From Vulcanimicrobiota bacterium (GTDB lineage: Bacteria > Vulcanimicrobiota > Vulcanimicrobiia > Vulcanimicrobiales > Vulcanimicrobiaceae): DNA of 64,000 nucleotides. Of the stretch, positions 1 to 64,000 are shown one piece after another. Location: positions 171,566 through 235,565 of the forward strand of contig CAWGBN010000005.1 of assembly GCA_963820825.1 (NCBI GenBank). Direction: 5' to 3'. The notes beneath the pieces are model-generated. The model worked only from the letters and a program-made list of their open reading frames with translations. It searched no databases and had not been told where the DNA came from. How positions within the stretch are numbered: the first letter of the stretch is position 1; each line of letters starts with the position of its first letter. The translations under genes and the position numbers were made by a program.

Positions 1-153
1 GAACTCGTACGCGATGTGACGCTTACCGGCGGCTTCGATCTCCCACACGTTCCCGGAAGCATCCGAACATTCGGCCCCGCCGCCGCATCCAAACAACAGC
101 GCGGCCGCCGCCGCGGGAGCCAAAATCCAACGGTTCCAACGCACGTCGCTCAT
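1..153 (-). CDS. Partial lipoprotein of the beta-propeller-like paralog family (runs off the window edge)
   Basis: Manual translation from ATG at 153: MSDVRWNRWILAPAAAAALLFGCGGGAECSDASGNVWEIE. Lipobox LFGC, family motif ECSDxxGNVW, GGAGG upstream. Confidence 0.6.
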   Translation of the reverse strand, partial: MSDVRWNRWILAPAAAAALLFGCGGGAECSDASGNVWEIEAAGKRHIAYEF

Positions 154-186
154 CGCCCGTATCCTCCGCCCGGTGCGGCTATTATA

Positions 187-1071
187 TCAAATCGGCAGCT
201 CCATGCGCCCCTGTGCGACGTGCACGACGTTTCCGCCGACCTCGATGCCGTCGCGCCCGTTCTCGCCGTGAATCAATACGTGGAGCAGGCTGCGGCGTCC
301 CATCCGCACGCCCTGTTCGCTGATGAAGCGCGTGCCGTCGCTCTTGCTCACCAAGCCGTGCTTCATCATAAAGGCAGCAAGCGGCCCGGTCGCGCCGCCC
401 GTCGCCGGGTCTTCGACGATCCCGAACTGCGGAGCGAACATCCGCGAATACGCGCCGCTCTGCGTCGGGGCGAAAACGAAGATCGAGGTGCTCTCGCGCG
501 ACGGGCGCACCAGATCGGCGTAGACGGTGCCGTCGAGCTGCACCGCGTCGACGTCGGCGCGCTCTTTGACCGCGACGAAGATCAGCGGACTTCCGGCCGA
601 GAGCTGCTCGCACGGCACGCCCGCGACGATCCGGTCGGCGCCGAGCGATAACGCTCGCGCGCAGCGGTCGCGCGAGAACTCCGCGAGCTTGCGAATCGGC
701 GGCGTCGTCAGCCACAGGATCGGATCGTCCCCGGCGTCAACCCGAATCGGCACAAGGCCGACGTTCTCGCTCAGCGCGAACGTCGGAGCGCTCGTTTCGA
801 CGATGCCGAGACGGCGCATGATGAAGGCCGTGCCGATCGTGGGATGACCGGCAAATGGCAGCTCAGCAGCCGGCGTAAAGATCCGCACGCGCATTGCGCC
901 GTCCCGCGACTCCTGCGGGAGGATAAACGTCGTTTCGGAGAGATTGAGCTCCCGCGCGACGCGCTGCATCGTCGCGCTCTCCATCTCGGTCGCGTCGGGA
1001 AAGACCGCGAGCGCGTTGCCCTGCATCGGCGTCGTCGTAAAGACGTCGACGACGTGATATGCAAACTCCAT
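187..1071 (-). CDS. PhzF-family isomerase
   Basis: VDVFT..GNALAV, ELNLSET, RIFTP..ELPFAGHPTIG and EDPATG motifs. Confidence 0.92.
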   Translation of the reverse strand: MEFAYHVVDVFTTTPMQGNALAVFPDATEMESATMQRVARELNLSETTFILPQESRDGAMRVRIFTPAAELPFAGHPTIGTAFIMRRLGIVETSAPTFALSENVGLVPIRVDAGDDPILWLTTPPIRKLAEFSRDRCARALSLGADRIVAGVPCEQLSAGSPLIFVAVKERADVDAVQLDGTVYADLVRPSRESTSIFVFAPTQSGAYSRMFAPQFGIVEDPATGGATGPLAAFMMKHGLVSKSDGTRFISEQGVRMGRRSLLHVLIHGENGRDGIEVGGNVVHVAQGRMELPI

Positions 1072-1124
1072 CAGCTACCCCCTCGCCCTACTCTTCCATA
1101 AGCGGAACCGAATTGCCGCCGCCA

Positions 1125-1532
1125 TTAAGAGATCGAAAGCGCTTTTAGCAGAATGCGCGCGTGGCTTCCACCGCCGTCGCGCCGCTCCACGACGAAATGG
1201 TCGGCGTGCATCGAGATGATGAAGAGCCCGCGCCCGGTCTCGCTGAAGAGATCGTTCGGGAGGCTCGAGCTCACGTGATATCCCGGTCCACGGTCCATCA
1301 CGTGCAGCGTCACGTCGCCGCCCGCCTCCGCGCACTCCACGCGCACCTCGATGATCCCCGGGGCGTGACGCACCGCATTCGACAGAATCTCCGCGTAGAT
1401 GACGTCGAGGCGAACGACTGCATCGTCACGCTCGTGCAGCTCGAGTGCCTTCCGTAGCTCCCCGCGAACTCGACCCGCTACTTCCGAGGTTCGCGGGTCG
1501 AATCTCCAATGACGCCGCATCCTTTCGATCAT
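1125..1532 (-). CDS. Stand-alone HATPase_c ATP-binding protein (RsbW/anti-sigma-factor-like)
   Basis: EILSNAVRHA, VMDRGPG and ETGRGLFII boxes. Start uncertain. Confidence 0.8.
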   Translation of the reverse strand: MIERMRRHWRFDPRTSEVAGRVRGELRKALELHERDDAVVRLDVIYAEILSNAVRHAPGIIEVRVECAEAGGDVTLHVMDRGPGYHVSSSLPNDLFSETGRGLFIISMHADHFVVERRDGGGSHARILLKALSIS

Positions 1533-1571
1533 CCTTCGCAACGGCCGCGCTATTTCTTTTCGCTCTGGGGA

Positions 1572-2747
1572 TTATCGAACGATCGTCGCCACGAACCCGC
1601 AGATTGCGCCCGCGCTCACGAGCACCGGCTCGGGCACTCGTATCTTTGAGAAGAGCACGGCCAGTGCCACCGCCAAAACCGCGAAGCCGAAGAGATCGTG
1701 CAGGGAGCTGCGAGCCAGCAGGTACGAGGTGCCGATGAGAACGCCGACCACCGCCACCGTAATTCCGCGCAAGAAGCCCTGTACGCGGCCGTTCCCGCGA
1801 TAGCGGCGCAGAAGCGGCGTTCCGATCAGCACGAAGAGCAGCGACGGCGTGAAGATGCCCAGCGTGGCTGCCGTCGCGCCGGAGAGTCCGTGATTCAAGA
1901 AACCGACGAACGTCGCCGTGATCACGACGGGGCCCGGCGAGATGATCCCGACGGCGACCGCGTCCAAGAAGGCTTGGTTCGAGAGCCAATGGTACTGGTC
2001 GACGACGTACGCCTTGAGAAACGGCACGATTACCAGACCGCTGCCGAAGACCAGAAAGCCCGTTTTGAAGAAAAACCAGAAGAGCTTCGCCGGCAGAACG
2101 CTTTGATACGCGCCCGACACGGCGGAGGCGAACGCCGGCATAACGGCACGCGACGAACCCGACGACGGCGCCGGTCTCGAGCCATCACCCCCCGATAACG
2201 GCTGATTGAAGAGCACGATGCCGAGCACTCCCGCGGCGATAAAGATCGCCACGAGTTCCTTCCCGACCACGATCGTTACGATGCAGGCAACGAGCGCAAA
2301 ACCGTAGGCAAGCCACTCTCGGCGCAGCGTCTTGCGACCGAGATCCCAGCACGAGCGAATCACGATCGCGATGACCACCGGGCCGACGCCGTAAAAGAGC
2401 GCGCGCAGTTCCCAGGTCGAGCCGAAGCGCACGTAGAGCGCGCCCACCGCGATGACGATGAGAAATGGTGCCGCTGCGAACGTTACGGCGACCGTTAGCG
2501 CGCCGGCCACTCCGTGCAGCACGTAGCCGCAATACATGCCCAGCTTATACGCCAGCGGACCGGGCGAGACGGTCGCAATCGCCAGCCCCTCGTCGTATTC
2601 ACCGGCCGCGATCCAGCGGTAGCGATCGACGAGATCTCGCCGCATGTAATTTGCCAGGGCGACCGGCCCCCCGAAACCGGTCAGCCCCAACCGTAGAAAG
2701 TAGCCGGCGAGCGCGCCGAGCGACGGCGCGTTACGGCTCGAGTTCGT
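1572..2747 (-). CDS. chrA: Chromate efflux transporter (CHR family, long-chain)
   Basis: Two repeats of FGG/FGSG...SPGP. Conserved FLRLG lies upstream of the first canonical start (2690), so the true start is uncertain. Confidence 0.88.
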   Translation of the reverse strand, partial: TNSSRNAPSLGALAGYFLRLGLTGFGGPVALANYMRRDLVDRYRWIAAGEYDEGLAIATVSPGPLAYKLGMYCGYVLHGVAGALTVAVTFAAAPFLIVIAVGALYVRFGSTWELRALFYGVGPVVIAIVIRSCWDLGRKTLRREWLAYGFALVACIVTIVVGKELVAIFIAAGVLGIVLFNQPLSGGDGSRPAPSSGSSRAVMPAFASAVSGAYQSVLPAKLFWFFFKTGFLVFGSGLVIVPFLKAYVVDQYHWLSNQAFLDAVAVGIISPGPVVITATFVGFLNHGLSGATAATLGIFTPSLLFVLIGTPLLRRYRGNGRVQGFLRGITVAVVGVLIGTSYLLARSSLHDLFGFAVLAVALAVLFSKIRVPEPVLVSAGAICGFVATIVR

Positions 2748-3885
2748 GAACGCTGTTGTCGTTACGGTCGGTGTAGTAGAGCACGGTATCGCTATCGTTC
2801 GTGCCTACCGCCTTCACGCCGAAAATCCCGGCCGTCTTGTTCTTATCGACGAGCTTGGTCGCGAGAATCTTCCCCGTCGGCGTCATCTCGACGAGCGTGT
2901 TGCCGCCTTGCGTATTAGCGACGATCAGGTTTCCGTTGGGCAAGAGCGTCATCGCGACGGGCGCGTCGAGCGGCTTGCCGGCGTGTACCAGCTTCGCGCA
3001 CGTGGACTTCGGATACTTGCACTTGAACGTCTTGCCGCCTTTGAGCACGACGATCTCGTCGGTCACGAGCAGCTCGGTCGCGTTCTCGAAGGCCACAACG
3101 GTATTGTCCACGCCGTCGACCGCGTAGAGCGTGCCCTTCTTGTTGGTGTTGAAGACCAGGCCCGACGGCCCCAGCGTGCTCCAACCCGACTTCTTGTTGA
3201 TCGCAAGTCCGCTGATCACTTCGGTCGCCTTACGGTTGCCGTAGTAGTTGACGCTGAAGTCGACGATGCCGCCGTTCTGCGCGTCGCTCACGTACACGGG
3301 TTCGGCCGAGTAGCCGCAATGCGATACGCCGCCCGTGCAGGCCGCATCGACGACCGAAAACGGACCCTGCAGCGGCTTACCCCAGGTCTTTCCGAGCTTT
3401 CCGCTGGGCTTGTACTGCGCTGCGAGGTGGCTCGCGAATCCCGCCGTGTAGTCGTCGTCGCTCGCCGGGCTGAGCGAATCGTCGGCACAACCGCTGCTCT
3501 TCGCGTTTTGCTCGAAGGTGGCCGGTTTCGATCCGGGCTTCGAGTCGAGCGTCTCGACCGAGATGCCTTTACCGGCTGCGCCGGTCTTGTCTTCAAAATC
3601 GCAGACCAAGAGTTGACCCTTCTTCAGGCCGCCGAAGCTCGTAGCGACGACCGAGACACCGCGCGGGCCCTGGTCGCCGTTCTTCGGATCGACCGTCGAT
3701 CCGATCATTACGTTCTTCTTCAATTTCTTCAGAATCGACGTCGTGTCGACGTTGTCGACAATCGACGAATCGTACGTCGAGAGCATCGCGCTCGATCTCG
3801 ACGGCACGGCGCTCGAGTTGCACGCGCTCAGGAAGAGCAGCGAGCCTGCCAGGAGCGACACGATGCTCTTGTTTTGGTATGTCAT
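2731..3885 (-). CDS. Secreted lipoprotein, beta-propeller-like hypothetical protein
   Basis: Lipobox FLSAC and repeated beta-rich blades (LYAVDG, LIVANT, LYYTD). Confidence 0.75.
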   Translation of the reverse strand: MTYQNKSIVSLLAGSLLFLSACNSSAVPSRSSAMLSTYDSSIVDNVDTTSILKKLKKNVMIGSTVDPKNGDQGPRGVSVVATSFGGLKKGQLLVCDFEDKTGAAGKGISVETLDSKPGSKPATFEQNAKSSGCADDSLSPASDDDYTAGFASHLAAQYKPSGKLGKTWGKPLQGPFSVVDAACTGGVSHCGYSAEPVYVSDAQNGGIVDFSVNYYGNRKATEVISGLAINKKSGWSTLGPSGLVFNTNKKGTLYAVDGVDNTVVAFENATELLVTDEIVVLKGGKTFKCKYPKSTCAKLVHAGKPLDAPVAMTLLPNGNLIVANTQGGNTLVEMTPTGKILATKLVDKNKTAGIFGVKAVGTNDSDTVLYYTDRNDNSVHELEP

Positions 3886-3979
3886 GCTGACCTCACGAGT
3901 AGTGTCGGGATGGGTCTGGCCCGCTTTCGCGGGCGTTCTTGTCCAGCCTGCAAGAGCAAGTAACCTACGTTAATTCGTA

Positions 3980-4837
3980 CTAAAACTCGAAGCGAGGCGA
4001 TCGAGCGCCGCTATCTCTGCTTCGTTCAACCTCAGCGCGGCGGCGGCAACGTTCTCTTCGAGATGCGCGAGCGACGACGTGCCGGGAATCGGCACCATCG
4101 CCGGCGAGCGATGCAGCAACCAGGCCAGCCCAACCTGCCAGATCGTCGCGTCGGCGCGCGGCCGCGATCGGCTTCAGCCCTTCGATCGCGTGAAGGTCGC
4201 CGCCGTCGAGCGGGAAGTATGGAATGAAGACGATGCCGTTTTGTTCGCAATACTCGACGATGGATTCGCTTCCGCGATCGCCGACGTTGTAGCTGTTCTG
4301 CACCGAGGCAATCTCGACGATGCACTTGCGCCGCCTGCAGCTGGGCTCAGCGTCACGTTGGAAAGGCCGGCGTAACGGATCTTCCCGTCGTCGCGCAGCG
4401 TCGCGCAGCGCACCGACCTGATCTTCGAACGGAACCGTCGGATCGACCGCGTGCAGCTGATAGAGGTCGATCCACTCGAGGCGCAGCCGCCGCAGGCTTC
4501 CCTCGCACGCCTGCGCTTGCAGATGCGACGGGCGTCCGTCGCGCCCCCAATCGTCCCGGGCCGCCGCGCGTGGATCCGCCCTTCGTCGCGATGACCAGAT
4601 CGTCGGATACGGATAGAGTGCCTGCGCGATCTGCTCTTCGTTGACGTGCGGTCCGTACGCGTCGGCGGTGTCGATGAAGTTTACGCCGAGCTCGACGGCG
4701 CGGCGCAATACGTGCAGTGCGTTCTCGCGATCGCCGGCCATCCCCAGATTCGCTGGTCCGCAGAGGCGCATTGCGCCGAAGCCGAGCCGGTTCACGTGCA
4801 GCTCGTCACCGATGGCGATCGTCGTCGCGTCGTTCAT
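3980..4837 (-). CDS. Aldo/keto reductase (frameshifted)
   Basis: RLGFGAMRL, NFIDTADAYG, IDLYQLH, SVQN; PIPGTSS in another frame. Confidence 0.88.
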   Translation of the reverse strand: MNDATTIAIGDELHVNRLGFGAMRLCGPANLGMAGDRENALHVLRRAVELGVNFIDTADAYGPHVNEEQIAQALYPYPTIWSSRRRADPRAAARDDWGRDGRPSHLQAQACEGSLRRLRLEWIDLYQLHAVDPTVPFEDQVGALRDAARRREDPLRRPFQRDAEPSCRRRKCIVEIASVQNSYNVGDRGSESIVEYCEQNGIVFIPYFPLDGGDLHAIEGLKPIAAARRRDDLAGWAGLVAASLAGDGADSRHVVARASRRERCRRRAEVERSRDSGARSPRFEF

Positions 4838-4859
4838 CGCGCGCTCTTCGGTCGGAGAT

Positions 4860-4890
4860 AAAAAAAGACCGCCCGGCTTGCGCCGGGCGG
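4860..4890 (-). terminator. Rho-independent terminator after the phasin-like gene
   Basis: Minus strand CCGCCCGGC-GCAA-GCCGGGCGG followed by TCTTTTTTT. Confidence 0.85.
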
Positions 4891-4919
4891 CCGCGTGATA
4901 CGGAGCCGTTGAAAGTTAC

Positions 4920-5286
4920 TTACTTCGAGGTTAACGGGCTTGTTCGGCATCGAGGTTCTGGTTGATGTTCTGGTCATCGTCGCGGTCGCGCCTTGAACGT
5001 CGCCTCGGTCTGCTTCTGGGTCTCGACGATCATCTCGGCGATGCGCAGGGTGTAGGCCTTGCGCAGCTCGAGGAGCTGGCTGGCGAAGCCGAACGAGAGC
5101 TCGACGAACTGCGTCGGCGGTCGGCATGTTCTCGAAGGCCGGCATGGTGCCCGGCTTCTCGTTCATCTCGCTGCCGAACTCGCGGAACGAGCTCATCGCC
5201 TTGAGGCTCGCCTCTTGCGTCTGCTTGATCGCGGCGAGACCCTCTTCTTGAAACTTGTTCATGTACTCGAATACGTTGACGGCCAT
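4920..5286 (-). CDS. Small amphipathic helical protein, phasin/lipid-body-protein-like (frameshifted)
   Basis: MAVNVFEYMNKFQEEGLAAIKQTQEASLKAM... continuing FVELSFGFASQLLELRKAYTLRIAEM in another frame. AAGGAG RBS. Lies downstream of phaC. Confidence 0.6.
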
Positions 5287-5322
5287 GATTGAACCTGGTC
5301 TCCTTCAGCGTATTACTTTGTG

Positions 5323-5357
5323 TGCTAAGTATACCAAGCAGATGCTGTGCCTGTCAA
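5323..5357 (-). promoter_or_regulatory. Sigma70 promoter with overlapping palindromic operator candidates
   Basis: TTGACA (5357-5352), 18 bp, TATACT (5333-5328). Near-palindrome TGCTAAGTATACCAAGCA (5323-5340) and AGCA-GA-TGCT (5337-5346). Confidence 0.7.
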
Positions 5358-5410
5358 CCTCGCGGCACCGGGACACACTTGGGCAACGGGGCCGGGCGCC
5401 AGGCGGCTGC

Positions 5411-5784
5411 TTACTCTCTTCCGACGAAGCTCCGGTAGATCCGGATGATCGCTTCCTTTTGGTCGACCGTCAGGCGCGGGTCGAGCTTGACCGCGTGCTC
5501 GACGCCGTGGTGGCTCTCGTCGCGGCCCGGGGAGTCGTCGAGCAGGCCGGCCTGCGCGTACATCGTCTCGGCCGAGATGTGCAGCGCGTTGGCGATGCTC
5601 TTGAGCACGTCGGCCGAGGGCTTGTAGAGCCCGCGCTCGACCTGGCTCAGGTACGGGTTGGAGATCTTCGCGATCTCGGCCAGCTGGCGCATCGAGAGAT
5701 TCGCCAGCTCGCGCTGGCTGCGAATGAAGTCGCCGAGGCTGCGCCAGGCGCCGCGCCGGGCCGGCTCTTGTCGTCGTCGCTCAC
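5411..5784 (-). CDS. XRE-family HTH regulator, Rv0474/MLDSR-like
   Basis: LGDFIRSQRELANLSMRQLAEIAKISNPYLSQVERGLYKPSADVLKSIANAL...DPRLTVDQKEAIIRIYRSF. Confidence 0.85.
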
Positions 5785-7554
5785 TGACTGCGCCTTGACT
5801 TTCGGCGCGAACGGCTCGCCGGCTCTCGTTGCGGACGTACCGCCCGGGCGCCGGTTCGCCCTCCGGCAGTCGGTACGGCTCACGCATCGGCCCGCCGTGC
5901 GCCTCGGCCCACACGGCCCAGTCTTCCCACCACGAGCCTTGATGCCGGTCGGCGCTCTCGAGCCATTCGTCGGCGCGTCTCGCCGCGCTGCGCTGCCGGC
6001 CTTCGTGTAGTGCCAGGTCTTCTTCCCGCCGGGCGGATTGACGATGCCGGCGATGTGCCCGGAGTTGGTCAGCACGTACTTCGACTCGCCGCCGACGTGC
6101 TGCGTCGTCAGATAGGTCGCGCGCCACGGCGCGATGTGATCGTTCTCGGCGCCCAGCACGTAGAGCGGCGCGTGATCTTGCCCGAGGTCGATCGGCGTGT
6201 CGCCGATCGCGAACGCGCCCGGCTTGACGATCGCGTTGTGCAGATAGCAGGCGCGCAGGTACTCCGAGTGCATCTCGACCGGCATCCGCGTCGAATCGTT
6301 GTTCCAGGCGAGAATGTCGAACGCCGGCGGCTGCTTGCCCTTGAACCAGTTGTTGACGACGTAGCTCCAGATCAGATCGCTGCGAGCGCATCCAGTCGAA
6401 GGTCCGCGCCATCTCCGCGCGATTCGAGATAGCCGCGTTCGCGCATCCGCTTCTCGAGCCGCACGATCGTGTCTTCGTCGGTGAAGACGCCGAGATCGCC
6501 GGGAATGCTGAAGTCGATCAGCGTGTTCGTCACCGTCGCGCGACGCGACGCGGTCGCCCTGGCCGTGCGCCGCGAGATAGGCCATCGCGACCAGCGCCAG
6601 CGTTCCGCCCAGGCAGAGCGCCGCGACGTTGACTTGCGGCGCGCCGGTGATTTCCTGCACCGCGTCGATGCGCGGCCAGAACGCCGTCGCGCAGATAGTG
6701 ATCCATCGTGTAGTGCGACATCGCTTCGTCGGGATTGCGGTACGAGATCATGAAGGTCTGGTGGCCGTGCTGCACCGCCCACTCGACGAACGAGCGCCCC
6801 GGCGCCAGATCCATGATGTAGTACTTGTTGATCCACGGCGGGCTGCAGAGCAGCGGAATCGCGTGCACCTGCGGCGTCTGCGGATCGTAGGCGATCAGCT
6901 CGATCAGCTCGTTGCGCATGACGACGCGGCCCGGGCGTCGTGGCGATGTTCTTGCCCAAGCTCGAAGCCCGACTTGTCGACCTGGCGCGGATAGCCGCCG
7001 TTGTTCTGCACGTCGTCGAGGAAGTTTTGCATGCCCGTGCACGCAGGCTCATCCCGCCGGTACTCGGTCGCCTCTTTCACGACGCCCGGATTGAGCCACG
7101 GCACGTTGCTCGGCGCGAACGCGTCGCACATCAGCTGCATCGCGAAGCGCGCCTTGCGCCGCGTCGTCTCCGGCAGACGCGCCGAATCGACCAGCTGCAT
7201 CGCCGCTTGCGTGCGCGCCTGGTAGTCTTCGACGAATCCCGCGAGCATCGGATTGCTGCTCCACTCCGGCTCGGCGAAGCGTTTGTCGCGGCTGCAGCCT
7301 GAGCGCGGCCCAGCGGCGCCGTCGAAGGGCTCCTGCCGCCCAGGCGCCGCAGCATGTTCGAGCCCGACGTTCTGTTCGGCCAGCGCGAAGCCGGTCAGCC
7401 ACGTGCTCATGCGCATCGGATCGATCATCACGTCGGCCATCACCGCGCGCAGCGCGTCGGTCAGCGACGCCGGGTCGAGTCCGGTGACGTCGATGCCGTA
7501 GCTCAGCTCCTCGGGCGGCATCTGCAGGTCAGCGATTCGTTCATCGACGCTCAC
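5781..7554 (-). CDS. phaC: Polyhydroxyalkanoate synthase, class I/II-like (frameshifted)
   Basis: Pieces across frames: DAFAPSN, PPWINKYYIMDL, ISYRNPD, lipase box LCLGG, NDHIAPW, SGHIAGIVNPP, GSWWEDW. Confidence 0.92.
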
Positions 7555-8315
7555 ATGTACCATCCGCCGTTGATATTGTACACCGCGCCGGTGATATAGC
7601 CGGCCTTTTCGTCGAGCAGGAAGCGCACGAGCTGCGCGACCTCTTCGGGCTGCCCGAGCCGCGCTCGCGGCGTCTGCTCGATCGCCGTTTCGATCGCCGC
7701 GCAGCGGCATCGCCTGGGTCATGTCGGTGTCGATGAAGCCCGGCGCGACCGCGTTGACGGTGATGCCGCTTCTTGGCGACCTCGACGCGCCACCGTCTTG
7801 GTGAGGCCGATGCAGGCCCGCTTTGGCGGCGGCGTAGTTCGCCTGGCCGAAGTTGCCGCTCTCGCCCGACCACCGAGCTGATGTTGACGATCCGCCCGAA
7901 ACCCTGCGTCGACCATCGTGTCGAGCACGGCCTTGATCATGAAAAACGGCCCCGAAAGATTGACTTGCAGAACCGCTTCCCACTCTTCGACCGTCATCTT
8001 GCGAACCGTGTGATCGCGGGTGATGCCGGCGTTGTTGACGAGGAAGTCGATGCGCCCGTGCTCGCGCAGCACGTGCCGTCGACGGCCTCCTGACAGCGCT
8101 CGAAGACGCCGACGTTCGTCTCGTAAAAGTGAAGCCGCGACGCAGCGCCGTTGAGATGCGACGCCAGCTTCTCGGTGCGCTCCCGGTCCTCGGGAGGCCG
8201 AGGATGGCGACGGTTGCGCCGTCCTCGGCGAGCAGGCGGCTGATCGCGCCGCCGATGCCCCGGGAGCCGCCCGGTGACGATGCCGACGCGTTCTCTGAAG
8301 AGGTAGACTGTTCAC
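7551..8315 (-). CDS. phaB: Acetoacetyl-CoA reductase, copy 2 (frameshifted)
   Basis: LVNNAGITRD, GNFGQANYAAAKAG, ITVNAVAPGFIDTDM; C-terminal INGGWYM. Confidence 0.8.
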
Positions 8316-8361
8316 GCGCTAGATTTACCCAACGCCGCGGCGCAGACGCCTTCAGCCGTCC

Positions 8362-9104
8362 TCACATATCCAGCCCGCCGTTGATCGTTGAACACCGCGC
8401 CGGTGATATAGCTCGAGTCGTCCTCGAGCAAGAACCGGACGACGCGCGCCACCTCGTCGGGACGCCCCAAGCGGCGCTGCGGAATCTTCTCGACCACTTT
8501 CGTAAGCGCCGCCTCCGGAATCGCCGCGACCATCTCGGTCGCGATAAAGCCGGGGGCGACGCAGTTGACGGTGATGCCGCGCTGCGCCATCTCCAGCGCT
8601 AAGCTCTTACTGAACCCGAAGAGGCCGGCCTTCGAAGCGGCGTAGTTCGCCTGGCCGATGTTGCCGGTCTCGCCGATGACCGAGCTGATGTTGACGATCC
8701 GCCCCGAGCCGCGCTCGATCATGTGCTCGAGCACCGCCTTGCTCATCTGAAACGCGCCCGAAGAGGTTTACTTCGAGCACCTGGCGCCAGTCGTCGACGG
8801 TCATCTTGCGCACCGTCTTGTCGACGGTGATGCCGGCGTTGTTGATCAAGTAGTCCACGCGCCCGAACCGCTCGATCACCTCGTTGAAGACGCGATTGCA
8901 ATCGTCAACGGCGTCGACGCGCCCCTGATGGATCGAGACCTGTGCGCCCTTTTCGCTCATCTGCTTCGCGAACTTCTCGGCGCTCTCGCGGCCGCGATTG
9001 TAGCCGGCCGCAACCGAGGCCCCATTCGCCGCCAAAGTTTCGGTAATGGCGGCACCGATGCCGCGCGTACCGCCCGTAACCAATGCTACTCGACCTTCAA
9101 ACAC
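8362..9104 (-). CDS. phaB: Acetoacetyl-CoA reductase, copy 1 (frameshifted)
   Basis: RVALVTGGTRGIGAAI, NNAGITVD, GNIGQANYAASKAG, VAPGFIATEM. AAGGAGG RBS. Confidence 0.85.
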
Positions 9105-9225
9105 AGCCGGGCCCTCCTTGCGCGTGCGAATTCGCGACCTCACCCCGGCTGTCCCGCGTTCGTGCAACGCTGAGTGCTCGGCTCCGTCAAATGAGTCGGG
9201 GGTGCCGCAGCACCCCCGTAAGTTG

Positions 9226-10194
9226 TTAGTGGAATCCGAGGTAGCACGGCGCGTCGAGCGTCGTGCTCGAGCCGCTGATCTTGCGCATCGGCGTCGCATT
9301 TCCGTTGGCGTTCTTCGCGTATTCCACGATCGCGTTGCCGGAGAAATCCGCGGCCCAGATGCGATCCTTGGCGTCGGCCGCGACGCCGGTCGGATAGAGC
9401 AACCCGGTGATGTGCTGCACCGGCGCAACGTTCCCGCTCGCATTCTTTGCGAAGACGAAGACACCCGCGCTCTCGTCGGCGACCAAGAGACGGCCGTTGG
9501 AATCGAACGCGATCGCGAACGGTTTGATCAAACCCGTATTGCTTCCGCCGATGGTGACGACCGGGGCGGCGTTGCCGCTGGCGCCTTTTGCGAAAGCGAG
9601 CACGTCGCTGCCGCTGCCGTTGGCTACGAAGAGCCGGTCCTGCTTATCCATCGCCATTCCCAGTGGCAGACTCAGCTGCGTCTTGTTGCCGCTGATCGTG
9701 TCGGTCGGTGCGACGTTTCCGTGCGCGCCGGAGGCATACTCCGTCACCGCGTCGCCGATATAGTTGGTCACCCAGAGATTGCCGGAGTGATCGACGAACA
9801 GGCCTTCGGTCGGGCCGAGGTTCGACTTCGAGCCGCCGATGGTTCGCTTCGGCTTGGCGTTGCCGTTGGCGCTCGGTCCGAAGACGACCACCTCAGTGGC
9901 GCCGTCGTTCGCCGCGTAGAGGTTCCCTTTGGAATCGACCGCGAGCGCGTCGGGAGAGTCGAGCGTCGTCTTCGAACCGGCGATCGTCACCGACGGCGAT
10001 GCATTTCCCGTAGCCTTATTCGAGAAGCCCAGGATGCTCGCACCGTCGCGATTGGCCGTGAAGACTTTAACGCCGGCGTCGGGCCGGGAGAGTGCTGATT
10101 GCGACGTCGTGGACGACGTCGGGATTGCGGGATTCATCGCGCCGCCGCATCCTGCCAAGAATAGAGCGATCGCGAACGAGCTAAATACTTTCAC
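9226..10194 (-). CDS. NHL-repeat lipoprotein
   Basis: Lipobox LAGC and about six repeats of GNxAPxxTIxGxxTxLxxPxG/ALAxD. Confidence 0.85.
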   Translation of the reverse strand: MKVFSSFAIALFLAGCGGAMNPAIPTSSTTSQSALSRPDAGVKVFTANRDGASILGFSNKATGNASPSVTIAGSKTTLDSPDALAVDSKGNLYAANDGATEVVVFGPSANGNAKPKRTIGGSKSNLGPTEGLFVDHSGNLWVTNYIGDAVTEYASGAHGNVAPTDTISGNKTQLSLPLGMAMDKQDRLFVANGSGSDVLAFAKGASGNAAPVVTIGGSNTGLIKPFAIAFDSNGRLLVADESAGVFVFAKNASGNVAPVQHITGLLYPTGVAADAKDRIWAADFSGNAIVEYAKNANGNATPMRKISGSSTTLDAPCYLGFH

Positions 10195-10305
10195 TGATTT
10201 CCTCCATATGGAATCGAATCTGTTTCGAGAGGGCAGGTAGGCGGCCTGCCCCCCAAATGCTACACGCGCGCCCGTTCGAAAACGTTTCCGGCCGCGGAGG
10301 CGGCC

Positions 10306-11637
10306 TCAATCGTCGTCGGGGGGCTTCCCGTCCTGGGGCTCGTGCAGAAAGTACTGCGCCGAGTACTTCGCCGGAAATTTCGTGAACGCGCGCGGCGCGC
10401 CTCCAAAGTCGAAGCAATCGGAGAGATCGTCGGAGCGCCCATCGGTGGTCTTCATCGAGGGCAGAGCCAACGTCTCTTCCGTAAACTTCAAGATGCTGCC
10501 GAACTCGTGGGGCGCGTGCGAGATGTAGTGCGCCTTGGCGTAGGGCGAGATCACCAGCAGCGGAACTCGGAAGCCGAGCTCGTACGAGTTCACCATCGGC
10601 GGCGCGACGTGATCGTACCATCCGCCCCAATCGTCCCATAGCACGAAGATCGCGGTCGACTTCCAATACGCGCTCTCACCGATCGCGTTGACGATCGATG
10701 CCACCCACGACGGACCGCTTCCGTTATTCGAACCGGCGTGATCCGACTCGTGCAGCGTCGGGGTCACCCAGGTGATGCTCGCCAGTTCCCCGTTCGCGAT
10801 GTCTTTTAGAACGCGCGACGACGGGGCCTCGACGTTCTCGAAGGAACGACTGTACCGTATCTCGCGCAGCGCATCGGGCGCGTTCCAGATTCCGGCGCCC
10901 TTCGCCGCTTCATAGTATCGCCAGCTGACTCCGGCGTGGTTCGCCTCGCCCATCAGCGAGATCCGGTCGAAGCACGGATAGACCCGCCAGCGTTGCTCCC
11001 CGTCCGTCGTGATCACCGGAACGTGCGATCCCGCGGGCGAGTCGCAGCCGCCGGTGCCCTTTCCGTCCGGCTTCGACGCATTCTCAGCCGCGCGCAGCGT
11101 CGAATCTTTGCTGATCGTCGACGTCCCGCTGATCAAGTATTGATGGGCGGGAAAGCTCGGTCCCTGATTCGTCTGAAAGAGATGATCGGCAAGCGTGTAC
11201 TCGCGGGCCATCTCCCAGTACGGTTCCACGTCCCCGTGCGGAACGTATCCATATGCGGTCGGATTGCACTGCTGATGGTGCGAGCACCACGTCTTGGCCA
11301 GGTTGAATCCGTTGACGCCCCCCTGGGCGTACTCCGTCAGGAACGTCGAGTGCCCGTGCGCGACCGCGACGTACGCGTCAAGGTGAATCGGCCGCAGCGT
11401 TACCGTATGGCCCTCCGACGTCTTTCCCGTGCGAACGGTATCGGCACCCGGAAAACCGTTGAAGAGATTGTCGACCGTCCGGTTCTCCTGAACGATGATG
11501 ACCACGTGGCGGATCGGATTGGCCTTGAACGGTCCCGCCCCCGAGCGTGCTGCAGCCTGCATCGTCGGCGCCGGCAGTGAGGATCCGGTGCATGCGGTGA
11601 GCGACAACATGAACAGCAACGACGTGCTACGGCGCAT
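10306..11637 (-). CDS. Phosphoesterase (phospholipase C/acid phosphatase family) lipoprotein
   Basis: HVVIIVQENRTVDNLF, GPSFPAHQY, WDDWGGWYDHV, GFRVPLLVISPY. Confidence 0.9.
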   Translation of the reverse strand: MRRSTSLLFMLSLTACTGSSLPAPTMQAAARSGAGPFKANPIRHVVIIVQENRTVDNLFNGFPGADTVRTGKTSEGHTVTLRPIHLDAYVAVAHGHSTFLTEYAQGGVNGFNLAKTWCSHHQQCNPTAYGYVPHGDVEPYWEMAREYTLADHLFQTNQGPSFPAHQYLISGTSTISKDSTLRAAENASKPDGKGTGGCDSPAGSHVPVITTDGEQRWRVYPCFDRISLMGEANHAGVSWRYYEAAKGAGIWNAPDALREIRYSRSFENVEAPSSRVLKDIANGELASITWVTPTLHESDHAGSNNGSGPSWVASIVNAIGESAYWKSTAIFVLWDDWGGWYDHVAPPMVNSYELGFRVPLLVISPYAKAHYISHAPHEFGSILKFTEETLALPSMKTTDGRSDDLSDCFDFGGAPRAFTKFPAKYSAQYFLHEPQDGKPPDDD

Positions 11638-11642
11638 GGTCG

Positions 11643-13034
11643 CTACTCCGCGTCGACCGGATCGTTGGAGGGCGGCTCGCGCAGGAAATACGACCGCGAA
11701 TACTTCGACGGGATTGCCGAGAACTTCCGCGGGCGTTGGGTGAAGTCGAAGGCATCTTGGAGACCCGAAGCGCGGGCGTCGGTATAGCCCTTTTCAATCG
11801 GCCCGATGCTTCCCGCGGGTATTTCGTTCGCCTCTTCGATAAATCGCAGAATGCTGCCGTATTCGTACCGTACGTCCGAGACGTGCCCGGTCTTTGCATA
11901 CGGCGAGACGATCAGACAGGGCACGCGGATACCCAGACCGCGGTAGTCGAGTTGCGGCGGCTTGGCGTTGTCGTAGAAACCGCCCCAATCGTCCCAGAGA
12001 ATGACGATTGCGCTCGTGCTCCAGTACGAGCTCTGACCGACCGCGTTGACGATCGAGGCGACCCACGAGGGTCCCTGATCGCTGCGGTGGGCGGGATGAT
12101 CGGAGTCCGCGTAGCTCGGCGTGACCCAACTCACCGACGCGAGCCTGCCGCTCGTGATGTCGGTGAGCACTCTGGTCTGCGGGGCGATGATGTTCCCGGG
12201 CCAATCCGGACCGTAGCGCACGTACTTGATCGCTTCAAACGGCTCCCAGAACCCGCCGTCCAAAACGCGCGTCGCGTAGATCTTCCACGATGCGCCCGCA
12301 CGATCGAGCACCTCGGCGATCGTATTGAACTGATCGAAGCACGGAAACGGCCCCGTATAATGAACCTTTCGATCTTCGGTGAGATACGCGCTCTTCGTTC
12401 CCGGCGGTGAATCGCAATCGTCGGGTGCCGCGTTTGGAAAGTTTACCTCGGCCTCCGACGGCAAGACGAGATCGTCGGTTCCTGCGATGAGCGTCAGGTG
12501 AGCGGTAAAGCTTCCGCCGAACTCGGTGGGAAACATCTTATCGGCGAGCACGTATTGATTCGCCATCGTCCAATACGGAGCGATCTCCGAGCGCTCGAGA
12601 TAGGCGTAGGCTTCGTCCTTGCCCTTCTTTCCGTACTCGGAGAAGCCGTCCATCTTGCCATTATCCCAATCGTGCATCGACGAGCTCCAATTGTGCGCGA
12701 GGTCGGGATTATTCTTGAACGTCACCTGGTGCAGCGGCACGTCGGTCTCGCCGTTGGGACAATGCATGCCGCTTCGCGTGTGCGCCGGCGCGGCGCTTTT
12801 GGCGCAGCCGGTCATCGGTGCGTCGGCGCCGGGGTACCCGGCAAAGAGATTCTCGAAGCTGCGGTTCTCTTGAATGATGACGATGACGTGCTTGATGTAA
12901 TGGTGCAGCAGCACGTCGCTCGGGGCGCGGCGCGCGGGCGCTGCACCGCTCGGCGAGAGCGTTGCGTACGACGAACAGCCCACAGCGAAGCTGAGACCGG
13001 CGAGAACGGGCACGCGCAGCAGCTTGCAAACCAC
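11643..13034 (-). CDS. Phosphoesterase family lipoprotein
   Basis: QENRSFENLF, WDDWGGFYD, GIRVPCLIVSPY; lipobox AVGC. Confidence 0.9.
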   Translation of the reverse strand: MVCKLLRVPVLAGLSFAVGCSSYATLSPSGAAPARRAPSDVLLHHYIKHVIVIIQENRSFENLFAGYPGADAPMTGCAKSAAPAHTRSGMHCPNGETDVPLHQVTFKNNPDLAHNWSSSMHDWDNGKMDGFSEYGKKGKDEAYAYLERSEIAPYWTMANQYVLADKMFPTEFGGSFTAHLTLIAGTDDLVLPSEAEVNFPNAAPDDCDSPPGTKSAYLTEDRKVHYTGPFPCFDQFNTIAEVLDRAGASWKIYATRVLDGGFWEPFEAIKYVRYGPDWPGNIIAPQTRVLTDITSGRLASVSWVTPSYADSDHPAHRSDQGPSWVASIVNAVGQSSYWSTSAIVILWDDWGGFYDNAKPPQLDYRGLGIRVPCLIVSPYAKTGHVSDVRYEYGSILRFIEEANEIPAGSIGPIEKGYTDARASGLQDAFDFTQRPRKFSAIPSKYSRSYFLREPPSNDPVDAE

Positions 13035-13136
13035 CGTTTTCTCCTACGACGTCGAGCCTTCCAACGCCGGAGAGCCGACTCCTACGGAGCGCCCTTGCCC
13101 TACAGGGGAAGCGGCCACCGAATTGAACCCTTCTGC

Positions 13137-14207
13137 ATGAAGACGCTCGCTATCTCGGTCTCGTTCGCCGCCGCAGCCGTCGCTTTCGCCGCGTGCGGCG
13201 GCACGTCGCAACAAGGCTCCGCGTTCGCGCCGCAGTCGTCGTCGGCGACCCGGCATGCAATGGTGCCGGCGCCCGCGCCCCGGTCGATCCCCGCGGCTCG
13301 TCCGAATCACCGCAAATCCTGGATCTCGCCCGATGCGCAACGCGCACCGCGACTGCTCTTCATCTCCGATTACGGCGCCGACGACGTGGACATTTTCACG
13401 ATGCCGGATATGGCACTCAAAGGACAGCTCACCGGCCTCAGCTTCCCCGAAGGCGAATGCTCCGATGCCGGCGGTAACGTTTGGGTCGCAAACACCGGGG
13501 CCTCCGAGATGCAGCTCTATTCGCGAACCGGGACGCTGCTCAAGACGTTGAGCGTTGCGGACGAGTATCCGGCGGGCTGCTCCGTCAACAAATCCACCAA
13601 CGACCTCGCCGTTACCAACATCGAGAATACGAGCGGCGGCCCCGGGAACGTAACGGTCTTTGCCAACGCCTCGGGCAGCGGCACGCCATATGTCAATCCC
13701 AGCATCTATCTCTACTTCTTCGCCGGGTACGATAACGCGGGCAATCTCTTCTTCGACGGAATGGACGCGAGCCGCGTCACGAGTTACTTCGCCGAACTCC
13801 CCGCCGGTGGCAGCTCGACGCAGCTCGTAACGCTGAGCGGAGCGACCCTGCACGTTGCCGGGTTGATTCAATGGTACCGTCGCGGCGAATATCTCGCTCT
13901 GGGCGATCAGGCCTGCGGCGGCAGGCCGGCCTCGTGCATCTACTGGCTCTCCGTCTCCGGCACCACCGCAACCGTCACCGGAACGACGAATCTCTCCAAC
14001 TACGAAGGCGGCGCGGTCTGCGATTTAGCCGGCGGCGTCATCGCGGCAAACGGGGAGCGCTACATCGCCGGGCCCGATTACGAATCGTGCGGGTATACCG
14101 CGACCACCGCGAACCGTTGGCCCTTCGACGGGGGCGGTACGCCCACGAACTATGCCACCAACGCCGGCTTCGTCGAACCGCTTGGCGCTGCCGTGAGCAC
14201 CAAGTAA
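13137..14207 (+). CDS. Beta-propeller-like lipoprotein (paralog family)
   Basis: MKTLAISV...FAAC; SWISPD, LLFISD, GECSD..GNVWV, GYDNAGNLFFDG. Confidence 0.8.
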   Translation: MKTLAISVSFAAAAVAFAACGGTSQQGSAFAPQSSSATRHAMVPAPAPRSIPAARPNHRKSWISPDAQRAPRLLFISDYGADDVDIFTMPDMALKGQLTGLSFPEGECSDAGGNVWVANTGASEMQLYSRTGTLLKTLSVADEYPAGCSVNKSTNDLAVTNIENTSGGPGNVTVFANASGSGTPYVNPSIYLYFFAGYDNAGNLFFDGMDASRVTSYFAELPAGGSSTQLVTLSGATLHVAGLIQWYRRGEYLALGDQACGGRPASCIYWLSVSGTTATVTGTTNLSNYEGGAVCDLAGGVIAANGERYIAGPDYESCGYTATTANRWPFDGGGTPTNYATNAGFVEPLGAAVSTK

Positions 14208-14274
14208 AGGCGGCCGCTCGGTCGCCGGCGATTACGAAGGGCAAAGTACTCCTCGCGCCGCAAATCTTGCAACG

Positions 14275-15678
14275 ATGATCCAACTCCGTGCAAAGAGACT
14301 GACGGCGGCGATTTCCCTTGGCGCAAGCCTCGCGATGAGCGCGTGTTCGCCCTTCGGTACCGCCTCCAAGGGGGCGCAGAGCATTCCGAACGTCTCGGAT
14401 GCCTCGTTTCAATCGGTCTTATCGCGCGTGCAATCCGATAAGAGCCGGATCGAGCACGTCGTCGTCATCGTCCAGGAGAATCGGTCGGTAGACAATCTCT
14501 TCAACGGACTTCCCGGCGCCGATACGGTTACGTCCGGTAAGAACAAGTACGGCCAAACCGTTGCGCTGCGTTCGACTCCGATAACCGCGCCGTACGATCT
14601 CTCGCATAAGCACTCGGCCTGGGTACAAGACGACGACAACGGCCGCATGGACGGCTTTAACACGGAGACCGAAAACTGTTACTCCAAGAACAGCTACCGG
14701 TGCCCGCAGGCCGACGTCGCTTCATACGCTTACGTGCCGCGCAACCAGGTACAGCCCTACTTCGATCTCGCCGAGCAGTACACGTTTGCCGACCGGATGT
14801 TCCAGACGAATCAGGGACCAAGCTTTCCTGCGCATCAATACATCGTCAGCGGCACCTCGGTCATTAGCGATCATTCCCCGCTCAAAGCAGCCGAGAATCC
14901 CTCCGATCCTCAGGGCCGTAAACGCCAGGGGGGCTGCGACTCACTTCACGACACGACCGTCGAAACGATCGATCCGAGAGGGAATGAAGGAAAGGCCGTG
15001 TTCCCCTGCTTCAACCGCAACTCGATCTTCCGGCTGATGAACCTCAAGTACGTGAGTTGGCACTACTATCAAGAGTTCCACGGTGCCGGCGAGTGGCACG
15101 CCGTCGACGCGCTCAAACCGATTAGGGAGGGTCCGAGCTACGCCAACGTCGTCTGGCCGTCATCGAAGGTTCTGAAGGACGTCCAGGCGGGCCAGCTCTC
15201 CGATGTCACGTTCATCACGCCGAGCTCTGCGAACTCGGACCACCCGGCTAAGAATGACGGCACCGGCCCCTCCTGGGTAGCTTCAATCGTCAACGCGATT
15301 GGGAATAGTCAATACTGGAACAGCACGGCCATATTCGTCGTGTGGGACGACTGGGGCGGATTCTACGATCACGTCAAGCCGACCGTCTACAACTCCTATG
15401 AAGACGGCTTTCGCGTGCCGCTGATCGTGGTTTCACCCTATGCCAAGCAGGGCCATGTCTCGCACGTTCGCTATGAGTTCGGCAGCATACTGAAATTTAT
15501 CGAGAAGACCTTCGATCTCGGCTCGCTTGGAACGACCGACGTTCGCGCGCACGATTTACGGGATTGCTTTGACTTCCACCAGGCCCCGCGGCCGTTCACG
15601 GAGATACGCGCCAAGTACTCAGCCGCGTACTTCGAGCGCCAGCCGATCGACTACGATACTCTCGACGACGACCAGTAA
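14275..15678 (+). CDS. Phosphoesterase family lipoprotein
   Basis: QENRSVDNLF, GPSFPAHQY, WDDWGGFYDHV. Confidence 0.9.
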   Translation: MIQLRAKRLTAAISLGASLAMSACSPFGTASKGAQSIPNVSDASFQSVLSRVQSDKSRIEHVVVIVQENRSVDNLFNGLPGADTVTSGKNKYGQTVALRSTPITAPYDLSHKHSAWVQDDDNGRMDGFNTETENCYSKNSYRCPQADVASYAYVPRNQVQPYFDLAEQYTFADRMFQTNQGPSFPAHQYIVSGTSVISDHSPLKAAENPSDPQGRKRQGGCDSLHDTTVETIDPRGNEGKAVFPCFNRNSIFRLMNLKYVSWHYYQEFHGAGEWHAVDALKPIREGPSYANVVWPSSKVLKDVQAGQLSDVTFITPSSANSDHPAKNDGTGPSWVASIVNAIGNSQYWNSTAIFVVWDDWGGFYDHVKPTVYNSYEDGFRVPLIVVSPYAKQGHVSHVRYEFGSILKFIEKTFDLGSLGTTDVRAHDLRDCFDFHQAPRPFTEIRAKYSAAYFERQPIDYDTLDDDQ

Positions 15679-15687
15679 CGTTATAGT

Positions 15688-15742
15688 GTCATCATCCTGA
15701 GCGAAGCATCGCGAAGCGATGCGTAGTCGAAGGGCGAAGGAC
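15688..15742. repeat. REP-like palindromic repeat between convergent genes
   Basis: TCATCCTGAGCGAA-[GCATCGC GAA GCGATGC]-GTAGTCGAAGGGCG. Related copies at 33283 and 33347. Confidence 0.7.
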
Positions 15743-15754
15743 GAACGGCGAACT

Positions 15755-17166
15755 TTACCCGTAGTCGGGCATCCCTTCGCGCTCGAAGAGCGCTCTGAGC
15801 GTATCTTGCTGTTCCTGCTCGCAGGCTTTGAGCACCGGCGGGAGCGAAGCCGCCTTGAACTGCAGCGGCGCCTGCGTGAAGTCGAAGGCGTCGTCCATCG
15901 AGTTGGATGTCGCGTCGGTCGAACCGAGCCCGAATCGATCCTCGACGAACTTTAAGACGCTGCCGAACTCGTACTGCGTATGCGAGACGTACCCCGGCCG
16001 CGCGAACGGCGAGACGACGATCATCGGCACGCGAAAACCGAGGCTGGTGTAGTTGACTTCCGGCTGCGCAACGCTGTCGTACCATCCGCCCCAGTCGTCC
16101 CAGAGTATGACGATCGCGGTATCCTGCCAATACTTGCTCGTGCCGATCGCGTTGACCACCTTGGTGACCCACCGAGGGCCGCCGTTGCAACCGCTGGCCG
16201 GATGATCCGAGTCGGCGATCGTGGGCATCACCCACGAGACCGAAGAGAGCGCGCCGTTCTTGAGATCGGTGAAGAAATTTCAGGTTCGGCCGGCTGATGT
16301 GCTTCTTCCAGTCGGGGCCGTCCCGCACTTTTCTGATCGCATCGAAGCCGTTCCAAACGCCACCCGACAAATCGCCCTGCGATCCGAAGATCGGCGCGAC
16401 GTACTTCCACGAAACGCTCTTTGCATCGAGGAGGTCGGCCATCGTGGGATACTCGGTAAAGCATGGAAAAGGCAAATGCGTGCTGGGTCCTGGGCGAATT
16501 TCGCGTCCGTCGACCAGCAAAACCGGGGTCCGCGTTCCCCCGTACGCGTCGCAGCCCCAAATGGAATCGTCCGGCTCGTCGGTCAACGATCGTTTTGAGT
16601 CGAGCCGGACCGTGCCCGAGATGATGATCTGATGCGCGATGAAGCTGGCGGCGGTGTCGGTGAAGAAGATGTGGTCGGCCAGGGCGTAACGGCGCGCTAA
16701 ATCCCAGTACGGTTTCGTCGCGGAGCGTTCGACGTAACGATACGGATAGACTTTGGCGTACTTTTGATTGCCGCTCACGCCGAGCCGGTCTAAATCGAAG
16801 CCGTCCATGCGGCAGATCCCCGTCGATAGATCGCGATTGCATTCCGCCACGAAGTCGTGGTGCTCGTGGCCGATGTCCTTACCGAGCGGCGGACCGGAGC
16901 TCTCCAGTTTCACCGGCTTGAGCGTAATCGGCTCGCCTTTGCACCACGGCGCCCACTTCCGTACGGCGCACGGGCCCAAAGTCGCGGTAACGGCTCCCGG
17001 AAAACCCATGAAGAGCGTGTTGAAGCTTCGGTTCTCTTGAAGCACGACGACCACGTGCTTGATCTCCGTCGCGCTCGCCGGGTTGGCGCTCTGCAAAATC
17101 GTGTTCGTGGAGCACGCGGCGAGAAGGGCGATAACAACAAAAGACCAAGGCGATGATACACCGCAT
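15755..17166 (-). CDS. Phosphoesterase family lipoprotein (frameshifted)
   Basis: QENRSFNTLF in ORF 15681-17192; SDHP and WDDWGGWYD in ORF 15755-16231. Confidence 0.85.
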
Positions 17167-17220
17167 GTCGACCTCCTGCGAGCTCGACGCACCCGGTTCG
17201 CCGATCCGCCGTTTGCGCCT

Positions 17221-18018
17221 CTACCCGAACCGGCCCGTTATATAATCTTCCGTTCGGCTATCGCTCGGCTTCGTAAAAAGTTTAGCGGTGTCATCAACTT
17301 CGATCAATTTGCCTATACCGTCTTCGTCGGCCAGCATGAACGCGGTGCAATCGGAGACGCGCGCGGCCTGCTGCATGTTGTGCGTCACGGCAACGATCGT
17401 GAACTCCTCGGCGAGCGACGCCATCAGCTCTTCGATGACCGCCGTCGCAATCGGGTCGAGCGAGGCCGTCGGTTCGTCCATCAGCAGGACTTCGGGCTCC
17501 GCCGCAACTGCGCGGGCGATGCAGAGTCGCTGCTGCTGTCCGCCCGAGAGACGCAGCGGGCTGCTTCGCAGCTTGTCCTTGACCTCGTCCCACAGCGCCG
17601 CCGATTGCAGCGCCTTCTCCGCGACGCTCCAGCTTCTGCGCGCCGGCTCGAGCCCGCTTCGGCGCGCACGCCAGCGTGTTGTCGAGAATCGAGAGCGTCG
17701 GGAACGGATTCGGACGCTGAAAGACCATGCCGATGCGCCGGCGGATCGACATCGGATCGACGTCGCCGGCGTAAATGTCCTGACCGTCGAGCAGCACGCG
17801 GCCCTTGCACGCGCGCGTCGAAGCCGACTTCGTGAATCCGGTTGAGGCAGCGCAGCATCGTCGTCTTGCCGCAACCCGACGGACCGATCAGCGCCGTCAC
17901 CGCCTTGCGCGCGAAATCCGATCGAAACGTCTGCCGACGGCCTTCCGCTCGCCGTAGTACGCGCTCAGGTCGTCGGTTGCGAGCACGCTTCGCCGACTGC
18001 CGCCGCGACCGCCGTCAA
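17221..18018 (-). CDS. pstB: Phosphate ABC transporter ATPase (frameshifted)
   Basis: [48 protein letters not shown]. Confidence 0.93.
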
Positions 18019-18897
18019 CTCTCGAGCCCTCGCATCGCGCGGCGCAGCATGAGGCGCGCCCCGAGACTCAAGAACGAGGACCGCGAGCGACCAGCAGGAA
18101 CGCACCGCGCCCACGCCTGCGCTTGCCACTCGGGATACGGCGAGATCGCATAGTTGAAGACTTGCAGCGCGAGCACCGCCATCGGGTGGTTGGGATTCGC
18201 CTCCCAGAACTGCCTGCCGAACGCGGTGAAGAGCAGCGGCGCCGTCTCGCCGGTGACGCGCGCGATCGCCAGCAGCAGCGCGGTGATGATCGCCGGCCGC
18301 GCCGTCGGCAGCACGATGTACACCGTGGCGCGGAAGTTCGACATGCCCAGCGCGAGCGCGCCCTCGCGCACCGTCTGCGGCACCGAGCGAATCGCTTGTT
18401 CCGACGTGCGCACTAGCAGCGGCAGCATCAGCATCATGAAGGCGAACGACGCCGAGATCGCCGAGAAATGCTTGAGCGGCGCGACGAGCACGGCATAGGC
18501 GAACAGAGCCGATCGCGATGCTCGGCACGCCCGAGAGCACGTCGGAGAGAAAACGCAGCGCCTCCGGAATCGGACCGCGCCCGAAGAGCGCCAGATAGAT
18601 CCCGGTCAGCAAACCGAGCGGCACCGCCATCGCCGTTGCCAGACCGATGATGATGAACGTGCCCGAGGATGCCGTTGCCGACGCCGCCGCCGGGAACGCC
18701 GATCGGATGCGGCAGCTGCGTGAGGAAGGCCCAGTTGATCGCGCCGACGCCTTGGACCACCACGTAGCCGAGAATCGACCAGCAGCGCGCCGGCCGCGAT
18801 CGCCGCGCAGAGCAGCGCCGAGCGCCGTGCCGAGCGACCCGAATGCGCGGCGTGCTAGCGCCGAGCTCGCCGGTACCGCAGGCTGGCGCACGCTCAC
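18015..18897 (-). CDS. pstA: Phosphate ABC transporter permease (frameshifted)
   Basis: GVPSIAIG, REGALALG, ARVTGETAPLLFT. Confidence 0.9.
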
Positions 18898-19848
18898 TCG
18901 CTCGAGCCCCGAACGCTCCAGATCATCAGCCGCGCGAGCGCGTTGACGACGATGCTCACGACGAACAGGATGAGTCCCAGCTCGATGAGCGCGCTGATGT
19001 AAATGTTGGTCGTCGCTTCGGTGAACTCGTTGGCGATGACGCTGGCCAGCGTATACGACGGCGCGAAGAGCGACGCCGAGATCTCGCGGCCGGTTTCCGA
19101 TCACCATCGTCACCGCGATCGTCTCACCGAGCGCGCGCCCCAGCGCCAGGACGCACGCGCCGAAGATGCCGACGCGCGCCGCCGGCAGCACGACGCGCGT
19201 GGCCGTCTCCCATCTCGTCGTGCCCAGCGCCATCGATGCTTCGCGCAAGTCGCGTGGAATCGCGGCGATGACGTCGCGCGAGATCGCCGTGACCGTCGGC
19301 ACGATCATCAGCGCGAGGATGATGCCGGCCGTCAGCAGCCCCACGCCGTAGATCGGGCCCGAGAAGAGCGGCGTCCAGCCGAGAACTTTTTGCAAGCACC
19401 GGCCCGATGGTCGTGCGCACGAACGGGCGCGAGCACGAAGAGTCCCCACAGTCCGTAGACGACGCTGGGCACCGCCGCCAGCAGCTCGATCATGAACGAG
19501 AGCGGCGCCGCCAGCCAGCGCGGCGCGAAGTCGGCGAGGAATACCGCCGCCATGATCCCGACGAACGCGGCCAGGACGATCGCGATCAGCGACGTCACGA
19601 CCGTGCCGTAGATCATCGGAAGCGCGCCGAACTTACTGGTGACCGGATCCCACGCGCTCTTCCAGATGAACGAGGGTCCGAAGGCAACGATCGACGGCCA
19701 CGAGCCGAGCACCAGCTCGACGAAGAGCGCCGACGATCAGCAGCGCAAACAGAATGCTCCCGCCGTAGACGACCGCGGCGAAGCCGCGGTCGGCGGGGCT
19801 AACGAATCGCGCGACGCGCCGAAATCGCGGCTCCGTCCCAGCCGTCAT
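18894..19848 (-). CDS. pstC: Phosphate ABC transporter permease (frameshifted)
   Basis: [38 protein letters not shown]. Confidence 0.9.
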
Positions 19849-20897
19849 GCCTGCGCCGAAGCGTACCGCTGCATCTGGCGAAGCGTCGCCGACGGCGGCG
19901 TTCTGCACGTTCACCGGAAGCGGAACGTAGTCGACCGACTTCGCATTCGATTGCCCCTGCGGTCCGACCAGCCACGTCAGCACGTCGTAGAGCATCTTGC
20001 CGCGCGTCTTGTCCGCCGGCTTCTTGTAGACGACGACCCACGAGTAGCCCGAGATCGGATACGAGTTCGCACCCGCTGCGTCGACGATCGAGAAGTTCGT
20101 CGCGCTCACGTTCGGCTTCGTCGCCGCGGCCGCGGCGCACGGTCTCCGGCGAGCAGGCGACCCACTTGCCGGCCCGGTTCTGCAGCGTCGCCGCCGGCAT
20201 CTGGTTCTCAAGCACGTAGGCGAGCTCGACGTAGCCGATCGCGCCCGGCGTGCTGCGGACCTGGCCCGCAACGCCTTCGTTGCCCTTGGCGCCGACGGCG
20301 CTCGGCGCGGGCCACGAGACGCTCTTGCCGGTTCCGACCTTGCTCTTCCACTCGGGCGAGACGTGGCTCAGGAAGTCGGTGAAGATGTAGCTCGTCCCCG
20401 ATCCGTCGGAGCGGTGAACGACGACGATCGGCATGTCGGGAAGCTTGACGCCCGGGTTGAGCTTGGCGATCTGCGGATCGTTCCACTTGGCGATCTTGCC
20501 CAGATAGATGTCGGCGAGCACCTGGCGCGTCAGCCGCATCGTCGCGCTCGACGCCCGGGAAGGTTGTAGGCGATCGCGGCGCCGCCCAGCGCCACCGGGA
20601 TCTGCAGCACCGGCTGCCCGGCGCGTGCGAGCTCCTCGGCGTTCATCGGAACGTCGGTCGCGCCGAAGTCGACGTTCTTAGCGGTGAACTGCTGGATGCC
20701 GCCGCCGCTGCCGATCGACTGGTAGTTGACCGTGACGTCGGGTTGCTTCTGACTGTAAATGTAGAAGGCTTTCGAGAAGAACGGGTAGTCGAAGCTCGAT
20801 CCCGCTCCGGTCAGCTGGGTTGCCGCCACCGCCGGCAGCGGTCAGCGCGGCCACAAGGGCGAGCCGTAGTCAGCCCGCGAACGAAGGATCGTCTCAC
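19845..20897 (-). CDS. pstS: Phosphate-binding protein (frameshifted)
   Basis: [48 protein letters not shown]. Confidence 0.92.
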
Positions 20898-21054
20898 AGA
20901 ACAACTCCTCTGGTCGAAGTGTACGCTCTAGTTTAATCGCAGGCCGATTAACCTGCACGTTAAGCACCTCCGCAGCGGCATCCAGGCCGGCTCCCCGAAG
21001 GCCTCGGAGCCGCGGAGCGCCGAAGCCGCGCCGCTGACGAAGCGGACGCCCAGA

Positions 21055-22800
21055 GTGACGACGCGCCGGCCTTCGCTCTGCCCGAGCTGCGCCATACGGC
21101 CGCTCACGTGCTCGCCTACGCCGTGCAGGACCTCTTTCCCGATGCCAAGCCGACCATCGGCCCGGCGATCGAGAACGGCTTCTACTACGATTTCGACCGC
21201 GCCGACGCCGTTCACGCCCGACGACCTGAGCCGCCTCGAGGCCCGGATGAACGAGATCGTCGCGGCCGACTACCCGATGACCGGCCGCGAGGTCACGCCG
21301 CGGCCGACGCGATCGACGCCTTCGCCGGCAACCCTTATAAGGTCGAGATCGCGCGCGAGATCCCCGAGGGCGAACCGATCACGCTCTACACGATCGGCGA
21401 GTTCACCGATCTCTGCCGCGGCGGCCACGCCGACTCCACCGGCGAGATCGGCGCGTTCAAGCTGACCAGCGTCGCCGGCGCCTACTGGCGCGGCGACGAG
21501 CACAACGCCGATGCTGCAGCGCATCTACGGCACGGCGTGGTACGACGCAAGCCGATCTCGACGCCTATCTGCGCGCGCTCGAAGAAGCGCAGCGCCGCGA
21601 CCATCGCAAGCTGGGCGCCGAGCTCGATCTCTTCTCCATCGAGGAAGACGCCGGCGGCGGATCTCGTCTTCTGGCATCCCAAAGGCGCGATCGTGCGCGG
21701 GATCATCGAGAACTTCATTCGGCAAGGGCTTGCGCGAGCGCGGCTACCAGCCGGTCGTCACGCCGCACGTCGTTCAGCGAACGCCTCTACGAGATCTCCG
21801 GACACCTCGAAAACTTCGCGCGAGAATATGTTCGGACCGATCGAAGTCGAAACGCAGCGCTTCCGGCTCAAGCCGATGAACTGCCCCGGCCACATTCTCA
21901 TCTACAAGAGCCGCCTGCGCAGCTATCGCGATCTGCCGCTGCGCTTCTCCGAGTTCGGCACCGTCTATCGCTTCGAGCGCTCCGGCGTGCTGCACGGGCT
22001 CACGCGCGTGCGCGGCTTCACGCAGGACGACGCGCACATCTTCTGCACGCCCGACCAGCTGCAGGGCGAGTTCGAGCGAACGCTCGACGAGGCGCTGCGT
22101 CTGATGAAAGCCTTCGGCTTTACCGACTTCGCAGTACGTGCTCTCGACGCGCGAGGCGGCGATCGCGCGGCGAGACCGACGCGCGTCGCCGAAGACGCGA
22201 TTCGCAAAGCGCTCGAGCGCTACGAGCTGCCGCTACGACGTCGACGAGGGCGGCGGCGCCTTCTACGGCCCCAAGCTCGACATCAACGTGCGCGACGCCA
22301 TCGGCCGCCCGTGGCAGCTCGGCACGGTGCAGGTCGACTTCGTTCTGCCCGCTCGCTTCGAGCTGAAGTACCGCGGCGCCGACGGCCAGGACCACCGCCC
22401 GGTGATGATCCACCGGGCACTCGCCGGCTCGCTGGAACGTTTCTTCGGCATTCTCATCGAGCACTACGGCGGGCGCGTTTCCCGGCCTGGCTGGCGCCGG
22501 TTCAGGTCGTCGTCACAGCCATTTCTCAGGATCAAGCGGCATATGCTCGAGAGGTAGCTGCGCGCCTCGACGGGGCGGGCTTCCGGGTAGAGGTTGACGA
22601 AACGCAATGAGAAACTCGGCTACAAGATCCGACACTGGAAGACGCAGAAGGTGCCCTACATTCTAGTCGCCGGCAAACAAGAGGTCTGCGGACGGTACGG
22701 TGAACGTCAACGAGCGCGGCATCGAAGCAGAAGCGCACGGTTTTGTTGGACACTTTCGTCGAAGAACTTACAATCGAGCAGTCGAGGCGAAGAAATAGAT
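21055..22800 (+). CDS. thrS: Threonine--tRNA ligase (frameshifted; no N-terminal TGS domain evident)
   Basis: [57 protein letters not shown]. Ends approximate. Confidence 0.93.
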
Positions 22801-22803
22801 ACG

Positions 22804-23750
22804 ATGAGATTGACGTTCGCGTCGTATTTGCGGCGCTCGCTCTCTCGCTGGCTTCCTGTCAGGGCTCGGGCCTCGACAGCGGAATGGGCGGCATGGACGC
22901 CGCCAGTTTCGCAACCGGGCTCGATGGCGAACGGCGGCGGCATGCCGGGCTTCCCGGCAGAATCGGCGGCATGGGCAATGCAGGCTCATCCGGCCCGAGC
23001 GTCGGCCCCAACGGACAAGAGCAGCTTGCACCGAACCCCGGCGCGACGCTCGCACCGAACGAAGCGCAGTACCCGATCGGCGCAAGGTCCGAGCGGCATG
23101 AAGTGTCCGGTCGTGCAGCAGTTCAACACGCAGTACAGCTGCACGCTCGCCTTCAACATGCCGACTCCGCGCCAGGGTTCGCCCGGCGCGATCGCCGCAA
23201 GCCGACCGCGAGCCCGACGCCGACCCCGCAGCCGAGCGCCTCGTCCGACGAGCGACGATAGCGACGACAGCGAGCGACATCGCGCGACGCCGACGCCGAC
23301 GCCGGCGGAACGATGACGCTGCAAGATCGAGCCGCTGCCGAAAGACGTGCCGACGATGAACAATCCCGAATCCGCTGCTTCATGCGCGTCACGCCGGTCG
23401 TCGCGATTCGCCTGCAGAGCAACACCGACTTCACGCTCAACGGCGGCGCCTCGGTGCAGTACACGCTTCCCGCCGCTGCAGTACACCGGACGCATCTTCG
23501 CGCTGCAGCTCTTCAACGAAACGACGTTGCGCGGCAAGCGCATCGATCAGTATCATCGGCGAGCTACGCAAAGTATACGACGCCGCAGAGCAACACCGTG
23601 CAGTTTGCCTTCACGCGTCCGCGAGGGTCGCCGTCCGCCACACGCAGATCTGGCTGCTCGCGCTCTACGGCGCGCAGCTTCCGCCGGGCACGACGCCGAC
23701 GCCCTCGCCCACACCTTCACCGACGACGTCACCGACTAGCTCCGCCGTAG
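22804..23750 (+). CDS. Hypothetical lipoprotein with Pro/Thr/Ser-rich linkers (frameshifted)
   Basis: Lipobox LASC, PTPSP repeats and coherent coding fragments in alternating frames. Confidence 0.55.
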
Positions 23751-23770
23751 CGCCGGCGCGTCAGCCGCCG

Positions 23771-25027
23771 GTGACTTCGGCTGCCCGAAGAACGTTCGTC
23801 GCGAGCTTCCTCGGGTGGATGCTCGACGCGTTCGACTTTCTTCTGCTGACCTTCGTCGTCAGCGCGCATCGCGACGACGTTCGATCGAACCATCGCCGAA
23901 GTCACCTTCGCGCATTACGCTGACGCTCATGTGCCGCCCGATCGGGGCGCTGCTCTTCGGCTGGCTCGCCGACCGCTACGGGCGCCGCACGCCCGCTGAT
24001 GATCGACATCGCGCTGTTACTCGCTCATCGAGCTGCTGACCGCGTTCTCGCCGAACTTCACCGTCTTTCTCGTTCTGCGCGCGCTCTACGGCATCGCGAT
24101 GGGCGGCGAGTGGGGACTCGGCGCGGCGACTGACGATGGAAGTGCTGCCGCCGAACCGCCGCGGATTCTACAGCGGCCTGCTGCAGAGCGGCTACATGGC
24201 CGGCTATCTGCTGGCGCGGCGGTCTTACTACGTCGTCTTCACCTTCACGCACTGGGACTGGCGCGGCGCTCTTCGTCATCGGCGTGCTTACCCGCGCTGC
24301 TTGATCTTCTACATCCGCTCGAGCGTGCCGGAGTCGCCCGTCTGGCTGGAAGGCCGCGCCGAGCGCATCTCCGTCGCCGCCGACACTTCCTACTGCGGTC
24401 GATCGCTGCAGCATTGGCCGCTCTTCCTCTACGCGATCGCCTTCATGGCCGGCGCTCAACGCCATGTCGCACGGCACGCAAGATCTCTACGCGACGTTCC
24501 TGCAGAAGCAGCACGGCTTCTCGACCGGCAGCACTTCGCTGCTCTCAATCGTCGCCGCGCTCGGCGCGATCGTCGGCAGCGATCGCTCTTCGGCACGCTC
24601 TCGCAACGCTTCGGCCGCCGCGTCGTCGTCATGATCTGCTCCGCGCTCGGCGCCGTGCGCGATTCCGCTTTGGACATTGAGCCCGACCGTCGCGCTGCTT
24701 GCGCTCGGCGTCTTCGTCGTGCAGTTCGTGGTGCAGGGATGCTGGGGCGTGATCCCCGCGCATCTCAACGAGCTCTCGCCCGCCGAGGTTCGCGGCACGT
24801 TCCCGGGCTTCACCTATCAGCTCGGCAATCTCATCGCCGCCGGCGTCGCACAGTTTGAGGCCGTTCTCGCTACCAGAGTTCCGCTCGCAACCGGCGCTCC
24901 GAATTACGCTGCGGCAATGGGCATCGTCGCCGCCTTCGTGCTTCTCTCGGTGTTCGTGCTCGCGATCCTCGGCTATTTCGTCCGCAAGGAGACGCGCGGG
25001 CTAAGCTTCGCTTCCGTTAAATCCTAG
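23771..25027 (+). CDS. MFS carboxylate transporter, SHS (NanT/Jen1-like) family (frameshifted)
   Basis: [56 protein letters not shown]. Confidence 0.88.
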
Positions 25028-25103
25028 GCTTGCAGAAGTAGCAGCTAAGCGTTGGTCTTATCGACGAGAGGGCCTCGGAAGCACGCGAGCTCGGTTGCTG
25101 CCG

Positions 25104-26087
25104 CTACTGGTCCGCACGACCGTTATACGTAACGCCGTTGATCAGGCTCGAGGTGTCCAATCCGTTGTTGAAGCTATACAAGTATTCGAGACTCTTCGGA
25201 CTGTAGGTATAAACGTCGATGCTAGCCGTTTGATAATCGGACGTCGCAAACCGGGTCGAGTTCTTGTTAAGGTGGCCGTAAAACGCCTCGCCGTGGAGCG
25301 CGAACGGGCCGGCGAATAACGTACATGCCGGCGCGCAGCCTTTGTAAACGTAGAGCTTGCTATCAAAGCTGCTGATCGCCAGCAGATGTCCCTTTCCATC
25401 GATGTCGAGCCCGCCGTAGTACGCGTTCCGGTAGCCGGTCGCCACTGCGCCGGGGAGCGCGCAGCCTTTGAAGTAGGTCAAGGTGGCAACGCCGGTCGCG
25501 TTGGTGGCCGACGCCCAGCAATCGCCGTTCGCGGCCAAGGCAACGGCGGCGACTTCGTACATACCGCTGATCGTAAGATTCTTCGTGCAACCGCTCGAGA
25601 GCGTGCACACCGTGACGCTGCCCGCATCGCTGCCGTCGAAAATATTCGCGACGGCGATGATCCCCGTCGCGGCGTGAAGGCTCGCAACGTCGGACGGCTG
25701 ACCGTAGGGGTCGTCGATCGATCCGAGCTTGCGACCGCACATCTTTGGCCCCTTGAAGACGCCGATGGTGTGGGTGCCTCCGTCGGTATCGATGAGATTG
25801 CCGTCACTGTCCGCGGCGATTCCGCCGGGATAAGCGCCTTTCACCGTGCAAATCGGTGGCCGATTATCGCGATTGCCGCCGCGATACCCAAGAACGCCCG
25901 TCGCACTGCTGACGTAAATCCCGCGCGTAACCGCATCCGGAAGAGCGCCGGCCGCGCGGCGTTCCAGCGCCGGCGCTTGCCCCGTCACCGTAGGCGAGCT
26001 CACCGGTTGCCCTCCACTGCAACCGCTCAGCACCAATGCGGCCGCACCGCCGCAAATTGCAGATCGTACGAACCCCAAGATCCTCAT
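25104..26087 (-). CDS. Beta-propeller-like lipoprotein
   Basis: Lipobox LSGC and Cys-rich blades with DxxGNL motifs. Confidence 0.75.
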   Translation of the reverse strand: MRILGFVRSAICGGAAALVLSGCSGGQPVSSPTVTGQAPALERRAAGALPDAVTRGIYVSSATGVLGYRGGNRDNRPPICTVKGAYPGGIAADSDGNLIDTDGGTHTIGVFKGPKMCGRKLGSIDDPYGQPSDVASLHAATGIIAVANIFDGSDAGSVTVCTLSSGCTKNLTISGMYEVAAVALAANGDCWASATNATGVATLTYFKGCALPGAVATGYRNAYYGGLDIDGKGHLLAISSFDSKLYVYKGCAPACTLFAGPFALHGEAFYGHLNKNSTRFATSDYQTASIDVYTYSPKSLEYLYSFNNGLDTSSLINGVTYNGRADQ

Positions 26088-26217
26088 CCGATATCCTTTC
26101 CGGCCGAACCCAACCGGCCGAATCAATCATATCGGGGTTCCCCAGGACCGCGGAACACACAAGTGTGGGACGAACCCACACAAATTGCGCGCTCGCCCGC
26201 GGGCCGAGCAGCCGCGA

Positions 26218-26874
26218 TTAGCTGCCCAGGATGTTGATCGCCCGCGCGCCGACGGCGACGACCGTCACGAGCGAGATGAAGCTCTCGACCGTCATCAACA
26301 TCTTCGCCCGCGGCCGCAGCGGCAGAACGTCGGTCGGGCTAAACGCCGTCGCGGTATTGTACGCAAGCGCGAGGTAATCGGCGAACTTCGGGCGCCAATC
26401 GGCCGGCAGGCCATCCTCCGGATCGCCGCGCGGGAACGAGAAGTCGGCCCAGCCGTGCCATCCGCTCGCGCGCCGGCTCGGTCCGCCGCGATCGATCTGC
26501 CAGTACGCCAAAGCAAAGACGACGATGTTATTTACCCAGATCGCGATCGACGTCGAGAGCAGCGTCACTCCGCTGATTTCCGAATGTGGCGTCGCCATTT
26601 GGACGAATAGCAGCGCGAGCAACACGAGTTGCACACCGATGTCAAGCGGTATCGCAATTGCCAACACGTACCGTTCTATCCGAGTGAAGACTGCAACTCT
26701 CGGAAAGAACCCGGCCAAGAGCATCGGAACGGCGAGCGCGGCACCGGTCGCGAACGGATACTCGCGCGGCATCAGTTGAAAACGGCCGGGCAGCGCGGCC
26801 AGAAAGGCCGGCAGCACCAGCACGGCAAGCGCAGGCAGAATCTGGGTCTCGGCATATGCGTCCCTTTCTCGCAT
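26218..26874 (-). CDS. DUF1345-like membrane protein
   Basis: YWQIDRGGP, DFSFP, WRPKFADYL, TAFSPTD, ARAINIL. Confidence 0.8.
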   Translation of the reverse strand: MRERDAYAETQILPALAVLVLPAFLAALPGRFQLMPREYPFATGAALAVPMLLAGFFPRVAVFTRIERYVLAIAIPLDIGVQLVLLALLFVQMATPHSEISGVTLLSTSIAIWVNNIVVFALAYWQIDRGGPSRRASGWHGWADFSFPRGDPEDGLPADWRPKFADYLALAYNTATAFSPTDVLPLRPRAKMLMTVESFISLVTVVAVGARAINILGS

Positions 26875-26947
26875 GCGGTTACCTCCAACGCCAAGTGAGC
26901 CGAAGACGTAGGAGGGCCGCAACCGCGAAGTCCGTACTACGCCAACG

Positions 26948-28009
26948 ATGTTGCAGCCGCTTTCCACACCAAACGCCTACTTCTTTGCTCGACCGCTCTC
27001 CGAGCCGCCTTTCGTCGCCGCGAGCCATCTCTTCATGACGGAGGGTGGCAACGTTCTCGTCGATCCGCTTGCGTTCGATGACGCCACGCTCGGGGCCATT
27101 GCCGCCCTCGGCAGCGTATCGCGCATCGTCGTGATGACGCCGGATCGGCAAGACGCTGCCGCCGAGCTCGCCGCGCGCTTCGGCGCCGGCGTAATCGTGC
27201 ACCCGAAGCATCGCGAGCGGCTCGCGCCCGGTATCGTCGCGATTCGCCTCCCCGACCAACGGCGCGAGGACGAGTTCGCGATTACCATTCCCGCGTCGCG
27301 CACGGTAATCGCCGGCGATGCGCTCGTCGGTTCGCCGGCCGGTGCGATCTCGCTGCCGTCGTGCAATGCCGATGCCGATGCACGCAAAGCGGCGCTCGGA
27401 TTGCGCCGAATCCTGCGCGAGAATCCCGAGCGATTGCTACTCGGCCGCGGTCACTCGTTACTCTCCGGCGCCTACGAGGCGCTCTATCGGCTTCTCTACG
27501 CGACCGCCGGTGCGGAGGTACTTCGCATCAATCTCGATGAGCTCGATTTTCGGGACGAGCGCGTCGAACGTGTCGAGCAGCCACCGCAATACGCCTGTCA
27601 CGACGCCGAGGTCGGCTTCGTCATCGGCGCGCGACGCCTCGGATACCGCGTCAGCACGCTCGATCCCGGACAGCGATTCTGCCCGCTGCACGGCCACGCA
27701 AGCGAAGAGGAGCTCTTCTTCGTTATCGACGGCGCGCCGAGCGTTCGCACCTTAGCCGGAACGCTCCGCTGCCGCAAAGGCGACTTCATCGCGTTGCCGG
27801 TCGGCGAAAGCGGAACGCATCAACTCCTCAACGAGAGCGACGCGCCCGCGACGGTGCTGCTCCTGGGCCGCACGGAAGCGGTCGAAGCCTGTTACTATCC
27901 CGATTCGGATAAGCTGCTGCTCGACACACCGGTACCGCTCGTTCGCTGCCTCGACTCGATCATCGTGCGAGCCAACCCGGAGCTGGACTACTTCGACGGC
28001 GAGAACTGA
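26948..28009 (+). CDS. Fusion of a degenerate metallo-beta-lactamase-fold domain and a cupin domain
   Basis: N-terminal GNVLVDP...AGDAL..LLLGRG; C-terminal PLHGHASEEELFFV, KGDFI, THQLLN, YYPDSDK. Confidence 0.75.
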   Translation: MLQPLSTPNAYFFARPLSEPPFVAASHLFMTEGGNVLVDPLAFDDATLGAIAALGSVSRIVVMTPDRQDAAAELAARFGAGVIVHPKHRERLAPGIVAIRLPDQRREDEFAITIPASRTVIAGDALVGSPAGAISLPSCNADADARKAALGLRRILRENPERLLLGRGHSLLSGAYEALYRLLYATAGAEVLRINLDELDFRDERVERVEQPPQYACHDAEVGFVIGARRLGYRVSTLDPGQRFCPLHGHASEEELFFVIDGAPSVRTLAGTLRCRKGDFIALPVGESGTHQLLNESDAPATVLLLGRTEAVEACYYPDSDKLLLDTPVPLVRCLDSIIVRANPELDYFDGEN

Positions 28010-28017
28010 ACCGGAGC

Positions 28018-28950
28018 TTACTTCCCCAAACTCACCGCGGTGCTGATCGGAATATCGAAGCCGTAGAGTTTTTTGAACGGCTTCCCGCCCGCCGGATAGT
28101 GGTAGAAGGCGACGTCGGGCCCGTTTGCATCGGCAGCGTACACCGTTCCATTTTCGATCGAGTACCCTTCGATATGCTTCATGCCGTCGAGCCGGGTCGT
28201 GCCGACGCGTTTTCCGACCCCTCCCCGGATGTTGAATTGATAGATGACTTCAGCGAACTGGTCGGCGATCGCCAAATGCTTCCCGTCCCATTTGACGCCT
28301 CCCGCGAATCGAATGTACTGCCCGATCGAAACGGCAGCGAAGCGCTTCCCTTGCTTCGGAAGCTCGGCTAACGCAAACGCGTTCATCGCCGTCCCGGCCA
28401 CGAACAGGTCGCCGAGGTTATCGTATGCGCAATAATACTCGTTCGTCAGACTCTCAGGCGTGTAATACTTCGGCTTACCGCGCGCCGCAGCATAGATGGC
28501 GACGTTCCCGTGATTGCACGTCGACGGCGTGCAGTCGTTGGCAACGGCGAGGTCGCCGGTCGTTGGATCGACCGAACAATCCGTGGCCGAACCTTTTGGA
28601 TCGGCGAGCGTCTCGATCGGGTTCTTGCCGCCGTGACGGTACTCTCGAATCGCCAGCGAGTCGCCCATCGGAACGAAGACGTCGTCTGCGATGTCGGTGC
28701 AGAGGTCGCCGATACCCGGCAACCCCCACAACGTCTGCACGAGCTTACCGCCCGGCAAGGAGTAGACGTAGACGTCGTCGCCGCCGCTGCCGCTCGCGTT
28801 CGCAACGTAAAGGAGCGTCGCTTTCGACGTGTCGCCACCGGCACGACCAAGAGCCGCGGGGCTGAGCTTCGAGCCGGAAACGAGCGGTGTCACGGCTCCC
28901 CCGCATCCGGCGAGCAGTGCCGCGCTCAGAATTAGTGCAACCGCGCGCAT
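28018..28950 (-). CDS. Beta-propeller-like lipoprotein (paralog family)
   Basis: LLAGC; LLYVAN, EYRHGG, CSVDPTTGDLAV, CAYD, WDGK. Confidence 0.8.
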   Translation of the reverse strand: MRAVALILSAALLAGCGGAVTPLVSGSKLSPAALGRAGGDTSKATLLYVANASGSGGDDVYVYSLPGGKLVQTLWGLPGIGDLCTDIADDVFVPMGDSLAIREYRHGGKNPIETLADPKGSATDCSVDPTTGDLAVANDCTPSTCNHGNVAIYAAARGKPKYYTPESLTNEYYCAYDNLGDLFVAGTAMNAFALAELPKQGKRFAAVSIGQYIRFAGGVKWDGKHLAIADQFAEVIYQFNIRGGVGKRVGTTRLDGMKHIEGYSIENGTVYAADANGPDVAFYHYPAGGKPFKKLYGFDIPISTAVSLGK

Positions 28951-28985
28951 CTCGGCTCTGTATTAGACCGTCTGTTCGCCGGCGC

Positions 28986-29748
28986 CTACTCGCCCGACGC
29001 GCGCAGCCGCTGACGCAGGTGAACGACTGCCCGGGCGTGGATTTGCGAAACGCGCGATTCCGAGACGCCCAGCGCGTCCTTGATCTGCTTGAGGGTGTCG
29101 CCGTTAAAGTAGTATCGTCGAATTACCGTCCGTTCTTGCTGCGGAAGATCGCTCGACGGCCCGCACGAGCTCGCGACGAAGCTCGTCGCGCTCGATCTCC
29201 CGGTTACGTCGCTCTCAACGTCCTCGATCGTATCTCGAAGATAGAGTTCGTGGTCCCCGTAGTTCGGCAGCGTTCCTCGAGCGAGACGACGCTCGTGCCG
29301 CGAGCCCGCTGGGCATCAGGCGATCGAGCTCGCGCCGCGAAACCCCAAGCCGCGCGGCGAGCTCGTCGTCGGTCGGATGCCCGTCCGAGTTCGACTTCGA
29401 GCCGGTCGTACGCCCGTTCGACCTGGCGCGCCGCTGGCGAACCGTGCGCGGAACCCAGTCGAGCGAACGCAGCGCATCGAAGAATCGCCCCGTTTATCCG
29501 GGTGATCGCATACGTTTCGAACTTCACCGAGCGCGCATCGTCGTACTTTTCGATCGCGTCGATCAGGCCGAAGACGCCGTCGCTGATCAGGTCGTTGATG
29601 TCGACATTCGACGGCAGGTTGACGAAGATGCGGCCCGCGACATACTTGACCAGGGTAGGTACCGATGGATGACCTCTTCGCGCGTGAAGGCGGCGCCGTC
29701 GATGGTGTAACGGCGGGCGGGATCGGCGCGCAGCATCGCCTTACTCAC
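28986..29748 (-). CDS. FliA/WhiG-family RNA polymerase sigma factor (frameshifted)
   Basis: Manual reading: [70 protein letters not shown]. Confidence 0.88.
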
Positions 29749-30963
29749 GGCACGCGACGGTGCGGAGCCCGAAAGTGCATTGCCTCCCGGTAGAGGTAGA
29801 GTCGATCGCTCACGTGCGCTCGTAATCTTCCTTGAGCATTACCTCGGCCAGACGCGGAGTCCTCGCGAGCTGTTTGAAGAGCACGAGTGAAGCGGCTCGG
29901 ACGCTTTTCGAGGTAGCGCATGAGCCGCACGCGATGCGCTAGTCGCGTGCAAATCGTTTTCGATCAGCTCGCCGAAGCGAGCGGTCGTCGCACGTTGCCC
30001 GTCGGTTCCGGCGCATGCCACCGCGTCGGCGACAAAGCGTCCGCTCATCGCCGCTTCGTAGATTCCCTCGCCGTTGGTCGCGTCCACCAGCCCGGCCGCC
30101 GTCCCGCCGACCAATACTCCGTCAGTCGGCAACACGCGGGCCGCGGCATACCGCCGTAGAGCAGATGCCCTTCGATTTTGACGCGCGCACGCGCGATCTC
30201 CGGGATAGAGACGCGCGCGCGTCGCTTCGGTGAACTCATCGAGCTCGGCGCGCAGCGGCTCGCGCCGGCATCTTTCCCATCACGCCCAGACCGATCGCCA
30301 GGTGATCGCGTTTGGGAAACATCCAGGCGATGATCTGACGCCCGTCGCGCGCCGTGTAGTAGTGCAGCTCGAGCGTGTGATACGCTACCGCCGCCGCCGG
30401 CCGTTCGAGATAGACGCGGTACTGCAGCGTCGTCAGCAGTCCGTCGCGCCAGCGCTCCCAGGCCAGCCGTCCCAAACGCCGGATGAGTCGAGCCGCGCCG
30501 TCGCGCCGCACCGCCAAGAAGACGTTGCGCGCGCCGATCGTGCGCCGCACCCCGGCCGCGAGATCGGCGTATTCGACGACCGTCCGGTCACCGCTCGCGA
30601 CGGATGCTCCGAAGCAGCGCTTGCGTGCGCACTTCTGCGCCCGCGGCTTGCGCCAGCGCGCCATCGTGCCGTCCAGCTCCTCGCGCGTGGTGGTATGACC
30701 GGGGCCAATGAAGATCTCGTGCTCGCCGCCGCGCGCGTCGAAGAGCGCAAGGCGCGGCGTATCGCAATGCACGATCTCGCGCGGCAGATCGAAGGTCTTG
30801 CAGAAGCCCGGACGCAGTCCGGCCGCGCAGACGCGCTTTGCGCCGACGACCGCGTCGCGCTCGAGCACGACGGTTTCACCCCCGCGACGCCGCCTCCGAG
30901 CGGCCGTTGCCCCGCGGGGCCGCAGCCCACCACCAAAAACTCGGTGCTCTCGGGACCGCTCAT
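29745..30963 (-). CDS. Geranylgeranyl-reductase-family FAD oxidoreductase (frameshifted)
   Basis: LVVGCGPAG, KRVCAAGL, WMFPK, AAGLVDATNGEGIYEAAMSG. Confidence 0.82.
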
Positions 30964-31139
30964 GATCGAGCAGCTTCGCCGGTGGCCCGCCTTAACCACG
31001 CGGACGCCTGTTTCGTTCATTAAGCGACGGAGAGATTTTTCGGCGAGAGCCGCACGATAGGACTTGCGTGCCCGCCGGAGTAGGCAAGCCGGTCGGCCCC
31101 TCCGGGCCGGTATTTTTGCTTGAACTTTAAGGAATAGGA

Positions 31140-33263
31140 ATGACCGCACAGACAGCGATCGCAGCCGGACTTGATCGGCGGCGCCCTTGCCGTGCTCTAC
31201 GGCATAGCGCTCACCTTCTGGGTGCTCGCGCAGCCCGCCGGCAACGAGCGCATGCGCGAGATCGCCGCCGCGATCCAAGAAGGCGCGATGGCCTTCCTCC
31301 AGCGCCAGTACCGCACCGTCGGCATCGTCGCGATCGTGCTCGCGATCGTCATTCTGCTTCGCCCCGACGCTCGGCAAGGAGGCCGCCGATCGGCTTCTTG
31401 ATCGGCGCGATCCTCTCGGGCGCGGCCGGCTTCATCGGCATGATCGTCTCGGTGCGCGCCAACGTGCGCACGGCCGAGGCCGCGCGCGGCGGCTTGGCGC
31501 CCGCGCTCAACGTCGCGTTCCGCGGCGGCTCGGTCACGGGCATGCTGGTCGTCGGTCTCGGCCTGCTCGCCGTCTCCGGCTACTACGCGCATCCTGCTCA
31601 ACGTCAACGACGGCGACACCGCGACCTCGCTCAACGCGATGGTCGGCCTCGCCTTCGGCTGTTCGCTGATCTCGGTCTTCGCGCGTCTGGGCGGCGGCAT
31701 CTACACGAAGGCCGCCGACGTCGGCGCCGACCTCGTCGGCAAAGTCGAAGCCGGCATTCCCGAAGACGACCCGCGCAATCCCGGCGGTGATCGCCGACAA
31801 CGTCGGCGACAACGTCGGCGACTGCGCCGGCATGGCCGCCGACCTCTTCGAGACCTACTGCGTCACGACGGTCGCCGCGATGCTGCTCGGCAATCTGCTC
31901 TTCGGCATCGACGCTTCCCGGCGCGACGACGTTCCCGCTGCTGCTCGGCGCCGTCTCGATCGTCGCCTCGATCATCGGCGCGATCTTCGTCGGCGTCGGC
32001 GACGTGCAGACGAGCGCAAGATCATGCGCGCGCTCTATCGCGGCATGATCGTCGCCGGCGTCCTCGCGCTGATCGGCTTCTACTTCGTCGCGAACGCAAC
32101 GTCTTTGCCGGACGCCGCCGGCGCGTCAGCCGCACGGCATCTTCATCTGCGCGGTCGTCGGCGTGGTGATTACCGGCGCTCATTACGTTCATCACCGAGT
32201 ACTACACCGGCACGCAGTTCCCGCCGGTGCGCGCGCATCGCCAAGGCGTCGGTCACCGGTCACGCAACCAACATCATCGCCGGCCTCGCCGTCTCGATGC
32301 AGGCGACCGCGCTTCCCGCGCATCGTCATCGTCGTCGGCATCCTGGTCAGCTACGCGCTGGCCGGCGTCTACGGCGTCGGCATCGCCGTCATGTCGATGC
32401 TCTCGATGGCCGGCATCATCGTCGCCATCGACTCGTTCGGCCCGATCACCGACAACGCCGGCGGCATCGCCGAGATGGCCGACATGCCGCGACGACGTCC
32501 GCGACGTCACCGATCCGCTCGACGCCGTCGGCAACACGACCAAGGCCGTCACCAAGGGCTACGCGATCGGATCGGCCGCGCTCGCCGCGATCGTGCTCTT
32601 CGCCTCGTTCCTACAGCAGCTCATCAACCACAAGTGCCCGGGCACGCCGACGGCCGCGTGCACCGACGGCGTGCGCAATCTCTTTGCGATCGGCAATCCG
32701 TTCGTGCTTGACGGGCTCTTCATCGGCGGCTTGCTGCCCTATCTCTTCGCATCGCTTTCGATGGAGGCGGTCGGACGCGCCGGCGGCGCCGTCGTCGAAG
32801 AGGTGCGCCGTCAGTTCCGCGAGATTCCCGGCATCATGGCGGGCACCGCGCGGCCCGACTACGGCGACGACGGTCGACATCGTGACCCGCGCCGCGCTAC
32901 GCGAAATGATCGTTCCGGCGCTCATTCCGGTCGGCGTTCCGCGTGCTCGTCGTGCTGCTCTCGTACTTCGGCGTCTTCCCGGACGACACCGGCGCGCAGA
33001 TGATGGGCGGCATCCTCGTCGGCTCGATCGTCACCGGCTTCTTCGTCGCGATCTCGATGACGTCGGGCGGCGGCGCGTGGGACAACGCCAAGAAATACAT
33101 CGAAGACGGCAACTACGGCGGCAAAGGCTCGATCGCGCACCAGGCCGCAGTCACCGGCGACACCGTCGGCGATCCCTACAAAGACACCGCCGGCCCCGCA
33201 ATCAACCCGATGATCAAGGTGCTCAACATCGTCGCCCTGCTGCTCGTCGCTTTCCTGCGCTAA
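31140..33263 (+). CDS. hppA: Membrane H+-translocating pyrophosphatase, probably K+-independent (frameshifted)
   Basis: [45 protein letters not shown] (Lys variant), [20 protein letters not shown]. Confidence 0.93.
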
Positions 33264-33282
33264 CTTGTGTCACTCCGGTCTG

Positions 33283-33390
33283 TGTCACCCTAAGCGAAGG
33301 TGCGAAGCACCGCAGTCGAAGGGCGAGCACGAAGCGAGTTCCAATGTGTCATCCTGAGCCGAGCCGCGGAGCGGCTCGTGTCGAAGGACG
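33283..33390. repeat. Two tandem REP-like repeats
   Basis: TGTCACCCTAAGCGAA-[GGTGC GAA GCACC]-GCAGTCGAAGGGCG and TGTCATCCTGAGC-[CGAGCCGC GGA GCGGCTCG]-TGTCGAAGGACG. Confidence 0.7.
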
Positions 33391-33406
33391 ATCGACGCGC
33401 GGTGCG

Positions 33407-33880
33407 ATGTCACTACTCTGCGCGCTGGCACTGAGCACCTCGCTCGCTGCCGCTGCCGCGACCAAAACGACGGTTAGCATCTACCAACCCTGGTCGTCGA
33501 ACGGATTGCGCCACGGCTTTGCCGTCGCGCATAAGGCTTCCGGCTCGTGCTGGAGTCACTCGCTGACGACCGACCGCGCCGACGCGTGGCGCTGCTTCAT
33601 CGGTAACGACACCTGGGATCCATGCTTCGAATGGAGCTCCCACTCGCTCGTCGCGGCCTGCGCCGAGACGCCGTTTAGCCGGCGCGTCGTGCTGCTGACC
33701 CTCAAGAAACCGCTTCCGAGCGAAGGCAACGCGACGACGACAATGCTTCAGCCCAAAGGCGAGCCCTGGGGCGTGCAGCTGACCAACGGCGACACATGCT
33801 CGTTTGAGGCCGGCGCTACCGACGTCGTCGCGGGCGAGCGGATGAACTACGATTGCCAAGAAGATCGTCTGGTCCAGTAA
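33407..33880 (+). CDS. Secreted Cys-rich hypothetical protein, possibly C-terminally truncated
   Basis: Signal peptide [44 protein letters not shown]. Confidence 0.6.
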
Positions 33881-34092
33881 GTCGCACCTCATCCGCGTCG
33901 GAGTCGCAACCGCGGTCTTCTAAGGTAGGAATCCCGGTAGTTCGTCCTGCGCCCAAGCGACTCGGCGAGCGCAATTCACACACTTTTTGACACACTGCCG
34001 TCTGTCTGAAGCGCCGGCGCCTCTGGGATTGGTAGGCTAGCCGCGAGCGCGTCTACGCCACGCGCGTGCCATCCGATAAGTAAGGAGCTTCG

Positions 34093-35979
34093 ATGAAAAA
34101 GTCTCTCTTGTTTGCTGCACTGGCCGTGGGAACATGGACTGCGGCCTGCAGCGGAAACGCCACCTCACCGCTGCCGCCGGGTGCAAGCCTCCCAGGTTCG
34201 GCGGCATCGGCCCCCGGCTCGACGGGAAAGGCCCCAAGCGGCTGGGCCGCGACGGCGACCCATGCTATCCCGGTGAAAGCCCTTGTCGGCACTGGATCGG
34301 CTAAAGCGGAAAGGCTGCCGAACCTGAAGCCCCTGCATGTCGTAGTGGGTCTCTACATGCGCGATCGCGCGGGTGCACGGGCGCTGGTAGCGAGCCAATA
34401 CATGCCCGGTCACGCGGCATTTCGCAAATGGTTGACCCCGGCAGAGTTTACGGCGATGTACAACCCAACGTTCAGCCAGGCGCAGTCTGTCGCGTCATAT
34501 CTCAGGCAACAAGGATTTACGAAGGTTCGGATCGATCCGAATCACTTGATCGTCAGCGGCTTCGGTTCGGCCTCACAGGTTGAGACGGCGTTCCATACCT
34601 CCATGCGCGGCACTGTATCAGGTGGAGACGTCGTCTATGGTAACGTGACCCCCGCGTTCGTGCCGGCGAAGTTTCGAGGCCTTGTGGCTGCAGTGCTCGG
34701 CTTGACGAACGCCTATCAGATGCATGTTCACCTCATGAAGTCGCAGCATATGCGCCCGATGACCGCCGGCACGCCACCGCCGTGCCTCGAGGTAGTCAAT
34801 GGCGTCTGCGTTGGCGGCGAATACGGTCCCCCGCAATACCAAGTCGCGTACGACGTTCCCGCCAAACTGCACACCGGTGCGAAGACGGCGATTGCGGTAA
34901 TGGCCGAAGGCGACGTGACCCAGGTCGTTAAGGATCTGCGTACGGCCGAGAAGTTCTGGGCGCTTCCGAGGGTACCGTACTCCACCGTTGAGGTTGGCAA
35001 TCCCAGTACCGATACGTCGGGTCTCGACGAGTGGGATCTCGACACGCAGATCTCGAGCGGCATGGCCGAGCGACTCTCTCAGCTATACGTGTACGACACG
35101 ACCTCGCTCAGCGATTCCGACATTACGCTAGAGTACAGCAAGTGGGTCGATGACGACCTCACTCAGGCCGGGAACTCGTCCTTTGGCGAACCCGAAAGCT
35201 TCGCGTATACCGATGGATCGATGAACCTCGACGATCAGCTTCTAAATCAGGCCGCAGCTCAGGGACAGACGATGTTCGCTTCGACCGGAGACAACGGCTC
35301 CGGATGCCCGGTTCTCCTGGCGACTGGGCTACCCAACAGTGGAGCGCCGGAGGTTTGCTATCCGGCGTCGTCGCCGTACGTCGTCGCCGTTGGCGGTACT
35401 ACGCTGGACACCAATGCCGTCGGAAGCGGGCCTGGCTCGTACTATGGTGAGTACGTCTGGACAGGAACTGGCGGCGGATACAGTGCCTTCGAGTCTCCAC
35501 CGTACTGGCAGTCGAACGGCATCTGTGCGGCCTGTACCTCGGGAGGCGTAAGAGCGATTGCTGATATCGCGATGTGCGCCGACAACAACGGTTGCCCGAT
35601 GGACGTGTTCGTTAACGCAGGGCAAGAAGGCGTCGGCGGGACGAGCCTCTCGTCACCGATGTCCATGGGAATATGGGCGCGACTCGAGACACGTTTCCAT
35701 AACAAGCTAGGGTTCGCCGCGCCGGTCTACTACGGCGTCTACGGATACTACGAACCGTGCCCGTCGGGCTCCACGGCCTGCGTACCCTCAGGAGAACCGG
35801 GCGACGATACGTCTGCGCCCCCTCCGGACACGACCGCACCGATCGGTGGCCTCCACGACGTCCTGTACGGAAGCAACGGCATCCCGAACTCGGCCGCACC
35901 AGGCTGGGATGTGCCCTCGGGCCTCGGTTCCATCGACTACTCCGTTATGATGTCCGATCTCAAGAACTCAATCTTCTAG
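34093..35979 (+). CDS. Sedolisin (S53) serine-carboxyl peptidase lipoprotein with prodomain
   Basis: EWDLD, ASTGD, YPASSPYVVAVGGT, GGTSLSSP, GWD..SGLGS. Confidence 0.92.
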   Translation: MKKSLLFAALAVGTWTAACSGNATSPLPPGASLPGSAASAPGSTGKAPSGWAATATHAIPVKALVGTGSAKAERLPNLKPLHVVVGLYMRDRAGARALVASQYMPGHAAFRKWLTPAEFTAMYNPTFSQAQSVASYLRQQGFTKVRIDPNHLIVSGFGSASQVETAFHTSMRGTVSGGDVVYGNVTPAFVPAKFRGLVAAVLGLTNAYQMHVHLMKSQHMRPMTAGTPPPCLEVVNGVCVGGEYGPPQYQVAYDVPAKLHTGAKTAIAVMAEGDVTQVVKDLRTAEKFWALPRVPYSTVEVGNPSTDTSGLDEWDLDTQISSGMAERLSQLYVYDTTSLSDSDITLEYSKWVDDDLTQAGNSSFGEPESFAYTDGSMNLDDQLLNQAAAQGQTMFASTGDNGSGCPVLLATGLPNSGAPEVCYPASSPYVVAVGGTTLDTNAVGSGPGSYYGEYVWTGTGGGYSAFESPPYWQSNGICAACTSGGVRAIADIAMCADNNGCPMDVFVNAGQEGVGGTSLSSPMSMGIWARLETRFHNKLGFAAPVYYGVYGYYEPCPSGSTACVPSGEPGDDTSAPPPDTTAPIGGLHDVLYGSNGIPNSAAPGWDVPSGLGSIDYSVMMSDLKNSIF

Positions 35980-36002
35980 TTCCTACGGTCGGAAGGGCAA
36001 AA

Positions 36003-36036
36003 GAGGAGGCGGCTTTGAGAAGGGGGCCGCCTCCTC
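36003..36036. terminator. GC-rich hairpin downstream of the sedolisin gene
   Basis: GAGGAGGCGGC...GCCGCCTCCTC. U-tract only on the minus strand. Confidence 0.5.
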
Positions 36037-36128
36037 AGCGCGTCGTGCGAGGGGCATCGCAGGAAGCCCGTAGAACGTTCGGTGTTACCCCGGCGTTCGA
36101 TCGGCGCGGTGAAGGAAGGTCGTTTTAG

Positions 36129-37112
36129 ATGTTTAGCTTCACGGCTCGACCATTTATATGTTGGCTAGCCTTTGGCCTCGCAGCAAGCGGATGCGCCGAT
36201 GGCTCGTCCGGCACTCCGACGCCCGCGTCGTATGCAGCGGCGCCGTCATCCATGCGCCCTGCGGCGCATCTCTACGGCAACGATTTCATGTATTCATCCC
36301 AACCGTCGGGAAACGACGTCGCCGTCTATAAGCGCAAGCGCAGAAGCCCGACGCTGACCAGTTATGAAACGTTGACCTCGGGATTCTCCGCTCCGATGGG
36401 AATGGTCGCTACGCCGGCCGGCCGCTTATACGTTGCAAACTCCGGCGATTCAAACGTCCTCGTCTATCGCACGGCGCGCCGGGGACCGAAGGGCCCGGTC
36501 GCCACGCTCGATGACGATGGGGAAGTGCCGGTCAACGTCGCCGTCACCTCCAATGGGCGGGTCGCCGCCGTCTCAAACAGCGCCACTACGGGAGCCGGCG
36601 CCGGCAGCGTCAGCGTGTACTTGAACCGTCAGAGCGAACCGTCGCGCAGATTGACGTACGGACGCGATTCTCTCCAGGGCGAAGGCATTACAATCGATTC
36701 AAACGGGAACTGCTACTGGAGCTTTAACGACCCCGCGACACTGACCGGGTCGATCGTCGAGTTCTCACGCTGCAGGGGACACGGCACGCCGATCGTGTCG
36801 GGAATCTTAAAGGCCGGCGGCCTTGCCTTCGATCGGAGCCAGAATCTGTATTACGTCGATCAGCTGACCGGCATTTATAAGTGTAGCGGCGTTTCGCAGT
36901 GTGCGCTCGTTACGGGAGTCGGATGCTCGGGCTGCCTCGTCGCACCGGCGAACGTGAACTTCGACAACAGCGATCCGCAGAATCTTTGGGTCGCCGATGC
37001 CGCCGGTTACATCGACGCCGTCAGCCTGACCGGCACCATCGAGTACCAGTTGAACGTACTGGATGGTCCAACCAATCCGCCGATCGGAATCGCACCAGCA
37101 CCGGGGAGTTGA
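36129..37112 (+). CDS. NHL/beta-propeller lipoprotein
   Basis: Lipobox ASGC; PMGM..RLYVAN, GLAFD..NLY, NLWVAD. Confidence 0.78.
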   Translation: MFSFTARPFICWLAFGLAASGCADGSSGTPTPASYAAAPSSMRPAAHLYGNDFMYSSQPSGNDVAVYKRKRRSPTLTSYETLTSGFSAPMGMVATPAGRLYVANSGDSNVLVYRTARRGPKGPVATLDDDGEVPVNVAVTSNGRVAAVSNSATTGAGAGSVSVYLNRQSEPSRRLTYGRDSLQGEGITIDSNGNCYWSFNDPATLTGSIVEFSRCRGHGTPIVSGILKAGGLAFDRSQNLYYVDQLTGIYKCSGVSQCALVTGVGCSGCLVAPANVNFDNSDPQNLWVADAAGYIDAVSLTGTIEYQLNVLDGPTNPPIGIAPAPGS

Positions 37113-39639
37113 GCTGGAACCACGCCGATCGTCCTCGCGAGACGCGGAGGGGACCGCCGAGCTGGCTGTCCTGCTCAAGAAGTTTCGGGTGCAAGCCGGC
37201 CTTTCGCAGCAAACTCTGGCGGACCGCGCGCTCGTAAGCATGCAAGCTATTAGCGCGCTTGAGCGCGGTTATCGCAAGGCGCCGTACCGAGCGACCCTGG
37301 AGCGAATCGCCGATGCACTCGCGCTCTCGCCGCAAGCGAGGCAGGCGCTCGAAAATTCCGCCCGCCGCGCGCGCGGCTCGCGTCCGGTCGAATCGGACTT
37401 GGCGCCGCGGCACAATCTCCCACGACAACTCACCTCCTTTGTCGGGCGCGACGATGTCGTCCGTGAAATCATGCAGCTCATGGAAAGCTCCCCGCTGGTC
37501 AGCATCGTCGGAACCGGTGGGGCCGGGAAAACGCGCGCCGCTATCGAGGTAGGGATGCGATCGTTTAACCGCTTCCGGCACGGCGTTTGGTATGTCGAAC
37601 TCGCGCCGCTGAATGATCCGGCTCTGGTATGGCACGCCGTCGCGGCCGCACTCCACGTCCAGGAGTCTTCCAGCCGTACGCTCCTCGATACGCTCGTTGC
37701 GTATCTCTCGCAAAAGCAGTTACTGCTCATCCTTGACAACTGCGAACACGTAATCTCGGAATCGCGCGCGATGGCGGGGTCGCTGCTGAGCGAAACTCCC
37801 GGCATTGCGTTACTGGCGACGACTCGCGAACCCCTGAGCCTCACCGGCGAGCGGACCTATCGAATACCTTCCCTTGCGGTGCCTTCGCAGAAGATGTCGC
37901 CGGAAGACGCAACGGCGTACGGCGCCGTCGCGCTCTTCACCGATCGCGTTCGCGCTTCCGATTCGCGCTTCGAGCTAACGGACGATAATCTGCAGTCCGT
38001 GGTCGAGATCTGCCGCCGTCTCGACGGTTTACCGCTTGCCATCGAACTCGCGGCCGCGCGCGCGAGCGTCCTCTCTACCGGAGAGATCGCCGAGAATCTC
38101 GATCGCGTCTTCGATGTGCTCACGGGCGACCACCGTGCGTCGGTGCCGCGTCACAAAACGATGCGCGCGGCGATCGACTGGAGCTATGCCCTGCTCTCGA
38201 CTCAGGCGCAGCTGCTCTTCGATCGTCTCGCCGTTTTTGCCGGCGGATTTACGCGCCGGACGGCGACAGCGGTCTGTGCCGACGACACCATCCCGCAGCA
38301 AGACGTATTAGAGCTGCTCTCGTCCCTGATTGCCCAATCGTTAGTGATGGTCGAGTTTCCACATGGTAGCGCGCGCTACCATCTGCTCGAAGCGACCCGG
38401 CAATATGCGATGGAAAAGCTCGCAGAGCGAGGAGAGCGAAATGCGCTGGAAGGTCGCCACGCGATTGGGCTCCTCGATGTCGCAGTGCGTCTTGATCGGG
38501 ATTGGTACGATGCGGCAGAGCAGTCGTGGTTTCGCGAAGCGCAGGCCGAGATCGACAACTTTCGTGCTGCGCTCCGATGGTCGCTCGGGGAGCGCCACGA
38601 TTTGCGGGCTGGATGTCTTCTTGCCGGGGCGCTAGCGCGGTTGTGGTATTCGCTCTCTCCGCTCGAAGGACGGCGCTGGGTTCGTCTAGCGATGGACTCG
38701 GTTACGGGAAAAACCCGCGCCGATGAGCTCGCTCAGCTTTACATCGCCGAGGCGGAGCTCTCGGGCGCGCTCGGCGAGGCGGCAGCATCGCTTGCATCGG
38801 CGGAACAGGCATTGCGGCTGCGTTCGGTGCTCGACGAGTTGCAAGTGGCCCGTGCCGAGCATGCAGCCGGCAGTGCGCTTACCGCAACTGGTAAGTGGTC
38901 GGAGGGCGAAGCCTATTTGCAGAGCGCGCTCGCTGCCGCCGAGCGCCTTCAGAATCGCCGCTTGCAGGCACTGGTCTTCGGTGACCTCGGCACCGCCTGC
39001 TCGCGGGCCGGCGACCCTCCTGGTGCTCGCCGCTATTACAATGAGGCACTCGCACGTTACGCCGCACTCGGGTTCGAGAGGCCCGCCGCGTCGATTGCAG
39101 GGCATCTCGCCGAGGTCGAATTTGCCGCGGGCGACGCTGCGGCAGCCCTGCATCGAGCAGAGGAGGCTCGTGTCGGTCACGCTGCGACGCAGAACCGTCG
39201 TTCCGAGGCCGTTGACCTCACGAATATCACGGCCTATCTCGTAGCACTCGACTGTTTTGACGACGCCCGCGCTTATGCGACGCGGGCGCTCGAAGCGGCG
39301 CGCGATGCGCGCGCCACCGTGCTGACTGCCTACGCCCTCCAGCACGTCGCCGCGATTGCCACGCTGCAGCGATCCTCGGAAGATCGCTACGGCGCGGCGC
39401 GGTTGGAAAAGGCAACGATGCTGCTCGGCTTCGTCGACTCGCGGCTCACGGCGCTCGGCGCCTTGCGGGACTATACCGAGCGCCAAGAGTACGAGCGGGT
39501 CGTTACCACGCTCCGACATGTGCTCGGAGAGCGATTCGACGAAATCGTTCCGCTCGGTGCTCTATGGGACGAGGATGCCGCGCTTACCGCTGCACGCGAG
39601 CTGTCCCGCAATCCGCTCGAATCGGGATCGCGTCTATGA
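37063..39639 (+). CDS. XRE-HTH + STAND (NB-ARC-like) ATPase + TPR regulator
   Basis: GLSQQTLA..ISALERG, HNLPRQLTSFVGR, GTGGAGKT, LLILDNCEH, LDGLPLAIELAA. Start uncertain. Confidence 0.88.
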   Translation: MVQPIRRSESHQHRGVELEPRRSSSRDAEGTAELAVLLKKFRVQAGLSQQTLADRALVSMQAISALERGYRKAPYRATLERIADALALSPQARQALENSARRARGSRPVESDLAPRHNLPRQLTSFVGRDDVVREIMQLMESSPLVSIVGTGGAGKTRAAIEVGMRSFNRFRHGVWYVELAPLNDPALVWHAVAAALHVQESSSRTLLDTLVAYLSQKQLLLILDNCEHVISESRAMAGSLLSETPGIALLATTREPLSLTGERTYRIPSLAVPSQKMSPEDATAYGAVALFTDRVRASDSRFELTDDNLQSVVEICRRLDGLPLAIELAAARASVLSTGEIAENLDRVFDVLTGDHRASVPRHKTMRAAIDWSYALLSTQAQLLFDRLAVFAGGFTRRTATAVCADDTIPQQDVLELLSSLIAQSLVMVEFPHGSARYHLLEATRQYAMEKLAERGERNALEGRHAIGLLDVAVRLDRDWYDAAEQSWFREAQAEIDNFRAALRWSLGERHDLRAGCLLAGALARLWYSLSPLEGRRWVRLAMDSVTGKTRADELAQLYIAEAELSGALGEAAASLASAEQALRLRSVLDELQVARAEHAAGSALTATGKWSEGEAYLQSALAAAERLQNRRLQALVFGDLGTACSRAGDPPGARRYYNEALARYAALGFERPAASIAGHLAEVEFAAGDAAAALHRAEEARVGHAATQNRRSEAVDLTNITAYLVALDCFDDARAYATRALEAARDARATVLTAYALQHVAAIATLQRSSEDRYGAARLEKATMLLGFVDSRLTALGALRDYTERQEYERVVTTLRHVLGERFDEIVPLGALWDEDAALTAARELSRNPLESGSRL

Positions 39640-39641
39640 AT

Positions 39642-40128
39642 CTACGCCGACGGCTTTGCGGCTACGAGCTGCTCGTACTTGCGAAAGATCACGAAGTAGC
39701 TCGCGGCGATGAAGGCGATCGCGAAGGCCAGCAAAGCGTCGCCGATCGTGCCCGAAAGGCTGCCGCGCTGCGGCATCATCATCGCGCACGGCCTAGCGCA
39801 GGCCGAACGCGGCGGCGAAGATTACGATCGTCACCCACGAGGAGCCGAGGTACATCACGCCCGTGCCGCTCGGTCGGGCCGCACGTCGGTGTGCATGCCG
39901 CGCAGAATGCCGAACGGCACGCCGACGAGCGCGCCGACGACCAGGCCGAGCGGCAATCTCCAGCGGCGGCGCCGGGTTGAGCACGTTGATTGCGCGTAGA
40001 TCACCCACGCGGTCAGCGCCGCAAAGAATAATCGGCGTGATCCACATCCGGGTCACGCTGATTTTCTGCGGACGTATCAAACGAATGGCGAGCACCGCAA
40101 CCACGACGACCAGCGGCAGCAGTTGCAC
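39642..40128 (-). CDS. CcdC/DUF1453-like membrane protein (frameshifted)
   Basis: Hydrophobic; RPQKISVTRMWITP. C-terminal GDALLAFAIAF in another frame. Confidence 0.55.
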
Positions 40129-40160
40129 CCACGCCGGAACGCTTGTGTTCGCTGCGGTCG

Positions 40161-40530
40161 TTACTTGATCTCGACCTTGGCGCCGGCTTCTTCGAGCTTC
40201 TTCTTGACCTGCTCGGCTTCGTCTTTAGTGACGCCCTCTTTGACGGCCTTGGGAGCGCTCTCGACGAACGCCTTGGCTTCGGTGAGCCCGAGGCTGGTGA
40301 GCTCGCGGACTGCCTTGATCACTTTGATCTTCTCGGGTCCGATCTCGGCGAGGATCACGTCGAACTCGGTCTTCTCGGCTTCCGGAGCGGCGGCGCCCGG
40401 GCGCCGCGGCCATCATCGCGACCGGCGCGGCCGCCGAGACGCCGTACTTCTCCTCGAGCTGCTTGACGAGGTCGGCCAGCTCGAGAACGGTGAGTTTATC
40501 GATTTGGTCGATGAGTTCGGCAACTGCCAT
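40161..40530 (-). CDS. rplL: 50S ribosomal protein L7/L12 (frameshifted)
   Basis: [56 protein letters not shown]. Confidence 0.96.
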
Positions 40531-40547
40531 GATACTTCGTATCTTCT

Positions 40548-41090
40548 CTAATTAAGCGTTATGCGGTGATGCGGCGGCTTTTTGCTCGCGCAATCGCGTT
40601 GAGCACGCGCACGAGACCGCTCTGATTTCCGGAGAGCACGGTCACGAGCCCGCGCAGCGGATTGGCGAGCGTACCGACGAGGCTTTGCCATGAGTTCGAG
40701 CTTGGGCGGAAGCTTGGCGAGGATCTCGACCTGTTTGGCGTCGACGACGCGGCCGTCAATGTAGGCGGCCTTGACGGCGACCTTCTTGACGGTGTCGCTG
40801 AACGTCTTGAGCGCTTTGGCCGGCGCGACCGGATCGACGCCGGCGAAGACGATGCCCGTCGGTCCGGCCAGAAACGACTCCAGCTGGCCGGCCAGGTCGC
40901 CGGCGGCGATGCGAAAGAGCGTGTTCTTTACGACCGCAGTAGGTGTTGCCGTCCTTACGGAGCTCGCCGCGCAGCTTGCGTGATCTCTGCGACGGTCAAA
41001 CCCTGGTAATCGGTCAGAAAGAGGTTCTGCGCGTGCGGCGAGCTTCTCGGTCAGTTCTCCGATGGCGGCTTCTTTACGTGCGGTCGGCAT
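40548..41090 (-). CDS. rplJ: 50S ribosomal protein L10 (frameshifted)
   Basis: [29 protein letters not shown]. Confidence 0.94.
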
Positions 41091-41127
41091 GACGTTCTGC
41101 TTCCAGCTCTACGACGTGCGTACGATA

Positions 41128-41270
41128 ATGAAAAGCGCCCCGATCGAGGGCGCTCATTCAAAGCCGGCATCGACGTGTGCCGTGACCTTCTCGATGCCTT
41201 CGCGTCCTCGGTGGCCTTCGACTCTCGTCGAAGATTAAGGCCTTACGGCCGGCTACGGTCTCTGGAGCCG
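41128..41270 (-). promoter_or_regulatory. L10 ribosomal protein leader with terminator-like hairpin
   Basis: Minus strand CCAGAGACCGTAGCC..TTAAT..GCCACCGAGG resembles the L10-leader kink-turn core. Downstream hairpin GAGCGCCC..GGGCGCTTTT precedes rplJ. Confidence 0.72.
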
Positions 41271-41336
41271 TCGGCTAGACTACCACAGGAGTGCCGGGGA
41301 ACGCAAGGGTTTTGGCGAGAAGCCGTCTGCTCGCAG

Positions 41337-41943
41337 ATGCCCTAGCTAAGACCGCCGCCGAAGCGCTGGAGCTCCTGAAGGCCGGCAACGCGCGATTCGT
41401 CGCCGGCGCGCCGCAATCCGAGCCCACGGGCGCGCGGCGCCGAGTTGGCGAGCGCCAGAGCCCCTTCGCGTCGTCCTAGGCTGCTCCGACTCACGCGTGC
41501 CGATCGAGACGATCTTCGATCAGCCGCCCGGCCGTCTGTTCGTGGTGCGCGTCGCCGGAAATTTTCTCAACGAGGACAACCTCGGCTCGATCGAGTTCAG
41601 CGTCGCCGTTCTGAAATCCGGCTCATTCTGGTCCTCGGCCACTCGCAACTGCGGCGCGGTGAGCGCCGCCGTCGGCTACGTCAGCGACGGCACCGACCCA
41701 GCCGGGCTACATCCAGGAGTTGGTCGACGCAAGCTCGGCCCCGCCGGCGCGCAACGTCCGCGGCGACCCCGGGCGACTGGATCGGAGAACGCCGTCGCCG
41801 AGAACGTCAAGCTCAACGTTGCCGCCATGACCGGCCGGTCCGACGATCATCGCCGAGGCCGTAGCGAGCGGCGAATCGAGGTAAAGGGTGGAGTCTACGA
41901 CGTCACGCACCGGACGCGTCACGTTCTTCTAACGGCTTTGTGA
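41337..41943 (+). CDS. Beta-class carbonic anhydrase (frameshifted)
   Basis: LKAGNARF, GCSDSRVPIETIFDQ, LFVVRVAGN, VLGH..CGAV. Confidence 0.88.
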
Positions 41944-43749
41944 GACAGCGCCGATCGCGTTTCGTCTGCGAGCGGCTCTCCTTCGCGGTCGTCGCGATCG
42001 GCACGATGTCATGGTCATCGTCTTCGTCGTCGTCGAAGGCAACTCGACGCAAACTGGGCTTCTTTCCGATCCTCTTCCAGCACAACGACAACGTCGTTCA
42101 AGTCGAGGCGCGATCCTCGACCGCCGTCCCGCTGCAGACCGGCGATCGCCTCAACCTCGGCGCGCTCGACGCCGCAGCAGCGTTTCGCGCTGCTGCGCGG
42201 AGCGCACGCGAAAACGACGATCCCGGTGCAAGTCACGCGCAACGGGCGCACCTTCGATACGGTCATTACGGCGAGCCCGCCCGATTATTCCGCCGCGCGC
42301 CACGCTCACGCGCGTACGTCGGCACGCCGCTCTGCTTCTTCCTCTCGCTGGCGTTGGCCAGCGCGCTCTTCCTGATGCGACCGCGGCCGATCACGCTGGC
42401 CTTCTACCTTTACACGATGCTGATGCTGATCAAGGTGAACGAGACCCCGCTCGATCTCGCCGCCTGGCCGATCAGTTTTGTCAGCTACGTCGCCATTCAG
42501 TTCGTCTATCCGGCCGCGCAGCTGATGATCTTGATCTTCGCGCAACGCCTCTACGGCGGCCCCGAGACGCGCCTGGCCTTGGTTCTTGGGCACCGCGATC
42601 GGCCTCTCCGTGCTCGTGTTCGTTCGCCTGGCTCGATCCGATCGTCTGGCTCGTCTATCAGCGCTTTGGGTTCCCCGGGCCGGTGCTGCTCATCGAGAGC
42701 ATCTCTCGACTGCGCTGCTGCTCATCGTCGTCCTGACCGGACTTGCGTACATCGCGTCGGGCGCGACCGACTATCGCTCGCGGCCGCGTCTACTGGGTTA
42801 TCGCCGGCATCGCGCTCGCGCCGACTGCTCGATCTCACCTGGGCGCTCGCGCAACGTGCTGAGCACGCTCGTCGGCAACACCTCGGTGCCGCTGCTCGAT
42901 CTTACTGCAGTGGACCGACGCGCTGCTGCCGTGGTTCGGCCTGGCCGGCTCGATCTTCGTCGTCTACGGCTTCCTCTCGCAACGCGTGCTCGATTTTCGC
43001 TTCGCCATCGGCCGCGCCGCCATCTACGGCGCGGTGACGGCGGTGATTGCTGCTCGTCTTCGGCATTATCGAATGGTGGGCCAGCAAGTCTTCGAGAGCA
43101 CGCGTCCCGCGATTTACGTCAGCCTCTTCGCCGCGCTCTTTATCGGCTTTTCGCTCAACGCGCTGCACGGCCGCGTCGAGAACTCTCCTCAACACGGTCT
43201 TCTTTCGCGATCAGCGACGCGCCGAGGAGGCCCTGCGCCACGCCTCGCGCGCGCTGGCCAATACGTCGTCCGAAGAAGACGCTGGTCGAGTTTCTCGTTT
43301 ACGAACCGGTCGCGCGTGCTCGGACTCACCGAGGACGCGCTATTTCTCGCGCAGCGCGAGGACGGAGCATTCGTACGCGCCGCCGATCGCGGCTGGACGC
43401 GTCGCAGAAGCCGAGCGTATCGATCCCGAGGATCCGCTCATCGTCGAGCTGCGCGCCGAGCAAGCTCCGATCGTGCTCGACGGCCGGCCGCGCGCGGAGA
43501 CGATTTTGCCCTGCGGCGCAAAGGCGCCCTCGCTCGTCGTGCCGCTGCTGATGCGCGGCGCGGTCTTCGGCTTCGTGTTCTACGGGGCACGCAGCGACGG
43601 CACGCCCTTTACGGCAGACGAGCGCGCGCTGCTCGAAGGCAATCGCCCGCAGCGCCGCGGCCGCGTACGATCACATCGATGCCGAGCAATCGCACGCTCG
43701 AATCGCCGAGCTCGAGGGCCGCCTACGCGCACTCGGCGCAGGCCCGTAA
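41940..43749 (+). CDS. Multi-pass membrane protein with C-terminal GAF-like domain (frameshifted)
   Basis: Several TM segments, then LVVPLLMRGAVFGFVFYGARSDGTPFTADERALLE. Confidence 0.6.
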
Positions 43750-43750
43750 T

Positions 43751-44362
43751 CTAGGGCCGTAACGCCGCCATCGCATCGGCGCATTCGCGCTCCGTCTGAT
43801 CGTCGGAGCGCGCGAGCTGCTCGGTAACGCGTAGCCGGTCGGGTTCGGTGCGGTTCTGGCTCAGCTTCGCCTTGGCGATGAGAAGCTCGGCGCGCAGCTC
43901 GAAGGCGACGATTGCGCGCAGCTGCCCGTCACGGTAATCGGCGTCGAGCCGCTGTGGGTCCCATGCGTCGGCGCCGCTGCCTTCGACGCGTTCGGTGAGG
44001 AGCCGCAGCGCGTACCACGCGTCGCACTCGCGCAACCGGCCGCAGGCATGAACCGCCGTATAGTTCCAGGTCGGCACGGTGGCGTACGGCTCCTCATACC
44101 ACGAAGCGCTGACGTACGCGTGCGGACCTTGGAAGATCAGCGTAGCAGGAGCCCCGGCGAGAATCGAGCGCGATTGCGGGTTTGCCCGTGCAACGTGTCC
44201 GACGATCCAAATGCCATCATCACGCTCCTGCGCTACCAGCGGCAGGTGCGTCGAGCGCGGATACTCACCCTCGCTGGTCACCAGCAAGCCGAACGGATAG
44301 CGCCGGATCAGCTCCAGCGCCCACGCTCGATCGGTTACCTCAAACTCGCGCGGCGTGTACAC
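43751..44362 (-). CDS. FMN-binding negative transcriptional regulator (PaiB-like)
   Basis: MYTP..F, GHVARANPQ, GPHAYVSASWY, VPTWNY, KLSQNR. Confidence 0.92.
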   Translation of the reverse strand: MYTPREFEVTDRAWALELIRRYPFGLLVTSEGEYPRSTHLPLVAQERDDGIWIVGHVARANPQSRSILAGAPATLIFQGPHAYVSASWYEEPYATVPTWNYTAVHACGRLRECDAWYALRLLTERVEGSGADAWDPQRLDADYRDGQLRAIVAFELRAELLIAKAKLSQNRTEPDRLRVTEQLARSDDQTERECADAMAALRP

Positions 44363-44375
44363 GTAAAGCTCGACG

Positions 44376-46151
44376 CTACCGCGATTTCAGTAGCTTAACG
44401 CTCGCCTTGGCATCGATGAGCTTGAGATTTGACCCGGCTACCGGCGTCGCGCCACGGACGATGAGGTCGCGAACTTGCTGCGGCGTGAGTTTCGGATCGA
44501 GCGCGAAGAGTTTGGCCGCGAGATTCGTTACGTTCGGCGCGGCCATTGAGGTGCCCGAAAACTGAACGATATACCCCTGCGGTATCTTGCTCGGTACGTG
44601 AAACCCGTCGGCGTAGACCGCCACCGTCGGGCCGTAGCTGGTGAAGCTCGTCGCCTCTCCCGCCTGATTCACCGCTCCCACGGTAATCAAGTTCGGATAG
44701 TTGAGCGAACTCGGAACGTCTTGCGCGAAGCTCGCATCGTTATCGCCGTTGCCGGCCGCCGCGACGAAGAGCGTCCCCGGCGTATCGGCGATCATCTTCG
44801 CAATCGCGCCGCGCCAAATGGCGTAGAGCTCCTGCGCCTTCGCCTTGCGCTCTTGCGCGCTGCTGATCGATGCGGTTTTCGCCAGCCACTGCTCGAACTC
44901 GCTCACTTGATCGCCCCAGCTCATGTTGACGACCCGAACGTTCTTCGCGCGAAGGAACGCGCCGATCGCGGCAAAATCGTCGGCCATTCGATTCGCCCAC
45001 TCCGTCGTCGGCGCAAACGGCAGATTCGGAAGATTGTCGTCGAAGCGCATCACGACGATCCGCGCGCCCGGATTGCCCCGCGACGCGATCCCGGCAACGT
45101 GGGACCCGTGCGAGTACTCCCCCACAAAATCCATCTCACGCTCGAAGGCCTCGCGCTGCGTTACGTTCATGGAGCGCATGTAGGCCGCCGCCGCGGCCGC
45201 CTGCGGCGATGAAATGCCGTTGCCCAAATCGCTCAGCCCGGTCATCACCTTCACGAGCTTCGGATAGTCGGCGGCGACGTCGGGAGGCAACGGGTACGTA
45301 TCCAAGCTCGACGGTGCGCCGTCGTCGGCGAAGGCGAGACCGTGCTGTGCGGCCGACGCGCCGCCGTACATCAATCCGGGGTAATCCTTCGGATCCACGC
45401 CCGAATCGAGGATGCCGACCCGCACTGGCGCTTTGATCTGCGACGCCTTCAGCGTCACGTCGCGCGTGGCCCAGATATCCGGCTTGGTAACGTTATGCGC
45501 CGCAATGTACGCTTGTAGAATCTTCGCATCTTGCGCGAGGAGCGGCAGCAGCGTGAGCTGAGCGCGCAGCTGAACCAGCTCGCGCGCCGAAGGGCCGTCG
45601 AGCGTCCCCGTCTTGGCGGCGATCGGATCCAAATCGTGCCCGGCCTCTGCGACGATCGCGTCGCTCGTCGCGATCGGTTCGAAGGCCGCCATCCCCTTCA
45701 CCGAATCGGCAACCGTGCCCCATGGAAGCGCATTAACCGCCACGCGATCCTGCGCCGCGAAGTCTCCCGAAACGTAGGCAAGCTGCAGCCTTCCCGCGAG
45801 CAGGGCGCTCGACGCTTTCGTCTCGGCGCCCCGCAGCTGCGCAACCGTCGAGCGCACGCCGGCGGCATCGCCGTTGAGCACCTTTCCGGCTAACTGCGTC
45901 GACAGATAGTCGCGCAGCGTCGACTTGTCCTCAATGTCGTAGCTCGCGAGCGTCTTCGCAACGTCGGACTCGACCGCGGCGAGAAACGGCGCGAATGCCG
46001 CATCGCTTGCGGTGAGCAAGGTTGACGGTGGAGTCGGCATCGGGTAGGCAAAGCGCGGAAGCTGAGTCTCGTCGGTTACGACCGACTTCGAGACCTGGGC
46101 GCCGGCGGGAAGCGGCACCAACAGCAAAGCGACCACAAGGATTATCTTCAT
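44376..46151 (-). CDS. Secreted S8 (subtilisin-like) peptidase
   Basis: ILDSG, HGSHVAGI, AAAGN, SGTSMAAP; signal peptide. Confidence 0.92.
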   Translation of the reverse strand: MKIILVVALLLVPLPAGAQVSKSVVTDETQLPRFAYPMPTPPSTLLTASDAAFAPFLAAVESDVAKTLASYDIEDKSTLRDYLSTQLAGKVLNGDAAGVRSTVAQLRGAETKASSALLAGRLQLAYVSGDFAAQDRVAVNALPWGTVADSVKGMAAFEPIATSDAIVAEAGHDLDPIAAKTGTLDGPSARELVQLRAQLTLLPLLAQDAKILQAYIAAHNVTKPDIWATRDVTLKASQIKAPVRVGILDSGVDPKDYPGLMYGGASAAQHGLAFADDGAPSSLDTYPLPPDVAADYPKLVKVMTGLSDLGNGISSPQAAAAAAYMRSMNVTQREAFEREMDFVGEYSHGSHVAGIASRGNPGARIVVMRFDDNLPNLPFAPTTEWANRMADDFAAIGAFLRAKNVRVVNMSWGDQVSEFEQWLAKTASISSAQERKAKAQELYAIWRGAIAKMIADTPGTLFVAAAGNGDNDASFAQDVPSSLNYPNLITVGAVNQAGEATSFTSYGPTVAVYADGFHVPSKIPQGYIVQFSGTSMAAPNVTNLAAKLFALDPKLTPQQVRDLIVRGATPVAGSNLKLIDAKASVKLLKSR

Positions 46152-46154
46152 TAG

Positions 46155-47162
46155 TTATCTCGCTACGCTCACGGCGGCGGCGACGGGATATTGAAATCCC
46201 ATCAGGGTTTTTGTCGGCGCTCCGCCGGCGGGGTATGCAAAGAACCTTGCGTTGTTCTGGCAGGCATCGGGGGCCGCGACCGTGCCGGACTTGATCGAGA
46301 ATCCGAGCACGTCGCAACTACCGTTGAGAATCGTCGTGCCCTTCACCGTCGCGTTCAACCCGGTAACACTGAGCTGATAGATCGCCGATGTGTGCCCGTT
46401 TTGATAGGCCTGGTCTCCGACGGCCACGTACTGCCCATCCCAGCGCACCCCGCCAGGAAATTCGATCGCCGTATCGAGCTGCAGGGCTTGGAGCTTTGAG
46501 CCGCCGGCCGGAACCTCGGCGAGGTCGAAATCATACGTCTTGTCCAAGCCGTCCACGAAGAGATTCCCCGAAGCGTCGTAACCGCAGAAGTATGCGGCGG
46601 CGATCTGCGCGCCTTGATACTCTTTGGGCGTACCCTGCGCTTTGGTAAAGACCCACAAGCCGCCGGTTGCAGCCGCACCGCCGAGATCGGCGACCGCGAG
46701 GTTCCCGCTTCCCGGATCGACGGCACAGCCCGTCAGCCGTTGCGCACCAACCACGGTCAGCGTCGCAACCGGCTTCGTGCCACGGTGCAGATACTTCACC
46801 AGCTTCGAGGCGGACGACTCAACGATCCAAATCGCGCCCGACGCGCCGTTGCAGACGCCCGTCGGGTCGGACAAACCGCTGAGCGTCCCGACCTTCTTCC
46901 CGCCGGGATAGGTGTAGACGAAGACGTCGCCGGCGCCGGCATCGGATACGTAGAGCAGCGTCTGGCCGCTATCGCTGTGGACCATCCACGACGGACTGCG
47001 ATCCGGGTGCGCAACGCGCGGCGCGCCGTGCAGCGCGAGCGGCGGAATGGAGAAGCGCTCGGGCGCGATCGCCGCCGGCGCACATGCGCAAAGAACCAAT
47101 GCCGCGCCGGCCGTCATTGCAAGCCGTCGCCTGCGATCTGCCGTTACGAACGCGGCGCTCAC
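46155..47162 (-). CDS. Beta-propeller-like lipoprotein (paralog family)
   Basis: [46 protein letters not shown]. Confidence 0.8.
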
Positions 47163-47185
47163 GATACGAAGCTAGGCCGGTCGCT

Positions 47186-47879
47186 TTAACCCGGTTCGGA
47201 TCGACCTTCACGCCCGGACCCATCGTGCTCGCCAGCGTGACGCTGCGCAGGTAGGTTCCCTTCGCGGCGGCCGGTTTGGCACGAACGATCGCATCGAGCA
47301 GCGTCGTGACGTTCTCGATCAGCTGCTGCTTCGTCGAAGCTCGCCTTGCCGACGATGGTGTGAATGATTCCCGTCTTGTCGAGACGGAACTCCACCTTAC
47401 CGGCCTTGATGTCGCGAATCGCCGCCGCCGATGTTCGGCGTCACCGTTCCGGCCTTCGGGTTGGGCATCTTCTGCGCCAGGATGCGGCCGAGCTCCTTAC
47501 CGACCTGCGCCATCATGTCGGGCGTCGCGACGGCAACGTCGAACTCGGTGAAGCCGGCCTTGACGCGATCGATCAGATCCTGATCGCCGACGATGTCGGC
47601 GCCGGCCTCTTGCGCGGCCTTGGCGTTGTCGCCCTTGGCGAACGCGATGACGCGCACCGTGCGGCCCGTGCCGTGCGGCAAGCAGAACCGTGCCGCGAAC
47701 GTTCTGATCGCTCTTCTTCGGATCGACGCCGAGCCGGATGTGCGCTTCGACGGTTTCGTTGAACTTCGCGTTGGCGTTCTTCTTGACGAGCGCGATCGCT
47801 TCGGGCGCCGAGAAGAGCTGCTGGCGCGATCGTAGCTCTGCGCTAGCGTCTTGAATCGTTTTCCGTGATGTTGCGGCAT
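47186..47879 (-). CDS. rplA: 50S ribosomal protein L1 (frameshifted)
   Basis: [40 protein letters not shown]. Confidence 0.95.
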
Positions 47880-47880
47880 C

Positions 47881-48306
47881 TTACGCTTCCACCTCGACGC
47901 CCATCGAGCGCGCCGTTCCGGCGACGATCTTCTTCGCCGCCTCGATGTCGTTGGCGTTGATGTCGGGCATCTTCACCTTGGCGATCTCTTCGAGCTGCGT
48001 CTGCGTCAGCTTGCCGACCTTATTGCGGTTGGGCTCTTTGCTGCCCGACTCGATCTTGAGCGCCTGCTTGATGAGGAACGACGCCGGCGGCGTCTTGGTG
48101 ATGAACGTGAACGTGCGGTCTTCGAAGACGGTGATCTCGACCGGAATGATCATGCCCGCCTGCGATGCAGTACGCTCGTTGTACTGCTTGCAGAAATCCA
48201 TGATGTTGAGCGAGTAGGGTCCGAGTGCCGGACCGATCGGCGGCGCCGGCGTCGCCTTGCCGGCCGGAATCTGTAGGCCGATCTTGCCTACGACTTTCTT
48301 AGCCAC
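47881..48306 (-). CDS. rplK: 50S ribosomal protein L11
   Basis: [31 protein letters not shown]. Confidence 0.97.
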
Positions 48307-48407
48307 GATGCTCTCCTTAGCGATGCATCGGAACGATGCTTCTCCCCCTCTGTATCTCGCGCACCGGACGCCGGGGTCATCGTCCGAGCGTCGAAGTACA
48401 CGTAGCT

Positions 48408-49199
48408 TTAGACCTTCTCCACCTGGAAGAACTCCAGCTCGACCGGCGTTTCGCGGCCGAAGATCGAGATGAGCGCGCGCAGGCGTTCCTTCTCCGGCGC
48501 GATCTCGTCGACGACGCCGGTGAAGTCGAAGAACGGTCCCGAGGTGACCTTGACGCGGTCGCCCTTCTTGAAGTCGATCTTGAGCTTCGGCGCCTCGATG
48601 CCCATCTGCTTGAGGATCGTCTTGACTTCTTTGTCCTGCAGCGGCACCGGCTTCTCGCCCGGGCCCGGACTGCCGACGAAGCCGGTGACGCCCTGCGTGT
48701 TGCGCACGACGTACCAGGACTGGTCGTCCATGATCATCTCGACCAGAACGTAGCCCGGAAAAACTTTCTTCGGCGTGATCTTGCGCTTGCCGTCTTTGAA
48801 CTCGACCTCGTCTTCCATCGGAACGAGCACGCGGAAGATCTTGTCCTGCATGCCCATCGAATGGATGCGGCGCTCGAGATTCGCCTTGACCTTGTTCTCG
48901 TAGCCCGAGTACGTGTGGACGACGAACCAGTTGCGGTTGTCCTTCGGCTTGGGCCGCGCGGCTCGCCGTCGGTCGGCCTGCGATCTCTTCGACTTCGGCT
49001 TCGCCGATCGTCTTCGTCGGCGTCTCGCCGTCCGAGCGATCTCGTTCGGTCGGCGTTTCCTCGGTGAGCGGCTCCTCGGTCAGCGTTTCCACGTCGCGCC
49101 CGACGACGTCGCCCATCTGCGAATCGTCGATGACGGCCTCGTTCGGCGAGCGTCTCGGCGTTGCTCGAACGGCGGTCTCGCGGTTCCGATGTCGTACAT
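48408..49199 (-). CDS. nusG: Transcription elongation factor NusG with acidic N-terminal extension (frameshifted)
   Basis: [40 protein letters not shown]. Start approximate. Confidence 0.93.
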
Positions 49200-49214
49200 C
49201 GGTATCGCTGCACG

Positions 49215-49442
49215 TTACCCGAGGTGACCGGATGGATCACGCTGAAGAGCCATCCGAAGAGCTGGTCGAGAACGAACGTGAACAGGCCGATGCCGACGAC
49301 CAGCGCGATCGTCAGGATCGTCGCGGAGATCCATTCCTCGCGCGTCGGCCAGGTGACGCGACGCAGCTCCGCGATCACACCGCGGACGAAATCGCCTCCG
49401 CCCGAGGGCCTGGGCCGTTCTCTTTTGCTGTTCGTTCACCAA
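49215..49442 (-). CDS. secE: Preprotein translocase subunit SecE (frameshifted)
   Basis: [12 protein letters not shown] followed by one TM helix; lies between tRNA-Trp and nusG. Confidence 0.9.
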
Positions 49443-49461
49443 AGGTTCATCTTCCGAAGAC

Positions 49462-49537
49462 TGGCAGGGCGGACAGGACTCGAACCTGCAACAACTGGTT
49501 TTGGAGACCAGGACTCTACCAATTGAGCTACCGCCCT
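49462..49537 (-). tRNA. tRNA-Trp (CCA)
   Basis: Full cloverleaf AGGGCGG...CTGGT CT CCA AA ACCAG...GGTTCGAGTCC..CCGCCCT GCCA. Confidence 0.97.
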
Positions 49538-49701
49538 ATCTGCGTCTCTCGTGCGGTCTGGTGACAGCGGCAGAAGCGGCAGTACTTGCTGAGCTCCAGC
49601 CGGTCCGTCGTCTTCTGCTTGTTCTTTTGCGTGTTGTAGTTCCGGCGCTTGCACTCGGTGCACGCCAGGACGACCATCACGCGCGTTTCTTTCTTTGCCA
49701 T
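49536..49701 (-). CDS. rpmG: 50S ribosomal protein L33 (zinc-binding form)
   Basis: Manual translation [47 protein letters not shown]. Confidence 0.95.
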
Positions 49702-49892
49702 TCAGTAGTCTACCACAACATGAATAAAACGGACCGCCGGTCCGTTCCAGAAGACCCATGCTAGCATACCCGCCCCGCGTCCCGCAACGGGTGCCGTCGG
49801 AGCGGCCAAGCAACCAAGCAAGTGAGCCGTCCGCCCGGGGACCTGAATGCCGCTCCGTTGAAGGCCGTTATCCCGCCAGAGGACGTGCTCGG

Positions 49893-50894
49893 ATGACCGT
49901 TGACCCCCGCTTTCGTTTTGGAGCGCTGCTCGCTCTAGGAGCCATGCTCGCCGGCTGCGTCGCTTCGCAGCCCGGCATTCTGCCATCGCAGACCGACGGC
50001 GGCGCGATGGCCGGCAGGCTAGCGCAGCACGATCTGCTCTACGTAACGAATGCGAACGGAACGGTGAGCGTCTACCGCTACTGGCAGCGCACGCTCGCCT
50101 TCATCCTGACCGACTTCAAGAGACCCATGGGCGCGTGCGCGGATCGCGCCGGAAACGTCTACATCACCGATTACGCGCGCGAAAAAGTGTACGAGTTCGC
50201 GCACGGCGGCAAGAAGCCGATTGCCGTTCTCGACGACGCGCCGTACAAACCCTACACCTGCTCCGTCTCCCCGTCGAACGGCAACCTCGCCGTTGCGAAC
50301 TCGCCCTACGACGAATACGGAAAGGGCGGCAACATCGCGATCTATCCGCACGGGAGCGGCAAGGCCGTGATTCTGCACGGCAGCGGTGGCTCGAACGGCA
50401 TCCACTTCACCGGCTGTGCCTACGACGACCACGGCGACCTGCTCGCGCTCAACGAGTACCACTACAGTCCGTTTTGGTATCTGCAGTTTTACTATCTGCC
50501 GAAGCACGGCAAGCAGCTCTTGCCGATGACGCTCCCGGGAATGGGCTACGGCAGCTCGCACTTCGGCGTCGTCGAAAGCATCGCGTGGGACGGAAAGTAC
50601 TGGGTCGTCGGACCGATCTACAACACGCTCTTCCTCTATACCATCAACGTGAAGGCCTACGAAGCCGGCACCATCTCGCTCTCGGGCGGGCGGCCGCCGT
50701 ATCTCGGGCCGGTCGCGATCTACCGCAAGACCCTCAAAGGGCAAGGGACGCAGCTTGCCGGCGGCACCGGACCCTACGCCGGCGCGGCCGTCGAGTTCTT
50801 TAAGTATCCCGCCGGCGGAGATTCGATCGGCGAGATCGGCAAAGACCTCGACGCGCCCTTCGGCGTTGCGATCAGCCTTCGAACCCAGACGTAA
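49893..50894 (+). CDS. Beta-propeller-like lipoprotein (YRYWQ subfamily)
   Basis: LAGC; DLLYV.N.NG.V.VYRYWQ.TL, HGG, WDGKY. Confidence 0.8.
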   Translation: MTVDPRFRFGALLALGAMLAGCVASQPGILPSQTDGGAMAGRLAQHDLLYVTNANGTVSVYRYWQRTLAFILTDFKRPMGACADRAGNVYITDYAREKVYEFAHGGKKPIAVLDDAPYKPYTCSVSPSNGNLAVANSPYDEYGKGGNIAIYPHGSGKAVILHGSGGSNGIHFTGCAYDDHGDLLALNEYHYSPFWYLQFYYLPKHGKQLLPMTLPGMGYGSSHFGVVESIAWDGKYWVVGPIYNTLFLYTINVKAYEAGTISLSGGRPPYLGPVAIYRKTLKGQGTQLAGGTGPYAGAAVEFFKYPAGGDSIGEIGKDLDAPFGVAISLRTQT

Positions 50895-50918
50895 GACGCA
50901 GACGTAAGGAGAAAAACG

Positions 50919-51935
50919 ATGAACGCTTCTACGCGCGGCGCACTCGCACTCGCCGCCGGCGCACTGCTCGCCGGCTGCGGTCCATCGCCGCAGAGCCTCG
51001 TCCCGCCGAACAGATCGAGCGACGCATCCGCAAATCCCGGTCATAGCGGTTCGTGGATGGCACGCGGCCTCGCGCAGCGAGATCTGCTCTACGTTTCAAA
51101 CTCCAACGGAACCGTGAACGTCTACCGCTATTGGCAGCGGACGCTCGTCGGCGTTCTCACTAAATTTCAGCAGCCCCGGGGCGAATGTTCCGACGCTGCC
51201 GGCAACGTCTACATCACCGATTTTCGCGCGAAGAAGATCGACGTGTACGCCCACGGCGGCAGCAAACCGACGCGCGTCATCGACGATAAACCCTACACTC
51301 CGTCGGGCTGCTCGGTCTCACCCAGCAACGGGAATCTCGCGGTCGCCAACTACGGCGAACACTACTCCTCGTACTACGGAACCGGCAACATCGCCGTCTT
51401 CCCGCACGGCGGCGGAACGCCGAAGTACTATGCGAGCTCCGACGACAACCATTTCACCAGCTGCGCCTACGACAATCACGGCGATCTCCTGGCAACGACG
51501 CTCTCGGGCTATAGCGGCATCTGGTATTACTACACCGAGTTCTACTATCTCCCAAAGAAGTCGTCGCAGCCGATCTATATGGACCTCCCCAACCCGTACT
51601 TCAGCTCGGAATGGGATAACGTTCAATCGCTCGGCTGGGACGGCAAGTACTGGGTCGTCGATTCGTACGGTAATCTCTACCGCTACACGATCAATATCAA
51701 AGCGCAGTACGTCGACCGGATCTCGCTCAAGGGAACCTATGGCGTCGGCGCTGTTTGGCTCTACCGCAAAACGTTCAAAACGGCGGCCACGCAAGTCGTC
51801 GGCGATTCCAGCAACTACAATAACCACAGCGCCGTCGATTACTTCAAATATCCGGGCGGCGGCGACCCCATTGATAGCGTCACCAAGGATCTCGACGCGC
51901 CCCTCGGCCTCACCGTCAGCCTGAGGACGAAATGA
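50919..51935 (+). CDS. Beta-propeller-like lipoprotein (YRYWQ subfamily)
   Basis: Close tandem paralog of the previous gene; shared C-terminal KDLDAP.G...SLRT. Confidence 0.82.
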   Translation: MNASTRGALALAAGALLAGCGPSPQSLVPPNRSSDASANPGHSGSWMARGLAQRDLLYVSNSNGTVNVYRYWQRTLVGVLTKFQQPRGECSDAAGNVYITDFRAKKIDVYAHGGSKPTRVIDDKPYTPSGCSVSPSNGNLAVANYGEHYSSYYGTGNIAVFPHGGGTPKYYASSDDNHFTSCAYDNHGDLLATTLSGYSGIWYYYTEFYYLPKKSSQPIYMDLPNPYFSSEWDNVQSLGWDGKYWVVDSYGNLYRYTINIKAQYVDRISLKGTYGVGAVWLYRKTFKTAATQVVGDSSNYNNHSAVDYFKYPGGGDPIDSVTKDLDAPLGLTVSLRTK

Positions 51936-53851
51936 AAGACGCCATGACACGCTACCGCCAATACGCCATGTTCGTCTCCGTTCTCGCGCTCGGTGCGTGC
52001 GGCGGCGCCGCCTCGACGCCGGCAACGGGTGCGATGCCGGATCGCCTGGCAACCTCGGTGACGCGGCATCCGGTCGCGGCGCATCCGGATCGGCGTGCCT
52101 CGTGGATCTCGCCCGACCTCGCCCGCGGCAAATCGGCGGTACTCTTCGTCTCCGATTCAGGCACCGCCGACGTCTACATCTACAGCTTCCCGGCGCTCAA
52201 GGTCATCGGTACGATCACCGGCTTCACGCAGCCGCAAGGCGAGTGTTCCGACACGAAGGGCAACGTCTGGGTCACCGACACGAGCGTGCAGACCATTTAC
52301 GAGCTCGACCATCATGGCCGCCTCGAGAACGAGCTGACCGATACGCAAGGCTATCCGGTCGGCTGCGCCTGGGATGCAACGACCGGCAACCTCGCGGTGA
52401 TGAATATCTTCGCCGCCGGCAGCTCGAGCGGTGGCGTCATCGTCTATCTCGACGCTACGCGAGCGCCCTCGCTCTATCAAAACTCCAACCAGTATTTCTA
52501 CAATTTCGGCGGGTACGACACGAGCGGCAACCTCTTCTTCGACGGTCGCGACGCCAACGGCAACTTCATGCTTTCGGAACTGCCGAAGGGAGCGAAATCC
52601 GCACACACGGTCAAACTCACCGGCGGCACGATCTACTTCCCCGGCATGGTGCAGTGGGTCTCGACGAAGCACGATCTCATCGTCGGCGATCAATCGTGCG
52701 GCGACGTCTATACGAGCTGCCTATATTCCGTGGCGATCCCCAAAAGCGGCGGGGTGATTACCGGACGGATAAACCTCAAGAACTCAAGTGGCGGCCAAAT
52801 CTGCGATCTGGTCCAGGGCGTGAAGTACAACACGATGATCGCCGGATCCGACTTCAACTTCTGCGGCTCGGAGCCGAGCACCACGTATCAATGGCCGTAT
52901 CCCGGCGGCGGAGCCCCGGGAAGTCACAACTCCACCACGGACTCGGTGCCCGTCGGCGCCGCGATCAGCTGGAATCGTGGGAACCCGGACCAGCGGGCGT
53001 GGATGGACGGCGGCGTCGGGCAGCAGGATCTGCTCTACGTCTCAAACGGCAACGGCGAGGTGACCGTTTACCGGTATTGGCAGCACACGCTGGCAGGCGT
53101 GCTCACGAACTTCACCCAGCCGATGGGCGAGTGCGCCGATAGCAGCCACAACGTCTACATCACCGATTACGCCGCAAAGCAGATTCTCGAATACGCGCAC
53201 GGCGGAACCAAACCGCTCAAGAAGTTCGACGACGCTCCCGATTCGCCGTATACGTGTGCGGTCGATCCGATCACCGGTAATCTCGCCGTTGCCAATGACG
53301 ACGGAACGTCACAGCAGGGCAACCTCGCGATCTGGAACGCCGCTAGCGGCAAGCGCATCACCTACCCCGATTCGGCCCTCGGCAATTTCCTCGGATGCGC
53401 CTATGACGACAACGGAAATCTGCTGACGACGAACGGTCGCGGCTACAGCGCGCCCGCGTCCTTTGCCTGGCTTCCCAAAGGCGGTTCGAAGCTCGTCAAT
53501 CTGATCGTCCCCGGCCCGCGTCAGAGCTGGCGATGGTCCGTCAGCGGGATTCAATGGGACGGCAAGTATTTTGCGCTCGACGACTACGACATCTATCGGA
53601 TTAGTCTTCAGCATGGCCAGGCGTACTACGCCGGATCCACGCAGCTCGATCCCGGCTCCTACGCTCCGTATGGTATCTACGACAACGCGCCCGGGCAGCA
53701 GGGCACGCAAGTGGTCGCCGGCATCGACGACGACAGCGGCAGCTTTGTCGACTACTTCCACTACCCGGCGGGCGGCAGCGCGATCGACTCGATCTCGCAC
53801 GGCGTCGACCGGCCGTTCGGAGTCGTCGTCAGCTATAAGCTGAAAAAGTAG
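51932..53851 (+). CDS. Two-domain beta-propeller-like lipoprotein
   Basis: LGAC. Domain 1 resembles 13137-14207 (SWISPD, GDQ.CG..SC); domain 2 resembles the YRYWQ subfamily. Confidence 0.82.
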   Translation: MKDAMTRYRQYAMFVSVLALGACGGAASTPATGAMPDRLATSVTRHPVAAHPDRRASWISPDLARGKSAVLFVSDSGTADVYIYSFPALKVIGTITGFTQPQGECSDTKGNVWVTDTSVQTIYELDHHGRLENELTDTQGYPVGCAWDATTGNLAVMNIFAAGSSSGGVIVYLDATRAPSLYQNSNQYFYNFGGYDTSGNLFFDGRDANGNFMLSELPKGAKSAHTVKLTGGTIYFPGMVQWVSTKHDLIVGDQSCGDVYTSCLYSVAIPKSGGVITGRINLKNSSGGQICDLVQGVKYNTMIAGSDFNFCGSEPSTTYQWPYPGGGAPGSHNSTTDSVPVGAAISWNRGNPDQRAWMDGGVGQQDLLYVSNGNGEVTVYRYWQHTLAGVLTNFTQPMGECADSSHNVYITDYAAKQILEYAHGGTKPLKKFDDAPDSPYTCAVDPITGNLAVANDDGTSQQGNLAIWNAASGKRITYPDSALGNFLGCAYDDNGNLLTTNGRGYSAPASFAWLPKGGSKLVNLIVPGPRQSWRWSVSGIQWDGKYFALDDYDIYRISLQHGQAYYAGSTQLDPGSYAPYGIYDNAPGQQGTQVVAGIDDDSGSFVDYFHYPAGGSAIDSISHGVDRPFGVVVSYKLKK

Positions 53852-53853
53852 CG

Positions 53854-54795
53854 CTACTTACCGGTGCTCACTGTCACGCCGGAAAGGGCGCCGTCGCCGA
53901 GGTGCTTCTTGATCGTCTTGCTCGGCGAACCGCCGCCAGGATACTTCCAGTAACCGACGACGCTCGGACTCGAGCCGCTCGGCGCGAACGGTACGATCAC
54001 CGTGCCGCTCTTGATCCACGATTGACCGCCCCACGTGCCCGCGCCGGTGAGCTTGGTCGTGCCTTTCAGCGTCGCTGCGGAACCGGAGACTTGGAACTGA
54101 TAGATCGTCGGGTGCGACAGATCTTCGATCGCCAGATACGTGCCGTCCCACTGAACTTGCCCGGCGTTCGCGATGCTTTGGCTTACCGAGATCGGCACCA
54201 AACTGCTTCCGCCGTGAGCGAGCTCCAGCAGGGTAAATCCGGTGCCGCCGTTTCCGTCGGCAAAGAGATTCCCCTGATTATCGTAGCCGCAGAATGAAAG
54301 GAAGACGCCCGTCTCTTCGTACGACTTCGGCGTGCCCTGGGCGTTCTTGAAGATCGCTACCGGGCCGTAATCACAGCCGCTGCAGAGATACGTGACGGCC
54401 AGGTTTCCGGTCTTCGGATCGACGCTACAGCCTTCGGCTAGAATACCGGAGATGCTGAGCGTGGCTTTCGGGCTCGTCGCACCATGTGCGAATTCGTACA
54501 CCACCGCGTCCCCGCTCGCCGTCGAGGTCGGAAGGAACACGTTGCCGTGTTTATCCGAACAGATGCCGGCACCGGCGACCGGGAGACTCGCTACCGGCTT
54601 GCCCTTCGGATACGAAAGGATGCACGTGCCGCCGCAGCCCCCGGTGACGTAGAGAAGGTCGCCGTGCGCCGCCGGTACCGCCGAGCGGCTCGCCAAGGCC
54701 GTGGTGGTTGCCGTCCCCGGCATCGCTCCGCCGCATCCTGACAGAAACGCAAGAGCGATGCCCGTGATCATGGTGCATTGGCCAAAGTTACGCAT
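53854..54795 (-). CDS. Beta-propeller-like lipoprotein (paralog family)
   Basis: LSGC; DLLYV, YEFAHG, CSVDPKTGNLAV, CGYD, VQWDG. Confidence 0.8.
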   Translation of the reverse strand: MRNFGQCTMITGIALAFLSGCGGAMPGTATTTALASRSAVPAAHGDLLYVTGGCGGTCILSYPKGKPVASLPVAGAGICSDKHGNVFLPTSTASGDAVVYEFAHGATSPKATLSISGILAEGCSVDPKTGNLAVTYLCSGCDYGPVAIFKNAQGTPKSYEETGVFLSFCGYDNQGNLFADGNGGTGFTLLELAHGGSSLVPISVSQSIANAGQVQWDGTYLAIEDLSHPTIYQFQVSGSAATLKGTTKLTGAGTWGGQSWIKSGTVIVPFAPSGSSPSVVGYWKYPGGGSPSKTIKKHLGDGALSGVTVSTGK

Positions 54796-54882
54796 GTCGA
54801 ATCCTCCTGAGACTCCGCGATAGGAGTCATTTCAATCGCCGCACGACGAACGGATTTCCTCCTAAAAAGTCGCCGGAGCAAA

Positions 54883-55050
54883 ATGATCGACGTCGGCGGG
54901 GTTCTCTACGGAACGACAAGTCCTGGAGGCAGCCACGCCGTCGGCAGCGTGTTCTCCATTACGACGGCCGGGCGCAGAAAACGTCGTATATAGCTTCCAG
55001 TGAACGCCGGACGGCGCGGGCCTACGAGCCGCCGATGGTTCGCATCAATG
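54883..55050 (+). pseudogene. Decayed fragment of a TIGR03803-type repeat gene
   Basis: MIDVGGVLYGTTSPGGSHAVGSVFSITTAG, then frameshift, ENVVYSFQ, stop, TPDGA. Confidence 0.6.
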
Positions 55051-55176
55051 CCAGATTGCCGGAAGCGCCAGCGGATTGCGTAGACGCGGTACCGGTGCTA
55101 TTCTGGGCCAAAGCTCGGTTGGCCGAGGCCTGGCAAGCCGTATGGAACTTCCCGTGTCCTAGGAATCGGAGGGGAA

Positions 55177-56394
55177 ATGAAGGTCCAAGCCCACGCGACT
55201 GTCATTGCGGTTTTTTCGCTTTCATTCTTTTCCGGCTGTTCGGATGCACCGCAATCCGCGACGCCGGCGTCGATGGGGTTGCCGAGCATCTCATCGTCGC
55301 ACTTCGGTACCGGGACTGGACGGTTTTCGAAGTCGGGCCTCTCTTCGGAGACCGTGCTCTACAGCTTCGCGAATTCTCCGACTGACGGTGCGAACCCATT
55401 TGCCCCTCTGCTCAACGTAAACGGAACCTTGTACGGCACCACAATTTCTGGCGGTGCGAGCAATAACGGCACGGTTTTTAAGATCTCGACCTCCGGCGCG
55501 GAACAGGTGCTCTATAGCTTCGCGGGCGGCGCCGACGGCGCCAATCCGTATAGCGGTCTCGTAAAAGTTGGCAACAAGCTCTACGGCACGACTGCGTTCG
55601 GCGGGACAAATAACAACGGTACGGTGTACTCGCTAACGACCGGCGGCGTGGAGAAGGTTCTCTACCGATTCACAGGCTCTCCGGATGGTGCAATCCCCTA
55701 TGCTACGTTGACGAATGTCAACGGAACGTTGTACGGCACGACCGATCATGGTGGAGCTGACGAATATGGGGAGATTTTTAGTATCACAACCTCCGGTACG
55801 TATAGCCCGCTCCACAGCTTCGTCGGTGCTCCGGCGGATGGCGCACATCCCTATGCCGCGCTTACGAATGTTGGCGGCACGTTGTACGGTGCGACGACCG
55901 TCGGTGGGTCGAGTGATATGGGCACGATCTTCACCGCTACGACCAGCGGGTCTGAAAACGTGTTCTATAGCTTTTTGGGTGGACACGACGGTGCCAATCC
56001 GTACGGCGGCCTCGTAAAAGTGGGCAACAAGCTGTACGGTACGACAACCCAGGGCGGCAAAGATGACGGAACTGTTTTTAAGATCATTATAACGTCGGGT
56101 ATCGAAAAGGTACTCTACCGATTTACTGGAAGTGCCGATGGCGCGCATCCTTATGCCGGCCTTGCGTACGTCAACGGAACGCTTTACGGCACGACCCAGC
56201 AGCAGGGTGTCGGCGGCAACGGAACGATTTTCGGTATTACCTCCTCCCGCATTTACAGCAAGCTCTATGACTTTGGCCCTTCGCCCGATGGCTCGACTCC
56301 GTACGCGACTCTGCTAAACGTGAACGGTACTTTCTACGGCACGGCGTTTGCCGGCGGCGCCGGCAGCGGTGTCGTCTATACATTTTCGCCATAG
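55177..56394 (+). CDS. TIGR03803-type (GloVer) tandem-repeat lipoprotein
   Basis: About seven repeats of VLYSF.G..DGA.P...L.NV.G.LYGTT..GG...GTVF; lipobox FSGC. Confidence 0.85.
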   Translation: MKVQAHATVIAVFSLSFFSGCSDAPQSATPASMGLPSISSSHFGTGTGRFSKSGLSSETVLYSFANSPTDGANPFAPLLNVNGTLYGTTISGGASNNGTVFKISTSGAEQVLYSFAGGADGANPYSGLVKVGNKLYGTTAFGGTNNNGTVYSLTTGGVEKVLYRFTGSPDGAIPYATLTNVNGTLYGTTDHGGADEYGEIFSITTSGTYSPLHSFVGAPADGAHPYAALTNVGGTLYGATTVGGSSDMGTIFTATTSGSENVFYSFLGGHDGANPYGGLVKVGNKLYGTTTQGGKDDGTVFKIIITSGIEKVLYRFTGSADGAHPYAGLAYVNGTLYGTTQQQGVGGNGTIFGITSSRIYSKLYDFGPSPDGSTPYATLLNVNGTFYGTAFAGGAGSGVVYTFSP

Positions 56395-56852
56395 TCTCAG
56401 CACAGCGAAAGGAACGCCGGATGCGACTATTTCATCCGAACCGGTCCGCGTTTATTATTTGCGCGACCGTAATGATGTTGCCGGCCTGCGGATCGCTGGG
56501 ATCGGCAGGAACGCAGTTGCCCAACGGACCCCAAACGCCCGATGGCATACATCCAGGTACCTATAGCTACCGCATCGTCCATAAATTCATCCTCCGGACG
56601 GGGGCCCTTCCCTACGGCGCGCCGATCAACGTAAACGGCACGCTCTACGGTACAACCTCTGCCGGAGGTAAGTACGAAGGGGGAACTGTTTACAGCTTCA
56701 GCCCTATTACCGGCAAAGCAACGACGTTGCATAACTTTGGAAAGGGCAACGATGGGTCGGTCCCAGAGGTGGCCTCGGTTAGCTGAACACCCCGTTGTGT
56801 GATGACTTCGCTCTCTGCGGGTCGAAGGGACCAGCGAAAAGGAGCAGTCATC

Positions 56853-57152
56853 GTGAGTCGTTCTCGTCGTAACCACACGCCGGCCTTCAAAGCCAAGGTG
56901 GCGTTAGCGGCAATCAAGGGAGATCAAACCGTCGCGGAGCTCGCCAAGCGCTTCGACGTCCACCCGAACTCGATCGTTCAATGGAAAACGCAACTGCTCG
57001 AGAGAGCAGCTGAAGCCTTTGGCGGCGAGAGTCCCAAGCAAAGCGGTCCTGATGTTCGGGATTTACATGCCAAGATCGGCCAGCTGGCGCTGGAGAATGA
57101 TTTTTTAGAACGCGCGCTCGGGCGTATCGACGGGTCGAGCGCAAGGCGATGA
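56853..57152 (+). CDS. IS3 transposase OrfA
   Basis: RRNHTPAFKAKVAL..ELAKRFDVHPN..WK..LHAKIGQL.LENDFL; T6 slippery tract near 57100. Confidence 0.9.
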   Translation: MSRSRRNHTPAFKAKVALAAIKGDQTVAELAKRFDVHPNSIVQWKTQLLERAAEAFGGESPKQSGPDVRDLHAKIGQLALENDFLERALGRIDGSSARR

Positions 57153-57974
57153 TCATTCGCGGCCATGCTTTGCCACTATCACGTCAAGCCGACGTGCTCA
57201 ACCCTTTCGCGCGGCAGCTTATATTACAAAGCCGTCCCGGTCTCCGATGCGGATCTTGACCTGATGCGTGAAATCGACGTGTTGCACACCGATCGGCCGT
57301 TTTGCGGGGCTCGGATGTTGCGCGACATTCTCCGGCGTAAAGGCTATGAGATTGGCCGCCGGCACGTTGGCCGGCTGATGCGCCTAATGGGCATCGAAGC
57401 GCTGTACCGCAAGAAGAAAGGCACAAAGACGAATCCCGCGCACCCGATCTATCCCTATCTTCTGAGAAATCTCGTCATCGACCGCCCGGATCAAGTCTGG
57501 TGCGCCGATATTTCGTACATCCCAATGCGGCGCGGCTTTCTCTACCTCTTCGCAATCTTGGACTGGCGAACACGGCGAGTGCTGACGTGGCGGCTTTCGA
57601 ACAGCCTCACGGCTGACTTCTGCATGGATGCGGTCGAAGCGGCGGTCGCGACGTATGGTTGCCCGGAGATCTTCAATACCGATCAAGGCTGCCAGTTTAC
57701 GGCGCTGGCGTTCGTCGAGATGCTCAAAAACTATGGAATCGCCATCAGCATGGACGGCCGCGGCGCCTGGCGGGACAACGTTTTTGTCGAGCGGTTTTGG
57801 CGTTCGCTGAAGTACGAGGAAGTCTATTTGCGCGCCTATGAGACCGCCAGCGAAGCCAAGCACTTCATCGGGCGCTACGTTTCATTCTACAACGCGGACC
57901 GGCCGCACTCGGCCCTCGACGGGCAAACCCCGGACGAGGTATACTTCAATAGGTCGACCGAAAGGGCGGCGTAA
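57149..57974 (+). CDS. IS3 transposase OrfB (DDE; one extra base near 57200)
   Basis: WCADISY, NTDQGCQF, DNVFVERFWRSLKYE, YN..RPHS. Confidence 0.92.
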
Positions 57975-58908
57975 CTAGCGTGGTCATCACACAGCGAAGG
58001 CCGGTACACTGTTCAAAAAACCGGCGCCACCTCTCCCGTACGGCGACCTCGTAAACGTGAACGGCACGCTTTACGGTACGACAGAAATCGGCGGCCGCTT
58101 CAGTGAGGGAACCGTATTTAGCATTACACCGAGCGGCAGCGAGAGTCTGGTATGGAGCTTTGGAAGGGGCCATCGGAGCGGCTATGACCCCGTAACAGGG
58201 TTGATCACAATCGGCAACACTCTCTACGGGACGACGGTATTGGGTGGCAAGTATGGTTCGGGAACGATCTACACCGTAGAAGCCGGCGTTGGCGAAAGCC
58301 CAGCCGTAACGCTGTACAGTTTCGGCGCCAATCCTTACGATGGAGCTAATGCCAACAAATTAATGGAGGCATCCGGGCAAATTTACGGTACAACGGTGTC
58401 GCCCGGGACCGTATTTGTCATAAATCCGGACGGATCCCGCTATCGCAATCTCTACAGATTCGGAACCCAAGGCCCGTATGATGCCGCCCTCCCGCAAGGA
58501 AGCCTAACACTGATCGACGGCTGGTTCTACGGCGTCTCGTCTGGAGGCGGCAAATACGACGACGGTACCGTTTTTAAGGTTTCGTCAGATGGCGCCGAGC
58601 AAGTACTGCATAGCTTCAACTACGACGATGGTCGTAGCCCGGAAGTCCAGCTGGTTAACAACGACGGAGCGCTGATTGGAGTGACCTCTGACGGCGGTGC
58701 ATTTCCGCGCGAAGGAGGAACCGTCTTTAGTATCAGCACGTCGGGAGACTTGCAGACCTTACATAGCTTCGGCCACGGCAGAGACGGCTGGTCTCCAAAG
58801 TCGGCGGTGCTAAATGTCAATGGCGTGCTGTATGGAACGACTATTTACGGGGGAAGAATCCCAGACCAAGACGGCGTCATCTACGCGCTGACACCCTAAA
58901 CACTGTTT

Positions 58909-58986
58909 TGGTGCGCCCGGCCAGAATCGAACTGGCAACCTTGGGCTTAGGAGTCCCCTGCTCTATCCAGTTTGAGCTACGGGCGC
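58909..58986 (-). tRNA. tRNA-Arg (CCT) with two anticodon-stem mismatches
   Basis: Perfect acceptor, D and T stems and encoded CCA; anticodon arm GGGGA CT CCT AA GCCCA. Confidence 0.85.
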
Positions 58987-59002
58987 GCACGTGATTCGCT
59001 CT

Positions 59003-59078
59003 ATTTTATGCGGGTTTTCAGTCCCTTGTCCAGTCAGGAGCGTGGTCCCATACCGCGATTGGTTGCAGTTTGGTTGCA
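59003..59078 (-). promoter_or_regulatory. Candidate tRNA promoter and integrase arm-type repeats
   Basis: TGGACA-18bp-TAAAAT (59032-59003). Direct repeat TTGGTTGCA at 59059-67 and 59070-78. Confidence 0.5.
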
Positions 59079-59104
59079 AGAGGCCACTCCTTACCGACCC
59101 TGGG

Positions 59105-60228
59105 TCAGCCCGAGCGCTTCTGGACCGCCGCGTGTCTGGCCTGGGCTAGGGCTAGTGCGTCGCCGACCCGGTCGATCATGGCGCTCTTCGCTCCGGCTAC
59201 GACGTGGCCATAGACGTTGAGAGTTGTGGACGCCTGCCCGTGGCCTATGACCGCCGAAACAGTATTCACGTCGCTCCCTTCAGCGAGGGCTGATGTAGCC
59301 ATGAAATGGCGGCACGAATGTAGGGTCGCTCCCTTGATTTCCGCGAGGCGCACCAGCTTCGCGAATGCCTTCGAGAGGCCATCGAGATCCGGCGGACCAC
59401 CGGCCTTATCAGCAAACACGAAATTTCTATCCTCGTAAGCGCCGTGCTCTGCGTGCAGGTTTTCAGCAGCTTGCTTTGCCCGCAACGCCCTCAGCGCTTC
59501 AACGGCTGCCGCTGACAGCGGAACGACTCGTTCACGTCCGGTTTTCGTAGTCTTCAAGAAGAACCCGCCGCGTCGATCTTCGCCAAAGGCTTGCCGCACG
59601 AAGATGCACCGATTTCGGAAGTCAACGGAATCCCATTGGAGCGCGGCCAGTTCGGCACGCCGACAACCAGTTGACAGAGCGATGAGAAGAAATGTCTCGT
59701 AGCCTGATCCTTCTGCTAGAGCGAGCAGCGTAGCCGCTTCATCGGCGGTCAGTGCCCGTGCTCTTGACGGGTTTGGACGTGGCGCTTCGATAAGGTTGGC
59801 AACGTTACGCCCTACTAGCGACATCCGCTCCGCCCATCGAAGCATTCGATGAATAAAACGATGCACCCGAACAAGGCTTGTCCCGCCCAACGGCTTACCG
59901 ATTCGTTTCTTTTTGCGATCTTCGCCAGAGGATAATTTACGAGTGTAGACGACAGGCTGGGAGCCTAGCTTAGCTAACAACTCTGCAATGTGAGCAGGTT
60001 TAAGTTTGGAGACGACGATTCCGCCCAACGCTGGCTCGACGTGATGCTTCCAGTGCTCTTCATATCGCGCATAGGTTGCAGGAGCAAGTCGGCTTTTCAC
60101 GTCTTGAAAGAACTTGTCTGCAACTTGCGAGAGCGTGAGTGTCTGAGTAGGAAGGTCGAAGCCCTGGTCGCGTGCTTGGAGCGCGTCCCGCTCCGCTTTT
60201 TGAGCTAGTTCCTTGGTGTCAAAGGGTT
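59105..60228 (-). pseudogene. Phage/ICE tyrosine integrase lacking its N-terminus (cut by an IS3 element)
   Basis: TGCRRAEL, KTTKT, LHSCRH, IGH, LNVY catalytic set. The ORF start in the track lies within the IS. Confidence 0.88.
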
Positions 60229-60240
60229 TGAGCCCATTTC

Positions 60241-60540
60241 TTAGTCCACCGGCGATTGTGGGATTGGTGTAGAAAAGTTTTCGACGAACTCCTTGGGCGT
60301 AAGATAGTTTAGCGACGAGTGCGGCCGAACCTCGTTGTAATCCACGAGCCATGCATCGGCCTCTTCGCGGATCTGCAGGAGAGTCCTGAAGACTTGCACG
60401 TTGAGGAACTCGTCGCGCACGCGAGCGTTGAAGGACTCGATCCAGGCGTTCTGTGCGGGTTTCCCGGGATCAATGAAGTGCAGCAGAACATTGTGATCGA
60501 TCGACCACTGCAGCATCGCGCCGGCGACGTTTTCCGGACC
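60241..60540 (-). pseudogene. 3' fragment of IS3 OrfB
   Basis: GPE...FIDPGKPAQNAWIESFNARVRDEFLN..YNEVRPHSSL. Confidence 0.9.
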
Positions 60541-60620
60541 GTGATACATACAAGACGGGGCGCTGCCCCCATGGCGAACGGAGGTGTATCTGACTCATCT
60601 CCGCTGGAGGCAACGACCCT

Positions 60621-61883
60621 ATGGCAAAGTTCCGTGCTGCTCCAACGGCGCCCGCCTGGCTCGCAATCGACGTCGCCAAAAACCGACACGTGGCGCTGCT
60701 GGAGGACGAGGCCGGCATTCGCCGGCGTTTGACAGTTCCAAACACGCAAGAAGGTTTCGACGAGTTGGCAGGGATTCTGGCGCCGCATCTTCCCTGCGAG
60801 GTCGCGCTGGAACCAACCGGAGACTATCACCGACCCCTGGCGAACTTCTTGCTCCGGCGAGGCCACCGCGTTCATTTCGTATCGTCGATCGCTACAAATC
60901 GGACGAGAGAAGCGCTGTTCAACTCGTGGGATAAAAACGATCCGAAGGATGCGCAGGTGATTCTGCATTTGCTCAAGAGCGGTACAACGCAGGTGTTCGC
61001 CGATCCACTGCAACGTGGCAACCAAGATCTTCAGGAACTGCTCGGTACCTATCGGCAGATCACCGACCGAAAGACGCGAGCCTACCATTCGCTGATGACG
61101 CACTATTTGCCGCTGTACTTCCCGGAAGCAGAGCCCTTCCTGAGCAATCCGCGCGGCGAGTGGTTCTTGGAGGTCATGCGCATAGCGCCATGCCCTTCCA
61201 CGGTCCTTCAATATACCAAAAGGACATTCGTCAAAAGGTTTACTGCAGCGGGAGGGCATTTTACATCTCGGCAAAGTCTCGTCGCCAGCTACTACGAAAT
61301 TGCCAAGGAAAGCGTGGGAATTCCAGTGGCGGCGGATTCGCAGGCCGCCCAGATGTTCCAACTCGCGATTGAGCAGTACATCGGCCTCATGAAGCTTCGA
61401 CGGCAGCTTCAGGAGCTCATTGACGCACAACTCGAGAACAACATCGATTATCAGCGCCTGCGCTCTATCCCTGGAATCGGCCCTATTGTTGCTCTAACGG
61501 TTCTCGCTGAAGGCGGAGATTTACGCCGCTTCAGCCACCATCGCAAATTTCTTAACTACTGTGGCCTTTCTTTGTCGACGATGCAATCCGGAACGTCACG
61601 CGGCCGACCGCAGCTCTCCAAACGCGGCAATGCTCGACTGCGATGGGCCTTCTGGATGGCAGCCAATGCTGCCATCAATCAGCGCCGAAACTCGTTTCGG
61701 AAAAAGTACGACGACTACGTTCGTCGCGATCCACTGGATGCCGATCTCAAAAGAAGAGCGTATGTCGCCGTAGCAGCGAAGATTGCGCGCGTCGCTTACG
61801 GCTTGATCAAATCTGGAAAAGAGTACCGCCACTATTTCGAAGCGGCGGTGCACGACGGGAGAATCCCTTCGCTGGGCCGTTGA
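60621..61883 (+). CDS. IS110-family DEDD recombinase/transposase
   Basis: AIDVAK, ALEPTG, KNDPKDA, SIPGIG, QSG catalytic-serine region, SKRGNARLR. GGAGG RBS. Confidence 0.95.
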   Translation: MAKFRAAPTAPAWLAIDVAKNRHVALLEDEAGIRRRLTVPNTQEGFDELAGILAPHLPCEVALEPTGDYHRPLANFLLRRGHRVHFVSSIATNRTREALFNSWDKNDPKDAQVILHLLKSGTTQVFADPLQRGNQDLQELLGTYRQITDRKTRAYHSLMTHYLPLYFPEAEPFLSNPRGEWFLEVMRIAPCPSTVLQYTKRTFVKRFTAAGGHFTSRQSLVASYYEIAKESVGIPVAADSQAAQMFQLAIEQYIGLMKLRRQLQELIDAQLENNIDYQRLRSIPGIGPIVALTVLAEGGDLRRFSHHRKFLNYCGLSLSTMQSGTSRGRPQLSKRGNARLRWAFWMAANAAINQRRNSFRKKYDDYVRRDPLDADLKRRAYVAVAAKIARVAYGLIKSGKEYRHYFEAAVHDGRIPSLGR

Positions 61884-62004
61884 GGCGACTACGACCTCGT
61901 AGATAATGCTCGGATCTCCCGATGGCAGCAAACTCCGTTTTGAGCTCGGTGAAGGCTCGTTTCCGAGACCTTGTGTCATCATGGTTGGAGCTATTGCGTC
62001 GTCG
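61857..62004 (+). ncRNA. Predicted bridge (seek) RNA with target-binding and donor-binding loops
   Basis: Two stem/internal-loop/hairpin modules (61857-61920, 61920-62004). Loop segments match both sides of the target and both sides of the donor junction. Confidence 0.8.
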
Positions 62005-62095
62005 AGGGGCATCTCGGCAAGGGTGTGCAAGCTCGGCTTTGCTGTCGACGGGCATCGTTATGCCTACTAGTGGGGTTGACTTTCGTACTTAGCTC

Positions 62096-62650
62096 GTTAT
62101 CAACGCGAAGGCGCGTGGGATAACCGCGGATCTGGGCGATGTCATCGAGCGTTCGAATTACGCGGCGGCTGGTGATCGAAAAGTCTGGGTCGACCGCGAG
62201 ACCTTCGCGGCTGAAGCGGTCCTCGATCGTCAGCAACCGCACTTTGCGCTTGGTCATGAGGATTTCGTGCATGAAATCCAGTCCCCATTCTTCATTGAGC
62301 TTTGTCGGAGCCGGTGAAACGTTGCCGCGCACCAATCGCACGCGTCGCTTCTTGCGCGGTCGCACCTGCAATCGCTCATCGCAATACAGGCGGCGCAGGC
62401 GTTTGTGGTTCATCACGAGGCCTTCACGCTTGAGCAGGATCTTAAGCCGGCGCCATCCGAATCTCGGCCGCTCTTGCGCAATGCAACGCAACCGATCGCG
62501 GACGTGCTCGTCGCCGGGGCGTTTGCGTGGTTTGTATCGTACGGTCGGTCGGGGGCAGGTCGCGAGGCGGCACGCTTGCCGCTGGCTGATCCCCTCGGCC
62601 TCTAACGCCCTCACCGCTTCCTTGCGCGCTGAGGGCCCCACCCGTTTTTT
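62096..62650 (-). pseudogene. 5' fragment of IS3 OrfB
   Basis: ISQRQACRL, RPRFGWRRL, WGLDFM, GYPTRLRVDN, breaking exactly at the IS110 end. Confidence 0.9.
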
Positions 62651-62906
62651 CGAATCACCTCGGACATCGCGCGGATCTCGAGGGCTTGACGCGCGATGAT
62701 GCGCTCCATCTGCGAGTTTTCGGATTCGAGCTCTTTCAGACAGGTGAGATCGCTGATGTCGAGCCCGGCGTATTTGCTTCGCCACAGTCGCAGCGTGTTG
62801 ACGTGAACGCCGTGTTTGCGAGCGAGCTCAGCTGCGGATCGGCCGGCGTCGAGCTCTTGAAGGATCGCGACGATTTGCGCTTCGGTGTAGCGCTTCGCTT
62901 GCGCAT
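62611..62906 (-). CDS. IS3 (IS407-like) OrfA (small indel near start)
   Basis: KRYTEAQIVAIL..ELARKHGV..WRSKYAGL..LKELESEN. Confidence 0.88.
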
Positions 62907-63024
62907 GCGGGTCTCCTTTGCAGGCCATCTTGGCCGGAAAACCACAATTCCCATTGGACTAGATTCCGGGGCTCAAACCCAAGGGGCACTTCCTGCAGCT
63001 CTGGTATCATAAAGTAGAGCACTA

Positions 63025-63856
63025 ATGTTATACTGTTCTCAATGTGGCGGGCGCTTAACAGGTCCGTTCTGCAGCAACTGCGGCACTCAGACCGGCATCG
63101 TGCCCGCTGCGGGGATGCAGATGGGTGGCTTCGCGACGCGCACCGCGGAACAACTCCCGCCTGCTCCTCCGGTGGCTGGAGATTTTTGCGCGCGCTTTTT
63201 CCGAGGCTTGGGCTCGGCTGGAAGTGCGTCCGCAGTTCTTCTTCGGTTTTTTAGTCATTGCTACAATGCTCGGCGGATTCGCACTTGCCGCACCAAGTAG
63301 CTGGGCGACGGCAGACTATTCCGCAACGACAAACGTTTTGGTAATAGAGCTACTAGCTCTTGCGGTTATTCTACAATATTTCGTTATCGCCGACGCGATC
63401 CGGGCTGTTGTGCCCTCATTCCGATTAACAGTTCTACTTTTTGTGCTACTGGCACTGGTCAATGCCGGGTATAGCATCATTGTAGAAGTAGGCATTTTCT
63501 TGCTGATCGTTCCGGGATTCTACCTTGCAGTAAAATTGTCGCTATGGGTTCCATATCTTTTATTCGGTAATAGTGACGCGTTTACAGATTCGTTTAGTGA
63601 TACGACTGGGGCGTTCTGGGAGACGGCCTTGTTAAACTTTTTGGCCTGGGCGGTTTGCAGCATTGGCCTCTACGCTGTCTACGCGCTGGTATTTATTTTT
63701 GCTGAAGTGTGGCGCGCCTCAGCGGTGATAGTTGCGCCTGTTGCCACCGCCGCTGGGCTCTATTTGTGCACCGCGGTGTGGCTCATGTGGGTTCACTGGG
63801 CCGACGCATTGCTACAACGGCGCAGCGGCCGAAGCCAAAGCCCGGCGTCACAATAA
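63025..63856 (+). CDS. Zinc-ribbon + membrane-domain hypothetical protein (apparent frameshift near 63200), lower GC
   Basis: YCSQCG..FCSNCG N-terminus; hydrophobic domain with IVPGFYL in a second frame. Confidence 0.6.
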
Positions 63857-64000
63857 TCCGGGCATCGCCCTCCAGAGGTGGGGGAGTAGGGAACCCAGGA
63901 CCGGAAGGTAAAGCAAGCCTGCGTCTATTGCCGATCGCCGAAGGCAAGTCTTATCGCTCGCCGGATGAAAGGGATGAAATGTCGGTAACGCAACCCCCCA

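Follow-up and report, generated by a model that had tools for sequence, protein, structure and literature searches.

The locus described here raises the question of whether a guide RNA that recognises a protein-coding motif can be written so as to read its synonymous variants. It lies in a stretch of 64,000 nucleotides (hereafter the window) of contig CAWGBN010000005.1 from a Vulcanimicrobiota bacterium, where an insertion sequence interrupts an IS3-family transposase gene and every departure from Watson–Crick pairing between its guide and the target faces a third codon base. The initial annotation took these wobbles as a device by which one guide recognises synonymous forms of a conserved transposase motif. 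Our analysis makes it likely that the region is the target-binding loop of a predicted bridge (seek) RNA of an IS110-family insertion sequence (Table 1), that the element belongs to a clade homing to the codons D-N^G (the caret marks the point of insertion), and that the wobbles differ in origin.

Table 1. Features of the element, its predicted guide RNA and the interrupted gene, in window coordinates.
Feature	Position	Strand	Basis
IS110-family insertion sequence, 1553 bp without core	60543..62095	+	four genome matches at 99-100% identity; ends from flanks
Left end, 78 bp; first 3 bases GAT read by the right donor guide	60543..60620	+	
Transposase/recombinase, 420 aa, DEDD RuvC-like domain and Tnp domain	60621..61883	+	
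3' part of split IS3-family orfB, begins G-P-E-N-V	60241..60540	-	ORF 60241-60549: Pfam rve_3, rve_2
5' part of split IS3-family orfB, ends R-L-R-V-D-N	62096..62785	-	Pfam HTH_21, rve
IS3-family orfA (HTH_Tnp_1)	62611..62928	-	Pfam PF01527, E 1.6e-18
Left core copy GT	60541..60542	+	GT at both junctions in 4/4 genome copies; one GT in empty sites
Right core copy GT and right target TATC	62096..62101	+	read directly
Left target (LT) CCGGACC, positions -7 to -1	60534..60540	+	pairs with 61872-61878: 5 Watson-Crick and 2 G·U
Target-binding loop, starts within the 3' end of the transposase ORF	61857..61920	+	layout kept in 56 aligned relatives
Left target guide CUGGGCC and core GU; U61873 and G61876 are wobble positions	61872..61880	+	
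Hairpin between the two target guides	61882..61898	+	alignment pairs 30-36/54-61
Right target guide GAUAAU	61902..61907	+	GAUAAU in 106/108 loci
Donor-binding loop	61927..61999	+	guide/end covariation, compensatory changes
Left donor guide AGCUC	61943-61947	+	
Donor-loop hairpin	61952-61972	+	compensatory changes, outer stem likewise
Right donor guide AUCAU	61978-61982	+	

The transposase places the element in the IS110 family, with matches to PF01548 (7.6e-21) and PF02371 (8.8e-28) and a score of 221 bits against the NCBIfam NF033542 cut-off of 140; in keeping with that family, the element has two recombinase domains, inserts site-specifically without terminal inverted repeats (local alignment of its ends found none) and carries a predicted two-loop guide RNA. 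Residues D17, E64, D107 and D110 and the pair S323-G324, which we take to be catalytic, are invariant among 37 homologues, and the transposases of relatives are 409-442 aa long. The layout, with a short left end, a long right end of 212 bp and the loops (61857-61999) downstream of the transposase gene, is that of the IS1111 group (ISPa11, IS4321, ISKpn4). The target differs, however, and the sub-terminal inverted repeats of 7-17 bp typical of that group are lacking in the window element: comparison of its first 60 bp with the reverse complement of its last 60 bp yielded no more than an imperfect 8-mer remote from the termini, and four relatives were similar. The transposase is also longer than the 330-350 aa or so given for IS1111-type enzymes in the available part of PMC11187229.

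The insertion point can be read directly from the flanks. The left flank ends in TTTTCCGGACC (60530-60540) and is followed by the core GT (60541-2) and the element start, GATACAT, at 60543; the element terminates in TTAGCTC at 62095, and the second GT (62096-7) is followed by TATCAACG. Across the junctions the minus strand reads CGC GTT GAT AAC ^ GGT CCG GAA (R V D N ^ G P E), so that the element lies antisense in an IS3-family orfB, between GAT AAC and GGT CCG, and breaks the rve/IS3 reading frame into 61991-62785 and 60241-60549 (Pfam rve, rve_3, HTH_21). In the 5' part the rve match stops at profile position 75 of 102 and the NCBIfam IS3 match at 283 of 369. The same IS3 also occurs twice elsewhere in the genome without an insert, encoding RVDNGPENV with AC/GT present once, which fixes the exact point of insertion and excludes any duplication beyond the core; the three empty sites found in the genome have a single GT each. 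Insertion in the region of the second catalytic Asp of IS3, as the initial annotation had it, is thus borne out, as is its internal control, namely that the other IS3 in the window (57165-57974) is uninterrupted and encodes a different motif (ACC GAT CAA GGC TGC CAG, T D Q G C Q, at 57678-57695).

The predicted RNA has two loops, whose anatomy is visible in an alignment of 56 sequences with compensatory changes in 19 of the 21 predicted pairs. The inner hairpin of the target-binding loop shows changes on both sides in 1 to 14 sequences for each pair, and the outer stem of this loop was identified by eye alone. In 35 relatives, the left donor guide and the right end of the element, and likewise the right donor guide and the left end, are mostly Watson–Crick paired and covary. 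A single-sequence fold of 61840-62095 was no better than shuffled sequences (z = -1.0), and an Rfam scan of 60000-62600 at E up to 1 returned no match. The entire 3' side of the target-binding loop, GUAGAUAAUG, shows little or no variation, even at bases that have no partner in the target; in the alignment the UA before the right guide and the G after it are as invariant as the guide itself, and conservation of the guide's U residues alone is therefore no proof of selection for degeneracy.

By analogy with IS621, for which such pairing has been demonstrated in print, the left guide would pair with CC-GT and a few upstream bases on the bottom (coding) strand, the right guide GAUAAU with GT-TRTC on the top strand, and the second loop in the same manner with the joined ends of the element. 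In the window the left guide (C61872 U61873 G61874 G61875 G61876 C61877 C61878 G61879 U61880) has the same sense as top-strand CCGGACC GT, with U61873·G at the third base of CCG and G61876·T at the third base of GGT, and the right guide (G61902 A U A A U61907) is antiparallel to top-strand GT TATC, with U61907·G at the third base of AAC, which is the first core base; U61904 faces the third base of the Asp codon. All other pairs are Watson–Crick. Five of the 15 pairings face third codon bases, and the chance that three random non-Watson–Crick pairs all fall on those five is 10/455 = 0.022, too lenient a null, given that coding homologues diverge chiefly at synonymous positions in any event. What the initial annotation had read from the sequence therefore stands: an IS110-family guide loop directed to the region of the second catalytic Asp of IS3, three wobbles opposite third codon bases, and the caveat that the core-facing U recurs in the donor loop, which it does in 35/35 relatives.

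The other copies in the genome suggest where two of the three wobbles come from. The four copies occupy the same motif in three different IS3 genes, as had been anticipated for synonymous motif variants; synonymous variants among the occupied sites read GAT AAC GGC CCA G and GAC AAC GGC CCA G. At the GGC CCA G sites (copies L002 and L003) the left guide CUGGGCC is matched at 7/7 positions, as it is at an empty IS3 site on contig C8. Since the guide fits another IS3 subfamily in the genome perfectly, U61873 and G61876 are probably wobbles only through the residence of this copy in a non-cognate subfamily; homologous coding motifs differ at synonymous sites, and in relatives the distal positions accept any mismatch. 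In its own genome, the 7-mer is compatible (Watson–Crick or G·U) with 4/4 occupied sites and with only 6/214 empty CCRTTRTC sites, an enrichment confounded by the purging expected of insertions in host genes. A search at the level of the order found the element in only 4/201 genomes, the source genome included, so that close kin add few sites.

Homologues at 45-78% transposase identity, in records naming seven phyla, widen the range of sites considerably. Insertion at D-N^G is seen in at least 145 of the 160 loci fetched (at least one junction motif, strict pattern) and in four more with a looser pattern, the loci being related and hence not independent. Among 78 unique N-terminal target parts the best NCBIfam match is IS3 in 70, IS481 in four, IS30 in two and none in two, and rve matches stop at profile position 74-75 of 102. 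The clade thus appears to be widespread and to insert antisense, duplicating nothing but a GT core, at these codons of rve-type DDE transposase genes, mostly of the IS3 family, where insertion splits the catalytic domain. It includes the ISRel25 family (a RefSeq name; Rhizobium plasmid NZ_CP125649.1), for which we found no paper in the literature searched. ISRel25 has 47% transposase identity, the same loop layout and the same right guide, with a left guide ending in CAGUGCC GU, and sits at MIVSDN^GTELTS of an IS3-like orfB; it differs from the window element in host, in IS3 subgroup and in a distal left guide tuned to GGC ACC.

Two further known systems are close. Siddiquee et al. (2024; PMC11187229) describe ISEc21 as targeting the IS3 D codon, as the initial annotation stated, and report it from six different members of the IS3 family; the window element shares with it a target at the second catalytic Asp codon of IS3 transposases. 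In contrast, its 358-aa transposase is only distantly similar (BLASTP, 23% identity over 113 residues, E = 0.1), its non-coding region, the seekRNA, lies upstream rather than downstream of the transposase gene, and in the E. coli record it is inserted in the sense orientation at FHSD^(R)GSQYT (AGC GAC AG ^ G GGA AGC), whereas the window clade inserts antisense at GAY AAC ^ GGN; DNA motif, core and IS3 subgroup all differ. With IS621, as far as the available parts of PMC11208160 and PMC11208158 describe it, the window element shares two internal loops, in each of which a 5' guide reads the bottom strand and a 3' guide the top strand, and a 2-nt core; the same sources report that IS621 allows hardly any departure from T at the second core base and more at the first, both GT and AT cores being functional (Durrant et al., 2024; Hiraizumi et al., 2024). 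Unlike IS621, which has its RNA in the left end, a CT core and a G opposite the first core C, the window element has its RNA in the right end, where it overlaps the last part of the ORF, a GT core and 3' guides with a U opposite the first core base (G·U); an additional base apparently precedes the core in its left donor guide, and transposase similarity to IS621 chains is recognisable only in the C-terminal domain (E 4e-19).

How far, then, is the guide adapted to the degeneracy of its target? It is rather improbable that all the wobble-capable bases at third positions (U61873, G61876, G61879, U61904 and U61907) are under selection for synonyms of D-N-G-P. All five are G or U, for which chance would give 1/32; G61879 and U61907, the left and right guide bases at the first core position, could each read both AAC and AAT; at position -3 (the third base of Gly) the guide keeps G in 76/78 unique guide/site pairs even though the sites show all four bases; and position -6 (the third base of the next codon) is compatible, with Y in the top strand, in 10/10 loci that share the guide 7-mer. 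But the same 78 pairs comprise 40 Watson–Crick, 11 G·U and 27 other mismatches at -3, and 26, seven and 45, respectively, at -6; three of the ten same-guide loci have a non-wobble mismatch at -3; a U at -6 is no more compatible than other bases (9/13 vs 36/65, p = 0.27, all guides); the guide bases at -6 and -7 vary freely among relatives; and the core-facing U is just as constant in the donor loop, which reads no codon. In place of the predicted consensus GGY CCR the sites show GAY AAY GGN NNN, and tolerance is not confined to transitions at either left-guide position. The idea of one guide reading synonyms through wobble finds some support in the right guide, which is GAUAAU, with a U opposite the third bases of both GAY and AAY, in 106/108 loci, and none at the two left-guide positions. 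Left-guide/site covariation is weak overall (239 vs 219.4 +/- 6.7 in shuffles, reached by 15/5000; Fisher p 0.02 at -4, not significant at -5), and numerous copies occupy sites to which their own guide is imperfectly matched, which reflects either low fidelity, or guides acting in trans, or guides homogenised after insertion.

The opposite possibility, that the U residues of GAUAAU and of the donor guide are fixed by RNA structure or protein contacts, with G·U tolerated as the mismatch that does least damage and third-position wobbles a by-product of a conserved coding target, we regard as unlikely. The near-invariance of non-pairing bases around the right guide and the universal U·G at the first core base in the donor loop speak for it, and tolerance of wobbles by bridge-RNA guides has been reported for ISPpu10 and IS621; in the part of that preprint available, mutagenesis of the ISPpu10 guide is described as tolerating G·U where other mismatches are not accepted, and all substitutions at distal left-guide positions (bioRxiv 10.64898/2026.03.19.712850). 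The ISPpu10 target is, however, an intergenic REP-like sequence with no codon logic, whereas that of the window element is a coding motif. Moreover, the positions in question are not frozen by structure, since 61904 is C in L120 and L216, both on GAC, and the core base of the left guide is A in L036, L054 and L217, with an AT left junction in the two that are visible. The right guide is GAUAAU in 106/108 loci, GACAAU in one and GAUCAU in one, counts obtained with loop-finding patterns that presupposed GAYAAU, the GAUCAU exception (L122) being found only outside the pattern. Against this constancy, the right targets of 86 sites are TGTC in 70, TATC in 15 and TGTT in one; G is thus present at 81% of sites (70/86), where C would pair better than the U that the guide retains. 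That a copied IS3 would account for the distribution, the IS3 transposase acting in trans on an element-carrying IS3 in place of repeated homing, is very unlikely. L001 and L004 do lie in the same IS3 type at two loci with flanks 98.7% identical, and in a Granulicella MAG an identical flank and element occur at two places (L177, L178); but copying leaves unexplained the three different IS3 genes of this genome (N-terminal parts 41-45% identical to that of the interrupted IS3 in the window), the IS481 and IS30 targets, and an antisense orientation and exact position that stay the same from locus to locus.

The reading we prefer is therefore one of wobbles of differing origin. Whereas U61873 and G61876 probably reflect a non-cognate host, U61907·G has its counterpart in the donor loop and is a fixed feature of the first core position throughout the clade, which makes it no evidence of codon adaptation. 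Codon-degenerate reading looks to be built in at U61904 alone, a position that the initial annotation did not mention: it is Watson–Crick paired in the window (GAT) and forms U·G at most natural sites (GAC). We lean slightly towards the view that it is kept because it reads both Asp codons.

A more ambitious and only tentative reading sees this multi-phylum clade, with its 3' bridge RNA, as a transposon parasite. The near-invariant GAUAAU would then be aimed at GAY AAY GG, common to IS3, IS481 and IS30 transposases, and the guide U residues, with the G at the left-guide core, would be kept for both codons of Asp and of Asn; the donor-loop U would let a GT-core donor recombine with an AT-core target; and ISEc21 would use an unrelated guide to reach the same residue from the opposite strand, such homing having evolved at least twice. 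An AT left junction is present in 24/90 loci and may mark AAT targets. Empty copies of AT-junction sites, which would tell at which junction the base of the target is retained, were not found in a Granulicella MAG (6/6 flank matches examined were occupied), in five Hyphomonadaceae genomes (every junction-reaching match was occupied) or in two further MAGs (the occupied copy itself was the sole match); a plasmid collection held only homologues of a Sulfitobacter target at 84-89%, two of which are uninterrupted and read GAT AAC. By eye, the base after the left donor guide 5-mer bears no consistent relation to the left-junction base.

Targeting of the IS3 D codon is already known from ISEc21, a distant lineage, and the clade described here does so at other site DNA and in the other orientation. 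Homing of RNA-guided elements to catalytic codons in DDE transposase genes is recurrent, two unrelated IS110 lineages appearing to practise it; it silences the host element and at the same time gives the newcomer a landing pad that is safe, mobile and present in many copies. The U·G that both loops constantly form at the first core base, together with the one-sided A/G pattern at the junctions, bears on how non-identical cores are handled in strand exchange. If the U residues are kept for range, this would be a natural guide RNA composed so as to accommodate codon degeneracy, directed at a motif whose only free positions are two-fold degenerate and covered by G·U, and it would offer a design rule for bridge recombinases aimed at protein-coding motifs across diverged genes.

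The IS110-type gene is nested within a minus-strand IS3-family element, and direct reading of the window gives the junctions as ..CCGGACC GT|GATACAT.. and ..TTAGCTC|GT TATC... The coding strand at the insertion is GAT AAC|GGT CCG, so the break falls after the D-N of the motif D-N-G-P-E. The source genome (2.98 Mb, 9 contigs, 85% complete) carries four copies of the element at 99-100% identity, flanked by RLRVD|NGPENV (two loci), RIHCD|NGPEFV and AVRFD|NGPEFT; their IS3-type host genes are of three different kinds (N-terminal parts 41-45% identical to the window's), and the site DNA reads GAT AAC GGT CCG G, GAT AAC GGC CCA G or GAC AAC GGC CCA G. Empty copies exist for two of these IS3 types and have a single AC/GT at the site; thus, the insertion point is fixed and nothing is duplicated beyond the core. 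Copy L004 has decayed, with split matches and a stop; it shares with copy L002, the IS3 elements that host the two and another IS3 fragment an IS-dense patch of about 10 kb (contig C6 of the source genome, G000, 619307-629562). The second IS3-family element of the window sits between two short ORFs and, judging from sequence, may split a paralogue of the repeat-protein gene, because both flanking ORFs resemble the repeat protein.

Features of the interrupted IS3 element and its surroundings (window positions)
Feature	Position	Strand	Remarks
IS110-family recombinase, 420 aa	60621-61883	+	PF01548 and PF02371; NF033542 221 bits, cut-off 140
IS3-family orfA	62611-62928	-	host IS3 element
IS3 orfB, first part	61991-62785	-	HTH_21 and rve; rve match stops at profile position 75/102
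IS3 orfB, second part	60241-60549	-	rve_3
First loop, 5' side (left target guide)	61872-61880		CUGGGCC-GU
First loop, 3' side (right target guide)	61902-61907		GAUAAU
Second loop, 5' guide	61943-61947		AGCUC
Second loop, 3' guide	61978-61982		AUCAU
Second IS3-family element	56799-57974		
Second IS3, orfA	56799-57152		
Second IS3, orfB	57165-57974		motif DQGCQF
Short ORF beside second IS3	56421-56786		
Short ORF beside second IS3	58057-58899		
Repeat-protein gene	55177-56394		
Tyrosine recombinase gene	59105-60352	-	Phage_integrase E 4.4e-26; adjoins interrupted IS3; listed ORF overlaps final codons of IS3 orfB

A conserved two-loop layout, the predicted guide RNA, straddles the transposase stop codon. 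In an alignment of 56 non-redundant relatives, RNAalifold recovers the inner hairpins of both loops and, for the second loop, its outer stem, with changes on both sides in 19 of 21 pairs; the outer stem of the first loop was recognised by eye only, and the RNA matched no Rfam family. In the 35 relatives with both ends known, the second-loop guides track the element ends: the 5' guide pairs with the last five right-end bases, mostly by covarying Watson-Crick pairs, and the 3' guide matches the core and the first three left-end bases. The logic of donor and target loops is that of IS621, for which parts of PMC11208158 describe 5' guides reading the bottom strand and 3' guides the top strand. In two loci, L096 and L081 (..TAGCCC), the right end closes with CCC where the left donor guide of the element itself calls for CUC or UCC; the final two bases equal the target's CC, perhaps a trace left by heteroduplex repair during insertion.

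A protein search found 3329 proteins at E<=1e-40 among 8000 candidates scored. Via an alignment of 37 homologues we chose 80 genome and 80 metagenome loci (45-78% identity to the query), whose record titles name Eremiobacterota/Vulcanimicrobiota, Acidobacteriota, Pseudomonadota, Planctomycetota, Nitrospirota, Chlamydiota and Bdellovibrionota. When the two orfB halves were used in tblastn, the N-terminal half stopped, at most loci, at D-N just right of the element and the C-terminal half began at G just left of it, both antisense. A strict pattern recovered at least one D-N|G junction in 145 of the 160 loci and a looser one added 4; L076 and L092 have flank sequence and no recognisable junction. 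The loop motif is absent in nine loci, of which seven end before the region. The other two are L093, where another base precedes the guide, and L122, where the last 130 bases of a metagenome contig that ends before the right junction carry the sole right guide seen with a change at a non-wobble position (GAUCAU). A relative that RefSeq names ISRel25 family has this loop too and sits at a site of this kind.

The best NCBIfam model for 78 unique N-terminal target parts of at least 90 aa was IS3 in 70, IS481 in 4 (L091, L101, L102, L116), IS30 in 2 (L153, L169) and none in 2 (L021, L045); as the scan used parts of proteins, the IS3 bit scores lie under the cut-off for full length. Pfam rve reaches the D-N end in 5 of 6 rve-matching parts, ending at profile position 74/102. 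A minority of insertions lie at D-N|G in non-IS3 DDE families, or perhaps in non-transposase genes; what is recognised is a DNA motif, not the IS3 family as such. The short flank of L099 is sulfatase-like (E 7.5e-4, below the cut-off). In a Granulicella MAG (G201; L085-L088, L177-L182) all six IS3 copies examined with the L085 flank probe (81-100% identity, two or more IS3 types) are already occupied by an IS110-type element, leaving no empty target for that probe. In a Sagittula stellata plasmid (L215, near position 696) the C-terminal part of an IS3 extends as far as ..GTGCC GT TATC and then gives way to unrelated sequence; homology breaks 4 nt right of the core, where the stretch covered by the right target guide ends.

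In the window, the guide pairs with its own site by Watson-Crick rules save at U61873·G, G61876·T and U61907·G, each opposite a codon third base (of CCG, GGT and AAC, respectively), exactly as the initial annotation had read them. It had also proposed that these wobbles let one guide read synonymous variants of the motif, tolerance being limited to transitions. For the left guide, counted from the core GT over 78 unique guide/site pairs, positions -1 and -2 are C:C throughout and the remainder vary.

Pairing of the left target guide with its site (78 unique guide/site pairs)
Position	Watson-Crick	G·U	Other mismatch	Remarks
-3	40	11	27	Gly third base; guide G in 76/78
-4	48	4	26	
-5	61	0	17	
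-6	26	7	45	third base of next codon
-7	25	17	36	

True pairs score modestly above shuffled ones (239 against 219.4 +/- 6.7, attained by 15 of 5000 shuffles). Among ten loci with the window's 7-mer CUGGGCC, position -6 is compatible in all ten, and non-wobble mismatches occur at -3 in three and at -4 in one; tolerance at G61876 is thus not limited to transitions, and no discrimination is seen family-wide for U61873 (p = 0.27). These mismatch counts are an upper bound on infidelity, since the ISEc21 non-coding region is described in part of PMC11187229 as acting in trans, so that a copy's own guide need not have placed it, and since guide copies may be homogenised after insertion. Within the source genome, each of the 4 occupied sites is compatible at every position by Watson-Crick or G·U pairing, against only 6 of 214 empty CCRTTRTC sites, and none of 27 near-match sites (one or two deviations including a non-wobble mismatch) is occupied. 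This pattern fits wobble-specific tolerance; purging of host-gene insertions would leave the same one. The two left-guide wobbles are most simply explained if the guide has the GGC CCA G subfamily as its cognate, with perfect matches at two occupied sites plus an empty one, and the window IS3 is a homologue two synonymous transitions apart.

U61907 faces the first core base. The same U stands opposite the donor core G in 35 of 35 relatives' donor loops, which makes it, in line with the suspicion in the initial annotation, a constant of the clade's core handling. Any reading of AAT codons by U61907 hinges on the junction at which the target base is retained. Left junctions (n = 90) are GT in 63, AT in 24 and other in 3, right junctions are GT in 83 of 86, and the AT-left/GT-right combination occurs 16 times, the reverse once. 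On balance we lean slightly towards the left junction keeping the target base, in which case about a quarter of sites would be AAT. The top-strand chemistry of IS621, in which donor T9 is ligated to target A10 according to parts of the IS621 literature, suggests as much, and it fits that L036, L054 and L217 have A as the left-guide core base, with an AT left junction in both cases where it is seen. Against this, the A follows element lineage: AGCAC-type left ends are mostly AT, and in one Granulicella MAG every copy seen reads AT over at least three different IS3 flanks. Two uninterrupted homologues (84-89%) of one AT-left target read AAC, and no empty copy of any AT-left site was found in the Granulicella MAG, five Hyphomonadaceae genomes, two further MAGs and a plasmid collection. 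The A/G one-sidedness (loci L015-L174) is unlike what staggered exchange and replication of a heteroduplex would lead one to expect.

Degenerate codon reading stands best at U61904, a base that the initial annotation did not list because it is Watson-Crick in the window copy. The right guide is GAUAAU in 105 of 106 pattern-found loops, the other being GACAAU, and in 106 of 108 when L093 and L122 are included. Right targets (n = 86) are TGTC in 70, TATC in 15 and TGTT in 1, so that at 81% of natural sites U61904 stands opposite the G of Asp GAC, a base better paired by C. The position is not fixed: both GACAAU elements (L120 and the plasmid record L216) lie on GAC, each matching its own site. 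Asp and Asn both have two-fold, Y-ending codons, whose synonymous range is matched exactly by a U that pairs with top-strand R. The bases around the right guide (UA before, G after) are equally invariant among the 56 aligned relatives, so invariance by itself does not tell selection for range apart from a constraint imposed by structure or protein contacts. Codon-aligned wobble is thus partly a by-product, in the left guide, and partly a core constant, at U61907; only at U61904 is it plausibly a selected feature.

ISEc21, in the copy used in PMC11187229, where the legend of Supplementary Fig. 11 gives six IS3 members, has a 358-aa transposase that hardly aligns with that of the window (23% over 113 aa, E = 0.1). 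In ISEc21 the non-coding region precedes the transposase gene, whereas in our element it is 3', and the ISEc21 copy lies in sense orientation at ..AGC GAC AG|G GGA AGC.. (FHSD|(R)GSQYT), whereas ours is antisense. The two lineages reach the same residue of the same protein family with different DNA, strand, core and RNA position. Our element fits the IS110 family; it shares a short left end, long right end and 3' RNA with the IS1111-type arrangement, but lacks the sub-terminal inverted repeats and 330-350 aa protein that papers state for it. Wobble tolerance at bridge-RNA interfaces is reported, in parts of bioRxiv 10.64898/2026.03.19.712850, as measured for ISPpu10 and noted for IS621. Full-text literature searches (bridge RNA with wobble; IS110/IS3/DDE/seekRNA; ISRel25) found neither this clade nor codon-aligned guide degeneracy described. 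The element belongs to a kind known in principle, the RNA-guided parasites of DDE transposons; as far as we searched, the novelty lies in the clade, in the span of IS families and phyla that it reaches, and in a U-bearing right guide that is nearly invariant.

Follow-up and report, generated by a model that had tools for sequence, protein, structure and literature searches.

A probable two-loop bridge RNA at the right end of an IS110-family element that interrupts an IS3-family transposase gene

What directs an insertion sequence to one exact point within the gene of another insertion sequence? The window, a stretch of 64,000 nucleotides from a Vulcanimicrobiota bacterium (contig CAWGBN010000005.1), contains an element that interrupts an IS3-family transposase gene. 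We conclude that it is very probably an IS110-family element with a two-loop bridge RNA in its right end and with RNA-guided insertion into the codons of rve-type transposases. Its features are collected in Table 1.

The limits of the element can be read from its own genome, a bin of 9 contigs that is 85% complete. The four copies have identical tips in three different flank contexts, and the empty target that an earlier note on this DNA had predicted, TTTTCCGGAC-CG-TTATCAACGCG, occurs uninterrupted at two further places in the same genome. Each of these uninterrupted paralogous sites has a single CG, and the element-flanked site has a CG at both junctions, with CCGGACCGT at 60534-42 and CGTTAT at 62095-100. 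A metagenome contig (run X5) likewise joins the flanks, 60539 to 62095, although it is only 90-95% alike and its shorter side has 35 letters. The stretch was found in seven DNA sequencing runs (in small shares) and in no RNA run; the contigs of four of the DNA runs showed no circle junction.

Table 1 Features of the element, its predicted RNA and its insertion site (positions in the window)
Feature	Position	Strand	Remarks
IS110-family element, 1,553 bp, without target-site duplication	60542..62094	+	4 genome copies, 99-100% identical
Left CG core copy at the left junction, preceded by target-left CCGGAC	60540..60541	+	
Right CG core copy, followed by target-right TTATC	62095..62096	+	
Short left end, 79 nt; first bases TGAT are the donor-right sequence read by the right donor guide	60542..60620	+	
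Recombinase gene, 420 aa, DEDD RuvC-like domain and Tnp domain with ...QSG serine motif	60621..61883	+	
Predicted bridge RNA, stem 1 5' arm to stem 2 3' arm of the consensus fold	61853..61998	+	boundaries of the consensus fold
Stem 1, 5' arm, within coding sequence (...DGRIP)	61853..61866	+	pairs with 61912-61924
Left target guide CTGGGCCGT, includes core CG and T	61872..61880	+	exact match to L002 and L003 insertion sites
Conserved capping hairpin of the target loop, GAGGCGA / ACGACCTC	61882..61898	+	7 pairs, 6 compensatory, 95.9% paired
Right target guide GATAATG	61902..61908	+	pairs with top strand C-G-T-T-A/G-T-C
Stem 1, 3' arm	61912..61924	+	consensus fold
Stem 2, 5' arm	61925..61936	+	pairs with 61987-61998; 7 pairs, three short helices, 7/7 compensatory
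Left donor guide AGCTCG	61943..61948	+	right-end tip and core (62091-62096)
Capping hairpin of the donor loop, AAGGCTC ... GAGACCTT	61952..61972	+	7 pairs, 6 compensatory, 95.7% paired
Right donor guide ATCATG, then GT	61978..61985	+	pairs with core CG and left-end TGAT
Stem 2, 3' arm	61987..61998	+	consensus fold
TTGACT, -35-like hexamer, candidate half of a circle-junction promoter	62076..62081	+	13 nt from right-end tip
C-terminal part of the interrupted IS3-family transposase (starts GPEN...), rve_3 domain	60241..60539	-	rve_3 E = 6e-26
N-terminal part of the interrupted IS3-family transposase orfB (ends ...RLRVD)	62097..62785	-	HTH_21, and rve to profile position 73 of 102

The gene within the element supports the assignment of its product as an IS110-family RNA-guided transposase. 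The protein matches the Pfam profiles PF01548 (E = 8e-21) and PF02371 (E = 9e-28), scores 221 bits against the NCBIfam model NF033542, 'IS110 family RNA-guided transposase' (cutoff 140), and aligns with the IS621 structure 8wt6 at E = 4e-19. In the serine motif, GLSLSTMQSG is aligned to GLTPRRYESG of IS621, the fourth position being L and not P. The right end, at 211 nt past the stop codon, is the long one. When the first 30 nt are set against the last 30, the best perfect subterminal inverted repeat measures 5 nt, a length reached in 87 of 200 shuffles, and no terminal pair is found among the 25 longest inverted repeats; such repeats of at least 7 nt are present in 13 of 39 relatives. TTGAC stands 12-13 nt from the tip in 26 of the 55 distinct right-end tails of relatives, and by analogy with published junction promoters the hexamer in the window may act as a promoter across the junction of a circular form, its left-end -10 partner TGATACAT being weak.

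The right end of the element has a conserved fold. At least 583 relatives were confirmed and 80 examined, and a consensus fold was built for 60 relatives with RNAalifold and pair counts. A two-module fold at the 3' end of the element is common to these 60, with compensatory changes at 30 of 34 pairs (11 of the 12 in stem 1, where 95.1% of cells are paired). Overall, 94.6% of cells are paired compared with 79.7% after shuffling (none of 500 shuffles as high), and the value drops to 36-49% when the alignment is slid by 1-3 columns. The predicted RNA overlaps the last 10 codons and the stop codon of the recombinase gene; after 61923 the other three copies have a C that is missing from the window copy. 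The minimum-free-energy fold of 61855-62006 also has the two-module shape, with a stability not above that of shuffles (z = -0.36; z = -0.34 in another single-sequence folding). The fold draws its support from the relatives.

The earlier note had proposed an IS110 recombinase with a two-loop RNA. The profile and structure matches agree with the first part, and two internal loops with covariation are found for the second. Its coordinates are correct throughout, strings and stem arms lying at the positions given, and some of its helices fared less well than others. For the hairpin CTACG-ACCT-CGTAG, 66.8% of cells are paired compared with 67.4% in shuffles (489 of 500 as high); as the first hairpin this candidate is without covariation, and the conserved one is GAGGCG/CGaCCTC. 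In the proposed stem 2 (61920-36 with 61987-62004) the inner part recurs in the consensus fold, whereas the outer pairing of 61920-24 with 61999-62004 is absent from it because 61912-24 there forms the 3' arm of stem 1. A scan of 60300-62400 against Rfam at E up to 10 gave no family and a single chance lncRNA match. The only hit of a promoter scan, at 61880-61907, falls within the target loop and probably arises from the conserved GATAAT.

The second internal loop carries sequences that follow the tips of the element. Junctions in relatives were located by sequence patterns in which some bases are preset (at the left tip T, purine, purine, pyrimidine, and at the right the core G). At the variable positions of the left donor guide, 107 of 108 cells (54 loci) carry the same base as the cognate right-end tip, against a shuffled mean of 55.6, and 190 of 196 cells of the right donor guide (49 loci) are Watson-Crick pairs, with 5 wobbles and 1 mismatch, against a shuffled mean of 157.8. 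In both cases none of 5000 shuffles was as high, but the shuffling takes no account of phylogeny and the donor classes run with the clades, so that only a few of the changes are independent (about 4 in the left donor guide and 6 in the right). The right donor guide variants ATC, ACC, ACT, GCT, and ATT pair with the tips TGAT, TGGT, TAGT, TAGC, and TAAT, respectively, and a sixth, GTT with TAAC, is found in relative L083 alone, its tip having been read by eye. Next to this guide, G61984 is invariant (ATGG) and complementary to the invariant C left of the target core rather than to the right-end tip, which is T, A, or C; the donor-loop GT may be handshake-like. In the target loop no handshake guide was found, the equivalent alignment column, 95, varying without relation to the right-end tip when the alignment is read.

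If this right-end block were instead a structured 3' untranslated region or attenuator of the recombinase mRNA, or a group of DNA sites bound by protein, the guide matches would be by-products of conserved ends. With stem 1 overlapping the stop codon, a coupling of folding to translation is conceivable, and in many relatives a motif past stem 2 (such as GTGGAAGCCACTTGG) repeats the 5' arm of stem 1 and makes an alternative pairing possible. A regulatory structure, however, gives no reason for loops to covary with tips over 90-1,400 nt or to equal insertion sites, and homologous recombinases are known to use such RNAs (Durrant 2024, PMC11208160; Siddiquee 2024, PMC11187229); we regard this account as very unlikely. 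A less remote but still improbable account is that the first module alone is a target finder of the seekRNA type, 70-100 nt long, and that the second is a separate RNA or an end-recognition site acting at the DNA level. RNAs of 70-100 nt with target matches only have been purified (Siddiquee 2024, PMC11187229), and no terminator-like site was found downstream of stem 2 on the + strand. Against this, stems 1 and 2 abut without a spacer, the modules covary as a single conserved block in the 60 relatives, and the donor guides, which vary together with the tips, lie in an internal loop built like that for the target. A two-loop bridge RNA is the reading that we retain.

The first internal loop was compared with insertion sites. 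The left target guide has the same sense as the top strand of the target and would therefore pair with the bottom strand. It equals exactly two other insertion sites of the same genome (CTGGGC-CG-T) and differs from the site in the window by two wobble differences. A fifth site, in run X1 (the same element, with 2 differences in 276 nt), reads CTGAAC-CG-T, and both of its mismatches place a guide G against a target A. The constant octamer CCRTTRTC occurs at 218 sites in the genome (214 unoccupied and 4 occupied), and with G-U allowed the five variable positions of the guide fit 10 of the 218, including all 4 of the occupied sites; the chance of such a fit at three independent sites is 120/1,703,016, or about 7e-5.

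Across relatives the agreement is weaker. The left target guide matches its cognate flank at 2.55 of 7 variable positions, compared with 2.21 after shuffling (p about 0.001), and at least 7 contiguous matches are found in 8 of 49 cognate pairs and in 5% of non-cognate pairs (3 of 5000 permutations). Specific covariation with the flanks is confined to positions -6 and -8, and 19 of the 49 pairs match their own flank poorly, with only 1 contiguous match counted from the 3' end. That wobble generally governs this guide was rejected, as allowing G-U raised cognate and non-cognate scores alike; the idea draws only on the sites of this genome and on where the right target guide has its two U. These stand opposite the core G and opposite A/G. 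ATAATG is present in 56 of the 60 relatives, and the right flank is TTGTC at 35, TTATC at 18, and TTGTA at 1 of 54 loci. Together, these data support guides that covary with the tips and, more weakly, with the target.

That note had reported that all four guides match target and donor (CTGGGCCGT at 61872-80, ATAATG at 61903-08, AGCTCG at 61943-48, and ATCATG at 61978-83), and so they do. Could the four matches be chance in GC-rich sequence? With wobble allowed, each right guide arises in about 53% of shuffles and is meaningless alone in the window, and the fold energy is ordinary. All four matches in order, however, arise in 3 of 200,000 shuffles of 61850-62010, a figure driven by the left guides (the 7-mer in 2.5% and the 6-mer in 4.7% of shuffles). 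This, the covariation in relatives, and the site specificity within the genome contradict a chance origin, to which we attach almost no credence.

The bridge-RNA reading provides a model for insertion. An RNA of about 150 nt would be produced from the right non-coding end, beginning inside the last recombinase codons, and would presumably be cut from the recombinase transcript. In loop 1, CTGGGCCGT (61872-80) would pair with the bottom strand of the target, covering its left half and the CG core, and GATAATG (61902-08) with the top strand, covering the core and the right half TT(A/G)TC. In loop 2, AGCTCG (61943-48) and ATCATG (61978-83) would read the joined tips of the circle (...TTAGCT-CG-TGATAC...). 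By homology with IS621, a tetramer of the DEDD/serine recombinase would bind the RNA, hold both loops, and exchange strands at the core, and the circle would be inserted without duplication. The term 'programmable', which the earlier note had used, would apply here by homology.

The element shares several traits with IS621 (PMC11208160; 8wt6-8wt9): the domains of the recombinase and its serine motif, an RNA in which the target loop precedes the donor loop (both simple internal loops), a left guide placed 5' for bottom-strand pairing and a right guide placed 3' for top-strand pairing in each loop, and a 2-nt core common to target and donor with no duplication. Unlike in IS621, where the RNA is in the left end, the predicted RNA lies behind the gene in the right end and overlaps the stop codon; the core is CG instead of CT, the protein has 420 aa against 328 aa in the solved IS621 chain, a possible handshake dinucleotide is visible in the donor loop only, and the target is a transposase coding motif, whereas that of IS621 is REP sequences according to reference titles. 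A 3'-located guide is already published and is not new: the bridge RNA of the IS1111 group sits in the right end (Durrant 2024, PMC11208160), and downstream non-coding regions occur in IS1111 and some IS110 elements (Siddiquee 2024, PMC11187229). Like the IS1111 members ISEc11, ISPa11, and ISKpn4 (PMC11187229), the element has a short left end and a long right end with the guide RNA past the gene, a -35-like hexamer near the right tip and, in some relatives, subterminal repeats. It departs from IS1111 in lacking, in the window copy, a subterminal repeat beyond chance (5 nt, against 7-17 bp), in the size of its recombinase (420 aa, against 330-350 aa in Siddiquee 2024), and in its donor loop, a simple internal loop where many IS1111 members have multi-loops (Durrant 2024). 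The bottom-strand match is 5' of the top-strand match, as in ISEc21 and the reverse of IS1111, assuming that the top strand of the paper follows element orientation. ISEc21, of the IS110 family, also has the same kind of target (Siddiquee 2024, PMC11187229), but its non-coding region is upstream and its transposase has 358 aa.

The same target recurs throughout the clade. Of 97 flank fragments, 75 match rve or rve_3, and these represent 51 of 63 loci; the N-terminal flank fragments stop at rve profile position 72-73 of 102. The target is DNA coding for D-N-G-P-E, the region of the second catalytic Asp, and each insertion therefore splits and inactivates another insertion sequence. What appears to be new here is that a whole clade, in many phyla, inserts into the D-N-G-x-E-F motif codons of rve-type transposases; ISEc21, a single IS110 member, has already been reported to target this motif, in a few enterobacterial IS3 members. 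We found no relevant report of an IS110 bridge RNA with IS3-family or DDE targets, and in the ISEc21 literature the target is described only in the seekRNA paper (PMC11187229) and its preprint. Natural junctions have CG or CA on the left and always CG on the right, which suggests that the left arm keeps the second base of the core.

The nearly invariant GAUAAUG of the right target guide has a U facing each of the two synonymous positions of Asp-Asn (GAY AAY), and in the left guide G or U faces the third base of the Gly and Pro codons. With G-U pairing, this placement may let one guide reach the D-N-G-x-E codons of many rve-type transposases. It is conceivable, if somewhat short of probable, that this is a distinct old lineage of many phyla that parasitises other insertion sequences, with a bridge RNA that follows a protein motif and not one DNA sequence.

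The locus would be a well-supported bridge-RNA system in which guides, core, and both DNA partners are legible straight from sequence. The natural reprogramming visible over 60 relatives is raw material for bridge-recombinase engineering, for which several traits stand out: a simple two-loop RNA encoded behind the gene, the CG core, and the acceptance, in nature, of G-U pairs and of either G or A as the second core base. For the biology of these elements, one insertion-sequence lineage systematically disrupts the catalytic motif of the commonest transposase superfamily in many phyla, a conflict between mobile elements earlier noted for ISEc21 only; if ISEc21 is unrelated, the habit would have arisen at least twice.

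The element interrupts the transposase gene of another mobile element, the orfB of an IS3-family insertion sequence, and a CG dinucleotide, the core, is found at both of its junctions. Pfam detects the two IS110-family recombinase domains, PF01548 and PF02371, in its open reading frame, which scores 221 bits against NCBIfam NF033542 'IS110 family RNA-guided transposase' (cutoff 140) and is matched by the solved IS621 and ISCro4 recombinases (E = 4e-19 and 4e-18, respectively). An earlier note had read a bridge RNA from the sequence at 61857..62004, with four guides matching target and donor, and on checking all of its strings and coordinates are correct. The left end includes, 14 nt in, a GC-rich hairpin, GGGGCGCTGCCCC (60555-60572), that scores as terminator-like on the minus strand and is retained in Eremiobacterota relatives with altered loop bases. 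Adjoining the interrupted IS3 is an open reading frame for a 415-aa tyrosine recombinase (Phage_integrase, Phage_int_SAM_3; 59105-60352, minus strand) that overlaps the last ~110 nt of the orfB fragment's frame.

Features of the element, its predicted RNA and its insertion sites
Feature	Position	Strand	Basis or detail
IS110-family element, 1,553 bp	60542-62094		interrupts IS3-family orfB
Recombinase ORF, 420 aa	60621-61883	+	ORF call
Interrupted orfB, N-terminal part (HTH_21 + rve)	62097-62785	-	Pfam
Interrupted orfB, C-terminal part (rve_3)	60241-60549	-	Pfam
orfA of the interrupted IS3-family insertion sequence	62611-62928	-	
Stem 1	61853-66 with 61912-24		RNAalifold
Capping hairpin, first loop	61882-88 with 61891-98		RNAalifold
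Stem 2	61925-36 with 61987-98		RNAalifold
Second capping hairpin	61952-58 with 61965-72		RNAalifold
Flanks, window copy and L004			left ...TTTTCCGGAC-CG / right CG-TTATCAAC...
Flanks, L002			left ...AACTCTGGGC-CG / right CG-TTATCGCA...
Flanks, L003			left ...AACTCTGGGC-CG / right CG-TTGTCAAA...

With the window alone, all four guide matches occur in order in 3 of 200,000 shuffles of 61850-62010, and each right guide, wobble allowed, turns up in about half of such shuffles. Single-sequence folding gives the two-module shape with ordinary stability (z = -0.36 and -0.34), and no Rfam family matches the RNA region, so the argument depends on comparing relatives. When one genome per species was scanned, the pattern matched 601 times, with a relative encoded at 583 of these matches, and the best 80 of these 583 (protein identity 45-78%) were examined. 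Among these 80 the closest are from Eremiobacterota, and others are found in Acidobacteriota, Nitrospirota, Alphaproteobacteria, Legionella, Planctomycetota, Bdellovibrionota and further hosts; sphingomonad and other plasmids also bear relatives, at ~48% identity.

Conservation runs from the last codons of the recombinase gene onward in all examined relatives. After L012 and L041 (truncated or mis-anchored) had been removed from 62 candidates, we aligned the 60 remaining distinct sequences, and RNAalifold predicted a consensus fold of four elements; L002-L004, the near-identical other copies in the same genome, were kept out of the alignment. Across the 60 relatives this two-module fold covaries: 30 of 34 base pairs are preserved through changes on both sides, and 94.6% of cells are paired versus 79.7% in shuffles, a value reached by 0/500, while sliding the partners by 1-3 columns drops pairing to 36-49%. 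The hairpin that the earlier note had drawn in the first loop, CTACG/CGTAG, gains no covariation support (66.8% paired versus 67.4% in shuffles) and is rejected. The 5' arm of stem 1 and the left target guide fall within the gene's final ten codons and its stop, which is probably why the relatives share a conserved C-terminal tail, ...G(R/K)(I/T)(P/S)S. In L017, L019, L035 and many other relatives, a conserved motif such as GGTGGAAGCCACTTGG, ~20-40 nt downstream of stem 2, repeats the 5' arm of stem 1 (…AAGTGGAAG…) and could compete for its 3' arm; nothing clearly equivalent is present in the window element. The RNA region of L012, L064, L074 and L075 stops after the left donor guide and gives way to unrelated sequence, these being truncated elements or later insertions.

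The donor guides match the element tips, as the earlier note had claimed, and they covary with them in the relatives. At its two variable positions the left donor guide (alignment columns 135-140) carries the same base as the right-end tip of its own element in 107 of 108 cells over the 54 loci with an identified right end, versus 55.6 cells in shuffled pairings (0/5000 reach the observed count), and its classes before the core are AGCT, AGTA, AGGA and AGCC. Left junctions were identified in 49 loci through an open frame on the flank starting G-x-E/Q/K, with junction patterns that fix the left tip as T, purine, purine, pyrimidine. Against the first four bases of the left end, the right donor guide (columns 184-189) forms 190 Watson-Crick pairs in 196 cells, with 5 wobbles and 1 mismatch (shuffled mean 157.8; 0/5000 reach the observed value). 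Its variants ATC, ACC, ACT, GCT and ATT face the tips TGAT, TGGT, TAGT, TAGC and TAAT, respectively, and a sixth, GTT, faces a TAAC tip, read by eye, in L083 only. Donor classes follow clades, and independent donor-guide changes are therefore few.

The genome, a bin of 9 contigs (2.98 Mb, 85% complete), contains four copies of the element with 99-100% identity. The insertion sites of L002 and L003 match the left target guide, CTGGGCCGT (61872-80), exactly, and the window site differs from it at two positions, both G-U-type wobbles for an RNA paired to the bottom strand. Two further copies of this IS3 elsewhere in the genome have, uninterrupted, the empty site that the earlier note reconstructed; the L002 target, too, exists as an uninterrupted copy. 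A contig of the soil-metagenome run X5 joins 60539 to 62095, skipping 1,555 bases, and gives weak support (90-95% alike, shorter side 35 letters). In a contig of sequencing run X1 the same element (2 of 276 nt differ) lies behind a further flank, ...TGAACTCTGAACCGT, whose differences from the guide both place a guide G against a target A.

Among the four genomic copies the RNA region differs only by one C where stems 1 and 2 meet, which is missing at 61923 in the window copy (CCCGAT-GGCAGC versus CCCGATCGGCAGC) and present in L002, L003, L004 and contigs of runs X4 and X5. L004 (contig C6, 628007-629562, minus strand) shares the IS3 context of the window copy, with identical flanks over 75 nt on the left and 39 nt on the right, and its recombinase gene is decayed by clustered substitutions and four single-base indels. 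It is either a duplicated composite or an old second insertion, with assembly error a further possibility.

Within this genome the left target guide discriminates among sites: of 214 unoccupied sites that contain the constant octamer, CCRTTRTC, only 6 fit its five variable positions with wobble, and 1 without, versus 4 of 4 occupied sites. The six lie on contigs C8, C9, C2, C6 and C7, and targets are therefore not saturated; one is perfect, in a copy of the L002-targeted element that is uninterrupted, and two are in uninterrupted copies of the window's IS3. Among relatives the 3' part of this guide is constant (G-CCGT) and variation is mainly at -6 and -8, the only positions at which cognate flanks match better than non-cognate ones (0.49 versus 0.36 and 0.41 versus 0.27). 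Once thirteen loci with unreliable left junctions had been removed by hand, cognates matched 2.55 of 7 variable positions versus 2.21 (49 unique pairs, p ~0.001). At least 7 contiguous matches are found in 8/49 cognate pairs versus 5% of non-cognate pairs (3/5000 permutations), and in many relatives the match past the constant part is poor (1 contiguous match in 19/49, 4 in 18/49). The right target guide is ATAATG in 56/60 relatives, and its two U face the core G and the A/G position of right flanks that read TTGTC in 35, TTATC in 18 and TTGTA in 1 of 54 loci. ACAATG replaces it in L026, L045 and L054, all with a TTGT right flank (C-G for U-G), which is consistent with pairing, but TTGTC occurs anyway in 35/54 flanks.

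The consensus flank, TGAACTCnGnnCC(G/A)T followed by T(A/G)TC, reads on the opposite strand as GAY AAY GGN nnN GAG TTC, which codes for D-N-G-x-E-F. We scanned 97 of 101 translated fragments, from both flanks of each locus, with Pfam; the two window fragments were scanned separately, and L033 and L075 duplicate other loci. An rve or rve_3 match was obtained for 75/97 fragments, from 51/63 loci, and N-terminal fragments stop at rve profile position 72-73 of 102. Insertion by this clade therefore separates the Asp codon from the Asn-Gly codons in the second catalytic-Asp motif of rve-type transposases, which splits other insertion sequences. Twelve of the 63 loci gave no rve-type match among their flank fragments: L042 has an IS481-type N-terminus, L007 a weak DUF5916 match only, and most others no Pfam match, although these still read D|NG at the junction, mostly followed by x-E-F. 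Another of the twelve, L039 (703-3795), has its insertion at ...LALD|NG|REL... in a gene for a pyridine-nucleotide disulphide oxidoreductase (Pyr_redox_2 / Pyr_redox_dim), an off-family site that happens to carry D-N-G codons, which shows that DNA and not gene family is recognised.

The right junction is CG in 54/54 loci under a search pattern that fixes the G, and in 63/66 first matches under a relaxed pattern; two of the three exceptions are located away from the identified right end and look spurious. The left junction is CG in 27, CA in 20 and CC in 2 of 49 loci, CA reflecting an AAT rather than AAC Asn codon in the target. This suggests that the second base of the core remains on the left arms, a donor CG recombining with a target CA, and the U opposite that base in both right guides would tolerate G or A. 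Directly after the right donor guide is an invariant G (61984), whose complement is the C that invariably precedes the core in targets and not the right-end tip; it may resemble the handshake guides of IS621 described in PMC13626964, and the target loop showed no equivalent. The window element has TTGACT at 13 nt from its right tip (TTGAC at 12-13 nt in 26/55 distinct right-end tails), which would fit as a candidate -35 half of a circle-junction promoter, the left-end -10 partner being weak.

Durrant et al. 2024 (PMC11208160) describe the IS1111 group as having a short left end, a long right end and subterminal repeats of 7-17 bp, with a bridge RNA predicted in the right end of 93% of members. 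Siddiquee et al. 2024 (PMC11187229) derive seekRNAs from downstream non-coding regions in IS1111 elements, note a downstream region in some IS110-type elements as well, give transposase sizes of 330-350 aa for IS1111 and up to 395-455 aa for the IS110 subgroup, and report opposite orders of top- and bottom-strand matches in the two groups. Relative to these descriptions, the present element resembles IS1111 in having its RNA in the right end, and IS110 in its 420-aa recombinase and guide order; its simple internal loops are like those of IS621. Unlike IS1111, the window copy has no subterminal repeat beyond chance (5 nt), and repeats of at least 7 nt are found in 13/39 relatives. The element thus mixes features of both groups of the IS110 family, to which it belongs, and both the 3' location of the RNA and the kind of target are already published. 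In a limited literature search covering main texts, neither a clade that spans phyla and is dedicated to D-N-G-x-E-F codons nor the placement of U at synonymous sites was found described.

The observation of the element and its predicted RNA is confirmed, and its interpretation as a bridge RNA is supported, at the level of sequence, by the recombinase family, the covarying fold and the guide-tip and guide-site matches. Together they provide an unusually complete sequence-level read-out of a predicted bridge-RNA system and point to a clade-wide habit of targeting the transposase genes of other elements.

Follow-up and report, generated by a model that had tools for sequence, protein, structure and literature searches.

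RNA-guided insertion by IS110-family elements is a known mechanism class, represented by the bridge RNA of IS621 and by the seekRNAs of the IS1111 and IS110 types. In the text of Durrant et al. 2024 (PMC11208160), base pairing joins left guides to the bottom strand and right guides to the top strand, every guide includes the core, and the IS1111 group is described as carrying subterminal inverted repeats of 7–17 bp. The text of Siddiquee et al. 2024 (PMC11187229) presumes that tnp and a long RNA are co-transcribed from a promoter formed at the circle junction and that the transcript is then processed. A first-pass annotation of the locus studied here had remarked that described bridge RNAs lie in non-coding ends, which agrees with the texts of Durrant 2024, Siddiquee 2024 and a 2026 review. 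Outside the family, the TnpB reRNA is stated, in the text of a preprint, to be cut out of the effector's own mRNA (bioRxiv 10.64898/2026.09.09.750255).

Here we describe a locus at which guide and protein appear to share their DNA. We consider it very probable, from comparative sequence analysis, that this is an RNA-guided IS110-family element with a 3′ guide RNA (an IS1111-like layout) whose bridge RNA gene starts inside the recombinase ORF. Measured against the known class, the new part would be the overlap of target-specifying bases with coding sequence.

Element and ends

The element (Table 1) lies in the window, by which we mean the whole 64,000-nt stretch of DNA that was analysed. Its ends were fixed by comparing four copies with two empty sites, all within the assembly of the same genome, which is a metagenome-type bin 85% complete. 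Copy L002 has 7 gaps relative to the window. The empty site reads TTTTCCGGACCGTTATCAACG in the two uninterrupted copies. Given as left flank, core and right flank, the insertion site shared by the window and L002 (T1) is TTTTCCGGACC GT TATCAACG, that of copy L003 (T3) is AACTCTGGGCC GT TGTCAAAA and that of copy L004 (T4) is AACTCTGGGCC GT TATCGCAG. In the window the element splits, in antisense, an IS3-family orfB on the minus strand, the break falling between ...R-V-D-N and G-P-E-N....

The product of 60621–61883 is an IS110-family DEDD recombinase, with matches above the curated cut-offs to DEDD_Tnp_IS110 (PF01548; E 7.6e-21, residues 15–168) and Transposase_20 (PF02371; E 8.8e-28, residues 278–363). 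Its C-terminus reads ...EAAVHDGRIPSLGR. The stretch after the stop measures 212 nt against 78 nt for the left end, placing the long non-coding end downstream of the gene. A search of the window's element for subterminal inverted repeats detected none, the best inverted match between its ends being 5 nt; many proteobacterial relatives do have inverted repeats, of 8–14 nt and at a fixed offset.

Relatives were sought in one-genome-per-species contigs. The search matched 599 stretches, of which 530 were confirmed, and the best 80 of these 530 were kept; these 80 loci encode relatives at 43–78% identity from many phyla, cultured isolates among them. The alignment comprised 79 distinct rows, namely the window and 78 of the best 80 loci, L049 and L067 having been dropped as exact duplicates. 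C-termini were compared among 116 aligned homologs of 120 listed, 4 shorter than 395 aa being left out. The junction patterns used for relatives require the core to be preceded by CC and followed by RTTRT[CA], which makes counts at those positions partly circular.

Table 1. Coordinates of the element, its predicted RNA features and the interrupted gene (positions in the window)
Feature	Position	Strand	Remarks
Interrupted IS3-family orfB, C-terminal piece	60241..60540	-	starts G-P-E-N...; rve_3
IS110-family element	60541-62097	+	1.56 kb; GT at both junctions (60541-42, 62096-97)
Left end (LE)	60543..60620	+	78 nt; first bases GAT, with core GT, equal the right-donor sequence
Recombinase ORF	60621..61883	+	420 aa; DEDD RuvC-like domain and Tnp domain; stop TGA 61881-61883
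Outer stem of target-binding loop, 5′ strand (predicted)	61853-61866	+	within codons H-D-G-R-I-P (61851-61868); columns 21-34
Loop between outer stem and inner hairpin (predicted)	61867-61881	+	
Left target guide CUGGGCCGU (putative)	61872-61880	+	codons L-G-R; last two bases are core GU
Inner hairpin of target-binding loop (predicted)	61882-61898	+	columns 53-59 pair with columns 77-84
Conserved block UAGAUAAUG	61900-61908	+	exact in 73/80 loci, one mismatch in 7/80
Right target guide GAUAAU (putative)	61902-61907	+	inside UAGAUAAUG; would pair with top strand RTTRTC
Outer stem of target-binding loop, 3′ strand (predicted)	61912-61924	+	columns 98-110, pairing with columns 21-34
Left donor guide AGCUC(G)GU (putative)	61943-61950	+	matches right-end terminus AGCTC/GT (slash, core boundary)
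Right donor guide AUCAU (putative)	61978-61982	+	would pair with left-end top strand GTGAT
TTGACT, candidate -35	62076..62081	+	match to consensus only; promoter would form across the RE-LE junction of the circle
Interrupted IS3-family orfB, N-terminal piece	62096..62785	-	ends ...R-V-D-N; rve profile positions 3-74

Target-binding loop

In all 80 of the best 80 of 530 loci the block UAGAUAAUG stands at the end of the ORF or just past it, within what RNAalifold predicts to be an outer helix enclosing an inner hairpin; three further pairs of the outer helix were added by hand. Across the 79 rows, 93.0% of the cells in the 19 pairs hold standard pairs, compared with 79.0% after column shuffling, where none of 500 shuffles attains 93.0%, and 33–50% in a control in which partners were slid. 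Changes on both sides of a pair occur in 16 of the 19, comprising 9 of 12 in the outer stem and all 7 in the inner hairpin. On this covariation we take the predicted stem to be a real RNA structure that starts at 61853. Folding of 61850–62097 as a lone sequence gave nothing more stable than its shuffles (z −0.18) and did not reproduce the consensus structure, and an Rfam scan of 60300–62400 found no matching family, only a chance lncRNA match (E 2.2).

The first-pass annotation had put the 5′ strand of this stem and the left target guide in the last recombinase codons, and both the structure and the coordinates place them there. The codons it named at 61857–61883 read GGG AGA ATC CCT TCG CTG GGC CGT TGA, that is G-R-I-P-S-L-G-R-stop. 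Its further claim, that the guide overlaps the coding region, follows for the predicted RNA, in that any RNA folding into the covarying stem must contain coding sequence. The TGA stop lies directly 3′ of the core; its first base would be the first post-core base, and its G and A would be the first two paired bases of the inner hairpin.

Translation ends at or inside the structure in 78 of the 79 rows drawn from the best 80 of 530 loci and the window. In 49 rows the stop is in UAGAUAAUG (45 at the UAG and 4 at the UAA of the conserved UAGAUAA), in 16 in the inner hairpin, in 10, the window included, in the guide loop, and in 3 at the stem base, defined as the first three bases of the outer helix; the one remaining row stops a few bases upstream of that helix. 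A RefSeq CDS from a plasmid copy in a cultured Acidisarcina is annotated up to a TAA in the hairpin loop.

These stop positions bear on whether a local error in sequence or assembly, for example the loss of an upstream stop, has created the open frame across 61853–61883. The first-pass annotation had reasoned that homologs stopping upstream would expose the overlap as a read-through or artefact. A metagenome-type bin at 85% completeness, and a copy with 7 gaps, are circumstances in which such an error could arise, but the three further copies are identical to the window over 61702–61923, translation stops at the same position in the homologs P0002–P0006, which share 85–91% identity with the window's protein, and the ORF reads into the loop in 75 of the 79 rows, across many phyla and in cultured isolates too. 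We regard an artefact as practically negligible in probability. Four copies identical over that interval, P0002–P0006 and the Acidisarcina CDS thus show the overlap to be genuine and not confined to this element.

Target guides

Read in sense, the putative left target guide matches the top-strand left flank, with the core, at each of the three insertion sites of this genome. It could thus form nine contiguous pairs with the bottom strand at each, core GT included; read by eye, these are nine Watson–Crick pairs at T3 and T4, and seven Watson–Crick pairs with two G:U-type wobbles at T1. From 5′ to 3′, the bottom-strand match (61872–61880) precedes the top-strand match (61902–61907).

Among relatives, guides were compared with flanks in a set of 60, made up of 57 of the 80 loci with a usable junction and the three sites of this genome. 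Left junctions were located by a left-end-start pattern together with a required CC before the core, which renders circular the match of those two bases in 60/60. The core T matches in 60/60 and the first core base is paired in 60/60, 21 of these by wobble, and guide position p-3 is G in 60/60 even though the target varies there. At the variable positions p-6 to p-3, 132 of 240 match, where permuting the flanks gives 118.1 ± 4.9 and 42 of 10,000 permutations reach the observed count; farther out, the 60 guide/flank pairs show no match beyond chance. Covariation between the putative left guide and its target is thus weak, most of the matching falling at positions invariant in either partner, and we assign the guide largely from these invariant matches and by positional analogy with IS621. 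As predicted, this guide is short and nearly fixed across the group. The first-pass annotation had looked to hypervariable tail residues that track the target sequence; tail residues do vary among homologs, but they follow the target only weakly (132/240 versus 118.1).

Weak covariation would also be expected if the functional guide RNA started past the stop, with the stem that includes 61853–61866 acting as an mRNA element (a 3′ stabiliser or translational brake) and the target match of 61872–61880 arising as a by-product of the shared conserved motif. The seekRNAs of ISEc11, ISPa11, ISKpn4 and ISPst6, which in the text of Siddiquee 2024 (PMC11187229) lie downstream of tnp and are measured from the stop codon, provide a model for such an arrangement. 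We find it very unlikely here. The matching segment occupies the 5′ arm of an internal loop whose parts follow one another as 5′ guide, hairpin and 3′ guide, as in a target-binding loop; the same architecture is repeated in the donor loop downstream; without 61872–61880 no alternative left target guide is evident; and even the variable positions match their targets more often than permuted flanks do.

Target of the group

The flanks of the relatives suggest why the left guide, as assigned, hardly changes. Left flanks read GAAYTCNGNNCC and right flanks RTTRTC, the reverse complement of the junction being GAY AAY / GGN NCN GAR TTY (slash, junction). Translated left flanks start G-[PSTA]-E-[FL] in 53 of 59 cases. 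In Pfam searches of flanks with at least 40 open codons, rve_3 was found in 52 of 57 left flanks and rve in 53 of 61 right flanks, nearly all of the rve matches running up to the junction and stopping at profile position 74; left flanks that show rve itself have it starting at profile position 75. The right flank is GTTGTC or GTTATC at 68 of 70 loci, a regex-defined and partly circular count in which the pattern is part of the search. Judged from these flanks, the whole group inserts at the codons for D-N/G-[PSTA]-E-F (slash, insertion point), around the second catalytic Asp of rve transposases. A nearly frozen guide and weak covariation with the target would be expected because the whole group targets this conserved coding motif. 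The target class is already known, since ISEc21, which is of the IS110 type and has its RNA upstream, is reported to have the same kind of target (text of Siddiquee et al. 2024, PMC11187229).

A left core of AT accompanies a right core of GT in 19 of 51 loci, a mixture that fits a left core derived from the target and a right core derived from the element. At two positions of the putative right guide, U stands opposite the third base of a target codon, which would allow pairing with either synonymous codon; an RNA-guided element could in this way read a protein motif.

Donor loop

Downstream, a second unit repeats the order stem, guide, hairpin, guide. Among relatives, the putative left donor guide pairs at 72 of 80 positions compared with 60.3 ± 2.4 under permutation (0 of 10,000 reach it), and the right donor guide at 71 of 80 compared with 65.4 ± 1.6 (3 of 10,000), each from 16 distinct guide/end combinations. 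An alternative register for the right donor guide is UGUGUCAU at 61972–61979. Both predicted donor guides covary with the element ends. Since they do so in the second loop, the RNA can be read as a two-loop bridge RNA with its target loop first.

Protein tail

If the tail of the recombinase were conserved as protein, its codons should resemble those before it. Over the 60 codons preceding the stem, entropies at the three codon positions (H1/H2/H3) are 0.73/0.65/1.51, and H3 exceeds both others in 55 of the 60; the 5 stem codons give 0.99/0.81/0.89, and H3 leads in 2 of the 5 (75 rows in both cases). Where residues change in the stem codons, the 3′ strand of the outer stem changes in compensation. 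Beyond the stem, the loop-reaching ORFs of 75 of the 79 rows run in all three frames, 51 in the frame of the UAG, 15 in that of the UAA and 9 in the third, and endings as different as ...GR, ...RAVEAxxTS and ...GPLRRSRPRR, each followed by the stop, are one hairpin DNA read in different frames (116 homolog C-termini).

We considered whether the tail G-R-I-P-S-x-G-x is nonetheless a functional peptide, for example an RNA-contacting C-terminus, whose conservation as protein would explain that of the nucleotides. G-[RS]-[IT]-P-[SL] is indeed found repeatedly, in most of the 116 aligned homolog C-termini. This reading is nevertheless highly improbable, given that third positions in the tail codons, unlike those of the 60 preceding codons, are not the most variable, that amino-acid changes follow the compensatory changes of the 3′ strand, and that one DNA serves in three frames beyond the stem. 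Moreover, the tail is missing altogether from the listed homologs of 409–412 aa, and in three loci translation ends at the stem base. The tail looks like an incidental translation of the RNA rather than a feature of the protein. It had been argued in the first-pass annotation that the same bases would encode both the protein tail and the DNA specificity, so that retargeting would alter the C-terminal peptide. The same bases do carry two readings, but with three frames in use, codon periodicity lost, the tail missing from some homologs and the guide kept almost unchanged by a conserved target motif, the conflict between them is small.

The third frame, which UAGAUAA does not close, is used in 9 of the 75 rows, and all 9 have an in-loop stop in that frame, against 33 of the 66 non-users, with kinship among the rows uncorrected in both counts. 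Third-frame usage would be one hint of selection on the position of the translation stop.

Transcription and processing

Of 51 distinct junctions, 16, the window's included, have a TTGAC[AT] motif at 13–14 nt from the element's right end, where it faces TAYNNN in the left end; a promoter of this kind would form only in the circular form. In the window, the junction-promoter consensus is matched at 8 of 12 positions. Third-position entropy, a weak test in this setting, gave no sign of a conserved internal promoter upstream of the stem: it is high there, and its low values correspond to two-fold degenerate codons. A sigma-70 scan of 60450–62200 returned a lone site inside the loop, TTGAGG-16-GATAAT, where 0.7 would be expected against the 1 found, and we do not read it as a promoter. 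If co-transcription as presumed by Siddiquee et al. is valid here, the RNA must acquire its 5′ end by a cut within the ORF.

Discussion

The preferred reading, a bridge RNA gene that starts inside the recombinase ORF, would give the last ten or so codons (61853–61883) two readings. As mRNA they would specify the tail ...H-D-G-R-I-P-S-L-G-R and a UGA stop at the base of the hairpin. The bases themselves would be set by RNA pairing and guide function, leaving the protein tail as a by-product, and the ribosome would continue to whichever stop comes first in the RNA, be it UGA or UAG at the base of the hairpin or one of the two stops, UAG and UAA, in UAGAUAA. We infer that guide RNA and recombinase mRNA arise as one transcript, probably from the circle-junction promoter, and that the guide RNA is excised within the coding region, so that a transcript would serve as full mRNA or as guide and not as both. 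Such an overlap would be tolerable because the group targets one conserved coding motif and the guide seldom changes. It could also couple translation termination to guide folding, as the first-pass annotation had proposed.

More speculatively, and in our view rather doubtfully, the overlap might be not merely tolerated but a built-in control circuit common to the group, which would set the ratio of recombinase to guide in cis. The invariant motifs would then double as stops, UAGAUAA closing two frames and U(G/A)(A/G) at the foot of the hairpin closing the third, and the guide could gain or lose bases without lengthening the protein. Excision of the bridge RNA would remove the stop codon, each transcript thus yielding enzyme or guide, and recombinase sitting on the loop would keep ribosomes from terminating on the mRNA that encodes it.

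These features matter in practice, as bridge recombinases are being mined and engineered for genome editing. Up to about 70 nt of the predicted target loop are annotated as CDS in this group, and with the loop inside the CDS, searches of non-coding ends or intergenic regions would truncate it or miss the left target guide. A mining pipeline restricted to intergenic sequence is described in the text of a preprint (bioRxiv 10.64898/2026.10.21.760802). The pipeline of Durrant 2024 (PMC11208160), according to its text, took non-coding ends plus 50 nt of 3′ CDS; given those 50 nt, guide/CDS overlaps may sit unremarked in its models. In the supplement legends of Siddiquee 2024 (PMC11187229), RNA boundaries are measured from the stop codon. 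A guide inside a CDS was not found described in Durrant 2024 or Siddiquee 2024, as judged from text and supplement legends rather than figures, nor, among papers open without subscription, in the text of the 2026 review, an ISPpu9 paper, two 2025–2026 mechanism papers or a 2026 intergenic-mining preprint. Reprogramming an element of the kind proposed here would require that gene and RNA first be separated. The tail would also provide a clean natural case of a protein end dictated by RNA pairing and not by protein function.

Several named elements were compared with the group. ISHne5, from the Extended Data of Durrant et al., was judged by domain strings not to belong to it. The ISfinder cluster ISMex12/ISRel25/ISYps2 shares a DKNDPKDA motif, a likeness by motif alone, and literature naming ISYps2 is silent about both its target and its RNA. 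Searched as DNA against E. coli genomes, 61840–62000 gave no match.

Among the systems described in detail, IS621, as presented in the texts of PMC11208160 and PMC11208158, shares with the element the DEDD and Tnp domains of the recombinase and, as predicted here, a target-binding loop 5′ of the donor-binding loop, left guides for the bottom strand, right guides for the top strand and a 2-nt core in all of them. Unlike the IS621 RNA, which lies 5′ of the gene, the RNA here would lie 3′ and start inside the ORF, and the core is GT, with AT tolerated in targets, whereas that of IS621 is CT. The 3′ position recalls the IS1111-family seekRNAs of ISEc11, ISPa11, ISKpn4 and ISPst6, yet these map downstream of the stop codon in the text of PMC11187229, whereas the RNA proposed here starts before it. 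The bottom-strand match, 5′ here, is in the order which the same text gives for the IS110 type and not for IS1111. That order is shared with ISEc21, of the IS110 type, although its non-coding region and seekRNA are placed upstream of tnp (Siddiquee et al. 2024, PMC11187229). Of the features that define IS1111, the window's element thus has the 3′ RNA, as predicted, and lacks both detectable subterminal inverted repeats and the order of strand matches. Given a 3′ RNA, no detectable subterminal repeats and the IS110-type order, our classification goes no further than an IS110-family element with a 3′ bridge RNA.

Conceptually, the closest precedent for a guide RNA inside its effector's coding region is TnpB. 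In ISDra2 (IS200/IS605), as proposed here, the guide RNA gene (reRNA or omegaRNA) overlaps the 3′ coding region of the effector, although protein and RNA are unrelated to those of this element. In ISDra2 the overlap involves the scaffold, and the guide lies outside the element. By contrast, the target-specifying bases of the element described here would themselves be codons.

Stop placement and guide pairing in the bridge RNA

Among the 75 ORFs that reach the guide loop in an alignment of the window with its relatives over the RNA region (A2), just 9 use the frame left open by UAGAUAA, the conserved RNA block that holds the recombinase stop in many relatives. All 9 of these terminate at the hairpin base or in the loop, and only half of the rows not using that frame contain a stop in it. 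Because a U stands opposite two third codon positions of the target, the right target guide GAUAAU is able to pair with either synonymous codon of each pair; the top-strand base at these positions is A or G. Five loci carry GACAAU instead, with G at the corresponding flank position in every one (5/5). The other three copies of the element in the same genome (L002, L003 and L004) have one extra C at 61924, in the linker joining the target loop to the donor loop. With 16 mismatches and 7 gaps within the element, the L002 sequence points either to a decaying copy or to an assembly error.

Element ends and junctions

Junctions were read in relatives from L009–L088, the best 80 of 530 confirmed matches. 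A left-junction core of AT together with a right-junction core of GT was seen in 19 of 51 loci, which suggests that the target supplies the left core, that the right core belongs to the element, and that mismatching is tolerated at the first core base. Candidate promoter parts lie near the two element ends and would make a sigma-70-like promoter only once the element had circularised; among the relatives, 16 of 51 distinct junctions carry TTGAC[AT] equally far from the right end. Many proteobacterial and acidobacterial relatives (L030, L034, L038, L039 and L048 among others) have subterminal inverted repeats of 8–14 nt at a fixed offset of 2; comparison of element ends found no such repeats in the window's element or its closest relatives.

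Features at and beside the element
Feature	Position	Strand	Remarks
Tyrosine recombinase/integrase-like ORF, 415 aa	59105-60352	-	contains ...HSCRHFMATS...; start at 60352
GATACA/TACATA, candidate promoter part, left end	60543-60550	+	would pair up with TTGACT in the circular form
Right target guide GAUAAU	61902-61907	+	U faces third codon positions of target Asp and Asn
TTGACT, candidate promoter part near right end	62076-62081	+	sigma-70-like consensus match

Insertion site

The integrase-like ORF and the 3′ portion of the disrupted IS3 orfB (60241-60549) overlap, and an integrase gene may therefore contain or adjoin this IS3 copy. The whole recombinase group targets rve (IS3-like) transposase genes at codons D-N|G-[PSTA]-E-F (60530-60542 and 62096-62105 in the window), between Pfam rve profile positions 74 and 75, and every insertion is antisense (window and L009–L088 junctions). 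In the kind of insertion site used, the group resembles ISEc21 as reported by Siddiquee et al. 2024 (PMC11187229).
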